In this document: positions 1-12,662 of the stretch, piece by piece
Layout of the letters: the number at the start of each line of letters is the position of its first letter
Position numbering within the stretch: position 1 is the stretch's first letter
Origin: a virus
Taxonomy: Duplodnaviria > Heunggongvirae > Uroviricota > Caudoviricetes
Virus record (IMG/VR): IMGVR_UViG_3300000290_000191
DNA length: 12,662 bases
Direction: 5' to 3' (one strand)
Made by a program: the position numbers and the translations under genes
Notes under the pieces: model-generated
What the model was told of the DNA's origin: nothing
Databases searched by the model: none
Seen by the model: only the letters and a program-made list of their open reading frames with translations

Positions 1-38
1 TTCTTTTCAGAGGGTATTTTAAATAAAAACATTAAGTT

Positions 39-296
39 ATGACGAAGAAGAACGGATACGCCTTAAACCGGAAATTTTTCATAAATAGCGAAAACCCGCG
101 AGGTCGCCGCCCCGTAACCTGTCGGATCGCCGGAAAGGACCCGCAAAATGATAATAATTATCATCTACATGTCACAACGTGCATCTACGCCATCAAACCA
201 CGTCAAATAATCAATTATGACGCAGGTATCGTATTAATTGATCTGCATCAACTTAACGTAAAAACAACTTCAGACAATACAAATCAGCGACACTGA
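39..296 (+). CDS. Doubtful small ORF (85 aa) with no recognisable family; region may instead be regulatory
   Basis: ORF in six-frame track; contains a perfect Fur-box-like palindrome at 149-163 inside it; no convincing RBS; composition not protein-like in places. Confidence 0.2.
   Translation: MTKKNGYALNRKFFINSENPRGRRPVTCRIAGKDPQNDNNYHLHVTTCIYAIKPRQIINYDAGIVLIDLHQLNVKTTSDNTNQRH
149..163. promoter_or_regulatory. Fur-box-like 7-1-7 inverted repeat TGATAAT-A-ATTATCA
   Basis: Sequence at 149-163 reads tgataataattatca, an exact match to the 7-1-7 Fur box consensus TGATAATnATTATCA; about 150 nt upstream of the ORF starting at 312. Confidence 0.4.
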
Positions 297-311
297 ATAC
301 GGGGCAACCTC

Positions 312-506
312 ATGTCAACGAAGAACAGAACCCGCAGAACAACAACCCGCAACATCCGCTTTCCTAACCAAATGATTGAACAAATTAACATCGCTCTTGA
401 GCAAAAAGGGTCTGGGAATTTCTCAGCCTGGGTCATTGAAGCCTGCCGTCGGAGACTAACGTCAGAAAAGAGAGCATATACATCAATCCAAAGTGATGAT
501 GGATGA
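312..506 (+). CDS. Small basic protein (64 aa), possible ribbon-helix-helix DNA-binding fold
   Basis: Translation MSTKNRTRR...RFPNQMIEQINIALEQKGSGNFSAWVIEACRRRL shows beta-strand/helix/loop/helix pattern typical of RHH (Arc/MetJ/CopG-like) proteins; size and position near bor resemble small DLP12-type accessory genes; identity not verifiable without search. Confidence 0.45.
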   Translation: MSTKNRTRRTTTRNIRFPNQMIEQINIALEQKGSGNFSAWVIEACRRRLTSEKRAYTSIQSDDG

Positions 507-867
507 ACATCCCGGTTTCTTCCACCATCGCACCGGAAAAGCGACTATGAGGGTAACCCTGCGTCTGTCAGCACAGTAAAACCCGGTGTGCATCGTTTTT
601 GATTATTCCCGCACACTCACGCAGAAGGAATTCCCCGTCGGGCTACGGTCATGGTTAATGCGGGAATACGGCGACGATACAGCGCAGCTAAAAGGGTAAT
701 GGACAGATAGAGCGGTTTATTTCATTCCACAGGATTCTGAGTGCCCCCCCCTCCTCCAATAGGCTGAGCATCCACCTATATAGTTTTAATTTTCATCAAT
801 CCATTTAACTATCGTTTAATTGTTGTCACATAGGATTCTGCCGTTTTTAACAATGCAGGATAATAAG

Positions 868-1243
868 ATGAAAAAAATGTTGTTTTCTGCCGCTCTGGCA
901 ATGCTTATTACAGGATGTGCTCAACAGACGTTTACTGTTGGAAACAAACCGACAGCAGTAACACCAAAGGAAACCATCACCCATCATTTCTTCGTTTCGG
1001 GAATTGGGCAGAAGAAAACTGTCGATGCAGCAAAAATTTGTGGTGGTGCAGAAAATGTTGTTAAAACAGAAACCCAGCAAACATTCGTAAATGGATTGCT
1101 CGGTTTTATTACTTTAGGCATTTATACTCCGCTGGAAGCGCGTGTGTATNNNNNNNNNNNNNNNNNNNNNNNNNNNNNNNNNNNNNNNNNNNNNNNNNGG
1201 CATTTATACTCCGCTGGAAGCGCGTGTGTATTGCTCACAATAA
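868..1243 (+). CDS. bor: Bor-family outer-membrane lipoprotein (lambda Bor / DLP12 BorD-like); coordinates include an N-run and a 33-nt exact duplication that are probably an assembly artefact
   Basis: Translation MKKMLFSAALAMLITGCAQQTFTV...ITLGIYTPLEARVY matches Bor; lipobox LITGC; AGGA RBS 7 nt upstream of ATG 868; C-terminal segment GIYTPLEARVY encoded twice (1117-1149 and 1199-1231) flanking 49 N; true gene likely 97 codons. Confidence 0.88.
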
Positions 1244-1274
1244 TTGCATGAGTTGCCCATCGATATGGGCAGCT

Positions 1275-1736
1275 CTATCTGCACTGCTCATTAATATACT
1301 TCTGGGTTCCTTCCAGTTGTTTTTGCATAGTGATCAGCCTCTCTCTGAGGGTGAAATAATCCCGTTCAGCGGTGTCTGCCAGTCGGGGGGAGGCTGCATT
1401 ATCCACGCCGGAGGCGGTGGTGGCTTCACGCACTGACTGACAGACTGCTTTGATGTGCAACCGACGACGACCAGCGGCAACATCATCACGCAGAGCATCA
1501 TTTTCAGCTTTCGCATCAGCTAACTCCTTCGTGTATTTTGCATCGAGCGCAGCAACATCACGCTGACGCATCTGTATGTCAGTAATTACCGCGTTCGCCA
1601 GCGTCAGTTCTCTGGCATTTTTGTCGCGCTGGGCTTTGTAGGTAATGGCGTTATCACGGTAATGATTAACAGCCCATGACAGGCAGACGATGATGCAGAT
1701 AACCAGAGCGGAGATAATCGCGGTTACTCTGTTCAT
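1275..1736 (-). CDS. Rz: Rz i-spanin (inner-membrane spanin subunit), 153 aa
   Basis: Translation from [53 protein letters not shown]... is near-identical to lambda Rz as recalled; ATGA start/stop overlap with upstream R gene at 1733-1736. Confidence 0.93.
1334..1516 (-). CDS. Rz1: Rz1 o-spanin lipoprotein embedded in +1 frame within Rz
   Basis: 60-aa [50 protein letters not shown]... with lipobox VVGC and proline-rich tail, entirely nested in Rz as in lambda. Confidence 0.9.
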
Positions 1737-2310
1737 TGCTGACCCCACAAACAGATTTCACGCTCAATCTCACGACGAGTCATGAGACCTTTCCATTGCT
1801 TACCGCCAGCATATGTCCAGCGACGTAGCTGATCACATGCGCCTTTGATATCGCCCTGGTTTATTTTGCGAAGAAGCGTCGATGTTCTGAAATTGCCAGC
1901 ACCCACGTTGTAAACGAATGAGTAAAGAGCGCCGCGCATTGTTTCCGGTATATCGACTTTGATGTACGGGTTAATTTGTCTGGCGACCGTGGCAAGGTCT
2001 TTATTCAGGAGGGCTTTGCATTNNNNNNNNNNNNNNNNNNNNNNNNNNNNNNNNNNNNNNNNNNNNNNNNNNNNNNNNNNNNNNNNNNNNNNNNNNNNNN
2101 NNNNNNNNNNNNNNNNNNNNNNNNNNNNNNNNNNNNNNNNNNNNNNNNNNNNNNNNNNNNNNNNNNNNNNNNNNNNNNNNNNNNNNNNNNNNNNNNNNNN
2201 NNNNNNNNNNNACCATCGTTACCACTTGGGCCAGTGATTAACACTGATGCTATAGCAATTGCTCCGCCACCAATAGCAGCAGCAACGGCTTTTCGTAATG
2301 ATGGAGGCAT
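1733..2310 (-). CDS. R: SAR endolysin (phage-21 R / DLP12 RrrD-type T4-lysozyme-like), interrupted by N-run 2023-2211
   Basis: N-terminus [33 protein letters not shown] is a Gly/Ala-rich signal-anchor-release segment; post-gap in-frame translation ...[55 protein letters not shown]...CLWGQQ matches RrrD-type lysozyme; 1-nt TAATG overlap with holin stop. Confidence 0.9.
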
Positions 2311-2525
2311 TATTCACCTCTCGCAGCCTTGCGCTTATCTTCTTTAATCTTGAAATAAAGGTTTGTCAGGTACGTCAGCAGGCCAAATACCAGGCTACCC
2401 AGCACACCTATTGCTGCCCACTGTGAGGGCGTGACTTTATCGAGCAGCTGTAAAAACCAGTAACCGGCACTACCTGCTGAGGTGCCATAGGCGACACCCG
2501 TTGTTAACTTATCCATGGATTTCAT
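2310..2525 (-). CDS. S: Pinholin (S21 / EssD-type class II holin), 71 aa, with dual-start motif MKSM
   Basis: Translation [71 protein letters not shown] closely resembles phage 21 S; two Met codons separated by Lys-Ser give the holin/antiholin pair; immediately upstream of SAR endolysin. Confidence 0.9.
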
Positions 2526-2654
2526 AACCCCACCTCGCAGACAAAGCGGGTGTAAATTAAGGGGATATTACGTATCGCAATAAAGGCAGAAACGTAACAG
2601 ATTCGGAGTCAGTGAATAACTCAGGTATTGGGTTATCAGCTAATATCGAGACTC

Positions 2655-2687
2655 AAAAAATGGAAAAACCCGCTCGACGGCGGGTTT
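2655..2687 (-). terminator. Candidate intrinsic terminator on minus strand, about 130 bp upstream of the holin start
   Basis: Perfect stem CCCGC(2669-2673)/GCGGG(2680-2684) extendable with flanking A/T pairs, 6-nt loop, followed on the minus strand by a U-rich tract (from + strand A-runs 2655-2668). Confidence 0.4.
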
Positions 2688-3250
2688 AAGCTGTGTGACG
2701 AAGTAACCACTCTTAACAGCATAACCAATTTTTTACGTACGTAAACTACTAAATGATATTTGTGAGAATGCCACCGAGTGTTCAAAACACCACCACAAAT
2801 ACATAAGAAAACTTCAACAAATAATCAGTTAATAATTTCCGATGTTATTTTTAGTTTGTTTAAATTAAGCTAAAGAATTATAGAGCACTTATAAATAAGT
2901 GCCATTAATATAAATTAGCTAATAGATTTATTTTTGTTCAGACAAGAGCCATGAATAGGATTAGATAGAAAAGGTTCAGATAAAAATAGAGATCTACTTC
3001 ACAAATTAAATGAGAAACTAAAACTTACATCTTGAAATAATCACATTGATTAGATGAATATTTATCGCGCAGTGACATCATTTTTTAATAATAGTTCAAA
3101 AAAANNNNNNNNNNNNNNNNNNNNNNNNNNNNNNNNNNNNNNNNNNNNNNNNNNNNNNNNNNNNNNNNNNNNNNNNNNNNNNNNNNNNNNNNNNNNNNNN
3201 NNNNNNNNNNNNNNNNNNNNNNNNNNNNNNNNNNNNNNNNATCAGTACTG

Positions 3251-4365
3251 ATGGCGATGTCTGCTCAGGCAGCTGAAATTTATAATAAAGACAGTAACAA
3301 GCTGGATCTATACGGGAAAGTTAATGCCAAGCACTACTTCTCCTCTAATGATGCAGATGATGGTGATACTACTTATGCCCGTCTTGGCTTCAAAGGTGAA
3401 ACCCAAATCAACGATCAACTGACTGGTTTCGGTCAGTGGGAATATGAATTCAAAGGCAACCGTGCTGAATCTCAAGGTTCTTCCAAAGACAAAACCCGTC
3501 TTGCATTTGCAGGCCTGAAATTTGGTGATTACGGCTCCATCGATTACGGCCGTAACTACGGTGTAGCATACGACATCGGTGCGTGGACTGACGTNNNNNN
3601 NNNNNNNNNNNNNNNNNNNNNNNNNNNNNNNNNNNNNNNNNNNNNNNNNNNNNNNNNNNNNNNNNNNNNNNNNNNNNNNNNNNNNNNNNNNNNNNNNNNN
3701 NNNNNNNNNNNNNNNNNNNNNNNNNNNNNCGCACTACTGGTGTTGCAACTTATCGTAACAACGACTTCTTTGGTCTGGTCGATGGCCTGAACTTTGCTGC
3801 TCAGTATCAGGGTAAAAATGACCGCACTGACGTAACTGAAGCCAATGGTGATGGTTTCGGTTTCTCCACTACTTATGAGTATGAAGGATTCGGCGTGGGT
3901 GCAACCTATGCTAAATCAGATCGCACTGACGGTCAGGTCGCCTATGGTAAGAGCAAATTCAATGCCTCCGGCAAAAATGCGGAAGTATGGGCTGCAGGCC
4001 TGAAATATGATGCGAACAATATCTATCTGGCTACCACATATTCTGAAACTCAGAATATGACCGTTTTTGGTAATAACCATATTGCAAACAAAGCACAAAA
4101 CTTTGAAGCAGTAGCACAATATCAGTTTGACTTCGGTCTGCGCCCATCTGTTGCTTACCTTCAGTCAAAAGGTAAAGACCTTGGTGTTCATGGTGACCGA
4201 GACTTAGTCAAGTATGTCGATGTCGGTGCTACTTACTACTTTAATAAAAACATGTCTACTTTTGTTGATTACAAAATCAACTTAATTGACGATAGTAAGT
4301 TTACCAAAACAGCTGGTATTGATACCGACGACATCGTCGCTGTAGGTCTGGTTTATCAGTTCTAA
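3251..4365 (+). CDS. nmpC: OmpC/NmpC/OmpD-family general porin (prophage-encoded); 5' end and signal peptide lie inside N-run 3105-3240, second N-run 3595-3729 inside the barrel
   Basis: Translation ...[32 protein letters not shown]...GFGQWEYEF...[30 protein letters not shown]...[30 protein letters not shown]...[21 protein letters not shown]...VAVGLVYQF with terminal Phe is a classical 16-strand porin; frame before and after the second N-run differs, so N-run length is not exact or the gene is disrupted. Confidence 0.88.
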
Positions 4366-4376
4366 TCTGACTTACG

Positions 4377-4416
4377 AAAAAGATATGTTGCGGGAGGCTT
4401 TGCCTCCGCAACATAT
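4377..4416 (-). terminator. Candidate tR'-like intrinsic terminator on minus strand downstream of Q
   Basis: About 15-bp stem ATATGTTGCGG(G)AGGC / GCCTCCGCAACATAT with one bulge and TTT loop; on the minus strand it is followed by CUUUUU (from + strand aaaaa at 4377-4381); lies about 140 bp downstream of the Q stop, as tR' does in lambda. Confidence 0.5.
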
Positions 4417-4503
4417 AAGTGGAGCCCTCAAGCCACTTCCTTTAGAAGCACTACCTTGCTTCTTACTATATAAACCTTCTGTTATATATTACCCTTTATT
4501 TTG

Positions 4504-4527
4504 GGGGCGTTTCCACGCCCCATTTTT
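4504..4527 (+). terminator. Intrinsic terminator for porin / IpeX-like transcript
   Basis: Perfect 7-bp GC-rich stem GGGGCGT(4504-4510)/ACGCCCC(4515-4521), 4-nt loop, followed by TTTTT (4523-4527). Confidence 0.6.
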
Positions 4528-4553
4528 AATAACTTTTAGTAAACAATTGCATA

Positions 4554-4937
4554 TCAATTAGAATTATTAGCAACGATATCCATATCTAACCGGATATCTA
4601 ATGCCATTAACATCCCTTCAATTATGCCCTCAGCCTTCTGTAACCTTTTCCCGATATAACCATCCGAGCAGCAATGCTTACTTGCCAGTGACATGAATGT
4701 CATACCACATACATAATAATCTACTAATAAATCGTGTAAATCGCTGTTGTTCTTTTTCAGACGGGCCATGCACCCGCAAATGATCATCGCGTCATCGTCA
4801 CAACAATGCGGGCGAGATTTTACTTTTGAAGGAATTAATCCCTTAAAACCGGCGGCAATGGACGACCAGGCCACATCTTCATGATTATTAGCCGCCCACG
4901 CTCCCCAACGTTCAAGAACCATCTGAATATCACGCAT
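4554..4937 (-). CDS. Q: Q late-gene antiterminator (QuuD/phage-21/82-type), 127 aa
   Basis: Translation [34 protein letters not shown]...[32 protein letters not shown]... with Cys-rich zinc-binding motif matches lambdoid Q family; GGAG RBS 7 nt upstream of ATG at 4937 (track start 4952 is an upstream TTG). Confidence 0.9.
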
Positions 4938-4954
4938 TAACTTTCTCCACAAAA

Positions 4955-5950
4955 TCAGGCCAGCACACCAATCGCCAGTGCGCGATCGATAAAACGAAAT
5001 ATCAGCTCCAGCTGGGAGCCATACTTCTCTTCAAATGCCACGGTATCCGCATGCAGTTCGTCGTGGTGTTTTCTGCACAAAGGCAGCACAAAAAGGTCAT
5101 GCGCTTTTGTACCCATTCCACCCTGACCATGGCCTATCAGATGATGCGGATCATCAGCTGGCTTTCCACAACATGCACACGGCTGCGTCTTAACCCAGCG
5201 CGTGTACTGTTCATTAACCCAGCGACGACGTTTGGGGCGTAACATAAAAGACTCCGGCGACTCCGGATCCACTTTCAGCGCCAGCACCTTTTTCGCTTTA
5301 TCCTGGATAATGCTGGTGGCAGGAACCGAAGGCACAAGGTCACTTTCCCGGGTGACAGACGGCAAAACAGACTTCGGTAATCTCAGTGCCTTACGGGCTG
5401 CGCTTTCCGGTAAGGCATCCGCCAGGTCATTACGAACCAGCCACCAGCACAGTTCCGGCATTGTCACGGCATGGTTATCATTAAAATCGAGATCCCGACG
5501 GACTACAGACAACACCCAACGGGCACAGTTATCCGTTGCCATTGATTCCAGCCGCTCCGTGAACTGATCACGTAACTGATTATCGCAGTGCCAGCACAGA
5601 CGGATTGCGCCCGGCGCGTGTCGCATTGTGGTCATGTTCTCGCTGTGCCAGTCGGAATGAGGCCACTGGCAGCCTTTTTCACGAAGTAACCAGCTTTCAA
5701 GACATTCCACCCCACCAGCACGACGAATCACTGCCTCATTACGGAACACGGCCCGAACGGCAGGATCATCCGCCAGCGGTTGTGATGCCGCGGGAACGGC
5801 ACCACTGGCGAAAGATGAATAATGCTCCGGCTCAGGCTCCAGCAGTACACGCCCCTGCATAAACAGGGGCATCAGCTCTGAACCGGGCCTGAACAATACG
5901 ATCCCCATACGCGGGGCAATTTCAGGGGTCAATAGTGCTCTCACGGTCAC
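4955..5950 (-). CDS. DUF968-family phage protein (YdfU-like) with C-terminal HNH-like Cys/His motif
   Basis: C-terminus ...[45 protein letters not shown] has Cys and His spacing typical of HNH/DUF968 proteins found between nin genes and Q; start ambiguous (GTG at 5950 overlapping upstream stop, or internal ATG at 5911). Confidence 0.75.
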
Positions 5951-5951
5951 C

Positions 5952-6827
5952 TCAATGAACGGTATCGAGCAGCTTTAACAGCTCAGGGAATCGGGATTCG
6001 AAGAAATGCGGCTGCGTCTCGCGCGGATTTGCGGGACTGGTGATGTTCTTGCCGAACATGCAGCCTTTCGCTGTCAGCGACCAGAATTTTTTGATGTTGT
6101 TAATCGCGGTACGGCTGTATCGTTCGCGCTGCTCGACGATCCCCAGCTTCACCATCTGGTGATATGCCTGATTAGCTGTCAGGCGGATACCATACTGCTT
6201 CAGCAGTGCACTCAGTGACAGCGTGGGACGGCTTGAGCCATCAGGCGCGTCAGCAGGAGCATCAATGGCATAGCGCGGTGCCAGATTCGGTAAGCCAACA
6301 GCCTCCTGGAGTTTCTGACAGGCACCAAGCACTGAAGAGTTAGACAGGTTTAACTCCCGGCGCATAAAGTCCAGCAGAATCACGCCAGCCTGCATCTTGT
6401 CAGCAGCCTGCCCGGATAATTTTTCCGATGCGCTGGTTACCATATCGAAAGTACGGATCACCTTCAGATGGAATGACGGGCTGATCCACATTGCATAGGC
6501 ATACACCAGTTCTTTGCAGACATACGTCCCCTGGTTATTTCCGCCACGAATAACGTTAACTGGCTCTATATTGACCGAGTTGCAAATCTGCAACTCGCTT
6601 ATTAAACGTTCAGTTTGCTCANNNNNNNNNNNNNNNNNNNNNNNNNNNNNNNNNNNNNNNNNNNNNNNNNNNNNNNNNNNNNNNNNNNNNNNNNNNNNNN
6701 NNNNNNNNNNNNNNGCAGGCTTATGCTTATCCAGAGAACCGGCAGCCCTGTGCAGATCGTTCAGGCTGTAACGCCCATAAGCATCACGACGAACTTCAAT
6801 ACCATCAATGACCATCAGATTATTCAT
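5952..6827 (-). CDS. KilA-N domain protein (Roi / antirepressor-like DNA-binding protein), interrupted by N-run 6622-6714
   Basis: N-terminus [30 protein letters not shown] ... [28 protein letters not shown] resembles KilA-N domain; C-terminal half resembles phage antirepressor C domains; GAGGAG RBS 9 nt upstream of ATG 6827. Confidence 0.78.
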
Positions 6828-6846
6828 ACTTCGTTTCTCCTCTTGA

Positions 6847-7245
6847 TCAGGCGGCTGCACCCGCCGTTTTCTCGTACTTACTGATAGTGATCTCGACCTT
6901 CCCTTCCGGGATAACCGGTCCCCACTCCACCAGCATTCTTTTCACCTGGCTGTCGTCTTCCCACACACCCGCGTGGGTCAGGGCGTCAAACAGCGCCTTG
7001 TTATAGTTGTCCAGATCGCGGATCCGGTTATCCGGAGGAAACAACACGATCTCCACTGAAGCAGGTGCCGACGTTGGTTTCGGCATCCCCGCGCCAATCT
7101 GGCGGGCAATGGTTTCAATTGATGGCCAGCACACACCTTCGTCATTACTGAAATCAGCCAGGCGGGCCATAATTGCCACGCTGGATAATTTCATGCCTGA
7201 TGCAGCGCAACCATCCCATACATAGCCGGTTAATTTAGTGCTCAT
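6847..7245 (-). CDS. rusA: RusA-like Holliday-junction resolvase core with atypical N-terminus resembling an HTH_36-type DNA-binding segment (possible in-frame fusion)
   Basis: Residues about 60-132 (SVEIVLFPPDNRIRDLDNYNKALFDALTHAGVWEDDSQV...) carry the RusA acidic catalytic motifs (D-x-D, DD); residues 1-52 (MKLSSVAIMARLADFSNDEGVCWPSIETIARQIG) resemble the N-terminal HTH of phage replication initiators, not RusA; AGAGG RBS present. Confidence 0.7.
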   Translation of the reverse strand: MSTKLTGYVWDGCAASGMKLSSVAIMARLADFSNDEGVCWPSIETIARQIGAGMPKPTSAPASVEIVLFPPDNRIRDLDNYNKALFDALTHAGVWEDDSQVKRMLVEWGPVIPEGKVEITISKYEKTAGAAA

Positions 7246-7593
7246 GACCGACCTCTATTTCCCTGAATTTACGACGAAACTGTTCGAGCGGGCTGAAGCA
7301 CTCATGCTCATAGCCTTCGCGGAGGTAGATAACACGTTGTGTTTCCGGTTCCCAACGAATGACTCTGACGGGCACTCCGTAGTGATCTTTGAACCAGCGG
7401 TTAACTTGTCGCAAAGGACTGTCTCCTTCTGCCGGTTGAAATCACCCACAGCCCACTCAGCAAAGCTGTGGGTTACAATTTCCCTGTCACCTGGTACATT
7501 CACTGCATAGCAATATTCCACCTTCGCTTTTCCACCCGGTACAGGAAGCGCAATCAGTTGCGAGCGACGGTAGTGTGTTGTTAAACTGTTCAT
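7235..7593 (-). pseudogene. Frameshifted hypothetical nin-region gene (about 119 codons if the frame is restored)
   Basis: ORF 7255-7593 gives protein-like N-terminus [52 protein letters not shown] then junk; a second frame from about 7432 gives protein-like [67 protein letters not shown] ending at 7235 with an 11-nt overlap onto the rusA-like start; GGAGAAA RBS before ATG 7593. Confidence 0.45.
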
Positions 7594-8141
7594 GCGTTAG
7601 TTTCTCCACAGTCACGACACGCCACGGCGCCCGGAGCTGCACACTCGCGGGCGTCATTACTTTCTGAAATGCAAAAGATTTTGTAGACCAGTGCTGCATG
7701 CTCCTGCAGCTTCGAAATTGAGAGATACAGCTCGTCGTTAATTGCTGTCTTCTCATGCGGTTCCACTACACCGTCTTCGATTGCTGAACGAATCTGTTTT
7801 GAATAACTGCCGATCTGTTCAATGACTTCCAGCAGACGCTGGTTAATATCGGCGTTGTCCACATCCTCGACGTCAGGAAGAGACACAAATACGCCATTTG
7901 CAGACTGCGCCACAGCATCAGCAATGAAGTGAGTGCCACCAGCACGCTGTAAAACCATTGCCCATCCCAGCGGGAAAATCTGATCGCCATCGGCACGAAG
8001 GCGGTTAAATAATGCGTTCTCTGTTACGTCCAGCCAGTCAGCAGCTTCAGCGTAACCCCCCGGCAACGCTGCGATAGTTTTTCTGACAGCTTTCACGTAC
8101 CACTCAGGCTGTTTTTCTATTTTCCAGTGATGCTTACCCAC
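7590..8141 (-). CDS. CII-like regulator with central HTH (YdaT/Phage_CP76-type)
   Basis: HTH-like segment [22 protein letters not shown] comparable to lambda CII; positioned directly downstream of the cro-like gene; best start is GTG at 8141 preceded by GAGGAG with 6-nt spacing (track start ATG 8252 has no RBS and overlaps cro); ATGA overlap with next gene at 7590-7593. Confidence 0.6.
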
Positions 8142-8169
8142 GGTTAACTCCTCGTTTCTGTGGTTACGT

Positions 8170-8433
8170 TTACGCAGCTGAACCGCTAACTTTTGAATAG
8201 CACTCAGGTAATCCATCATTTGGATTGGGGTAAATATCAGGACGCAGTTCATGAGGGGTCACGGACCAGTTTCCCAACTCACAAAGTTGTAAAACCCGTT
8301 CTGACGGGACTTGATTGTTAATTACCCAATTAGCGACGGATTGAGTGGACTTAAAACCAAAGTGACGGGCTACTTCAGATAAAGATTTTCCCGCAGCTTT
8401 TACTGCTTTCTCTGTGTAGTTTTGAGATGACAT
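8170..8433 (-). CDS. Cro-like small HTH regulator (YdaS-type)
   Basis: 87-aa product with HTH-like GKSLSEVARHFGFKSTQSVANWVINNQ; divergent from the cI-like repressor across an operator-rich spacer; AGGAGA RBS 5 nt upstream of ATG 8433. Confidence 0.7.
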   Translation of the reverse strand: MSSQNYTEKAVKAAGKSLSEVARHFGFKSTQSVANWVINNQVPSERVLQLCELGNWSVTPHELRPDIYPNPNDGLPECYSKVSGSAA

Positions 8434-8441
8434 ACCTTTCT

Positions 8442-8502
8442 CCTCTGAAATTCAGAGGGATGATGCTACTTAAAATAGCAGAATGCAACTACTTAAAATA
8501 GA
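8442..8502. promoter_or_regulatory. OR-like divergent promoter/operator region between cro-like and cI-like genes
   Basis: Perfect 17-bp palindrome CCTCTGAA-A-TTCAGAGG (8442-8458) overlapping the cro RBS, plus two related near-palindromes GCTACTTAAAATAGC (8465-8479) and ACTACTTAAAATAGA (8488-8502) spaced 23 bp apart. Confidence 0.5.
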
Positions 8503-9244
8503 AATGACTAGCGTATGTGATGCGAGTAACCTTCTACCTATGGTAGAAGAACAGAAGTATCCAGATTTCGCCAAGAGACTAAACGAGCTAATGACAAACA
8601 AGGGAATTTCTGTCACCCAACTCAAAAGTCTTGTGGGCGTTACATATGAAATGGCGCGGCGATACACAATCGGCGCTGCGAAGCCTCGTGCCTCTGTCAT
8701 GAATAAACTTGCATTGGCTCTGGGGGTATCAGCTTCATATTTAGAATATGGTGTTGGCGAGAGAGAAGGATGTAAGGAAATGGCAAGCATCCCCAATCCA
8801 ACAAAACCCGATGTATACAGGATAGAAGTTTTGGATCTTAGCGTTAGCGCAGGACCTGGAACCTATATGCTTTCAGACTATGTTGATGTGCTCTACGCCA
8901 TTGAGTTCACAACAGAGCATGCCCGTTCTCTTTTCGGTAATCGTTCTCAAGATGATATTAAAGTTATGACTGTAAATGGCGACAGCATGTCCCCTACTCT
9001 AGTTTCCGGAGATCGACTGTTTGTCGACATTTCTGTTCGCAACTTCCAAACTGATGGTGTTTACTCTTTCGTTTATGGTAAGACGTTCCACGTTAAACGT
9101 CTACAAATGCAAGGCAACAAACTCGCCGTTCTTTCGGATAATCCAGCCTATGAGAAATGGTACATTGATGAGAAGTCCCAAGATCAACTTTATGTTATGG
9201 GCAAAGCATTGATACACGAATCAATTAAATACAACCGGCTTTAG
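8483..9244 (+). CDS. cI: CI-like prophage repressor: N-terminal HTH and C-terminal S24 (LexA-like) autopeptidase domain
   Basis: HTH-like LNELMTNKGISVTQLKSLVGVTYEMARRY; Ala-Gly candidate cleavage site in SVSAGPG; Ser nucleophile motif GDSMSP and Lys in HVKRL; start uncertain (8483, 8504 or 8540; none has a clear SD, consistent with a leaderless PRM-type transcript). Confidence 0.9.
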   Translation: MQLLKIEMTSVCDASNLLPMVEEQKYPDFAKRLNELMTNKGISVTQLKSLVGVTYEMARRYTIGAAKPRASVMNKLALALGVSASYLEYGVGEREGCKEMASIPNPTKPDVYRIEVLDLSVSAGPGTYMLSDYVDVLYAIEFTTEHARSLFGNRSQDDIKVMTVNGDSMSPTLVSGDRLFVDISVRNFQTDGVYSFVYGKTFHVKRLQMQGNKLAVLSDNPAYEKWYIDEKSQDQLYVMGKALIHESIKYNRL

Positions 9245-9414
9245 TTCTTCGTTTAGACTATAGAACTAAAGGTGAAAAAATAATATTTATCAAGCAAGTG
9301 CTATTACTAATAGTTGTTTTACTCTCTTATTTTTATTAAACATTATCATTAACAATATAAAATAATCACCCAGCGTAAATTACAATATGCTGGGGGTCGA
9401 AAGGATAGAGAAAT

Positions 9415-10491
9415 ATGACAAAATCAATTTGTTTTTTTAATCATAAAGGTGGGGTAAGTAAAACCACAACAACCTTCAATCTTGGATGGGCACTTGCGGA
9501 TGAAGGCAAGAAAGTATTGATGGTTGACCTTGATTCGCAATGTAATCTAACAGGAATGGTTCTTGGCTATGAAAAGATTGATGAGGGTTTAGATTCTTTT
9601 TATTCTAGCAGAGATAACTTAACTCTTGGACCTATTGTAGAATATTTGATTAATGGCGGACAACCTGAAGCATACCTTGAAAAAGAAACGGGAAAATTAC
9701 ACCCTACACTGCATGAAAACCTTCTGCTTCTTCCCGGACATTTAGATGTTTCGGACTTAGATTCACAGATAAGTGTTTCTCTAAAAATTGCTGCTGGTAT
9801 TCCTGCTACAAGAAATATACCAGGGAACCTGCCAAAAATATTACAGCTAATCGCCATGAAGAATAATATTGATTACATTCTTTATGATCTCAGCCCTAAT
9901 GTTGGAGGTTTAAATGAAGTAGTTCTCATGTCAAGTGACTATTTTATCGTACCTGTAGCTCCAGACTTTTTTTGCTGGCAAGCAATTCGCTCTCTCTCAA
10001 AAAATATACCTCGCTGGCACAAAGAATTAGCATTATTTAAAGAAAATAATGATGGTAACTCTTCACAATCAATTAAAAATGCACCGCAGTTTCTAGGTAT
10101 GATTCAGCAGAGATACAGGCCGCGTAAAGGAGCACCTGTAAAATCTTTCGAAAAATGGATGGCAGCTATCCGTGATGCTGTTGATTCGATCTTAGTGCCA
10201 AATCTAGAAAAAATTACCTGCATAATTCCACGAGATAAAGTGCAACATGCAATTAACAAAACAACAGTCAGTGGAGATTTATCAGCCTATGATCTTGCGC
10301 ATATTTCCGATTTCAACTCATTAATCGCAATAAGCCAACAACTAGCGACACCTGTTTTCTCCATCAGTGATCAGCAAATTCGCGATTCAGGGCAATTTGG
10401 GCATGCCTTAAATACAATGAAATCAAGCAGAGACGCCTTTAACGAACAATTTAAAGGGCTGGCTCAACGAGTTCTAGAACTTACAAAGTAA
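9415..10491 (+). CDS. Orphan ParA/MinD-family deviant Walker-A ATPase (358 aa) in the cI-downstream moron slot
   Basis: Deviant Walker A KGGVSKTT at residues 11-18, A-prime motif MVDLDSQCN, Walker B DYILYDLSP, and C-terminal region typical of ParA; no ParB-like gene or obvious centromere repeats adjacent; AT-rich relative to the phage backbone. Confidence 0.85.
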   Translation: MTKSICFFNHKGGVSKTTTTFNLGWALADEGKKVLMVDLDSQCNLTGMVLGYEKIDEGLDSFYSSRDNLTLGPIVEYLINGGQPEAYLEKETGKLHPTLHENLLLLPGHLDVSDLDSQISVSLKIAAGIPATRNIPGNLPKILQLIAMKNNIDYILYDLSPNVGGLNEVVLMSSDYFIVPVAPDFFCWQAIRSLSKNIPRWHKELALFKENNDGNSSQSIKNAPQFLGMIQQRYRPRKGAPVKSFEKWMAAIRDAVDSILVPNLEKITCIIPRDKVQHAINKTTVSGDLSAYDLAHISDFNSLIAISQQLATPVFSISDQQIRDSGQFGHALNTMKSSRDAFNEQFKGLAQRVLELTK

Positions 10492-10498
10492 TGCATGT

Positions 10499-10530
10499 GC
10501 CCGGCCGCATAACCGGGCTTTACTCTTCTT
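10499..10530 (+). terminator. Candidate intrinsic terminator after the ParA-like gene
   Basis: GCCCGG(10499-10504)/CCGGGC(10513-10518) stem with 8-nt loop followed by T-rich tract tttactcttctttc. Confidence 0.45.
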
Positions 10531-10686
10531 TCTCCCTGATTAATCTCATAAAAAACTCCCTCCTCATAATTCACTATGCTCAATACCTACTCCAACTTCG
10601 TGCGATATTTTCAGTTTACAGCATAGTAAATCAGCAAAAACATTTAACTTTCAATTAATTATAGAAAAATCATAGACAACAACAAA

Positions 10687-10736
10687 TATCTACTTTTTGT
10701 TGTTGATTTTTGCTACTTTAAGTAGCAACATAATGT
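10687..10736 (+). promoter_or_regulatory. OL/PL-like operator-promoter candidate
   Basis: Perfect 15-bp palindrome GCTACTT-T-AAGTAGC (10712-10726), one mismatch from the OR site at 8465-8479, plus half-site TCTACTT (10689-10695) and a 10-bp inverted repeat CAACAACAAA/TTTGTTGTTG; -10-like CATAAT at 10729-10734; lies 2.2 kb from OR, bracketing cI and the ParA-like gene. Confidence 0.4.
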
Positions 10737-10817
10737 AAGCTATCACGGACAGGCAGGACGCCCACGAAGTAGCCGCCGGTGGCGTATGAATGACCGGATG
10801 ATTCGTTAGCAACAAAA

Positions 10818-10851
10818 AAGCGCCCTACAGGACGCTTAGCTCTTTAACAAT
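10818..10851 (+). promoter_or_regulatory. boxA-like antitermination element preceded by a short hairpin
   Basis: GCTCTTTAACAAT at 10839-10851 matches the rrn/nut boxA core GCTCTTTAACAA exactly; hairpin AAGCG/CGCTT (10818-10837) immediately upstream; 31 nt before ORF 10882. Confidence 0.4.
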
Positions 10852-10881
10852 CTTAGTATCCCCGTAACAAAAGAGGGTTCT

Positions 10882-11175
10882 ATGGTCATATTCTGTGCTT
10901 ACGTTCATCCTAATGGATTTTTTATCAGCACCAACCAACAAGACGAATTCTGGATTCTACTTAGTAAGCAGGTCGGATGGGGACGATTCTGTCTAATCCG
11001 ACCAGAATCAGAATTTACAGAGAATGGAGGGCTTTTTGAATTACGTGAAATACGTCCGGCAGATGGTCAAGCCCCTGACCAAGTAATCGAATCGTCAGCT
11101 GTTTTATGGCGTCGGCAGGAAGCGTTCGAAGCTGAGAGAGTAATTTCTTCTTATCTTCAGTCGTGGCAGAAGTAG
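10882..11175 (+). CDS. Hypothetical 97-aa protein, first ORF downstream of the PL-like/boxA region (not N-like in sequence)
   Basis: ORF with AGAGGG RBS 4 nt upstream; product lacks an arginine-rich motif; overlaps an antisense ORF (11015-11233), so the coding strand is unresolved. Confidence 0.38.
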   Translation: MVIFCAYVHPNGFFISTNQQDEFWILLSKQVGWGRFCLIRPESEFTENGGLFELREIRPADGQAPDQVIESSAVLWRRQEAFEAERVISSYLQSWQK

Positions 11176-11276
11176 AACTATTGATGATACGTTCAAGTTC
11201 ACAGAGAGTCTCATCATGCAATCTTATTGTCATAATCCCAAGAATAGCTTTAAGACCTCCATCATCACGAATGAAA

Positions 11277-11600
11277 TCAATTNNNNNNNNNNNNNNNNNN
11301 NNNNNNNNNNNNNNNNNNNNNNNNNNNNNNNNNNNNNNNNNNNNNNNNNNNNNNNNNNNNNNNNNNNNNNNNNNNNNNNNNNNNTTCAGGAATATTTATA
11401 TTTATGCCATCCAAGTAATAATCAAGAGCATTCTTAATCAAGCCATGTTCTTCGAGATAAATTAAGTTCGAAATTAGGACATTATCATCTCCAAATGCGT
11501 CACGAACAGACTGCAACGCATCATCAGAAATTTCATAAGGATGAGCATCATACAGTATTTGTAACAACTGCCTTTGTGCACTTCTATCAAATTTGTCCAT
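11277..11600 (-). CDS. Small hypothetical protein with winged-helix-like N-terminal region (DUF2513-like pattern), interrupted by N-run 11283-11384
   Basis: N-terminus MDKFDRSAQRQLLQILYDAHPYEISDDALQSVRDAFGDDNVLISNLIYLEEHGLIKNALDYYL has the L-x-x-L-x-E-x-G-L-I pattern of small wHTH proteins; GGTGA RBS 9 nt upstream of ATG 11600; the 3' end depends on the true gap length and may instead continue in the frame of ORF 11015-11233. Confidence 0.45.
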   Translation of the reverse strand: MDKFDRSAQRQLLQILYDAHPYEISDDALQSVRDAFGDDNVLISNLIYLEEHGLIKNALDYYLDGININIPEXXXXXXXXXXXXXXXXXXXXXXXXXXXXXXXXXXN

Positions 11601-11689
11601 CTTAAATAATCACCATGTTATTGGGGGTATCAAGATTAACCGAATCCTTGTTGTTGGGGAATAACCAGGTCCACCTCGCCTGATGTGGC

Positions 11690-12050
11690 TAAAAGCAGGC
11701 ACATAACAGCTAAGTATTTTCAACCAGAGAGAATCCTTAGCGTTGTGGTGAATGCGGCTCAGCGCACGCGGGTTAAGGTTGAGGCTGACAGTCGACCTTC
11801 TGTGGATACCCACCCGCCTGGTGTGCAACCTTCGCCAGGCACCGGGAGGCACCCGGCACCACAACAGCCACTGCTTTGGCGGTACCAGTTTGTACACTTG
11901 CTTCCGGCTGGCACCGCTCTTTTTACAAAACAGAGAAGAGCATCACCGGACGACGGGCTCATAACCCAATCCATCCGGGCGGCTGCCACCGCAGGTGTTC
12001 TTCTCTGTTTTGTGGAGAAACTAACCGACCTTGCAGGGTCGATATGATGA
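11690..12050. other. GC-rich (about 60 percent) structured noncoding island with boxA-like element and a 15-bp perfect inverted repeat
   Basis: Open in multiple frames on both strands but no translation looks protein-like; boxA-like GCTCTTTTTACAAAA (11916-11930); inverted repeat ACAAAACAGAGAAGA (11925-11939) / TCTTCTCTGTTTTGT (11999-13) flanking a 59-nt GC-rich loop; adjacent hairpins GCCTGG/CCAGGC and CCGGG/CCCGG. Confidence 0.35.
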
Positions 12051-12061
12051 GGAGCAGCAAA

Positions 12062-12424
12062 ATGGCTAGTGAACGCAGTACTGATGTGCAGGCATTTATC
12101 GGGGAGCTGGACGGCGGCGTATTTGAAACCAAAATCGGCGCAGTTCTAAGTGAAGTCGCTTCCGGTGTGATGAACACGAAAACCAAAGGGAAGGTCTCAC
12201 TCAATCTGGAAATCGAACCGTTTGATGAGAACCGTGTGAAAATCAAACACAAACTCTCATATGTTCGCCCAACTAACCGCGGGAAAATTTCCGAAGAAGA
12301 CACCACCGAAACGCCGATGTATGTCAATCGCGGTGGTCGCCTGACTATTCTGCAGGAAGACCAGGGACAATTACTGACTCTTGCCGGTGAACCTGACGGA
12401 AAACTCCGCGCAGCTGGTCGTTAA
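12062..12424 (+). CDS. Hypothetical phage early-region protein (120 aa), possibly YfdP-like
   Basis: Strong RBS GAGGAG 7 nt upstream of ATG 12062; protein-like composition MASERSTDVQAFIGELDGGVFETKIGAVLSEVASGVMNTKTKGKVSLNLEIEPFDENRVKIKH...; family assignment from memory only. Confidence 0.7.
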   Translation: MASERSTDVQAFIGELDGGVFETKIGAVLSEVASGVMNTKTKGKVSLNLEIEPFDENRVKIKHKLSYVRPTNRGKISEEDTTETPMYVNRGGRLTILQEDQGQLLTLAGEPDGKLRAAGR

Positions 12425-12489
12425 TATCGTTTTTAATAAACTGATTATTTATCTCATCACTGAATATCTTTATATAGTGAGGACTTATT

Positions 12490-12662
12490 ATGTCTCAGAA
12501 CTTAGACGCAACCGCAATTAATCAAATCCATGCCCTTATTTCTGCTCAGGGTGTTAATGAAATTATCAGTAAGATTGGTGCCGATGCTGTGGCATTGCCT
12601 GAGAATTTCCGCATTCATGATCTGGAAAAATTTAATTTAAATCGCTTCCGTTTCCGTGGTGC
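12490..12662 (+). CDS. Hypothetical phage protein, 5' partial (runs off the window end)
   Basis: GAGGA RBS 7 nt upstream of ATG 12490; open to the end of the window; [57 protein letters not shown]. Confidence 0.6.

Follow-up and report, generated by a model that had tools for sequence, protein, structure and literature searches.

The 15-bp palindrome near the left end of the 12,662-nucleotide stretch of viral DNA analysed here (IMG/VR record IMGVR_UViG_3300000290_000191; hereafter, the window) is a genuine and already published Fur site, located 6 bp past the packaging termination signal cosQ in the cos region of a defective lambda-type E. coli prophage. Fur binding to this sequence is well supported, and a comparison of lambda-type cos sites indicates that the element travels with cos and not with the nearest downstream gene. 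Its most likely function, which we judge to be somewhat better than an even bet, is Fur repression of a weak leftward promoter that reads across cos into the terminase genes.

The cos region of a defective lambda-type prophage

At its left end the window covers the cos region of a lambda-type prophage of E. coli that is defective and runs in reverse with respect to the lambda map (Table 1). In the match to J02459, window position p equals lambda 48615 - p, and it is this relation that yields the lambda coordinates given in Table 1 for cosQ and for the palindrome. Phage 434 is 99.5% identical over positions 113-330, and its curated cosQ matches window 136-142. A megablast search with positions 1-700 returned 374 phage records, among which many linear ones terminate exactly at window position 113, and 4783 of 5426 complete E. 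coli genomes contain related sequence, at a median of two places per genome. In an E. coli chromosome that is identical to the window over 1-700, nohD, coding for a Nu1-like small terminase, lies to the left of position 1 and is followed by genes for the large terminase subunit and for head-tail joining and by a truncated portal gene; the truncation of the latter implies that the prophage is defective. On the right side, the order comprises ylcI, iss/bor, lysis genes, a porin gene and quuD.

Table 1. Features mapped at the left end of the window (strand "." for elements without orientation).
Feature	Positions	Strand	Description
Phage left arm start: I2 segment and part of cosB	1..100	-	Cut by the window edge; from lambda/DLP12/Qin alignment
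cosN 12-nt cohesive end	101..112	-	AGGTCGCCGCCC, reverse complement of GGGCGGCGACCT; the DE3 'cos site' feature aligns
cosQ, packaging termination signal	136..142	-	AGGACCC (lambda top strand GGGTCCT, 48473-48479); phage 434 annotation
Extended conserved block	143..169	.	Spacer GCAAAA 143-148, palindrome, TCTACA 164-169
Promoter-like site	148..175	-	-35 GTGACA 175-170, 16-nt spacer, -10 TATCAT 153-148; by consensus match only
7-1-7 Fur-box palindrome	149..163	.	TGATAATAATTATCA; lambda bp 48466-48452; same as the K-12 DLP12 nohB/nohD site
Equivalent of the nohA transcription start	~160	-	Start on record at 1634628 (U00096.2), as placed by Grainger et al.; 4 bp from the palindrome centre
Perfect FNR box	238..251	.	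TTGATCTGCATCAA, exact match; part of the ylcI-side module, not of the cos module
ylcI (YlcI/YnfO family, DUF3950)	312..506	+	64 aa; Pfam E = 2e-20

The spacer between cosN and ylcI (113-311) is nearly invariant, with 1-9 differences per 217 bp among lambda, 434, DLP12 and Qin. The elements mapped in it are cosQ, the Fur box and the FNR box, and the rest is mostly without assigned function. Elsewhere in the window, six runs of N amount to 704 bases (1150-1198, 2023-2211, 3105-3240, 3595-3729, 6622-6714 and 11283-11384); the first of them masks the 3' part of bor/iss, and lists of open reading frames across these runs are unreliable. Among database records with a lambda-type right end, MW057783.1 ('Campylobacter phage CJLB-4') ends in 157 bp that are 97.5% identical to such an end and finish at the cohesive-end cut, which suggests contamination with lambda DNA or a mislabelled record.

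A published Fur operator beside cosQ

The first-pass annotation had claimed an exact match to the 7-1-7 Fur box, and the claim is borne out. The sequence TGATAATAATTATCA at 149-163 on the plus strand fits the 7-1-7 pattern TGATAATNATTATCA with zero mismatches and agrees with the 7-1-7 consensus TGATAATnATTATCA at 15/15 positions. Allowing for at most one mismatch, the window contains a single instance of the pattern, where 200 dinucleotide-preserving shuffles predict 0.01; a chance origin is thus unlikely, as had been proposed. For the 19-bp consensus GATAATGATAATCATTATC, the closest agreement (16/19) is at 144-162, which is also the top-scoring 19-mer on both strands of the window, and the extended block at 143-169 can be read as weak outer hexamers around a GATAAT-N-ATTATC core (F-F-x-R-R). 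The open reading frame enclosing the palindrome (39-296) had rightly been called doubtful: it is spurious and not a gene, since it has no Pfam match, is unannotated in RefSeq relatives and spans the cohesive-end cut. Other readings of the palindrome were considered and rejected. An FNR/CRP-type box would read TTGAT-N4-ATCAA, and the palindrome reads TGAT-N7-ATCA; a search for the IHF site WATCAANNNNTTR with at most one mismatch gave no match overlapping 149-163. An Rfam search detected no known RNA family at the palindrome.

Alignment with K-12 reveals the same palindrome in the spacer between nohD (formerly nohB) and ylcI of the DLP12 prophage, at the same place between ylcI and cos. Over 95-311 the window and DLP12 show a single difference, at position 143, and they are identical from 144 onward; they differ in prophage copy and host strain, and in the window iss/bor comes directly after ylcI, without ybcV and ybcW. 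The Qin prophage (nohA) and phage lambda (48452-48466) carry TGATAATGATTATCA at the equivalent place, a positional homologue in which both arms are identical to those of the window and the central base is G instead of A; with eight further differences, both diverge from the window at nine positions over 95-311.

Both K-12 sites have been described in the context of Fur regulation. The nohB Fur cluster was assigned 25.3 bits, with four overlapping sites over 28 bp, and ranks third among the strong K-12 clusters, the nohA cluster was assigned 22.3 bits, and an oligonucleotide with the nohA site was shifted at 150 nM Fur (Chen et al., 2007; PMC2189734). This gel shift was done on the variant of Qin and lambda, whose central base is different; none was found for the A-centred variant. 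For the recovery of nohB, the same authors refer to the Fur titration assay used by Stojiljkovic et al. (1994), and for that of nohA to Vassinova and Kozyrev (2000), who selected Sau3A fragments in vivo. When transferred to NC_000913.3, the coordinates of Chen et al. lie on the palindrome centre (1634624 to 1636600, and 579824 to approximately 580601), and the information score of the site in the window, 25.3 bits, is the published value for the same sequence, reached through this mapping onto the nohB site. The text of a Fur pan-regulon preprint does not mention the locus. The earlier reading of the palindrome as a genuine Fur box is hence upheld by published work on the same site in DLP12 and on its one-base variant at nohA, in which a gel shift and the titration or selection of Fur in vivo stand beside very high information scores. 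As a Fur box, therefore, the palindrome is nothing new, the same sequence having been part of the E. coli Fur literature since the 1990s. Compared with the classical Fur operators of fhuF, ryhB and entC, its consensus match and information score are comparable or higher, and it likewise forms a cluster of overlapping sites; in contrast with these operators, its neighbours are unrelated to iron, its reported promoter activity is low and its regulation by iron is putative.

The palindrome is inherited with cos

The conservation of the palindrome was assessed on 237 lambda-type cos sites, gathered with patterns that specify only the cosN end and cosQ and are hence blind to the palindrome itself. 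With the core called as at least 9/12 matches to GATAAT-N-ATTATC at 4-8 bp after cosQ, it is present in 171 of these sites (72%), distributed by class of cosN-cosQ interval as 63/68 for the lambda type, 45/50 for the phi80/N15 type and 63/119 for a third type. The core is found beside four types of small terminase (lambda Nu1, a phi80-like variant, phage 21 gp1 and the unrelated N15 type) and beside at least 18 unrelated right flanks. Blastn similarity of phages phi80, N15, 21, HK225, mEp237 and Stx1a extends from cosN through cosQ and stops at window positions 162-169. Anchored on cosQ, the corresponding sequences are TGATAATAATTATCA in phi80, CGATAATAATTATCA in HK225, CGAGAATAATTATCA in 21, CGATAATAGTTATCG in N15 and TGATAATGGTTATCA in Stx1a, each followed by unrelated sequence. 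Its persistence beside four types of small terminase and many unrelated right flanks shows that the element travels with cos and not with ylcI. A scan of genome contigs with the pattern GCCGCCCCG-N19-23-AGGACCC yielded only chance matches, in high-GC genomes.

Among the 21 distinct 15-mers recovered, G2/C14 and A5/T11 are invariant; variation is found at position 1, at the centre (A or G) and in the spacer to cosQ. Information per column amounts to 1.77 bits in the arms and to 1.59 bits in the unconstrained cosN-cosQ interval; to the right of the palindrome, positions +1 to +6 are partly conserved, and information drops to about 0.4 bits from 7 nt beyond. In several groups the dyad is extended to GCAAA-TGATAAT-N-ATTATCA-TTTGC, with up to 15/15 symmetric positions (locus L228), and reads as four hexamers directly abutting cosQ. 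In two mEp237-like IMG/VR loci (L228 and L225), a perfect palindrome of 25-31 bp, CCCGCAAATGATAATGATTATCATTTGCGGG, has the CCC of cosQ as its left end.

The palindrome lies outside both cosQ (136-142) and cosN (101-112), and is thus not a member of these cos subsites. With respect to lambda cosQ, it is an immediate neighbour that is co-inherited in most lambda-type cos sites, while remaining outside the annotated 7 bp and being naturally absent from many cos sites. A role as a small-terminase binding site (R-box) is unlikely, given that the palindrome is common to phages of different cosB and small-terminase specificities; the R4 annotation of phage 21 overlaps cosQ and not the palindrome.

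cos sites without the palindrome

In 66 of the 237 sites (28%) the palindrome is missing, and the same cosN-cosQ interval is found both with and without it. Since more than a quarter of the sites do without it, the palindrome is dispensable for cos, and the presence in every lambda-type cos site that a packaging requirement would entail is not observed. In 31 of the palindrome-less loci, a strong intrinsic terminator directed toward cos, with a 9-bp stem and a T-tract running into cosQ, occupies the slot next to cosQ. One IMG/VR locus (L259, 4133-4162) carries the terminator AAGGCCGGAGAAATCCGGC followed by T8 directly before cosQ in the direction of late transcription, and about 30 IMG/VR loci are similar. 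The cosQ-adjacent slot, then, is occupied by either a Fur operator or a terminator; inspection by eye of other palindrome-less groups revealed neither device. A hairpin, cruciform or terminator at the palindrome itself was rejected, the stem being worth only -3.3 kcal/mol as single-stranded DNA. In pair comparisons, 27 arm changes are one-sided and four are complementary on both arms, and this prevalence of one-sided changes points to a protein site and not to a hairpin.

These patterns bear on several alternatives to transcriptional control of the terminase genes. The first is that the Fur array at cosQ acts in DNA packaging as an accessory element or brake. The motor arriving from the right arm would meet the palindrome just before cosQ, where its speed might be reduced, or the approach to cosQ signalled, by bound Fur or by the AT-rich dyad as such; termination would thereby improve, possibly in a manner coupled to iron. 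Such a role would fit the position of the palindrome 4-8 bp from cosQ, its inheritance with the cosN-cosQ segment over four terminase specificity types while the sequence beyond is exchanged, and the annotation of phi80, which includes the palindrome within a 55-bp 'cosQ; aka R4 region'. The functional cos fragments that have been standard in the work of the Feiss laboratory (lambda 48446-182) also include it, and the contribution of the palindrome was therefore not separated in those studies. It is known, moreover, that cosQ mutants are suppressed by slower motors. On the opposite side stand the lambda-type cos sites that dispense with the palindrome, some of them with the same cosN-cosQ interval, the variability of its spacing to cosQ, and a saturation mutagenesis in which Wieczorek and Feiss are said to have found, in 2001, that cosQ comprises only 7 bp. 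No link of Fur to lambda packaging was found in the open literature searched, and a packaging role appears, on balance, unlikely.

A second alternative takes bound Fur as a transcriptional insulator, a roadblock that would halt RNA polymerase arriving from the right arm without antitermination before it crosses cos into the terminase genes, and thus as the functional equivalent of a terminator. The strong terminators of the 31 palindrome-less loci favor this idea, for their location in the same slot hints that both kinds of site need to stop leftward transcription here. The groups with neither device do not conform to it, however, and the nearest right-arm genes in the window, ylcI and iss, point away from cos. 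We regard an insulator as decidedly unlikely.

Lastly, the palindrome might be a chance or neutral passenger, an AT-rich dyad that hitch-hikes with cos and binds Fur without consequence. Its dispensability and the lack of a known phenotype are what such a passenger would display, but the arms are at least as conserved as the cosN-cosQ interval while the adjacent spacer and right flank vary, and the palindrome has been kept in many recombination contexts against the very low chance expectation given above. This explanation is accordingly considered very unlikely.

ylcI and the FNR box

A small gene had been noted about 150 nt downstream of the palindrome, and it is identified as ylcI, starting at 312, 149 nt after the palindrome. 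A single-sequence AlphaFold model of YlcI (pLDDT 59.8) is too poor to judge its fold, and a PDB sequence search with YlcI returned no solved relative. An intact ylcI/ynfO-type reading frame is also present at lambda-type right ends (lambda 48303-48109, complement), where it is unannotated in J02459 and in the DE3 record.

Control of this gene by Fur, which the first-pass annotation had put forward for what it called an RHH-like accessory gene, is not supported by the comparative data. The proposal would have Fur repress rightward ylcI from 150 bp upstream, and it draws on the fact that ylcI is the nearest plus-strand gene and that the 113-311 spacer is almost invariant in lambda, 434, DLP12 and Qin. 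The palindrome nevertheless persists beside cosQ in phi80, N15, 21, HK225, Stx1a-type and many other phages that lack ylcI and have unrelated right flanks. Furthermore, the perfect FNR box at 238-251, the sole exact FNR box in the window, would be far better placed for a ylcI promoter. Operator function for ylcI is hence highly improbable, and it is the alternative most clearly weakened by the comparative data.

FNR ChIP-chip peaks have been published at nohB and nohA/ydfO, with the same FNR sequence given and a positive gel shift, and an FNR ChIP-seq peak has also been published at a 'nohA/nohB' target. If ylcI transcription starts near 285-286, as a -10-like GACAAT at 273-278 may indicate, the FNR box would lie near -41, a class II activating position, and this placement suggests that ylcI, and not nohA, would be the target of FNR.

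Probable leftward transcription across cos

The initial reading had also envisaged a minus-strand transcription unit running off the window. This part stands, insofar as nohD is identified to the left in the identical E. coli locus and the recorded nohA start falls inside the palindrome; the dependence of this unit on iron or Fur is what we infer. The leftward promoter-like site at 148-175 has 10/12 consensus matches, the best in positions 1-900, and its spacer and -10 element lie inside the palindrome. Its -35 element falls in sequence that is unconserved outside the lambda/434/DLP12 group, and no convincing equivalent of the -35 was seen by eye in phi80- and N15-type flanks. Whether the recorded start or the promoter-like site is taken as reference, the geometry is the usual arrangement for Fur repression.

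With combined Fur and sigma-70 models, nohA was picked as a predicted Fur-controlled promoter (Chen et al., 2007; PMC2189734), and it has been classed among the operons that have an FNR ChIP-seq peak and are Fur-repressed (Myers et al., 2013). Against the proposal of a promoter, nohA/B promoter::lacZ fusions revealed a low activity of the cloned promoters (Grainger et al.). The expression study used by Chen et al. (their reference 13, McHugh 2003) is not cited by them for nohA or nohB (Chen et al., 2007; PMC2189734), suggesting that no clear response to iron or Fur was seen in arrays.

Discussion

The palindrome would, in the reading favored here, be a high-affinity operator for host Fur set within the cos-proximal module of lambda-type phages. 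Fe2+-Fur dimers would occupy the GATAAT-N-ATTATC core and probably also the weaker flanking hexamers, forming a cluster that spans about 28 bp directly next to cosQ. The site would overlap the start region of a weak sigma-70 promoter directed leftward over cosQ, cosN and cosB, the targets of which would be the genes for the small and large terminase subunits (nohD here, Nu1-A in lambda). As long as iron is plentiful, Fur would silence this transcription of packaging genes, which is independent of the late operon, and derepression would follow when the cell is starved of iron. Fur binding in vitro and its titration or selection in vivo are published and have been mapped here onto the window sequence, and it is from the arrangement around the palindrome that we infer the promoter, the direction of control and the physiological consequence. 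A consideration that counts against the proposal is that a lysogen has no evident gain from a promoter that drives terminase. In cells with a chromosomal cos, expression of terminase is harmful.

A further alternative is that the operator has no target in cis and functions as a decoy, with the multicopy DNA of the replicating phage titrating Fur and derepressing host iron uptake in lytic growth. It was the very titration or selection of Fur in vivo by multicopy clones that led to the recovery of the nohB and nohA fragments, and the site ranks with the strongest of E. coli. A decoy, however, leaves the fixed position beside cosQ unexplained, and no supporting data were found; Fur, besides, is abundant relative to phage copy number. 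A decoy function is scarcely probable.

The broader puzzle is that one of the highest-scoring Fur operators of E. coli sits 6 bp from a lambda-type packaging termination signal, at a site that is conserved independently of its neighbouring genes and is present in phage lambda itself. As far as checked, the open literature searched contains no discussion of this conserved adjacency to cosQ, which poses a modest question and is not a discovery. It is rather unlikely, in our estimate, that a host iron sensor has been wired into packaging, with the Fur array at cosQ serving as brake, marker or insulator and iron tuning either packaging termination or unscheduled terminase expression. If Fur or iron did affect terminase expression or packaging termination, this would represent a new host input into a classic and intensively studied system, and the wiring of iron into packaging would provide a function for one of the strongest Fur operators of E. 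coli.

Follow-up and report, generated by a model that had tools for sequence, protein, structure and literature searches.

Gene content of the window

The window, by which we mean the whole 12,662-nt stretch of DNA that was analysed, comprises the early-right and lysis region of a lambdoid prophage of E. coli. Read along the minus strand, a Cro-like gene is followed by a YmfL/CII(CP76)-like gene, the DUF4222/YmfM frames, the chimeric open reading frame (ORF) under study, a KilA-N gene, a DUF968 gene and the antiterminator gene Q, and then by a porin gene, holin, lysozyme, Rz and bor, and the plus strand carries a CI-like S24 repressor and a ParA-like gene. The Cro-like gene (8170–8433, minus strand), which encodes a YdaS-type helix-turn-helix (HTH), opens the rightward early operon to which the chimera belongs, and the CI-like repressor gene (8483–9244, plus strand), with an HTH and an S24 autopeptidase domain, is divergently transcribed. 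The YmfL/CII(CP76)-like early gene lies at 7590–8252 (minus strand), and its annotated homologues are 183 aa long with a start further downstream. Directly upstream of the chimera is a 59-aa DUF4222 gene (7235–7414, minus strand; Pfam E 8.6e-19, and the one called by PGAP), which overlaps the start of the chimera by 11 nt, exactly as it does with the intact replication gene O. An alternative to DUF4222 is a 112-aa ORF in the YmfM frame (7255–7593, minus strand), annotated in K-12 as 'cell division inhibitor YmfM'; the two overlap in different frames, and annotation pipelines pick one or the other.

The chimeric ORF itself spans 6847–7245 on the minus strand, begins with ATG and encodes 132 aa, which were assigned by Pfam, PHROGs and alignment to residues 1–54 of an O-type initiator followed by residues 52–129 of RusA. 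The KilA-N domain gene lies directly downstream (5952–6860, minus strand; 265 aa in relatives), followed by the DUF968/HNH-like gene (4955–5950, minus strand) and Q (4554–4952, minus strand), the latter two assigned by domain match.

Further features of the window lie outside this operon. A gene for a 358-aa ParA/AAA_31-type ATPase (9415–10491, plus strand) adjoins the CI-like repressor gene, on the flank that does not face cro. The relative Z247 has it too, whereas several related prophages lack it, and it is perhaps a moron or else cargo with a defence or partition-like role. An OmpC/NmpC-like porin gene (3251–4365, plus strand) is placed between Q and the holin gene, like nmpC of DLP12; it is intact (360 aa) in relatives and broken in the window only by runs of N. 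Six such runs are present (1150–1198, 2023–2211, 3105–3240, 3595–3729, 6622–6714 and 11283–11384), each about 80 nt longer than the matching stretch in near-identical relatives, so that window coordinates and ORF lengths that cross them are inflated. In the KilA-N gene, for example, the 93 N at 6622–6714 stand for 15 nt, and the ORF appears as 302 aa instead of 265.

Domain make-up of the chimeric ORF

The Pfam RusA family (PF05866) matched chimera residues 46–121 with an E value of 1.7e-12, covering only positions 36–123 of the 124-position profile, and at 48.5 bits against a cut-off of 22.8 the family threshold was passed. HTH_36 (PF13730) matched residues 23–51 (E 1.2e-5; 25.4 bits against a cut-off of 25), covering only profile positions 8–36 of 55. 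Similarly, in PHROGs, residues 1–54/55 matched 'replication initiation O-like/primosomal protein' and residues 46–131 matched 'RusA-like Holliday junction resolvase'. The Pfam and PHROG matches stop exactly at the junction, and the intact neighbouring genes match over their full length. The exact boundary, with O residues 1–54 followed by residues 52–129 of a 129-aa RusA, means that the start codon comes from O and the stop codon from rusA. The original prediction had likened the first 52 or so residues to the HTH of a phage replication initiator and placed the RusA catalytic acidic motifs in the last 75 or so, and separate alignment of the two halves bore out both assignments, to an O-like (HTH_36) protein and to RusA respectively.

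The O-derived part shows 100% identity to the start of the 313-aa O gene in Z247, L020 and L023. It comprises helices 1–2 of a winged HTH and stops immediately short of the predicted recognition helix, so that the DNA-binding domain of an O-like initiator is incomplete (HTH_36 positions 8–36 of 55, as against 8–55 in intact O), and both the C-terminal domain and the iteron array within the gene are missing from the chimera.

The C-terminal 78 residues are 99–100% identical to the 129-aa prophage RusA. In E. coli RusA, Asp70, Asp72, Lys76 and Asp90/91 are catalytic and Arg69 binds DNA (PMC1636454); these residues (R69, D70, D72, K76 and D90/D91) align with R76, D77, D79, K83 and D97/D98 of the chimera, in which every member of the set is kept. 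The RusA fold, on the other hand, is not complete. The monomer in crystals has a four-stranded mixed sheet flanked by two helices, with residues 13–16 contacting DNA, residues 15–28 forming a flexible loop and helix alpha1 moving at the dimer (PMC1636454). The fragment in the chimera aligns to residues 48–116 of E. coli RusA, keeping the Arg-rich loop, the catalytic Asp and Lys residues, helix alpha2 and the last three beta-strands, and the equivalents of residues 1–47 are gone, and with them beta1, the DNA-contacting turn and loop, and alpha1, that is, one strand and one helix of the fold. Without beta1 and alpha1, folding and dimerisation of the RusA fragment are unlikely. AlphaFold2 gave a mean pLDDT of 39 for the chimera (62-sequence alignment) and of 47 for the intact 129-aa RusA used as a control (48 homologues), the alignments being too shallow in both cases.

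Breakpoints and intact relatives

Megablast of window positions 6600–7600 against 5,426 complete E. coli genomes returned hundreds that were 100% identical from 7084 rightwards; according to their annotation, the matching stretch begins a gene for a 'helix-turn-helix domain-containing protein', which follows DUF4222 and ymfL. In Z247 (L002), the order is ymfL, DUF4222, the HTH protein (313 aa), a PerC family protein (164 aa), a LexA family protein (108 aa), RusA (129 aa), KilA-N, DUF968 and the antiterminator. The intact order O-PerC-LexA_DNA_bind-RusA-KilA-N-DUF968-Q recurs in L020, L023 and phage SfIV, in whose record rusA is unannotated. L020 (CP178715.1) and L023 (CP145620.1), which came from a search with the DUF3950 protein (10,401 blocks), are the closest comparison: both are 100% identical to the window over 6715–7085 and 7084–9168, both carry the whole O-PerC-LexA_DNA_bind-RusA block, and both share the late region of the window, with the porin gene, Q, the lysis genes and lambda-like packaging genes.

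When the window was aligned with Z247, L020 and L023, it was collinear with all three except for one gap of 1,746 bp (582 codons), so that both halves of the ORF are collinear with separate complete genes in intact relatives and are joined at one junction. The BLAST coordinates on the two sides overlap by 2 nt, TG on the coding strand and CA at window 7084–7085, a microhomology that belongs to both parents. To its right, 7086–7245 (minus strand) holds the first 53 codons of O and base 1 of codon 54, and to its left, 6847–7083 (minus strand) holds rusA codons 52–129 and the stop codon. On the coding strand, the parental sequences ...GGGGATG|AGTACC in O and ...CGTCTG|CCGAAA in rusA yield ...GGGGATGCCGAAA in the chimera, and on the plus strand the junction reads ...GGTTTCGGCA|TCCCCGCG... 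in the alignment with Z247. The breakpoints that were to be sought in intact relatives could thus be mapped cleanly, with flanks of 100% identity and an overlap of 2 nt, in agreement with the in-frame deletion from the 5' end of a replication gene to mid-rusA that had originally been proposed. The deletion is recent relative to L020 and L023.

With a probability of roughly 0.93, we read the ORF as a pseudogene-like chimera produced by one 1,746-bp illegitimate deletion that fused the start of O to the back half of rusA. The proposed course of events would be a single deletion at a 2-nt microhomology in the early-right operon of an SfIV/e14-type lambdoid prophage, joining O codon 54 in frame to rusA codon 52. 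It would have removed the recognition helix and wing, the iteron-bearing linker (the presumed origin) and the C-terminal domain of O, the PerC/YfdN-like gene, the gene for the LexA DNA-binding domain and 51 codons of rusA, and would have left the prophage replication-dead. Because the translation start of O is kept within the rightward early operon, translation of the chimera would be expected to require inactivation of the CI-like repressor and derepression of the early operon. Comprising half an HTH and a RusA fragment that is short of one of four strands and one of two helices, the product is very probably an inert by-product.

Functions removed from the prophage

The intact 313-aa O protein matched PHROG 391, 'replication initiation O-like', over its full length (E 5.5e-135), and its HTH_36 domain, at residues 23–70, is complete (profile positions 8–55). 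Within its gene lies an iteron array with a 15-nt period (L002 7716–7864), consisting of TGACGGGTCAGATTT and variants, and the array falls within the deleted segment. In lambda, the origin iterons sit inside the O gene, and by analogy the array is presumed to be the origin of this phage type. What was lost from O is residues 55–313, including the predicted recognition helix and wing, the iteron-bearing linker and the C-terminal domain; the PerC/YfdN-like gene, a gene encoding only a LexA_DNA_bind domain, and RusA residues 1–51 were lost as well.

Between the CII-like gene (7590–8252) and Q (4554–4952), no O, P or DnaC-type gene was found, the interval holding only DUF4222/YmfM, the chimera, KilA-N and DUF968, in line with what had been remarked from the sequence at the outset. 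Judging from the gene order in Z247, L020, L023 and SfIV, this type of phage has no P/DnaC-like loader gene even when intact, and O with its internal presumed origin is for this reason taken to be the sole phage replication function. Since the single initiator was lost and the presumed origin lies within the lost DNA, the prophage is probably unable to start its own replication. The loss of origin and initiator is also likely to be the relevant biological effect of the deletion.

Two parts of the original prediction need to be narrowed. It had the deletion marking the loss of replication and nin genes: O was indeed lost, whereas the place of classical nin genes is taken by the PerC/YfdN-like gene and the gene for the LexA DNA-binding domain. 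It also spoke of a replication-defective cryptic prophage, of which the replication defect probably stands, with initiator and presumed origin deleted, whereas wider decay depends on the carrier, the packaging genes of L004 looking intact and those of L003 having been lost. L003 and L004 (15676–20399 in each) both carry the exact chimera and differ downstream of bor. In L004, DUF3950, Nu1, GpA, gpW and portal genes lie next to bor, while in L003 bor is followed straight away by lom and tail-fibre genes, the mark of a second, larger deletion in the same prophage lineage, and this loss of packaging genes is further decay. In both, the two carriers whose flanks were read, the prophage adjoins a fimbrial gene and a gene for a GerE-type response regulator, which corresponds to the DLP12 (fimZ-side/argU-side) site.

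Distribution and alternative explanations

Intact O is common. It is 98–99% identical in the isolated phages SfIV, SfII, PhiR29_1, Kati and others, and is present at a coverage of at least 80% in 1,580 of the 5,426 complete E. coli genomes. The fusion, by comparison, was found at a coverage of at least 80% in none of 50,697 phage records, where the halves occur as separate genes, so that the architecture is missing from viable phage genomes. The exact junction of the window was likewise found in 0 of the 5,426 complete E. coli genomes, whereas three further assemblies, each from a separate project, have both the exact junction and the protein (GCA_900449135.1, GCA_012802635.1 and SRR1106282). 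The exact allele is rare. These carriers are 100% identical to the window over 3730–11282, apart from the runs of N.

It is improbable, though the best of the alternatives, that the deletion product has since acquired a role, for instance by acting as a dominant-negative subunit of RusA, or by interfering, through its O fragment, with related phages that superinfect. The frame is open in at least four assemblies, and many independent truncations of the O gene keep an N-terminal fragment. However, since the carriers are 100% identical over 3730–11282, the open frame tells nothing about selection; the 54 residues of O amount to less than a whole DNA-binding domain, the operon is expected to be repressed in lysogens, and the allele is rare (0/5,426 complete genomes). 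Residual or altered RusA activity is conceivable, with all catalytic residues kept and the frame undisrupted in several strains.

Even less probable is that the ORF encodes a genuine, so far undescribed RusA variant with an HTH module at its N-terminus, which the original prediction had offered as its alternative. An open frame, the full set of catalytic residues and the existence of other HTH_36 plus RusA proteins could be taken to favour it, as could the name under which NCBI lists the protein, 'RusA family crossover junction endodeoxyribonuclease'. Against this, in relatives with 100% identical flanks the two halves are the 5' part of one gene and the 3' part of another, 1.7 kb apart, the HTH is cut ahead of its recognition helix, and the RusA part is short of a strand and a helix. 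Neither is the architecture conserved, as the junctions of the other fusions differ (O54, O60 and O78; RusA52, 69, 90 and 108). Full-length homologues with the same N-terminus, had they been widespread in intact phages, would have spoken for such a variant, and none was present at a coverage of at least 80% among the 50,697 phage records. An assembly or scaffolding artefact, to which the six runs of N and the disagreement of their lengths with related genomes might point, is least probable of all, as the junction lies in unbroken sequence 370 bp from the nearest run and recurs, with an identical protein, in GCA_900449135.1, GCA_012802635.1 and SRR1106282.

The feature, on the deletion reading that we prefer, is an ordinary scar of a dead prophage, a new allele of a known kind rather than a new enzyme. 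This has a bearing on annotation, where the chimera and the related 138-aa proteins carry the same public name of a RusA family endodeoxyribonuclease: such chimeras are scars left by deletions and a sign of replication-dead prophages, and it would be wrong to count them among the resolvases or to treat them as a new domain architecture.

A recurrent breakpoint in the O gene

One 4-nt site, GGGT^AAC at codons 78/79, is the breakpoint of more than 50 different rearrangements of the O gene, among them e14 ymfN and CPS-53 yfdO. The site corresponds to L002 7926–7929 (Z247), where the sequence is GGGTAACC, with the break at CGCCAGGGT^AACCGC, and it lies inside the segment deleted from the window. 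It is located midway between two GCGTCG repeats. Downstream of it, an iteron-like ATGCGTCGAA that matches part of one iteron exactly follows after 7 nt, and the iteron array after about 65 nt.

The breakpoints were mapped on a reference ('ref') that is the reverse complement of L002 and in which O spans ref 8356–9297. Six alleles (P0019, P0078, P0002, LZHX12, K-12 e14 ymfN and K-12 CPS-53 yfdO) have their O-side breakpoint at ref 8589–8594, and the others mapped are at ref 8517 (the window allele), ref 8536 (P0018) and ref 8540 (strain 300033). In a protein search with O(1–100), which by design censored breakpoints before codon 78, about 59 distinct C-terminal tails followed directly after G78. 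The partners were RusA, DUF968 (at several positions), KilA-N, PerC, the LexA-like gene, the C-terminus of O itself, methylase, terminase, capsid, tail fibres and an IS3 transposase, and many further tails were out of frame. The rearrangements at the site include deletions and a few inversions. For 30 partners, the junction was located in the DNA; it reads T|A in nearly every case, with 1–7 nt of microhomology that is always anchored on GGGT^A^A^C. To judge from the second residue of the tails that start with N, no junction lies beyond ref 8592 (the position of P0002 is ambiguous). A 1-nt deletion variant also occurs at the site.

Individual cases illustrate both sides of the break. The complete genome of MS10495 has O(1–79) fused to a 1,047-aa tail-fibre ORF, and e14 oweE/ymfN (L016 5171–5404) keeps O codons 1–78, fused to terminase A. 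CPS-53 yfdO (L018 3879–4247) keeps the opposite side of O, from codon 79 on, and therefore begins exactly where e14 oweE ends; it is joined to the yfdP-side region at a TA microhomology.

A fixed end, a variable partner and terminal microhomology together suggest a defined DNA end at the border of the origin. A nick, a stalled fork or a staggered cut could arise there and be followed by microhomology-primed joining, which would repeatedly abolish replication in prophages of this family. Two other accounts of the site found no support. One was a mosaic homology boundary between O alleles, which would suggest homology-facilitated illegitimate recombination; among 2,996 matching E. coli records, a spread sample searched at megablast sensitivity, the partial matches ending at the site were rearrangements (e14, CPS-53, O::tail fibre) and not divergent alleles. 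The other was a single-strand hairpin, the fold energies at the site being no different from those of shuffled sequence (z -0.45 and -0.76). A literature search on the hot spot and on the ymfN/yfdO breakpoints found nothing relevant.

The window junction lies 73 bp upstream of the hot spot, and its link to it is uncertain; we regard as tentative, and rather doubtful, the idea that the window deletion was an off-centre product of site-specific instability at the left border of the origin in the O gene. The hot spot may matter more than the chimera itself. A breakpoint that recurs with nucleotide precision beside the presumed origin of a replication module common in E. coli prophages also explains the endpoints of two classical K-12 cryptic-prophage pseudogenes, and, if true, it would give a natural setting in which to study the grounding of prophages and the way in which DNA ends close to an origin seed microhomology-mediated rearrangements.

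Comparison with known systems

Set against E. coli DLP12 RusA (PDB 1Q8R, 2H8C and 2H8E), the chimera corresponds to residues 48–116, with an unrelated O fragment in place of residues 1–47. Its first 54 residues are identical to those of the 313-aa initiator, which places that part with the O-like initiators (PHROG 391; SfIV gp41, the SfII 'O protein family' and, by analogy, lambda O). Unlike these, it has neither the recognition helix and wing, nor the linker encoded by the iterons, nor the C-terminal domain, and for this reason it cannot be an initiator.

Other proteins with HTH_36 and RusA parts were found by protein search, at 138, 140, 120, 117, 116 and 99 aa, along with 151/156-aa proteins that have a different type of O. 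The E. coli chimeras of 138, 120, 117 and 99 aa (P0002, P0018, P0019 and P0078) derive from the same parental genes on the same prophage backbone. Mapping to DNA showed each to be a deletion of its own (1,728, 1,782, 1,791 and 1,845 bp) with 2–6 nt of microhomology, and their junctions, O78|RusA69 (at TAACCG), O60|RusA69, O78|RusA90 (at GGGT) and O78|RusA108, differ from the O54|RusA52 junction of the window. These fusions thus appear to be independent deletions and not a conserved family. P0018, P0019 and P0078 are possibly secondary deletions of the 138-aa allele. For the window allele, e14, CPS-53, LZHX12 and MS10495, such a derivation is impossible; the window allele keeps RusA residues 52–68, which are missing from the other O::RusA chimeras, and so cannot derive from them.

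The 138-aa O78::RusA69 chimera occurs in identical form in the decayed prophages L007, L008, L009 and L010 (gene at 10001–10417 in each), which differ in their integrase, immunity region and chromosomal neighbours (proA side, rplY side and holD/rimI side). From these differing contexts it follows that the junction either spread between prophages by recombination or arose repeatedly at the 6-nt TAACCG microhomology. Further independent deletions, in which O is joined to the LexA-like gene, were seen in LZHX12 (L001 6519–6970) and in strain 300033 (L017 2718–3027), and in both complete genomes PGAP annotates these fusions as paired partial pseudogenes.

The closest precedent is ymfN of the K-12 prophage e14 (oweE'-'aaaE), whose annotation reads 'chimeric replication protein/phage terminase' and which derives from the O gene that also gave rise to the chimera. 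Both follow ymfL and ymfM/DUF4222, both are in-frame deletions that join the N-terminus of O to the C-terminal portion of the product of a phage gene further downstream, and in both the presumed origin and the rest of O have been removed. They differ in that the partner in e14 is terminase A and not RusA, that the e14 deletion is far larger, and that O is broken at codon 78 as compared with codon 54. The ORF in the window is a further case of this known type of scar.

Follow-up and report, generated by a model that had tools for sequence, protein, structure and literature searches.

A repeated 15-bp dyad as the probable repressor operator of a lambdoid Escherichia coli prophage with a ParA-like gene in its immunity region

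Comparison of the cro/cI region in a 12,662-nt stretch of viral DNA (the window, by which we mean the whole stretch analysed) with about ten independent phage lineages, in which both motif and geometry were followed, provides a reading of its regulatory sites. Very probably, a dyad that recurs here serves as operator for an uncharacterised repressor of an E. coli prophage. Related copies occur between the divergent cro and cI genes and again past the end of the cI unit, a disposition that corresponds, as far as sequence can tell, to the bipartite architecture of the lambda type. We consider it highly likely that a lambdoid E. coli prophage of DLP12/SfV-like type has its immunity switch here, built on the lambda plan. 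The first-pass annotation had proposed such a lambda-like order (OR, then cI with its cargo, then OL), and the comparative data support it. The genes and dyads concerned are listed here.

8170-8433, minus strand: cro-like gene, 87 aa, YdaS-type HTH (Pfam YdaS_toxin 2e-11; phrog_35 'transcriptional repressor')
8465-8479, strandless: OR1, GCTACTTAAAATAGC, exact core, within the predicted PR spacer
8488-8502, strandless: OR2, ACTACTTAAAATAGA, exact core, 23 bp from OR1
8533-8547, strandless: OR3 candidate, TCTACCTATGGTAGA, exact core, centred on the A of the cI ATG
8540-9244, plus strand: cI repressor gene, 234 aa, HTH N-terminal domain and S24 peptidase C-terminal domain (Pfam HTH_3, Peptidase_S24)
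9300-9314, strandless: weak candidate site, GCTATTACTAATAGT, exact core in the AT-rich spacer upstream of parA
9415-10491, plus strand: ParA/MinD-superfamily ATPase, cargo gene, 358 aa (Pfam AAA_31 2e-29, CbiA; phrog_164 full-length)
10499-10518, plus strand: terminator-like hairpin at the end of the cI-parA unit (terminator prediction)
10689-10703, strandless: OL2, TCTACTTTTTGTTGT, degenerate here, one core mismatch
10712-10726, strandless: OL1, GCTACTTTAAGTAGC, perfect palindrome within the predicted PL spacer

The perfect 15-bp palindrome at 10712-10726 and its near-copies in the cro/cI intergenic region, at 8465-8479 and 8488-8502, had been noticed earlier and are read directly from the sequence. 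The two OR sites and one OL site counted at that time are real, but the full set comprises three OR and two OL sites. With up to three mismatches allowed, GCTACTTNAAGTAGC finds 3 matches in the window against 0.37 expected, a number reached in 2 of 200 shuffles. The core CTAYNNNNNRTAG (CTAY-N5-RTAG) matches exactly five times against 0.35 expected, and no shuffle among 200 gave five or more. The worry that the motif might be equally dense in unrelated sequence does not hold in the window: all five core matches fall in the immunity region, within 8466-10725, and the remaining ~10 kb has none. OR1 and OR2 are spaced by 23 bp, as are OL2 and OL1, and the centres of OR1 and OL1 are 2247 bp apart. 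An inverted homology of 46 nt (8460-8505 against 10686-10731, 78% complementary) includes OL2, which in the window has lost one arm (GTTG instead of GTAG). The weak candidate at 9300-9314 is present only in near-identical ParA-type loci and is thus without independent support. OR3 is partly coding, and the conservation of its right arm could come from the Met-Val-Glu codons.

The geometry is fixed across lineages. OR1, OR2 and OR3 stand at -68, -45 and 0 from the cI ATG in most lineages compared, and OR1 is a perfect palindrome in most of them. OR3 is found at position 0 in every lineage with a mapped cI start, with varying inner bases. In the lineage survey the OL2/OL1 pair, 23 bp apart, lies at about +790/+813 in lineages that lack cargo and at 1.7-2.3 kb in those that have it; OL2 is exact, as TCTACTTTTTGTAGT, in L005, L017, L027, L034 and L074.

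The cI product has the composition expected of a lambdoid CI-type repressor, an XRE HTH joined to a LexA/S24 domain. It scores 25 bits with Pfam HTH_3 (cut-off 23), 60.5 bits with Peptidase_S24 and 6e-50 with phrog_4, and the residues for predicted self-cleavage are present (Ala104-Gly105, Ser149 in GDSM, and Lys186). RefSeq places the cI start at 8540; an in-frame ATG at 8504 is open in every lineage examined, and a longer CI is possible. Viral contigs retrieved by the perfect palindrome (n = 120), mostly chance matches, were split by the presence of the repressor helix [ST]YEM[AV]RRY. At least two extra core sites lie within 3 kb of the palindrome in 26 of 26 helix-bearing contigs, compared with only 2 of the 94 that have the same palindrome without the helix (p = 1e-17); many of the 26 are near-identical, and the independent sample is about ten lineages. 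The motif scan of related prophages that the first-pass annotation called for thus finds a motif of fixed geometry that tracks the repressor helix. Where the N-terminal helix is joined to unrelated C-terminal domains, the motif still accompanies it. Where the C-terminal domain is shared (75-92% identical) and the N-terminal domain is another, the motif is absent and the dyads are ATAACC-N2-GGTTAT or TTAAC-type, as seen in HK639, LMessi, a Citrobacter prophage and an Enterobacter prophage. A CI search of genome contigs returned two loci only, both with a different N-terminal domain, and these served as negative controls, not as extra members. Operator specificity appears to be set by the DNA-binding domain of the repressor.

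Hexamers that are conserved across lineages while the intervening spacers diverge predict PR, PRM and PL at the dyads. These and the neighbouring elements are as follows.

8442-8458, strandless: 17-bp perfect palindrome, CCTCTGAAATTCAGAGG, overlapping the predicted PR start and the cro Shine-Dalgarno
8460-8465, minus strand: predicted PR -10 hexamer (CATCAT), from footprint alignment; CATTAT in most lineages
8483-8488, minus strand: predicted PR -35 hexamer (TTGCAT), 17 bp from the -10
8504-8509, plus strand: predicted PRM -35 hexamer (ATGACT), 1 bp from OR2
8527-8532, plus strand: predicted PRM -10 hexamer (TAACCT); TAATCT elsewhere, conserved as TAAnCT
10703-10708, plus strand: predicted PL -35 hexamer (TTGATT); TTGAT invariant in eight lineages
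10726-10731, plus strand: predicted PL -10 hexamer (CAACAT); CAnnAT follows TTGATT after 17 bp in each of the eight lineages, a mirror image of PR
10742-10853, plus strand: conserved PL leader with boxA-like GCTCTTTAACAA, homologous to other phages

The TTG of the PR -35, beside OR2, is kept in all lineages compared, and the sixth base of the PL -35 is T, or A in one of the eight lineages. At the PRM -35, AAATGACT is near-invariant in diverged lineages, the exceptions being AAATGACG and AAGTGACC (one lineage each), and the 17-bp spacer that follows is unrelated between lineages. The PRM -10 is separated by 17 bp from ATGACT and by 7 nt from the cI ATG downstream of it; a transcript from PRM as predicted would be a leaderless cI mRNA. 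CATCAT, CAACAT and TAACCT are weak hexamer matches. A consensus promoter scan called neither PR nor PL, and its PRM-like call, TTAAAA-18-TAAAAT at 8470-8499, falls within OR1 and OR2; we set this call aside and preferred the hexamers conserved outside the operators. An alternative PL -10, CATAAT at 10729-10734, would require a 20-bp spacer. In L005, L045 and L017 the palindrome at 8442-8458 has undergone symmetric substitutions that preserve it; its sequence does not resemble the operator. SfV, SfII, SfIV, ST64B, mEp460 and others have, at the corresponding position, unannotated DNA that shares 83-98% identity with the PL leader, whose GCTCTTTAACAA is presumably a boxA, judged by the boxA consensus. 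Rfam returned no family over the whole window at the gathering threshold, nor over 8300-11100 at E values up to 1. The ORF at 10882-11175 was considered as an N-like gene and rejected, having no family match, arginine-rich N-terminus or RefSeq annotation; the segment 11283-11384, considered as a ~100-bp gene-splitting insertion, is actually a run of masked N.

In the mechanism that we propose, CI dimers would bind the 15-bp dyads nCTACTTnAAGTAGn, perhaps cooperatively. OR1 lies in the PR spacer and OR2 abuts the PR -35, and the filling of both would turn off the cro, cII-like and replication operon. The corresponding positions of OL1 in the PL spacer and OL2 against its -35 would allow the leftward early operon to be turned off when both are filled. 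From OR2, 1 bp from the PRM -35, CI could activate its own promoter, and at high CI the filling of OR3, over the PRM start and the cI ATG, would turn PRM down. The paired sites are compatible with CI looping between OL and OR. Expression of parA in lysogens, as accessory cargo in the manner of rexAB or bstA, would be expected from its place downstream of cI, since no intrinsic terminator is called between the two genes (9245-9414) and one follows parA. The cI-parA spacer folds into stable hairpins and has weak promoter-like sites at 9337-9366.

The parA product belongs to the ParA/MinD P-loop ATPase superfamily (103 bits with AAA_31, 52.9 bits with CbiA), with a deviant Walker A, KGGVSKT, that starts at residue 11; its closest solved structure is 3pg5, an uncharacterised protein. 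GC content is 29-39% in parA against 43-45% in cI. The cI/cro module is present in 206 of 5426 E. coli genomes, and this ParA in 109 of the 206. E. coli prophages with 98-99% identical CI have different genes between cI and OL, with the OL sites kept, and homology between prophages of different cargo starts at OL2. Other cargo is found in L005, L006 and L007, which retain OR1, OR2 and the OL sites; OL1 is kept after every cargo type, and in further lineages OL follows directly after the cI terminator with no cargo. Under the same operators the slot holds one of four cargo types or none, and among same-immunity prophages it contains nothing, unrelated genes or a different ParA. An identical specificity with exchangeable genes between cI and a retained OL argues that the ParA-like gene is cargo inside the immunity cassette, like lambda rexAB; the first-pass annotation had placed it there, and the same-CI prophages with swapped cargo bear this out. 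By its position between cI and PL, the gene occupies the cargo slot known from rexAB and bstA, both of which lie in the cI-to-N interval, a mosaic hotspot already described (PMC8585504).

Neither a ParB-like ORF nor a repeat array, as expected of a ParABS system, was found near parA, and this protein falls far short of the cut-off of every NCBIfam partition equivalog. PADLOC gives no full-length defence match for ParA, only 38-48 residues at the P-loop that match PDC-M28B, and the alternative cargos have nothing convincing among the defence or partition models of PADLOC, Pfam and NCBIfam. The P22-like phages ST160 and SE1 have a 60% identical ParA-like copy between c2 and PL, a sister E. coli prophage has in this slot a second ParA of only 23% identity, and Pf1-like filamentous phages contain copies of ~30% identity; none of these has a ParB partner or a known defence-model match. 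ParA-superfamily genes appear to have been captured repeatedly into the repressor-proximal slot. We found no publication on this ParA cargo in our searches of the literature. We suggest, tentatively, that the ATPase is a new kind of lysogen-expressed accessory function, for example one that excludes incoming phage or plasmid DNA.

The protein opposite CI must also be weighed as the binder. Cro homologues of 66-100% identity adjoin the same operators in most lineages, and their helix KS[TV]QSVANW is conserved; since this family co-varies with the motif in most lineages, CI and Cro are not fully separable as binder. A YdaS protein footprints the OR of CP-933P (PMC8630535). The dyads could on these grounds be mainly the operators of the YdaS-type Cro, or be equally shared, with CI recognising something else. 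We regard this as unlikely, because both motif and geometry are kept in L077, where no Cro homologue is detectable, and in L088/L048, whose Cro homologue is only 28% identical and has a different helix. The CI helix is retained in all three, and the motif accompanies it where a close Cro homologue is missing. The layout, with OR3 on the cI start and OL beside the cI unit, is moreover the one that a maintenance repressor has. Since CI and Cro share their sites in switches of the lambda type, a role of Cro refines the reading of the dyads as CI operators and is no alternative to it; binding by the YdaS-type Cro in addition to CI is probable.

That the dyads flank parA, with the weak core match at 9300-9314 some 100 bp upstream of it, might instead suggest that they belong to ParA, as centromere-like or autoregulatory partition sites. 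This is very improbable: prophages without any ParA, namely L005, L007, L017 and the no-cargo lineages L027, L034, L074 and L094, have these sites with unchanged spacing, the gene has no ParB-like neighbour or adjoining repeat array, and the protein, whose Walker A begins so near its start, has no N-terminal HTH. It is equally hard to credit that AT-rich intergenic sequence has given rise to these palindromes by chance, or that they act in RNA as hairpins or terminators. The perfect 15-mer does occur by chance in numerous viral contigs that are unrelated (of the 120 retrieved, 94 are without the repressor helix), but chance accounts neither for the excess of core matches and their confinement to the immunity region nor for a geometry that is fixed across lineages. 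As for a hairpin, a 7-bp stem with a 1-nt loop is unable to fold, no T-run follows, and substitutions within the sites are non-compensatory (GCAAC...GTAGC in L005, TTTTGG in L007). The comparative data already refute this proposal.

Structural comparison with known switches places the region close to lambda. Both have divergent PR and PRM (predicted here, as is PL) with three dyads, site pairs at 23-24 bp, a leaderless cI (predicted here), a repressor with an S24 C-terminal domain of the self-cleaving type, and the order of repressor gene, lysogen-expressed cargo (predicted here), terminator and OL/PL at ~2.2-2.4 kb from OR. While the lambda operator is 17 bp, the one described here is 15 bp and unrelated in sequence; OR3 lies 45 bp from OR2, on the translation start and the predicted transcription start and not on the PRM hexamers; two OL sites are detected compared with OL1-3 in lambda; Cro has a YdaS-type HTH, with a cII analogue that belongs to the CP76/YmfL type; and the cargo is a ParA-like ATPase in place of RexAB. 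CP-933P/Sp12 (PaaR2, PaaA2-ParE2, YdaS, YdaT) shares a YdaS-family Cro analogue opposite a leaderless repressor, cargo downstream of the repressor (there a co-transcribed toxin-antitoxin pair) and a separate PL/OL analogue, and EMSA and footprinting have shown that its YdaS-type Cro and leaderless repressor compete for shared operators; it differs in a repressor, PaaR2, without an S24 domain, in its operator consensus GTTTAGTAA and in YdaT as cII analogue (PMC8630535). The CI studied here is 59% identical to that of HK639 and 42% to that of HK022, chiefly in the C-terminal domain, and HK639 also has several genes between cI and pL, but the recognition helix is another one, the HK639 operators are ATAACC-N2-GGTTAT, and both phages have put-RNA antitermination. 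An accessory gene immediately downstream of the repressor and ahead of PL/N is likewise present in BTP1 (cI-bstA) and in ST160/SE1 (c2-orf24-orf23), the latter with the related ParA-like protein in exactly the same slot; immunity specificities and phage backbones are different, and BstA is unrelated to ParA.

These results leave the accepted view of lambdoid switches as it was, the arrangement being real but ordinary. The operator nCTACTTnAAGTAGn and the helix [ST]YEM[AV]RRY would define an immunity group carried by ~4% of complete E. coli genomes and found in several other phage backbones as well; our searches yielded no phage with this specificity that has been characterised by experiment. 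The first three codons (Met-Val-Glu) of cI, a gene predicted to be leaderless, appear to be fixed by an operator half-site. The precise boundaries of the cargo slot make it usable for mining lysogen-expressed genes, including orphan ParA-like ATPases. The repressors that keep their C-terminal domain, and change both N-terminal domain and operator, provide a clean case of modular repressor evolution.

The window is an E. coli lambdoid prophage. Its segment 7084-11282, which includes the operator and cI-parA region, is 100% identical to NZ_AP022222, where the prophage is located at the argU tRNA and its genes include ones of DLP12 and CPS-53 type (intD, quuD, essD, yfdP-T). Six masked N runs are present in the window (1150-1198, 2023-2211, 3105-3240, 3595-3729, 6622-6714 and 11283-11384). 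The last interrupts a minus-strand gene of low GC content (23-25%, family phrog_3983); NZ_AP022222 has the unbroken version of 167 aa, and the gene runs antisense to the PL transcript. Features of the region are as follows; promoter hexamers are predicted from conservation.

7590-8141, minus strand: CP76/YmfL-type cII analogue as annotated (open frame extends to 8252)
8170-8433, minus strand: YdaS-type cro analogue
8488-8460, minus strand: predicted PR (-35 TTGCAT 8488-8483, 17 bp, CATCAT 8465-8460)
8465-8479, 8488-8502 and 8533-8547: candidate operator dyads OR1, OR2 and OR3
8504-8532, plus strand: predicted PRM (ATGACT 8504-8509, 17 bp of unrelated sequence, TAAyCT 8527-8532)
8540 (RefSeq start)-9244, plus strand: cI, with HTH_3 and Peptidase_S24 domains
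9415-10491, plus strand: parA, ParA/MinD-superfamily ATPase gene
10499-10518: terminator-like hairpin after parA
10689-10703 and 10712-10726: candidate operator dyads OL2 and OL1
10703-10731, plus strand: predicted PL (TTGATT 10703-10708, 17 bp, CAnnAT 10726-10731)
10742-10853: conserved PL leader, in the same place in SfV and relatives, ahead of the leftward early genes

The three sequences quoted by the first-pass annotation are present where it placed them, while its inventory missed OL2 (TCTACTTTTTGTTGT, 23 bp upstream of the right-hand palindrome OL1) and OR3 (TCTACCTATGGTAGA, a third OR-side dyad with the A of the cI start codon at its centre). With as many as three mismatches allowed, the 15-mer has 3 matches in the window versus 0.37 expected. 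The core CTAY-N5-RTAG, which is the better descriptor, has five exact matches versus 0.35 expected, a count reached by 0 of 200 shuffles. All five lie between 8466 and 10725; one-mismatch core matches outside this region are scattered, at background level. The half-site derived from 25 non-redundant sites reads n-C-T-A-C-T-T, with positions 2-5 nearly invariant. The 46-nt block 10686-10731 is 78% complementary to 8460-8505, which argues that the two regions are inverted copies of one promoter-operator design. The AT-rich spacer before parA also has an exact core match, GCTATTACTAATAGT at 9300-9314, roughly 100 bp from the gene; this match is found only among near-identical ParA-type loci and may be either a weak CI site or a product of chance.

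Comparative genomics connects these dyads to the DNA-binding domain of the repressor. Scanning viral contigs for the perfect palindrome gave 120 loci, and in 26 of them tblastn detects a repressor whose N-terminal domain has the helix [ST]YEM[AV]RRY. At least two further core sites lie within 3 kb in all 26 helix-bearing loci versus 2 of the 94 others (Mann-Whitney p = 1e-17). Removal of near-duplicates left about ten lineages, whose N-terminal domains are 42-100% identical and are joined to several different C-terminal domains. OR1, OR2 and OR3 stand at -68, -45 and 0 from the cI ATG in most of them; among the most diverged lineages, OR1 is at -66 in L039 and at -77 in L077, and L088/L048 present four sites at other spacings. 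OR2 is degenerate in some lineages. The OL2-OL1 spacing is 23 bp across lineages, with the pair at about +790/+813 where a terminator directly follows cI (L027, L034, L074 and L094) and 1.7-2.3 kb away where cargo genes lie between cI and OL. The motif is absent where the C-terminal domain is 75-92% identical but the N-terminal domain differs, as in a Citrobacter prophage, an Enterobacter prophage, LMessi and HK639. Of these, the three whose OR was read show other dyads: HK639 has ATAACC-N2-GGTTAT, LMessi has AATAACTT-type repeats, and the Citrobacter prophage has dyads of TTAAC type. The Cro family also co-varies with the motif in most lineages, but the exceptions L077 and L088/L048 retain the CI helix and the sites without this co-variation, which favours CI as a binder of the dyads, with Cro possibly binding them as well.

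In the OR-region alignment, blocks outside the dyads are constant and the spacers between them have diverged, which points to the predicted PR and PRM hexamers. The PR CATCAT position reads CATTAT in most lineages. One dyad fills the spacer and the other abuts the -35 hexamer both at predicted PR (OR1 and OR2) and at predicted PL (OL1 and OL2). The hexamers are weak, a generic promoter scan called neither PR nor PL, and the positions of PR, PRM and PL are predictions. At predicted PRM, ATGACT lies 1 bp from OR2 and TAAyCT 7 nt before the cI ATG. This position predicts a leaderless cI mRNA, which fits the absence of a Shine-Dalgarno sequence ahead of the cI start. OR3 covers the predicted PRM start and would be suited to negative autoregulation. 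Its right arm forms the codons ATG-GTA-GA, an overlap that may explain why Met-Val-Glu opens every repressor of the helix group whose start codon is mapped. Another ATG in the same frame, at 8504 and 12 codons before the annotated start, is open in all lineages examined and coincides with the predicted PRM -35 hexamer. Since the 12 extra codons (8504-8539) are free to vary outside their overlaps with the predicted hexamers and OR3, we kept 8540 as the cI start.

The interval from the predicted PR -10 hexamer to the cro start contains a perfect 17-bp palindrome (CCTCTGAAATTCAGAGG, 8442-8458), which shares bases with the cro Shine-Dalgarno sequence and would include the start of the predicted PR transcript. 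Symmetric substitutions preserve it in the loci L005, L045 and L017, and the L074 version, owing to a T-G pair, has its better pairing on the plus strand; the palindrome is not operator-like. Unannotated DNA with 83-98% identity to the PL leader is found at the corresponding place in SfV, SfII, SfIV, ST64B, mEp460, phiNP and others; the leader matches no Rfam family. Its hairpin at 10818-10837 scores as a minus-strand terminator and is followed by a boxA-like GCTCTTTAACAA. The 97-aa ORF downstream (10882-11175), at the place of SfV orf33, has no family match, no arginine-rich N-terminus and no RefSeq annotation, and is probably not an N-type antiterminator gene.

The same repressor is found with different cargo in E. 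coli. The cro-OR-cI module occurs in 206 of 5426 complete genomes; in 109 of the 206 it is at least 99% identical and followed by this parA, and in most of the remainder it is ~93% identical in DNA, with the match ending at the cI stop codon. In the loci examined, the CI protein is 98-99% identical. Three loci with other cargo were read: two small genes of no known function follow cI in L005, a different ParA-family protein (23% identical to the window ParA) in L006, and two other genes of no known function in L007. Each keeps OR1 and OR2 and has an OL1-type dyad just past the cargo. An alignment of the four OL regions shows unrelated sequence on the left and homology starting at TCTAC of OL2, which places the cargo junction in the interval from the cI stop codon to OL2.

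The repeated-dyad feature is real and well supported by these comparisons, and the lambda-like layout that had been proposed is correct in its main points. The logic matches that of lambda, but the 15-bp operator is unrelated, OR3 is placed on the start codon, at 45 bp from OR2, no more than two OL sites are detectable, and the Cro and CII families both differ. Also close to this layout is the CP-933P region, in which a leaderless repressor and a YdaS-type Cro were shown experimentally to compete for shared operators, with cargo after the repressor and a PL/OL analogue present (PMC8630535). Since OL and OR each have a site pair at equal spacing, a loop between them is plausible; any such loop must tolerate the OR-OL distances of 0.8 to 2.4 kb seen among homoimmune relatives.

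The placement of parA inside the immunity cassette holds for its position, between cI and OL, and probably for its expression: an intrinsic terminator was called after parA and none between cI and parA. The cI-parA spacer (9236-9420) folds unusually stably (z = -3.0), with one hairpin directly after the cI stop codon and a GC-rich stem, CCCAGC...GCTGGG, immediately before the parA ribosome-binding site; no T-run comes after either of them. The GC content of parA is 29-39% versus 43-45% for cI. ParA has a deviant Walker A at residue 11 and matches phrog_164, a family of phage ParA-like proteins, along its entire length. No N-terminal HTH was found in it, no partition equivalog matched, and no ParB-like gene or centromere repeats lie near parA; against defence models, the P-loop alone matches one model. 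In the P22-like phages ST160 and SE1, a protein 60% identical to ParA fills this slot, which there lies between c2 and the N-like gene gp24. Published work describes the cI-to-N interval as a mosaic hotspot that holds rexAB and bstA (PMC8585504). Orphan ParA-like ATPases recur downstream of the repressor (window 9415-10491; L006 6310-7395; L130, phage ST160, 3001-4074), and Pf1-like filamentous phages have ParA-like copies about 30% identical. This recurrent orphan ParA-like cargo is a lead arising from the locus.

What the first reader, a model, noticed from the sequence alone, without database searches (positions are those of the whole stretch)
9245..10740. Orphan ParA/MinD-like ATPase in the rexAB-equivalent slot of the immunity region
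The sequence shows a 358-aa ATPase with deviant Walker A (KGGVSKTT), A-prime and Walker B motifs, encoded on the same strand immediately downstream of the CI-like repressor, with its own terminator, in AT-rich DNA. It sits between an OR-like operator cluster (8442-8502) and a related perfect palindrome (10712-10726), the position lambda uses for rexAB and other lambdoids use for exclusion morons. ParA proteins normally work with a ParB partner and centromere repeats, and neither is evident here. A lysogen-expressed orphan ParA-like ATPase is therefore a candidate superinfection-exclusion or defence function that I cannot assign to any named system.
Basis: partly seen in the sequence, partly recalled or inferred. 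Interest (0 to 1): 0.75.

Follow-up and report, generated by a model that had tools for sequence, protein, structure and literature searches.

The report
Solo ParA-like ATPase beside prophage repressor
A lambda-like E. coli prophage carries, in the slot where lambda keeps rexAB, a lone ParA-type ATPase that is probably an anti-phage defence gene, because it swaps places with a proven defence gene and its distant relatives are paired with an RNA-cutting toxin.

Summary
Window 9415-10491 (+) encodes a 358-aa ParA/AAA_31 ATPase. It lies in a 36% G+C cassette bounded by the cI stop codon (9246-9248) and an OL-like operator island (about 10686-10731), and it has its own terminator. No ParB gene, centromere-like repeats or conserved partner gene were found.

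It is the unnamed E. coli "ParA family protein" WP_000167381.1. Three lines of comparison point to defence:
- **Same slot as a proven defence gene.** In E. coli and Salmonella, prophages with nearly the same repressor carry either this family or GiPD474 there. GiPD474 is a published single-gene ParA-like defence protein, about 22% identical over the full length.
- **HEPN-linked relatives.** Members 30-42% identical are followed by a HEPN_RiboL-PSP RNase gene in 26 of 38 species-representative loci. In the ≥42% clade the count is 0 of 40. This matches the ParA/Soj-HEPN dyad and resembles RemAIN.
- **Defence-rich neighbourhoods.** The solo clade recurs beside CI or Arc repressors of unrelated phages and next to known defence genes.

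Verdict: a new, untested solo variant of a known kind, most likely a lysogen-expressed defence ATPase. The mechanism is unknown and function is inferred only from comparison.

The parts
8464..8503 (.). OR-like operators: the 17-mer TGCTACTTAAAATAGCA (8464-8480) and a degenerate copy (8487-8503), between divergent cro (8170-8433, -) and cI
   Evidence: conserved in prophages that carry different cargo
8540..9244 (+). CI-like repressor (HTH_3 + Peptidase_S24). The ORF opens at 8483; RefSeq annotates the start that corresponds to 8540
9245..9414 (+). AT-rich spacer at the left cargo junction. Homology to related prophages ends at the cI stop (9246-9248). It holds a weak promoter-like match (9337-9366) and a hairpin CCCAGC-N14-GCTGGG (9370-9395) ahead of the ribosome-binding site
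   Evidence: no evidence that the promoter is used
9415..10491 (+). 358-aa solo ParA-like (AAA_31) ATPase, identical to E. coli WP_000167381.1
10499..10528 (+). Intrinsic-terminator-like hairpin GCCCGG-N8-CCGGGC followed by a T-rich tail
10686..10731 (.). OL-like island at the right cargo junction: the palindromic operator TGCTACTTTAAGTAGCA (10711-10727) plus a weaker second site. It mirrors OR as a 46-nt inverted repeat and is the only stretch conserved between the three cargo variants

Best explanation
The gene is horizontally acquired cargo of the prophage immunity region. It is most likely expressed in the lysogen, either with cI from pRM or from its own weak promoter. It most likely protects the lysogen against other phages after their DNA has entered the cell.

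The protein is a catalytically competent ParA-type ATPase from a clade that normally partners a HEPN RNase. This clade has lost the RNase and works alone, as the paralogous GiPD474 does.

Proposed mechanism (inferred, not shown): ATP binding closes a sandwich dimer. The dimer binds DNA non-specifically through the conserved arginine-rich strand-loop QQRYRPR, which aligns with the region holding the DNA-binding arginine of Soj. A phage cue then changes the ATPase cycle so that phage DNA replication or expression is blocked, either directly or through a host factor.

Shown here: fold, motifs, position, cassette boundaries, exchange with GiPD474, the HEPN-linked sister clade, and defence-rich neighbourhoods. 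Inferred: expression in lysogens, the defence phenotype, DNA binding, and the trigger.
For: - **ATPase identity.** ATPase motifs are invariant across 25 homologues that are 60-88% identical. The fold is ParA.
- **Cassette boundaries.** The cassette is bounded by the cI stop and the OL island.
- **Exchange with GiPD474.** It is allelic with a GiPD474 orthologue in E. coli and with GiPD474 in Salmonella Gifsy prophages. GiPD474 alone gives about 5 logs of protection against T4, Alf5 and FO1 in Salmonella and E. coli K-12, and is highly transcribed in lysogens (PMC12724215).
- **Homology to GiPD474.** Profile-profile comparison of the two families gives 99.1% probability over 308 columns, including the C-terminal motifs. 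Both have 3pg5 as their best solved-structure hit.
- **HEPN-linked relatives.** 26 of 38 loci at 30-42% identity carry a HEPN_RiboL-PSP gene with an intact RRNxIxH motif, usually overlapping the ParA stop by 17 nt. The count is 0 of 40 at ≥42%. Remote GiPD474 relatives show the same pairing.
- **A ParA + HEPN defence system in the same slot.** RemAIN of Gifsy-1 is a ParA-like ATPase plus a HEPN tRNase in this position (PMC13043305, PMC9879122).
- **Recurrence in unrelated phages.** The same slot is used in Klebsiella and Pseudomonas lambdoid prophages and in P22-like phages ST160 and SE1. The gene lies beside Arc/Ant regions in Acinetobacter and Chromobacterium prophages.
- **Defence genes nearby.** In Desulfovibrio gigas (record listed as Megalodesulfovibrio gigas) it sits in an island with HicAB, DarTG and type I R-M. 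Neighbours of solo-clade members match MADS, RmrA, AriA, IetA, Drt2, MzaA, AbiLi and type IIG R-M models.
Against: - No phenotype, expression or biochemical data exist for this family.
- Identity to GiPD474 is only 22%, so function cannot be transferred by homology alone.
- No effector domain is visible. HEPN-linked and solo proteins have the same length (median ORF 357 and 358 aa), so how a lone ParA would stop a phage is unexplained.
- PADLOC 2.0.0 has no model for it.
- The neighbourhood evidence has no matched control.
- Position next to a repressor also fits a regulatory or host-physiology moron.
Confidence: 0.6

Rival explanations
1. It is an orphan regulator or 'antitoxin' used as counter-defence. 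The solo ParA neutralises or titrates ParA-HEPN type systems of the host or of rival elements, or protects its own prophage from them. It does not itself defend.
For: Anantharaman et al. 2013 proposed the ParA/Soj-like ATPase as the antitoxin of the HEPN toxin in the dyad (PMC3710099). The solo clade keeps the full length of HEPN-linked relatives, so it may keep a HEPN-binding surface. Phages are known to carry orphan antitoxin mimics (general knowledge).
Against: GiPD474, a solo protein with the same architecture in the same slot, is a defence gene when expressed alone in E. coli K-12. In RemAIN a separate protein, RemI, is the immunity factor and RemA is part of the functional unit. HEPN-linked members were found mainly in Chloroflexi, Cyanobacteria and Acidobacteria, not in enterobacteria. 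The position matches lysogen-expressed cargo, not early lytic genes.
Confidence: 0.1
2. It is a lysogeny or host-physiology moron. On this reading the ParA-like ATPase modulates the repressor switch, prophage induction, cell division, or the positioning of a host complex, as MinD, FleN, MipZ and BcsQ do. It is not a defence gene.
Against: The partner repressors belong to unrelated families: S24 CI, the 155-aa Gifsy repressor, and Arc. The same cI works with unrelated cargo or with GiPD474. NCBIfam scores for MinD, BcsQ and others are far below their cut-offs and cover only the P-loop. The gene also occurs outside prophages, in defence islands.
Confidence: 0.15
3. It is a genuine partition ATPase that stabilises an extrachromosomal or excised form of the phage. 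Its adaptor and centromere would be unrecognised or lie elsewhere.
For: ParA fold and motifs. PHROG and RefSeq name it 'ParA-like partition protein'.
Against: The prophage is integrated at tRNA-Arg and has an integrase. No ParB is annotated in the 41.5 kb read, no repeat arrays are present, and no neighbour is conserved across 105 ParA groups other than HEPN in the sister clade. The NCBIfam ParA_partition score is 55.8 against a cut-off of 180, matching residues 5-43 only. The cassette is interchangeable with non-ParA cargo.
Confidence: 0.05

Closest known systems
GiPD474 (Gifsy-1 of S. Typhimurium 4/74; Bosma et al. 2025, PMC12724215)
   Same: It is a single ParA/AAA_31 ATPase of about 360 aa directly downstream of the prophage repressor, with no partner gene. 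It occupies the same slot behind near-identical repressors in both E. coli and Salmonella. The two align over the full length, including the motifs QQRYRPR..AKSF / QNRSRTN..AKAF and DFNSLIAISQ / DGNTLAAIINH. Both have 3pg5 as their best PDB hit. Both families have remote members coupled to HEPN_RiboL-PSP.
   Different: Identity is only about 22%, and it is a separate, larger family: 5269 against 1082 database clusters. GiPD474 has a 20-residue N-terminal extension and the Walker A sequence GGVGKT rather than GGVSKT. GiPD474 has a demonstrated anti-phage phenotype; this protein has none.
RemAIN (Gifsy-1 of S. Typhimurium 14028s, STM14_3218-3220; Sargen & Helaine 2024, cited via PMC13043305 and PMC9879122)
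   Same: RemA is a ParA-like ATPase immediately downstream of the prophage repressor. It is transcribed with the repressor rather than with the lytic genes. It is 27% identical to this protein over residues 5-213.
   Different: RemA has 279 aa and lacks the C-terminal part; the profile alignment covers only 172 columns. It works with RemI (immunity) and RemN (HEPN tRNase). No such genes are present in the window.
ParA/Soj-HEPN gene dyad (Anantharaman et al. 2013, PMC3710099); here ParA + HEPN_RiboL-PSP operons
   Same: The ParA family is the same: 30-42% identity over the full length, E about 1e-75, and equal protein length.
   Different: The window and all 40 loci at ≥42% identity lack the HEPN gene. 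The dyad was predicted to be a toxin-antitoxin module and has not been characterised for this family.
Lambda RexAB
   Same: Same genomic position and logic: cargo between cI and OL, on the cI strand, between the two operator regions.
   Different: There is no sequence or fold relationship. RexAB is a two-protein membrane-depolarising system.
Canonical ParABS and MinCDE ATPases
   Same: ParA/MinD fold, deviant Walker A, A' and Walker B motifs.
   Different: No ParB, MinC or MinE partner and no centromere. About 100 extra residues are present as insertions. Scores are far below the NCBIfam cut-offs.

Membership tests
ParA/MinD (SIMIBI) ATPase superfamily | Deviant Walker A KGGxxK[ST], A' and Walker B motifs, and ParA fold | tested here: met
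Plasmid/chromosome partition ParA (ParABS) | Adjacent ParB or adaptor gene | tested here: not met
   No ParB is annotated in the 41.5 kb read around the identical gene. No neighbour is conserved in 34 and 105 ParA groups
Plasmid/chromosome partition ParA (ParABS) | Centromere-like repeat array near the operon | tested here: not met
   Tandem Repeats Finder found only two short arrays elsewhere in the window. The only repeats near the gene are the CI-type operators
Plasmid/chromosome partition ParA (ParABS) | Score above the curated NCBIfam equivalog cut-off | tested here: not met
   ParA_partition 55.8 against 180; RepA 40.8 against 348; SopA 21 against 725; matches cover the P-loop only
MinD | NCBIfam MinD score above cut-off, with MinC/MinE context | tested here: not met
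   minD_bact 35.3 against 212.9; no minC or minE nearby
GiPD474 family | Solo ParA-like gene of about 360 aa directly downstream of a prophage repressor | tested here: met
   same slot as a GiPD474 orthologue in E. coli
GiPD474 family | Sequence membership (family members are ≥54% identical to GiPD474 among the best 120) | tested here: not met
   22% identity, BLASTP E 1e-13. The relationship is homologous at profile level only
GiPD474 family | Protection against phages when expressed alone | not testable with these tools
   Requires plaque assays
ParA-HEPN dyad / RemAIN-like systems | ParA-like ATPase of the HEPN-associated clade | tested here: met
   30-42% identical over the full length to ParAs whose stop overlaps a HEPN_RiboL-PSP gene
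ParA-HEPN dyad / RemAIN-like systems | HEPN RNase gene adjacent to the ATPase | tested here: not met
   A local HEPN HMM found no hit in the window, in the 41.5 kb IHE3034 locus, or in any locus at ≥42% identity
PADLOC-DB 2.0.0 defence families | Full-length match to a defence-protein model | tested here: not met
   Only PDC-M28B, matching residues 3-40 (P-loop), E 6e-9

The most novel reading that the evidence does not exclude
The solo clade may be an effector-less immune ATPase. On this reading the ParA module, ancestrally the sensor or regulator of a HEPN RNase, has become sufficient by itself to stop phages. It might do so by ATP-locked coating or mislocalisation of phage DNA, or by hijacking a conserved host factor. 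The family spans at least 539 species genomes and many temperate phages. If true, this defines a new defence mechanism shared with GiPD474 and shows repeated evolution of stand-alone sensors from sensor-effector pairs.
Probability: 0.3. Interest if true: 0.8.

Novelty: new variant of a known kind. Interest (0 to 1): 0.55.

Why it matters
Prophage immunity regions are a rich source of defence genes, yet this protein is annotated only as a "ParA family" or "partition" protein. It is common. It occurs in 174 of 5426 complete E. coli genomes, in 5269 database clusters, and in at least 539 species-representative genomes. It is also found in isolated P22-like phages and in inovirus prophages.

This work links three things under one evolutionary group of HEPN-associated ParA-like ATPases: this family, the recently described GiPD474, and the long-predicted ParA/Soj-HEPN dyad. 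That gives a concrete, testable hypothesis for thousands of mis-annotated genes. It also offers a natural experiment, solo against HEPN-coupled clades, for asking what the ATPase senses and how a ParA protein without an effector can block a phage.

Tried and rejected
- **Defence and naming libraries.** PADLOC-DB 2.0.0 gave no informative hit for the protein, for GiPD474, for RemA/I/N or for the ParA-HEPN pairs. NCBIfam gave only P-loop matches below cut-off.
- **Phage DNA search.** A megablast search of the phage collection found nothing. A protein-level search was needed to find ST160, SE1 and Pf1.
- **Literature.** Searches for 'ParA-like' with superinfection exclusion or anti-phage terms found nothing relevant. 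The RemAIN paper (PMC11840918) is not held, so RemAIN is cited second-hand.
- **P0010 is not GiPD474.** I first suspected that Salmonella P0010 (our family) was GiPD474. Primer sequences from the paper's Table S2 showed otherwise. They let me recover the true GiPD474 locus and the RemAIN locus.
- **Partner genes.** I clustered neighbours in 89 and then 176 loci. Only phage regulatory genes, and HEPN in the sister clade, recur. Other ORFs immediately downstream in the 42-48% clade have no common Pfam family.
- **phrog_3983 gene.** The minus-strand gene downstream was considered as a partner and rejected. It lies beyond OL, is convergent with its own terminator, and varies among prophages that carry the identical ParA.
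- **Upstream promoter.** Aligning the regions upstream of family members shows a shared AT-rich -10-like/RBS block in many phages but not in the window. No promoter could be established.

Full report
**1. What is in the sequence**

All NCBIfam equivalogs for partition ParA, RepA, SopA, MinD and BcsQ match only the P-loop and score far below their cut-offs.

**2. Position in the prophage**

The window is a lambdoid prophage. Its genes include iss/bor, lysis genes, a Q-like antiterminator, a DUF968 protein, KilA-N, RusA, cII-like, cro/YdaS-like and an S24-type CI. The 1496-bp region is 100% identical in many E. coli genomes, and 174 of 5426 genomes hold a match. In IHE3034 it lies in a prophage integrated at tRNA-Arg (the DLP12 site, intD) and is annotated 'ParA family protein' WP_000167381.1. 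No ParB is annotated in the 41.5 kb read around it.

The repressor-type 17-mers lie at 8464-8480 and 8487-8503, between cro and cI, and at 10711-10727. The two regions form a 46-nt inverted pair. The ParA gene therefore sits between OR and OL on the cI strand, as rexAB does in lambda. It has a terminator-like hairpin at 10499-10518. The cassette has 36% G+C, against 43-51% around it. There are no tandem repeats near it.

**3. The slot is an exchangeable cargo site**

The cI gene occurs in 206 E. coli genomes: 109 at ≥99% identity, the same number that carry the full ParA region, and 95 at 90-95%. Behind the roughly 92%-identical cI variant with the same operators, two other cargoes were found:
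- O145:H28 strain RM12761 carries a different 361-aa 'ParA family protein'.
- Strains KFu022 and CX08 carry two small genes of unknown function.

Homology stops at the cI stop codon (window 9246-9248). It resumes only in a 75-120-bp island around the OL operator (10660/10685-10734/10807), then breaks again until 11671/11849.

**4. Literature link**

A full-text search led to three papers.
- Kurasz et al. 2023 (PMC9879122) showed that the Gifsy-1 immunity-region genes STM14_3218-3220 are needed for RtcR activation. STM14_3218 is a ParA-like ATPase without a ParB.
- Sargen et al. 2026 (PMC13043305) name this locus RemAIN: RemA ATPase, RemI immunity protein and RemN HEPN nuclease, an anti-phage system.
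- Bosma et al. 2025 (PMC12724215) describe GiPD474. It is a single 361-aa ParA/AAA_31 protein in the immunity region of Gifsy-1 of strain 4/74. It is highly transcribed in lysogens. Expressed alone, it reduces plating of FO1, T4 and Alf5 by about 5 logs in Salmonella LT2 and E. coli K-12.

Using the primers in that paper's Table S2 I recovered the GiPD474 locus (L093:5723-6805) and the RemAIN locus (L101).

**5. Relationship to these proteins**

The RM12761 protein is 93% identical to GiPD474. In E. coli, therefore, the window's ParA and a GiPD474 orthologue are alternative cargoes of the same slot. The same holds in Salmonella. A Gifsy repressor that is 94% identical is followed either by GiPD474 or by P0010, which is 73% identical to the window protein.

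The window protein and GiPD474 are about 22% identical over their whole lengths (BLASTP E 1e-13). Family profiles align with 99.1% probability over 308 columns, including C-terminal motifs. Both have the uncharacterised 3pg5 (DIP2308) as their best solved-structure hit. RemA (279 aa) aligns only with the N-terminal 172-213 residues. The window protein is thus a paralogue of GiPD474, not a member of its family.

**6. The family and its contexts**

The family is large: 5269 clusters at E ≤ 1e-5, with about 60-65% identity across Proteobacteria. Relatives are encoded on 148 IMG/VR contigs.

Members lie directly after CI-type repressors in several unrelated phages:
- Salmonella, Klebsiella and Pseudomonas lambdoid prophages.
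- The isolated P22-like phages ST160 and SE1, in the order c2, DUF3024 gene, ParA, gene 24.

Members also lie elsewhere:
- Next to Arc/Ant regions in Acinetobacter and Chromobacterium prophages.
- In a P4-like island of Desulfovibrio gigas, in the order integrase, AlpA, primase, ParA, HicAB, DarTG, type I R-M.
- In an integrated element of Mannheimia.

Of 53 upstream neighbours scanned, 15 match HTH_3, 11 Peptidase_S24 and 6 Phage_CI_repr. No neighbouring gene is conserved across 34 ParA groups.

**7. The HEPN-linked sister clade**

A scan of one genome per species found at least 539 genomes with relatives. Among the best 80 loci, the gene immediately downstream is a HEPN_RiboL-PSP protein in 24 of 76 by Pfam. 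A local HMM raised this to 26 genome loci, plus an unannotated ORF in the Pf1-like inovirus prophage AY324828.

The split by similarity is clean:

| Identity to the window protein | Loci | With a HEPN gene |
|---|---|---|
| ≥42% | 40 | 0 |
| 30-42% | 38 | 26 |

In most pairs the HEPN gene overlaps the ParA stop by 17 nt. The HEPN proteins keep the RRNxIxH catalytic motif. ParA length is the same in both clades, with median ORFs of 357 and 358 aa. Across 105 ParA groups, HEPN is the only recurrent partner.

Remote relatives of GiPD474 (32-37% identical) are also followed by HEPN_RiboL-PSP genes. This is the ParA/Soj-HEPN dyad predicted by Anantharaman et al. 2013, who proposed the ATPase as antitoxin (PMC3710099). 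It parallels RemAIN.

Neighbours of solo-clade members in species genomes give strong PADLOC matches: MADS, RmrA, AriA, NsnB, IetA, Drt2, MzaA, AbiLi, type IIG R-M and PDC-S43. This comparison has no control set.

**8. Interpretation**

The most economical reading has two parts. The window protein belongs to a clade of HEPN-associated ParA-like ATPases that has shed the RNase. It has become stand-alone, lysogen-expressed cargo of temperate phages, like GiPD474.

I give about 0.6 to an anti-phage role. The molecular mechanism is inferred only. The proposal is ATP-driven dimerisation, DNA binding through the conserved QQRYRPR segment, and a phage-triggered block after DNA entry. The assignment of QQRYRPR to the region of Soj's DNA-binding arginine rests on my own knowledge of Soj R189.

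The rivals and their weights are:
- Counter-defence or orphan antitoxin: 0.1.
- Regulatory or host-physiology moron: 0.15.
- True partition ATPase: 0.05.

**9. Novelty**

Solo and HEPN-coupled ParA-like defence genes in prophage immunity regions have been known since 2024-2025. The kind is therefore known. This family is distinct, unnamed, untested, absent from PADLOC 2.0.0 and routinely annotated as a partition protein. As far as the searched literature shows, the link made here between the solo clades and the ParA-HEPN operons is new. I rate it a new variant of a known kind, with interest 0.55.

Noticed in passing
window 10808-11670 (gene 11015-11600, - strand; terminator 10837-10818): A second variable cargo slot lies between the OL island and the conserved early-left genes. 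Here it holds a minus-strand gene (171 aa in IHE3034; PHROG 3983; no Pfam family) that is convergent with ParA and has its own terminator. E. coli prophages with the identical ParA carry different ORFs there.
   Followed up: partly
window 8442-8458: A perfect 8+1+8 palindrome, CCTCTGAAATTCAGAGG, overlaps the cro ribosome-binding site. It is unrelated to the operator 17-mers and is conserved in prophages with other cargo. It could be an RNA hairpin or a binding site.
   Followed up: no
L103:4326-5025 and L104:4327-5026 (E. coli KFu022, CX08): An alternative cargo sits behind the same cI: two overlapping small genes (115 and 126 aa) with no significant Pfam match. This is an uncharacterised two-gene cassette in a slot that otherwise holds defence-type genes.
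   Followed up: partly
L095:6025-6552 (AY324828, Pf1-like inovirus prophage): An unannotated 175-aa HEPN (RRNSIVH) ORF overlaps the end of the ParA-like Orf317. This filamentous prophage therefore carries a ParA-HEPN pair.
   Followed up: partly
L094:4521-4862 (phage ST160) and L111:4418-4756 (Morganella): A 113-aa gene sits between the repressor and the ParA gene. The ST160 copy is annotated as a DUF3024 protein, and the Morganella copy matches PADLOC candidate PDC-S43 over its full length (E 2e-30). Whether the two are the same family was not checked.
   Followed up: no
L161-L190 (ParA-HEPN loci): The HEPN start overlaps the ParA stop by exactly 17 nt in most pairs across Chloroflexi, Cyanobacteria and Acidobacteria. 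This suggests translational coupling.
   Followed up: no
L262, L263, L266, L267 (IMG/VR contigs): Remote relatives of GiPD474 (32-37% identical) are followed directly by HEPN_RiboL-PSP genes. The GiPD474 family therefore also derives from, or coexists with, ParA-HEPN operons.
   Followed up: yes
window 9370-9395: A hairpin, CCCAGC-N14-GCTGGG, lies about 20 nt upstream of the ParA start codon. It might affect translation or transcript stability.
   Followed up: no
window 820-1251 and 3251-4365: The prophage carries other morons: an Iss/Bor-type lipoprotein and an OmpC/NmpC-like porin gene. Several runs of N mask parts of the window.
   Followed up: no
L105:6001-9726 (Desulfovibrio gigas, record listed as Megalodesulfovibrio gigas): A solo-clade ParA lies in a P4-like integrative island directly beside HicAB, DarT-DarG and a type I R-M system.
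   Followed up: partly

Follow-up and report, generated by a model that had tools for sequence, protein, structure and literature searches.

Features of the locus

The window analysed here is a 12,662-nucleotide stretch of viral DNA (IMGVR_UViG_3300000290_000191), and its content is a segment of a lambdoid prophage. We observed two convergent genes, A and B, which together make up an accessory cassette within the leader of the prophage early-left (PL) operon. An accessory island downstream of a PL-like promoter and a boxA had been proposed for this region in the initial annotation, and the cassette gives that proposal a definite form. The features, in window coordinates, are as follows.

10688-10704, unstranded: operator OL2, ATCTACTTTTTGTTGTT, a weak copy of the shared 17-bp motif, 23 bp upstream of OL1
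10703-10734, plus strand: PL-like promoter with −35 TTGATT (10703-10708), a 17-bp spacer holding OL1, and −10 CAACAT (10726-10731)
10711-10727, unstranded: operator OL1, TGCTACTTTAAGTAGCA, a perfect 17-bp palindrome whose motif is shared with the cro-cI region
10742-10806, plus strand: PL leader RNA with a hairpin, the first ~65 nt of the transcript, conserved
10810-10837, minus strand: predicted intrinsic terminator, AAGCGTCCTGTAGGGCGCTT then TTTTGTTG, with 8 pairs, 5 of them G-C (terminator scan)
10839-10850, plus strand: boxA, GCTCTTTAACAA, matching 12 of 13 bases of the rrn consensus, ~100 nt past the presumed PL start
10882-11175, plus strand: gene B, 97 aa, with the Shine-Dalgarno (SD) sequence AGAGGG at 10872-10877, 5 nt before the ATG; same direction as the PL operon
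11015-11175, both strands: antisense 3' overlap of A and B, 161 nt, with codon phase A1-B1, A2-B3, A3-B2
11015-11600, minus strand: gene A, 167 aa, 504 nt in native form and 586 window positions including the N-run
11283-11384, unstranded: N-run, 102 N in place of 20 real bases, ccatctttagtaattcttaa; a gap of arbitrary length, not equal-length masking
11606-11633, minus strand: promoter-like site of A, TTGATA-16-GATTAT, 9 of 12 matches (promoter scan), ending 5 nt from the ATG at 11600
11617-11672, unstranded: right border, two copies of TTGTTGGGGA(A/T)A(A/T)CCAG, the first copy degenerate here

Alignment placed the segment 10500-12100 in 60 complete E. coli genomes at 99.9% identity, with 1601 window bases corresponding to 1519 genome bases across the N-run. 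The run itself lies exactly where the initial annotation had put it. Its 82 surplus N positions cause an artificial frame break, so that the minus strand of the window appears to carry two ORFs, one of 72 aa (11015-11233) and one of 107 aa (11277-11600). Recovering the hidden sequence had been suggested at the outset; with the 20 bases supplied from the 60 genomes, the two ORFs fused into gene A. In the genome NZ_AP022222.1 (locus L001), this is one CDS (L001 11516-12019, WP_000357060.1, 'hypothetical protein' in RefSeq). What had been left as an unresolved structure of three ORFs is thus two real genes with a 161-nt 3' overlap, and the frame break came from a scaffold gap of arbitrary length. 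The overlap of two reading frames noted earlier at these positions stands, and both frames are conserved coding genes (see below); the three-ORF picture does not stand. The initial annotation had also reasoned that a single long minus-strand gene of known function over 11015-11600 would speak against it. A gene of that extent exists, it has no known function, and the plus-strand gene remains beside it.

The prophage in NZ_AP022222.1 adjoins a tRNA-Arg gene. The order there is a cro-like gene (minus), a cI-like XRE repressor (plus), a ParA-family gene (plus), the 'hypothetical protein' (minus), then yfdP, yfdQ, yfdR, yfdT and the intD integrase (plus). We also noted a partial match to the STnc100/PasD sRNA (RF02076) at 11744-11863, which scored 35.6 bits against a gathering score of 47 and covered model positions 31-147 of 206.

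By every sequence criterion, the region 10688-10734 qualifies as PL/OL. The cro-cI intergenic region carries its operators in inverted orientation with an equal 23-bp spacing (8464-8480 and 8487-8503), and the predicted PL promoter has the geometry of the PR side (TTGCAT-17-CATCAT, minus strand, 8460-8505). The operator pattern gave 6 strand hits at three sites compared to 0.29 expected, and none of 200 shuffles reached 6. The promoter/operator-like region claimed initially is therefore well founded, as its 17-bp operators are held in common with the cI-cro region. The generic consensus scan did not call the PL promoter. An alternative and better −10, CATAAT, lies 3 bp downstream (10729-10734), and transcription would start at ~10738-10741. 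The leader that follows recurs in conserved form after at least three unrelated immunity regions, and its hairpin has 15 pairs, 3 with compensatory changes (RNAalifold). The initial annotation was also right about an exact boxA core: GCTCTTTAACAA is the sole exact boxA in the window. No second boxA was found near cro within 2 mismatches. A boxB hairpin was absent after boxA, where tcttagtatccccgtaacaaaagagggttct, read by eye, gave a 3-bp CCC/GGG stem with a 12-nt loop.

Conservation of the two overlapping genes

Gene A residues 6-84 form an N-terminal winged helix like that of YjcQ (PF09639) and DUF2513 (PF10711), which are winged-helix proteins of prophages and likewise families with no assigned function. 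A shares their fold and differs from them in adding a GIDFxRDDGGL motif and a C-terminal four-helix domain, an 80-residue helical addition. The winged-helix N-terminus reported at first for the convergent gene is that of the full 167-aa protein, and A is a plausible DNA-binding protein. The likeness to the two families is distant. The A protein of the window had no match above the gathering score to the Pfam YjcQ or DUF2513 models; among 48 relatives, 10 matched DUF2513 (E 2.8e-5 or weaker) and 2 matched YjcQ.

Library searches with A returned no significant Pfam match (SieB included), no NCBIfam match and no PADLOC match. A matched phrog_3983 (E 2.6e-59), a PHROG with no assigned function. 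A word-indexed search found 30 clusters of full-length A at 35-99% identity, and a profile search found 1,142 representatives at 50% identity, nearly all full length (155-175 aa). Relatives of A are encoded on more than 500 IMG/VR contigs. Cluster look-up returned the name 'hypothetical protein' for family members throughout. A sequence search of solved structures with the A profile gave noise alone (cupins at E above 0.2), and literature searches on DUF2513 and on WP_000357060 found nothing. The early remark that both products lack obvious homology is accordingly correct for annotated families only, given the more than 1,100 representatives of A.

The promoter-like site of A is a weak prediction, because shuffled sequence yields as many such sites in this region. 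The A mRNA may be leaderless or may use a weak SD, GGTGA. We considered the CCCCAACAAC repeats upstream of A as its operator and rejected this reading because identical repeats precede unrelated cargo genes.

Gene B is unannotated in RefSeq, and RefSeq and most gene callers annotate A alone at A/B loci. B belongs to no family in Pfam, PHROG, NCBIfam or PADLOC. In protein databases it was represented by 5 clusters in a single-sequence search and 61 in a profile search, all unnamed. Gene callers discard long antisense overlaps, which explains why a database of 5.8 billion proteins has almost no entries for B; standard annotation systematically hides this half of the A/B system. From an alignment built with the database matches, AF2 predicted a five-stranded beta domain (beta-barrel) followed by a C-terminal helix (pLDDT 84.8). 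The searches of sequence and structure proposed initially for both products thus gave a winged helix for A and a confident fold for B, and an annotated family for neither.

The missing annotation and the lack of any family for B would fit a reading, implied by the RefSeq annotation, in which A is the sole gene and the 97-aa ORF arose antisense to it by chance. Diverged A loci contradict this. With A at 35-77% identity, loci from Salmonella, Serratia, Proteus and others have B-like antisense ORFs of ~95-110 aa that cross the A stop codon. The protein pattern of B (M.I..A..HPNGFFI....DFW..LS..VGWGRF...) was recognisable across these loci. An unbiased set of 71 diverged viral loci contained B at 66, facing A each time and with no change of relative frame. 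Synonymous recoding of the overlapped codons of A leaves the B frame open in 0.9% of cases, which argues against chance. The start codon of B is conserved, its SD in this copy is good, and its AF2 fold is confident. Moreover, B has 44 codons outside A, which differed at codon positions 1, 2 and 3 at rates of 0.43, 0.32 and 0.61 (54 distinct sequences). The order pos3 > pos1 > pos2 in this non-overlapping half is the signature of protein-level purifying selection. A chance frame is extremely improbable against these observations.

Within the overlap, substitution rates at the three codon positions were flattened (0.31/0.34/0.26), as dual coding predicts. The pattern slightly favoured the frame of A, so the C-terminal helix of B may be shaped largely by A. 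The length of the overlap was 152-218 nt wherever both genes occurred, and the phase was invariant. In Paraburkholderia, the gene caller had annotated B and missed A; A is present there and overlaps B by 164 nt. One Gilliamella locus has an intact B beside a degraded A. Coding prediction on both strands had been proposed as a check, and the coding substitution pattern of B, together with conservation, supports both genes. Purifying selection and conservation in both frames, by which overlapping pairs are recognised, were found across diverged relatives. On this comparative evidence, A and B both qualify as conserved coding genes under purifying selection. The pair is a concrete and well-supported case within the debated class of antisense overlapping genes.

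Genomic context, the cassette slot and boxA

The A/B pair recurs as a unit in hundreds of prophages of Gamma- and Betaproteobacteria. PL-proximal sites are found in this window, next to cI-BstA in Proteus, in a Rac-like immunity region and in Salmonella prophages. Other sites lie just after cro, between the Q antiterminator and the holin/lysozyme genes, and in a late operon beside HNH and terminase genes. Wherever the neighbours identify the operon, a lytic promoter lies shortly upstream of the pair: PL, PR (the pair following cro) or PR' (the pair following Q). Both flanking genes were on the strand of B at 47 of 66 evaluable viral loci, and it follows that A is a lone antisense gene in a lytic operon of which B is part. 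At late-operon loci, a terminator-like hairpin resembling tR' lay on the strand of B upstream of B in 27 of 54. The initial annotation had suggested that both genes could belong to one accessory module with the ParA-like gene. This link is not supported, because among 71 sampled viral loci ParA neighbours A/B in the phage type of this window alone; relatives elsewhere adjoin BstA or cro, or lie between Q and the lysis genes or in late operons.

These data bear on whether A and B are two independent genes that share DNA, with A a lysogenic-conversion transcription factor, B an ordinary early lytic protein and the overlap a matter of compaction. Phage genomes are compact and A is plausibly DNA-binding. 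The commonest cargo of the slot described below is also a convergent pair, with an overlap of just 29 nt. Against independence, the overlap was never lost or shorter than 152 nt even at 35-50% identity of A, with its phase unchanged. The two genes stayed together at all 66 loci and enter unrelated operons as a pair. Because such linkage is hard to explain otherwise, we favour functional coupling and regard independence as rather improbable.

Phages Kati, SfV and mEp460_4F5 have the leader and the block upstream of yfdP in common with this prophage and carry different genes between them. We scanned viral contigs for the terminator-plus-boxA sequence and found it on more than 120. Both borders were present on 110, with five cargo lengths, and the main ORF was on the minus strand in all 110 of these loci. 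The commonest cargo encodes a 144-aa protein (n=77), which is itself convergent with a 68-aa plus-strand gene. The others encode a coiled-coil zinc-finger protein of 171/173 aa (n=19), a 164-aa membrane protein (n=9) and the A/B pair (n=5); a 188-aa ORF was found at one locus that has no right border. All slot cargoes are PHROGs with no assigned function. The right-border repeats are common to loci with different minus-strand cargoes and to A/B loci in other phage backbones. The slot is therefore a cassette site for at least five different minus-strand cargoes, located between the terminator and boxA on one side and the repeat border on the other. Its parts are a conserved leader, the terminator and boxA, variable minus-strand cargo and the repeat border, and it constitutes a defined hotspot for harvesting further prophage accessory or defence genes.

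The terminator at 10810-10837 was kept with all minus-strand cargo types, and boxA was present with all five of them. Variants with plus-strand cargo had neither the terminator nor boxA. Among A/B loci, boxA was present at 6 of 6 in early-left operons and at 0 of 48 in late operons. This distribution also bears on whether B is an N-type antiterminator that acts with the upstream boxA. The layout would suit such a role: B is the first gene after PL, ~30 nt downstream of a consensus boxA, in a nutL-N-sieB arrangement as in lambda. However, other cargo types keep boxA with no B beside it, and the 48 late-operon A/B loci have B and no boxA. Lambda N/nut is resembled here in the boxA of the PL leader and differs in that boxB and a boxA downstream of cro are both missing. 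In addition, N is small, basic and disordered with an arginine-rich N-terminus; B begins MVIFCAYVHPNGFF, which is not arginine-rich, and its predicted structure is a folded beta domain. The initial annotation had judged the 97-aa ORF not N-like, and we concur; an antiterminator role for B is very unlikely.

That boxA goes with the cassette suggests that lambdoid phages use Nus factors without N. After the stop codon of B, the PL transcript has no translated frame for ~0.9 kb (antisense A plus a non-coding block) before yfdP. Nus factors recruited by boxA would let the PL transcript survive Rho over this untranslated RNA. A boxA is a sensible Rho safeguard given the untranslated stretch after B, and this reading fits the finding that every one of the five minus-strand cargo types is accompanied by boxA. 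The usual partners of boxA in lambda-like phages are boxB and N, and the present case differs in that both are missing. The likeness to boxA/Nus systems lies in a consensus boxA near the 5' end of a transcript that crosses a long untranslated stretch. boxA/Nus antitermination of untranslated RNA has been described for rrn operons and CRISPR arrays (PMC7665894, PMC5725501), and in CRISPR arrays boxA-dependent Nus complexes shield long untranslated transcripts from Rho (PMC7665894).

Proposed expression logic and comparison with known systems

The arrangement of the two genes suggests how their expression could be divided between lysogeny and lysis. In a lysogen, CI would shut PL, and A would be made from its own promoter. 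The A transcript would run antisense across the coding region, start codon and ribosome site of B as far as the terminator at 10810-10837, and so keep B off. Upon induction, or whenever PL fires, B would be made first, and polymerases would then run antisense through all of A. PL transcription would thereby switch A off by collision and RNA pairing. The A protein would thus mark lysogeny and the B protein lysis, each to the exclusion of the other. Geometry would enforce this division, because the A RNA covers the B start and the PL transcript is antisense to A. By analogy with sieB/esc/sas of P22 and lambda, A would most likely be a DNA-binding factor that is expressed in the lysogen for exclusion or regulation, and that the phage itself would counter early with B. 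Our confidence in this scheme, in which A acts in exclusion or regulation and B is its counterpart in the lytic phase, is slightly less than even.

One element of the scheme is specific to this window. We asked of the whole family whether the A transcript ends just beyond the start of B and rejected this as a general rule, since a terminator-like site on the strand of A beyond the B start was found at 7 of 54 loci. Coverage of the B start by the A transcript is accordingly supported for this window and not for the family.

A broader proposal is that A/B constitutes an undescribed, widespread prophage two-gene switch or defence module that is locked by its long antisense 3' overlap. With ~160 nt shared in the most constraining codon phase, A and B could be neither co-expressed nor recombined apart. 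We consider this possible and somewhat doubtful. The pair always stands at the start of a lytic operon, in a slot that sieB occupies in lambda and P22, and this makes A/B a testable candidate for an exclusion or regulatory device coupled to lysogeny and lysis.

A toxin-antitoxin or abortive-infection module would share several of these properties. B would be a small toxic effector and A an antitoxin or transcriptional guard, with the antisense overlap serving as a type-I-like brake on B. An invader that fires or trans-activates the lytic promoter, or that perturbs A, would release B to kill or arrest the cell. The pair is a tightly linked unit of two small proteins that moves between prophages, the winged helix of A is typical of antitoxins and regulators, and B, at ~100 aa, is a compact beta domain with a C-terminal helix. 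Comparable slots hold exclusion genes, namely sieB in lambda and BstA next door in Proteus. Compared to type II systems, in which a CcdB/MazF-like toxin is paired with a DNA-binding antitoxin, we found no similarity of B to those toxins in fold or sequence. Such systems are co-transcribed as bicistrons, and A and B were convergent in 66 of 66 loci. A module of this kind is unlikely.

The closest positional parallel to the exclusion reading is lambda itself. There, N (35037-35438, minus) abuts the convergent sieB (34482-35036, plus) after PL and nutL. B occupies the slot of N and A that of sieB, so that in both phages the first PL gene faces a gene on the opposite strand, which in lambda is expressed in the lysogen. 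A shares with SieB its position convergent with the first PL gene and does not belong to the SieB family; it is a soluble winged-helix protein with no relation to SieB in sequence or fold. In P22, the incoming or induced phage makes an antisense RNA (sas) that controls sieB, and Esc is the escape factor (PMC12197685). In P22 and lambda the partner of sieB is an in-frame internal product together with a small RNA, whereas here it is a separate convergent gene with a 161-nt overlap.

The cassette can also be compared to morons. These are variably present between conserved genes of lambdoid phages and reportedly carry their own promoter and terminator, as Juhala et al. are said to have described in 2000. 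The A/B cassette is likewise variably present between conserved flanks, given the other cargo of Kati, SfV and mEp460. It has a predicted promoter-like site and a terminator, both of them consensus predictions only. It differs from a moron in holding two genes in antisense overlap, one of which lies within the surrounding lytic transcript. The known element here is a moron- or exclusion-type cassette with antisense control; the new variants are the two families, the obligatory long overlap and the boxA-framed slot.

Convergent promoters 62 bp apart control the repressor itself in coliphage 186; here, the promoters are separated by ~860 native bp and two coding regions and belong to an accessory cassette. 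The likeness to coliphage 186/P2 is one of face-to-face lysogenic and lytic transcription, for which interference was proposed (PMC5001618). A further counterpart in layout is Pseudomonas phage Fc02, a Mu-like beetrevirus and so another phage type. In Fc02, a lysogenic exclusion gene by the repressor is overlapped antisense by an early lytic gene (olg1/gene 10), and the products of both olg1 and gene 10 were shown to exclude phages (PMC9936078). Fc02 supports antisense pairing of a lysogenic with a lytic gene as a recurring design.

Convergent genes as cargo of the PL-proximal slot

We observed that the 167-aa minus-strand winged-helix gene (A) and the 97-aa plus-strand gene (B) are not the only convergent pair in the slot, the cassette site between terminator plus boxA and the right-border repeat. 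The commonest cargo, found in phage Kati (L003 875-1487) and in 77 IMG/VR loci, consists of a 68-aa plus-strand gene (phrog_1744) and, facing it on the minus strand, phrog_5286 (144 aa); the 3' ends of the two genes overlap by 29 nt. Because this cargo is also a convergent pair, the data suggest a general slot design in which a small lytic-strand gene faces a lysogenic-strand gene. Another cargo, phrog_1244 (171/173 aa; L095 and L098), carries a candidate ~100-aa antisense ORF wholly within its minus-strand gene. This ORF was open in both diverged variants.

The A/B pair in other loci

In Gilliamella apicola (L228 4001-4445), B was intact beside a 103-aa C-terminal remnant of A. Therefore, either B can persist without full-length A, or this assembly contains a frameshift. 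In late-operon contexts, a terminator-like hairpin was located directly upstream of B, on the strand of B, in 27 of the 54 distinct viral loci with an A/B pair (1.7 expected from shuffles). These hairpins fit a position of B downstream of a tR' under Q control in such contexts. The interval between quuD (Q-like antiterminator) and the lysis genes is a second slot type, which hosts A/B relatives in other phages. In the E. coli prophage that matches the window (L001, NZ_AP022222.1), this interval holds an antisense ompC-like porin gene (L001 2116-3198).

Elements flanking the slot

The following features were identified in the window around the slot:
10499-10518: own terminator of the ParA-like gene
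10677-10705: perfect 10-bp inverted repeat CAACAACAAA/TTTGTTGTTG, overlapping OL2, the weaker operator copy at PL
11617-11672: right border of the slot, two copies of CAACAA/TTGTTG-rich repeats, TTGTTGGGGA..CCAG

At least three immunity regions that are unrelated to each other are followed by a conserved PL leader RNA (10742-10806, plus strand). In its hairpin, two base pairs had changed in a compensatory manner (CCGGT/ACCGG, CCTGG/CCAGG, CCCGG/CCGGG), and one further pair with a compensatory change was observed in the closing stem. One possibility is that the PL leader RNA acts in cis within the early-left transcript.

The ParA-like gene (9415-10518, 358 aa) occupies the rexAB position downstream of cI. 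ParA/MinD models matched only the P-loop region of the protein, far below the model cut-offs. In a Proteus relative of the window layout, BstA takes this position; therefore, the ParA-like gene may serve in defence and be expressed in the lysogen, instead of encoding a partition ATPase.

Upstream of yfdP, the gene downstream of the slot, lies a 390-nt GC-rich non-coding block (11671-12062), which was 93-99% conserved in SfV, SfIV, mEp460 and Kati. The STnc100 sRNA family matched inside this block at 35.6 bits (best match 11744-11863, plus strand), below the gathering score of 47 for this model. STnc100 and PasD have been reported as related prophage sRNAs (bioRxiv 10.64898/2026.05.13.724894).

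Follow-up and report, generated by a model that had tools for sequence, protein, structure and literature searches.

Cell division, metabolism, and the virulence of EHEC are under the control of DicF, a classic sRNA of prophage origin. Early transcripts of phages are also known to contain RNase III hairpins, as in the lambda N leader and at the T7 early sites, and put elements of the HK022 type are two-stem RNAs of ~70 nt that closely follow PL and recur after PR.

The processing of DicF has been mapped in some detail. RNase III generates the 5′ end of the 190-nt form and RNase E that of the 53-nt form, and no internal promoter was found (10.1101/2023.04.14.536235). The 3′ end arises either by Rho-independent termination or, for the 72-nt form, by an RNase III cut of read-through RNA (PMC5069750, PMC9438474). 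STnc100 and PasD are abundant Hfq-bound sRNAs, and the study of these two RNAs does not mention DicF (10.64898/2026.05.13.724894). In the literature compared here, surveys of dicF contain only copies >99% identical to that of K-12, and in the published global RNase III maps that we checked DicF appears only as a citation of work from 1990.

Here we describe a small island in a 12,662-nt stretch of viral DNA (IMG/VR record IMGVR_UViG_3300000290_000191), referred to below as the window. An initial annotation, made from the letters of the window, had singled out 11690–12050 as a GC-rich non-coding island. We show that the island is a structured non-coding RNA encoded on the plus strand and composed of four modules (P0, D1, T1, and D2), and we propose, with a probability of about 60%, that it is the RNA-encoding part of a lambdoid early-left operon and a divergent version of the Qin dicF locus.

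Results

Genomic Context and Predicted Promoter

The window is a lambdoid prophage of the SfV/SfIV/mEp460 type. On its plus strand, genes for a cI-like S24 repressor and a ParA-like product are followed by a 460-bp unannotated stretch and then by yfdP, yfdQ, yfdR, and further genes up to int; the yfdP assignment was taken from a locus with RefSeq annotation that is 99.6% identical. No reverse transcriptase is encoded among the neighbors of the island (yfdP, yfdQ, yfdR, and a hypothetical gene), which speaks against the retron-like RNA that had been suggested. Nucleotide searches with 11600–12100 found matching sequence in 2861 of 5426 complete E. coli genomes, with at least 80% of the query covered in 1316, and related loci exist in many genera besides E. 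coli. Comparisons were carried out with 31 loci obtained via YfdP from species-representative genomes, 80 IMG/VR loci, and several phage records. The whole element has been lost from prophage CPS-53 of K-12, so transcript data from that strain are unusable for it.

Two copies of the 17-bp operator TGCTACTTAAAATAGCA are located at OR and a third one lies further downstream, in a segment that is an inverted copy of OR (8460–8505). By analogy with PR, a PL promoter is predicted there (Table 1), which would be the likely source of the island transcript; the island would then be located ~1 kb downstream of PL, within the early-left operon. The Stx2c phage has other operators, and its promoter, TTGACA-18-TACATT, is only ~15 nt from the same RNA domain. 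Relatives in Enterobacter and Kosakonia contain a conserved 60-nt PL leader directly before their version of the domain. Both arrangements support the assignment of the island to the PL transcript. The identity of the promoter is uncertain, since a minus-strand gene is located between PL and the island. Scanning for sigma-70 promoters revealed none on the plus strand directly upstream of D1. A sigma-54-like GGCAC motif was also considered and rejected, since its spacing is wrong and the 5′ strand of P0 accounts for it better.

Table 1. Features of the island and its surroundings (positions in the window).
Feature	Position	Strand	Basis or remark
Inverted copy of OR	10686–10731
OL operators and PL promoter, TTGATT-17-CAACAT at ~10706–10734	10686–10742	+	inferred; predicted start near 10742
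Third copy of the 17-bp operator	10711–10727
Canonical boxA	10841–10852
ORF	11610–11897	−	overlaps island
Small hairpin, CCACC-UCGCCUGAU-GUGG	11671–11688	+	seen by eye, upstream of P0
ORF, 120 aa	11685–12047	+	overlaps island
P0, extended hairpin, 18 bp	11702–11748	+	computed fold
P0 outer pairs, CAUAAC / GUUGUG	11702–11707 / 11743–11748
D1, multi-hairpin domain	11742–11865	+	MFE fold, Rfam STnc100 sub-threshold
D1 closing stem, GUUGUGGUG / CACCACAAC	11742–11750 / 11857–11865
ORF	11752–11964	+	overlaps island
Last D1 hairpin, CCGGGAGGCACCCGG	11842–11856
T1, DicF-like unit: linker, hairpin, U-tract	11866–11924	+	covariation, model R1
T1 hairpin arms, GGCGGUACCAG / CUGGCACCGCU	11878–11888 / 11908–11918
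T1 U-tract, CUUUUU	11919–11924
boxA-like string, CGCTCTTTTTACAA	11915–11928
D2, helix P1 with caps P2 and P3	11920–12018	+	RNAalifold, pair counts, model R2
D2 with P4 tail, whole module	11920–12041	+	comparative fold
P1	11920–11944 / 11994–12018		23 pairs
Perfect 15-bp inverted repeat	11925–11939 / 11999–12013
P2	~11946–11979
P3	11980–11993		variable hairpin
Conserved GGAGAAACUAAC	12014–12025	+	alignment A2
P4, small hairpin	12026–12041	+	98.8% paired, G-C to A-U changes
Shine-Dalgarno (SD), GAGGAG	12049–12054	+	before yfdP
yfdP, 120 aa, ATG at 12062	12062–12424	+	RefSeq annotation of 99.6% identical locus

Folding, Composition, and Reading Frames of the Island

The island is real in its composition, although the ~60% GC first attributed to it is slightly high: GC content is 54.8% over 11690–12050 and 58.8% in the core (11742–12018), with 37.7% in the 2.3 kb upstream and 44.4% in yfdP/yfdQ downstream. 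Also present is the perfect 15-bp inverted repeat that had been noticed, which encloses 59 nt and widens to arms of 25 nt with 84% complementarity. This repeat is beyond all 200 shuffles of the region, in which the longest perfect inverted repeat had a mean of 7.3 and a maximum of 11. Folding of 11690–12062 as plus-strand RNA gave −156 kcal/mol (z = −5.6 against dinucleotide shuffles), and the minus strand folded more weakly (z = −3.4 against the same kind of shuffles). Covariation was strong in D2 and was also detected in the T1 stem. An Rfam/Infernal search returned nothing at gathering thresholds; a sub-threshold match to STnc100 was obtained for D1. Several open reading frames on both strands overlap the island (Table 1), as had been remarked together with their lack of protein-like character, and no reading frame is open throughout the homologous loci of other genera. 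The initial annotation had proposed a structured non-coding RNA, with an sRNA among the options; the structured and non-coding character was borne out, as was an sRNA-like nature for part of the island.

P0 and the D1 Domain

The P0 hairpin is formed by outer CAUAAC and GUUGUG pairs around an inner GCUAAG/CUUAGC stem. A CAYAAC...GUUGUG helix of 18–36 bp, with unrelated inner sequence, is also found in SfV, Qin, and five other genera (loci compared: SfV, Qin, L018, L020, L023, L026, and L030), and over this range it has the length expected of an RNase III substrate, namely near-perfect dsRNA of at least ~20 bp. When the RNase III-made 5′ end mapped for 190-nt DicF is placed on the Qin sequence according to the RNA length, it falls in the 3′ strand of P0. 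By analogy, P0 of the island offers a candidate RNase III site, at which the 5′ end of a long RNA would be produced. Since GUUGUG doubles as the 5′ strand of the D1 closing stem, P0 and this stem are mutually exclusive. Further upstream, the small hairpin at 11671–11688 was seen by eye in E. coli, Kosakonia, Mangrovibacter, and Providencia loci, and it may lie outside the RNA.

Five hairpins fill the interior of D1, and the last of them abuts the closing stem. The Rfam model STnc100 (RF02076) matched D1 at model positions 31–147 of 206 with 35.6 bits (E = 4.2e-6), so that the gathering score of 47 was not reached. As judged from the cmscan alignment, the MFE folds, and comparison with true STnc100, D1 has the layout of the STnc100 core: a closing stem, AAU, hairpins, and CCGGGAGGCACCCGG beside the 3′ strand. 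This architecture is common to at least six sequence classes, between which the closing stem covaries, with compensatory changes in five of its eight pairs. The interiors could not be aligned between classes with MAFFT/RNAalifold, and it is the closing stem alone that finds support across them; for this reason no family-wide interior structure is claimed.

One of these classes provides a link to DicF. In IMG/VR loci, T1 may be preceded by the class C form of D1, a near-identical match to the stretch immediately 5′ of K-12 dicF. In Qin, this stretch makes up the 5′ part of 190-nt DicF as generated by RNase III (10.1101/2023.04.14.536235). The D1 slot may be empty, and among the IMG/VR loci with the D2 core the class of D1 found upstream varies freely. 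Other contents of the slot are a 79-nt tRNA-Ile(AAU)-like gene with the same stem in Phytobacter and a csrA gene in Providencia. ARAGORN detected no tRNA or tmRNA in the window.

The T1 Unit and the boxA-Like String

Every genus compared has, at T1, a GC stem of 10–14 bp followed by U5–8. Covariation of this stem was evident from the proportion of paired cells, 83% vs 34–61% with the pairing partners slid. T1 thus bears the signature of an intrinsic terminator, and termination is predicted at this point. A boxA-like element had been claimed at 11916–11930. The string is indeed present, at 11915–11928, and it consists of the 3′ arm of T1 plus the U-tract; its boxA letters are not conserved. Homologues have CCGCAATTTTTTAC, CCGCCCCTTTTTAC, or CCGTCCTTTTTAC at the same position, and conservation is limited to the stem complement and the T-run, indicating that the likeness to boxA is coincidental.

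The Rfam DicF model (RF00039) had no match in 11550–12150, even at E ≤ 10. Applied to the T1 of the Leclercia locus (L018), it scored 28.4 bits, below its gathering score of 48, and this sub-threshold match led to a comparison with the dicF region of K-12 Qin. A covariance model, R1, was built from 19 T1 sequences, leaving out K-12 DicF. R1 hit the annotated K-12 dicF (L120, 2881–2940) end to end with 18 bits (E ~0.03), and its matches in 89 kb were the T1 of the window, a near-identical copy in the Stx2c phage, K-12 dicF, and nothing else. T1 and DicF share UUUGGCGGUAYCAGUUU...CCGCYCUUUUU (alignment A3), as well as a GC stem and a U-tract. These similarities point to a weak but specific homology of T1 to DicF.

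The alignment also showed that the 5′ 13 nt of DicF are absent from T1, and the 5′ seed UUUCUGGUGACG was not found in it. The duplex of T1 with ftsZ (−60 to +30) had an energy of −24.8 kcal/mol, weaker than the shuffle mean (−31.4), vs −38.5 for DicF; pairing of T1 with the ftsZ translation start was consequently rejected as no better than that of shuffled sequences. Since T1 is without the 13 nt and without ftsZ complementarity, it may not act like DicF. Qin contains a second D1-like domain between dicF and the dicB SD, which has a long closing helix in its MFE fold, and the 3′ end of 72-nt DicF, placed according to the RNA length, falls in the 5′ strand of the post-terminator helix.

The D2 Module and yfdP

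P1 of D2 has 23 pairs, including those of the U-tract with GGAGA. Of its two caps, P2 carries the near-invariant GGGCUCAUAACCCAAUCC and P3 is variable. Over 21 distinct cross-genus sequences, 97.9% of the cells in D2 were paired vs 46–56% when slid, and compensatory changes affected 13 pairs vs 0–4 in the slid controls; none of 500 shuffles reached these values. For P1 alone, 99.4% of the cells were paired in the same 21 sequences, and its length is that of an RNase III substrate. A covariance model, R2, scored D2 with 155 bits on the plus strand and 35 bits on the minus strand, and this asymmetry, together with the invariant G·U pairs, assigns D2 to the plus strand. Covariation thus strongly supports D2 as an RNA fold across many Enterobacterales genera.

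Each locus has a single D2, always directly adjoining the following gene; as a rule this gene resembles yfdP, and in occasional cases rdgC. YfdP itself matches PHROG 204 (unknown function); no Pfam, NCBIfam, or PDB relative was found for it, and no arginine-rich motif was seen by eye. Directly upstream of the D2 core there is a T-run in 94 of the 95 IMG/VR loci that carry the core. With model R2, D2 was absent from Qin, HK022, the rest of the Stx2c phage (L119), and the rightward part of the window. It has no Rfam match, and the RefSeq and phage records examined either leave it unannotated or contain spurious ORF calls over it. In Providencia, the apical part of D2 is swapped for a plain long hairpin and the long helix is kept. 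Since an RNase III site needs no invariant P2 loop, D2 probably does more than serve as a cleavage site.

Discussion

The structures found here, their strand, their conservation and covariation, the homology to DicF and STnc100, and the synteny with Qin form the basis for proposing that this island is a divergent dicF locus. How such a locus would work can be outlined from the mapped dicBF operon. Transcription would enter from the repressor-controlled promoter ~1 kb upstream, and in the nascent RNA the P0 helix would form first. A cut by RNase III in P0 would free GUUGUGGUG to close D1. A large share of the transcripts would stop at the T1 hairpin and U-tract, giving rise to an RNA of ~185 nt that comprises D1 and T1 and is perhaps trimmed to a DicF-like sRNA of ~60 nt. 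In transcripts that read through, the 23-bp P1 of D2 would form, with the U-tract included, and its cleavage by RNase III would part the sRNA from the yfdP mRNA, leaving the latter with a 5′ leader of GGAGAAACUAAC, P4, and the SD. As in the dicBF operon, T1 would act in termination and RNase III in processing, and the sRNA may bind Hfq and regulate targets.

A different emphasis would make D2 mainly a regulator in the yfdP 5′ UTR, with a site for a protein or a small ligand, or the precursor of a third sRNA, instead of just a processing site. We regard this as possible but unlikely. As a UTR element, D2 would control translation, and the protein bound to it could be CsrA of the host, YfdP, or some further factor of the phage. 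The near-invariant loop of P2 and the 3′ flank GGAGAAACUAAC, conserved across genera, agree with this role, as do two GGA motifs (12015–12017 and within the SD), the CsrA homologue encoded in the same leader of Providencia relatives, and the position of D2, always adjoining the next gene start. On the other hand, neither an alternative pairing or expression platform in D2 nor a riboswitch match in Rfam was found, and the terminator lies upstream of D2, which therefore cannot control it. Moreover, the Providencia loci keep the long helix with a plain hairpin in place of the apex. This role of D2 and the RNase III model are compatible and not exclusive.

Two further readings, which would take the locus beyond a variant of DicF, appear unlikely. 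In the first, D2 would be a new class of structured RNA, built from a long helix and from a three-way junction in which the loop CUCAUAACCCAAUCC is invariant. It would be conserved in the early-left operons of prophages throughout Enterobacterales and would have its own function, for instance in regulation by binding of a protein or ligand, or as an sRNA that is excised. In the second, the D1 slot would be a hypervariable RNA cassette between fixed stems, freed by a stem swap that RNase III triggers and in which CAYAAC and CACAAC would compete for GUUGUG. If this were true, the D1 cassettes (unrelated RNAs, a tRNA, and csrA) could be early-expressed cargo for host manipulation or anti-defence.

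It appears improbable that D1 is a swappable tRNA-like cassette acting alone, for example as a decoy, an anti-defence RNA, or a processing signal for RNase P/E, and more than the 5′ portion of a DicF precursor. The Phytobacter slot with its 79-nt tRNA-Ile(AAU)-like gene, the resemblance of the closing stem to an acceptor stem, with a 5-bp hairpin stacked immediately against its 3′ strand, the many sequence classes at one position, and the abundance of the Hfq-bound relatives STnc100 and PasD (10.64898/2026.05.13.724894) would fit such a cassette. However, the negative ARAGORN result for the window and the lack of T-loop or CCA-like features in D1 argue against it, and with interiors that cannot be aligned between classes a common function is not demonstrable.

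The initial annotation had also suggested a nut- or put-like leader for processive antitermination, in which D1 or D2, together with the boxA-like string, would modify RNA polymerase for read-through of terminators further downstream; this is very improbable. Such a leader would be in place before a long early-left operon ending in int, with D1 upstream of the terminator T1 and with a string like CGCTCTTTTTACAA present. An N-like gene was not recognized, which accords with antitermination by RNA in general and counts against a nut site in particular. Nevertheless, the boxA-like string varies in homologues and is followed by the 23-bp helix instead of a boxB-type hairpin, and a canonical boxA is located elsewhere in the window (Table 1). 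D1 comes in at least six unrelated sequence classes, and loci exist in which it is missing or has a tRNA or csrA in its place. D2 is single-copy, with no other one rightward in the window or in the remainder of the Stx2c phage (L119). Nor does the island resemble the HK022 PL/PR region (24.5–30.1 kb, all E > 0.1) or the annotated HK639 putL.

A decayed gene, the relic proposed earlier, or an unrecognized protein gene or a DNA-level site for recombination or protein binding is hardly credible: long frames are open on both strands, some phage records annotate hypothetical proteins here, and PHROG 33599 matches part of the 120-aa ORF, but no frame is open across genera or has a Pfam match, the substitutions are compensatory, the invariant G·U pairs would be A·C mismatches on the other strand, and the structure model favors one strand by 155 to 35 bits. 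The PHROG match falls on D2, which is conserved in its nucleotide sequence, and propagation of ORF calls is the most likely source of this match.

The divergent dicF locus proposed here suggests a much wider distribution and a much greater variability of the DicF scaffold than the Rfam model would indicate. It connects the STnc100/PasD family with the 5′ domain of long DicF and with a cassette after PL whose contents can be swapped; the literature compared treats the three separately. As far as that literature shows, in a comparison made without Faubladier & Bouche 1994 on dicF-like prophage sequences, the links between DicF, STnc100, and the cassette are apparently unreported. In phage genomes, open reading frames called within this region should be deleted from the annotation, and this RNA should be considered when sRNA targets are studied in Shigella and pathogenic E. 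coli.

Among the described systems, the antitermination elements put of HK022 and HK639 and nut of lambda have in common with the island a structured RNA in the early-left leader of a lambdoid phage without a recognizable N gene. They differ from it in sequence, size, and architecture, and the island is single-copy, lies ~1 kb from PL, and does not conserve its boxA-like string. The RNase III sites of the lambda N leader and of T7 resemble D2 in that a perfect helix of at least 20 bp separates an upstream RNA from the ribosome-binding site of the first gene of the operon; D2 differs from them in its cap, a conserved three-way junction whose loop bases are invariant and which such sites do not require. 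STnc100 and PasD share with D1 the closing stem UGGUG...CACCA, AAU, several hairpins, CCGGGAGGCACCCGG at the 3′ strand, and a terminator after the core. The middle hairpins of STnc100 are unrelated to those of D1, which stays below the gathering threshold, and STnc100 is encoded in the late operon downstream of stx2 (20389–20600 in the Stx2c phage L119), whereas D1 is located after PL.

The likeness is most extensive with DicF of the Qin dicBF operon, a system not named in the initial annotation. Both RNAs are encoded after the immunity region in a repressor-controlled early-left operon of a lambdoid prophage, both are preceded by a P0 hairpin and a D1-type domain of ~125 nt (giving the 190-nt long form in Qin), and in both loci a long helix is found just before the SD of the next gene, which in Qin holds the RNase III site for the 72-nt form. 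T1 differs from DicF in being without the first 13 nt, the end that pairs with xylR, as well as in its loop and 3′ arm; it has no ftsZ complementarity, and it is undetected by the Rfam DicF model. Downstream, the island has D2 instead of the second D1-like domain, and yfdP instead of dicB. The island is of a known kind, that of DicF and STnc100, and what it adds to this kind is a divergent variant together with D2, a module outside any Rfam family that has strong comparative support.

A D1-Like Domain in Qin and the Contents of the D1 Position in Related Loci

The K-12 Qin prophage contains, in its dicF region, a second domain resembling D1, the multi-hairpin domain of the GC-rich island. Its 5' part (GUGGUGAAUGCGGCUGAGCGCACGCGG) is common to the D1 of the window. 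In the minimum free energy fold, a long helix closes this second domain, which is covered by no feature of the MG1655 annotation. In Phytobacter ursingii, the D1 position is occupied by a 79-nt tRNA-Ile(AAU)-like gene (L022 2222-2300; L027 1186-1264), in which the D1 closing stem (UGUGGCG/CGCCGCA) doubles as the acceptor stem. In two Providencia loci (L032, L034), a gene whose product is homologous to CsrA (Pfam CsrA, E = 1.5e-25) lies approximately 150-330 nt ahead of the yfdP homologue, flanked by the terminator-like hairpin T1 on one side and by the conserved upstream hairpin on the other; the motif GUGGAGUAAU precedes both csrA and the yfdP homologue.

Sequences in the T1 Loop and After D2

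The T1 loops of eight loci (L010, L020, L026, L029, L030, L032, L033, and L034) contain a 25-30-nt insertion with a conserved GATAATGTTCTG, preceded by a GGAGG..ATG-like sequence. This insertion could represent a -10-like box or a mini-ORF, or it could add further structure. After the helical domain D2, the conserved GGAGAAACUAAC (12014-12025) has a stretch of 9 nt (GAGAAACUA) in common with the translation start of E. coli ftsZ (GGAGAGAAACUAUG), the classic target of DicF; the match was spotted post hoc and may be due to chance.

Sequence Downstream of PL and the Immunity Region

The coordinates of these features are collected in the table.

Features of the window and of the K-12 Qin locus
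Feature	Coordinates	Position
Second D1-like domain, K-12 Qin	L120 2953-3086	dicF-dicB interval
17-bp palindromic operator TGCTACTTAAAATAGCA, two copies	8464-8503	between cro-like and cI-like genes
ParA/MinD-type ATPase gene	9415-10491	directly 3' of cI-like repressor gene
17-bp palindromic operator TGCTACTTAAAATAGCA, one copy	10711-10727	within inverted OR-region copy, ~2.2 kb downstream of other two
60-nt element	10746-10805	immediately downstream of PL
GC hairpin	10818-10837	directly 5' of boxA
Canonical boxA GCTCTTTAACAA	10841-10852	~100 nt downstream of inferred PL start
97-aa ORF, good Shine-Dalgarno sequence	10882-11175	start 30 nt past boxA
Masked sequence, six N runs	1150-1198, 2023-2211, 3105-3240, 3595-3729, 6622-6714, 11283-11384	

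The 60-nt element following the presumed early-left promoter PL shows 80-96% conservation among phages of Escherichia, Salmonella, Klebsiella, Yersinia, Pectobacterium, Pantoea, Aeromonas, and Providencia, and many differing immunity-specific operators lie upstream of it. It includes a covarying hairpin (CCGGU/ACCGG, CCUGG/CCAGG, CCCCA/UGGGG, and CCGAU/AUCGG), and most of the records listed give it no RNA annotation. The hairpin and boxA that follow, arranged in the same order as in rrn leaders, reappear as a pair in Klebsiella phages as well as in numerous related loci. Read on the minus strand, this hairpin also resembles a terminator.

The last of the N runs falls within the minus-strand hypothetical gene immediately 5' of the island. 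Rfam matches to C4 antisense RNA and isrK were found near an antirepressor gene in the related phages Stx2c (L003 653-841), mEp460 (L004 351-539), and SfV (L005 226-414); the window contains neither match.

The 97-aa ORF, which is unannotated in RefSeq and overlaps the 3' end of a convergent gene, lacks an arginine-rich motif and has no Pfam, PHROG, or NCBIfam match; in lambda, its position is that of N. The two groups of operators are presumed to be OR and OL, respectively, and the place of the ATPase gene is held in lambda by rexAB.
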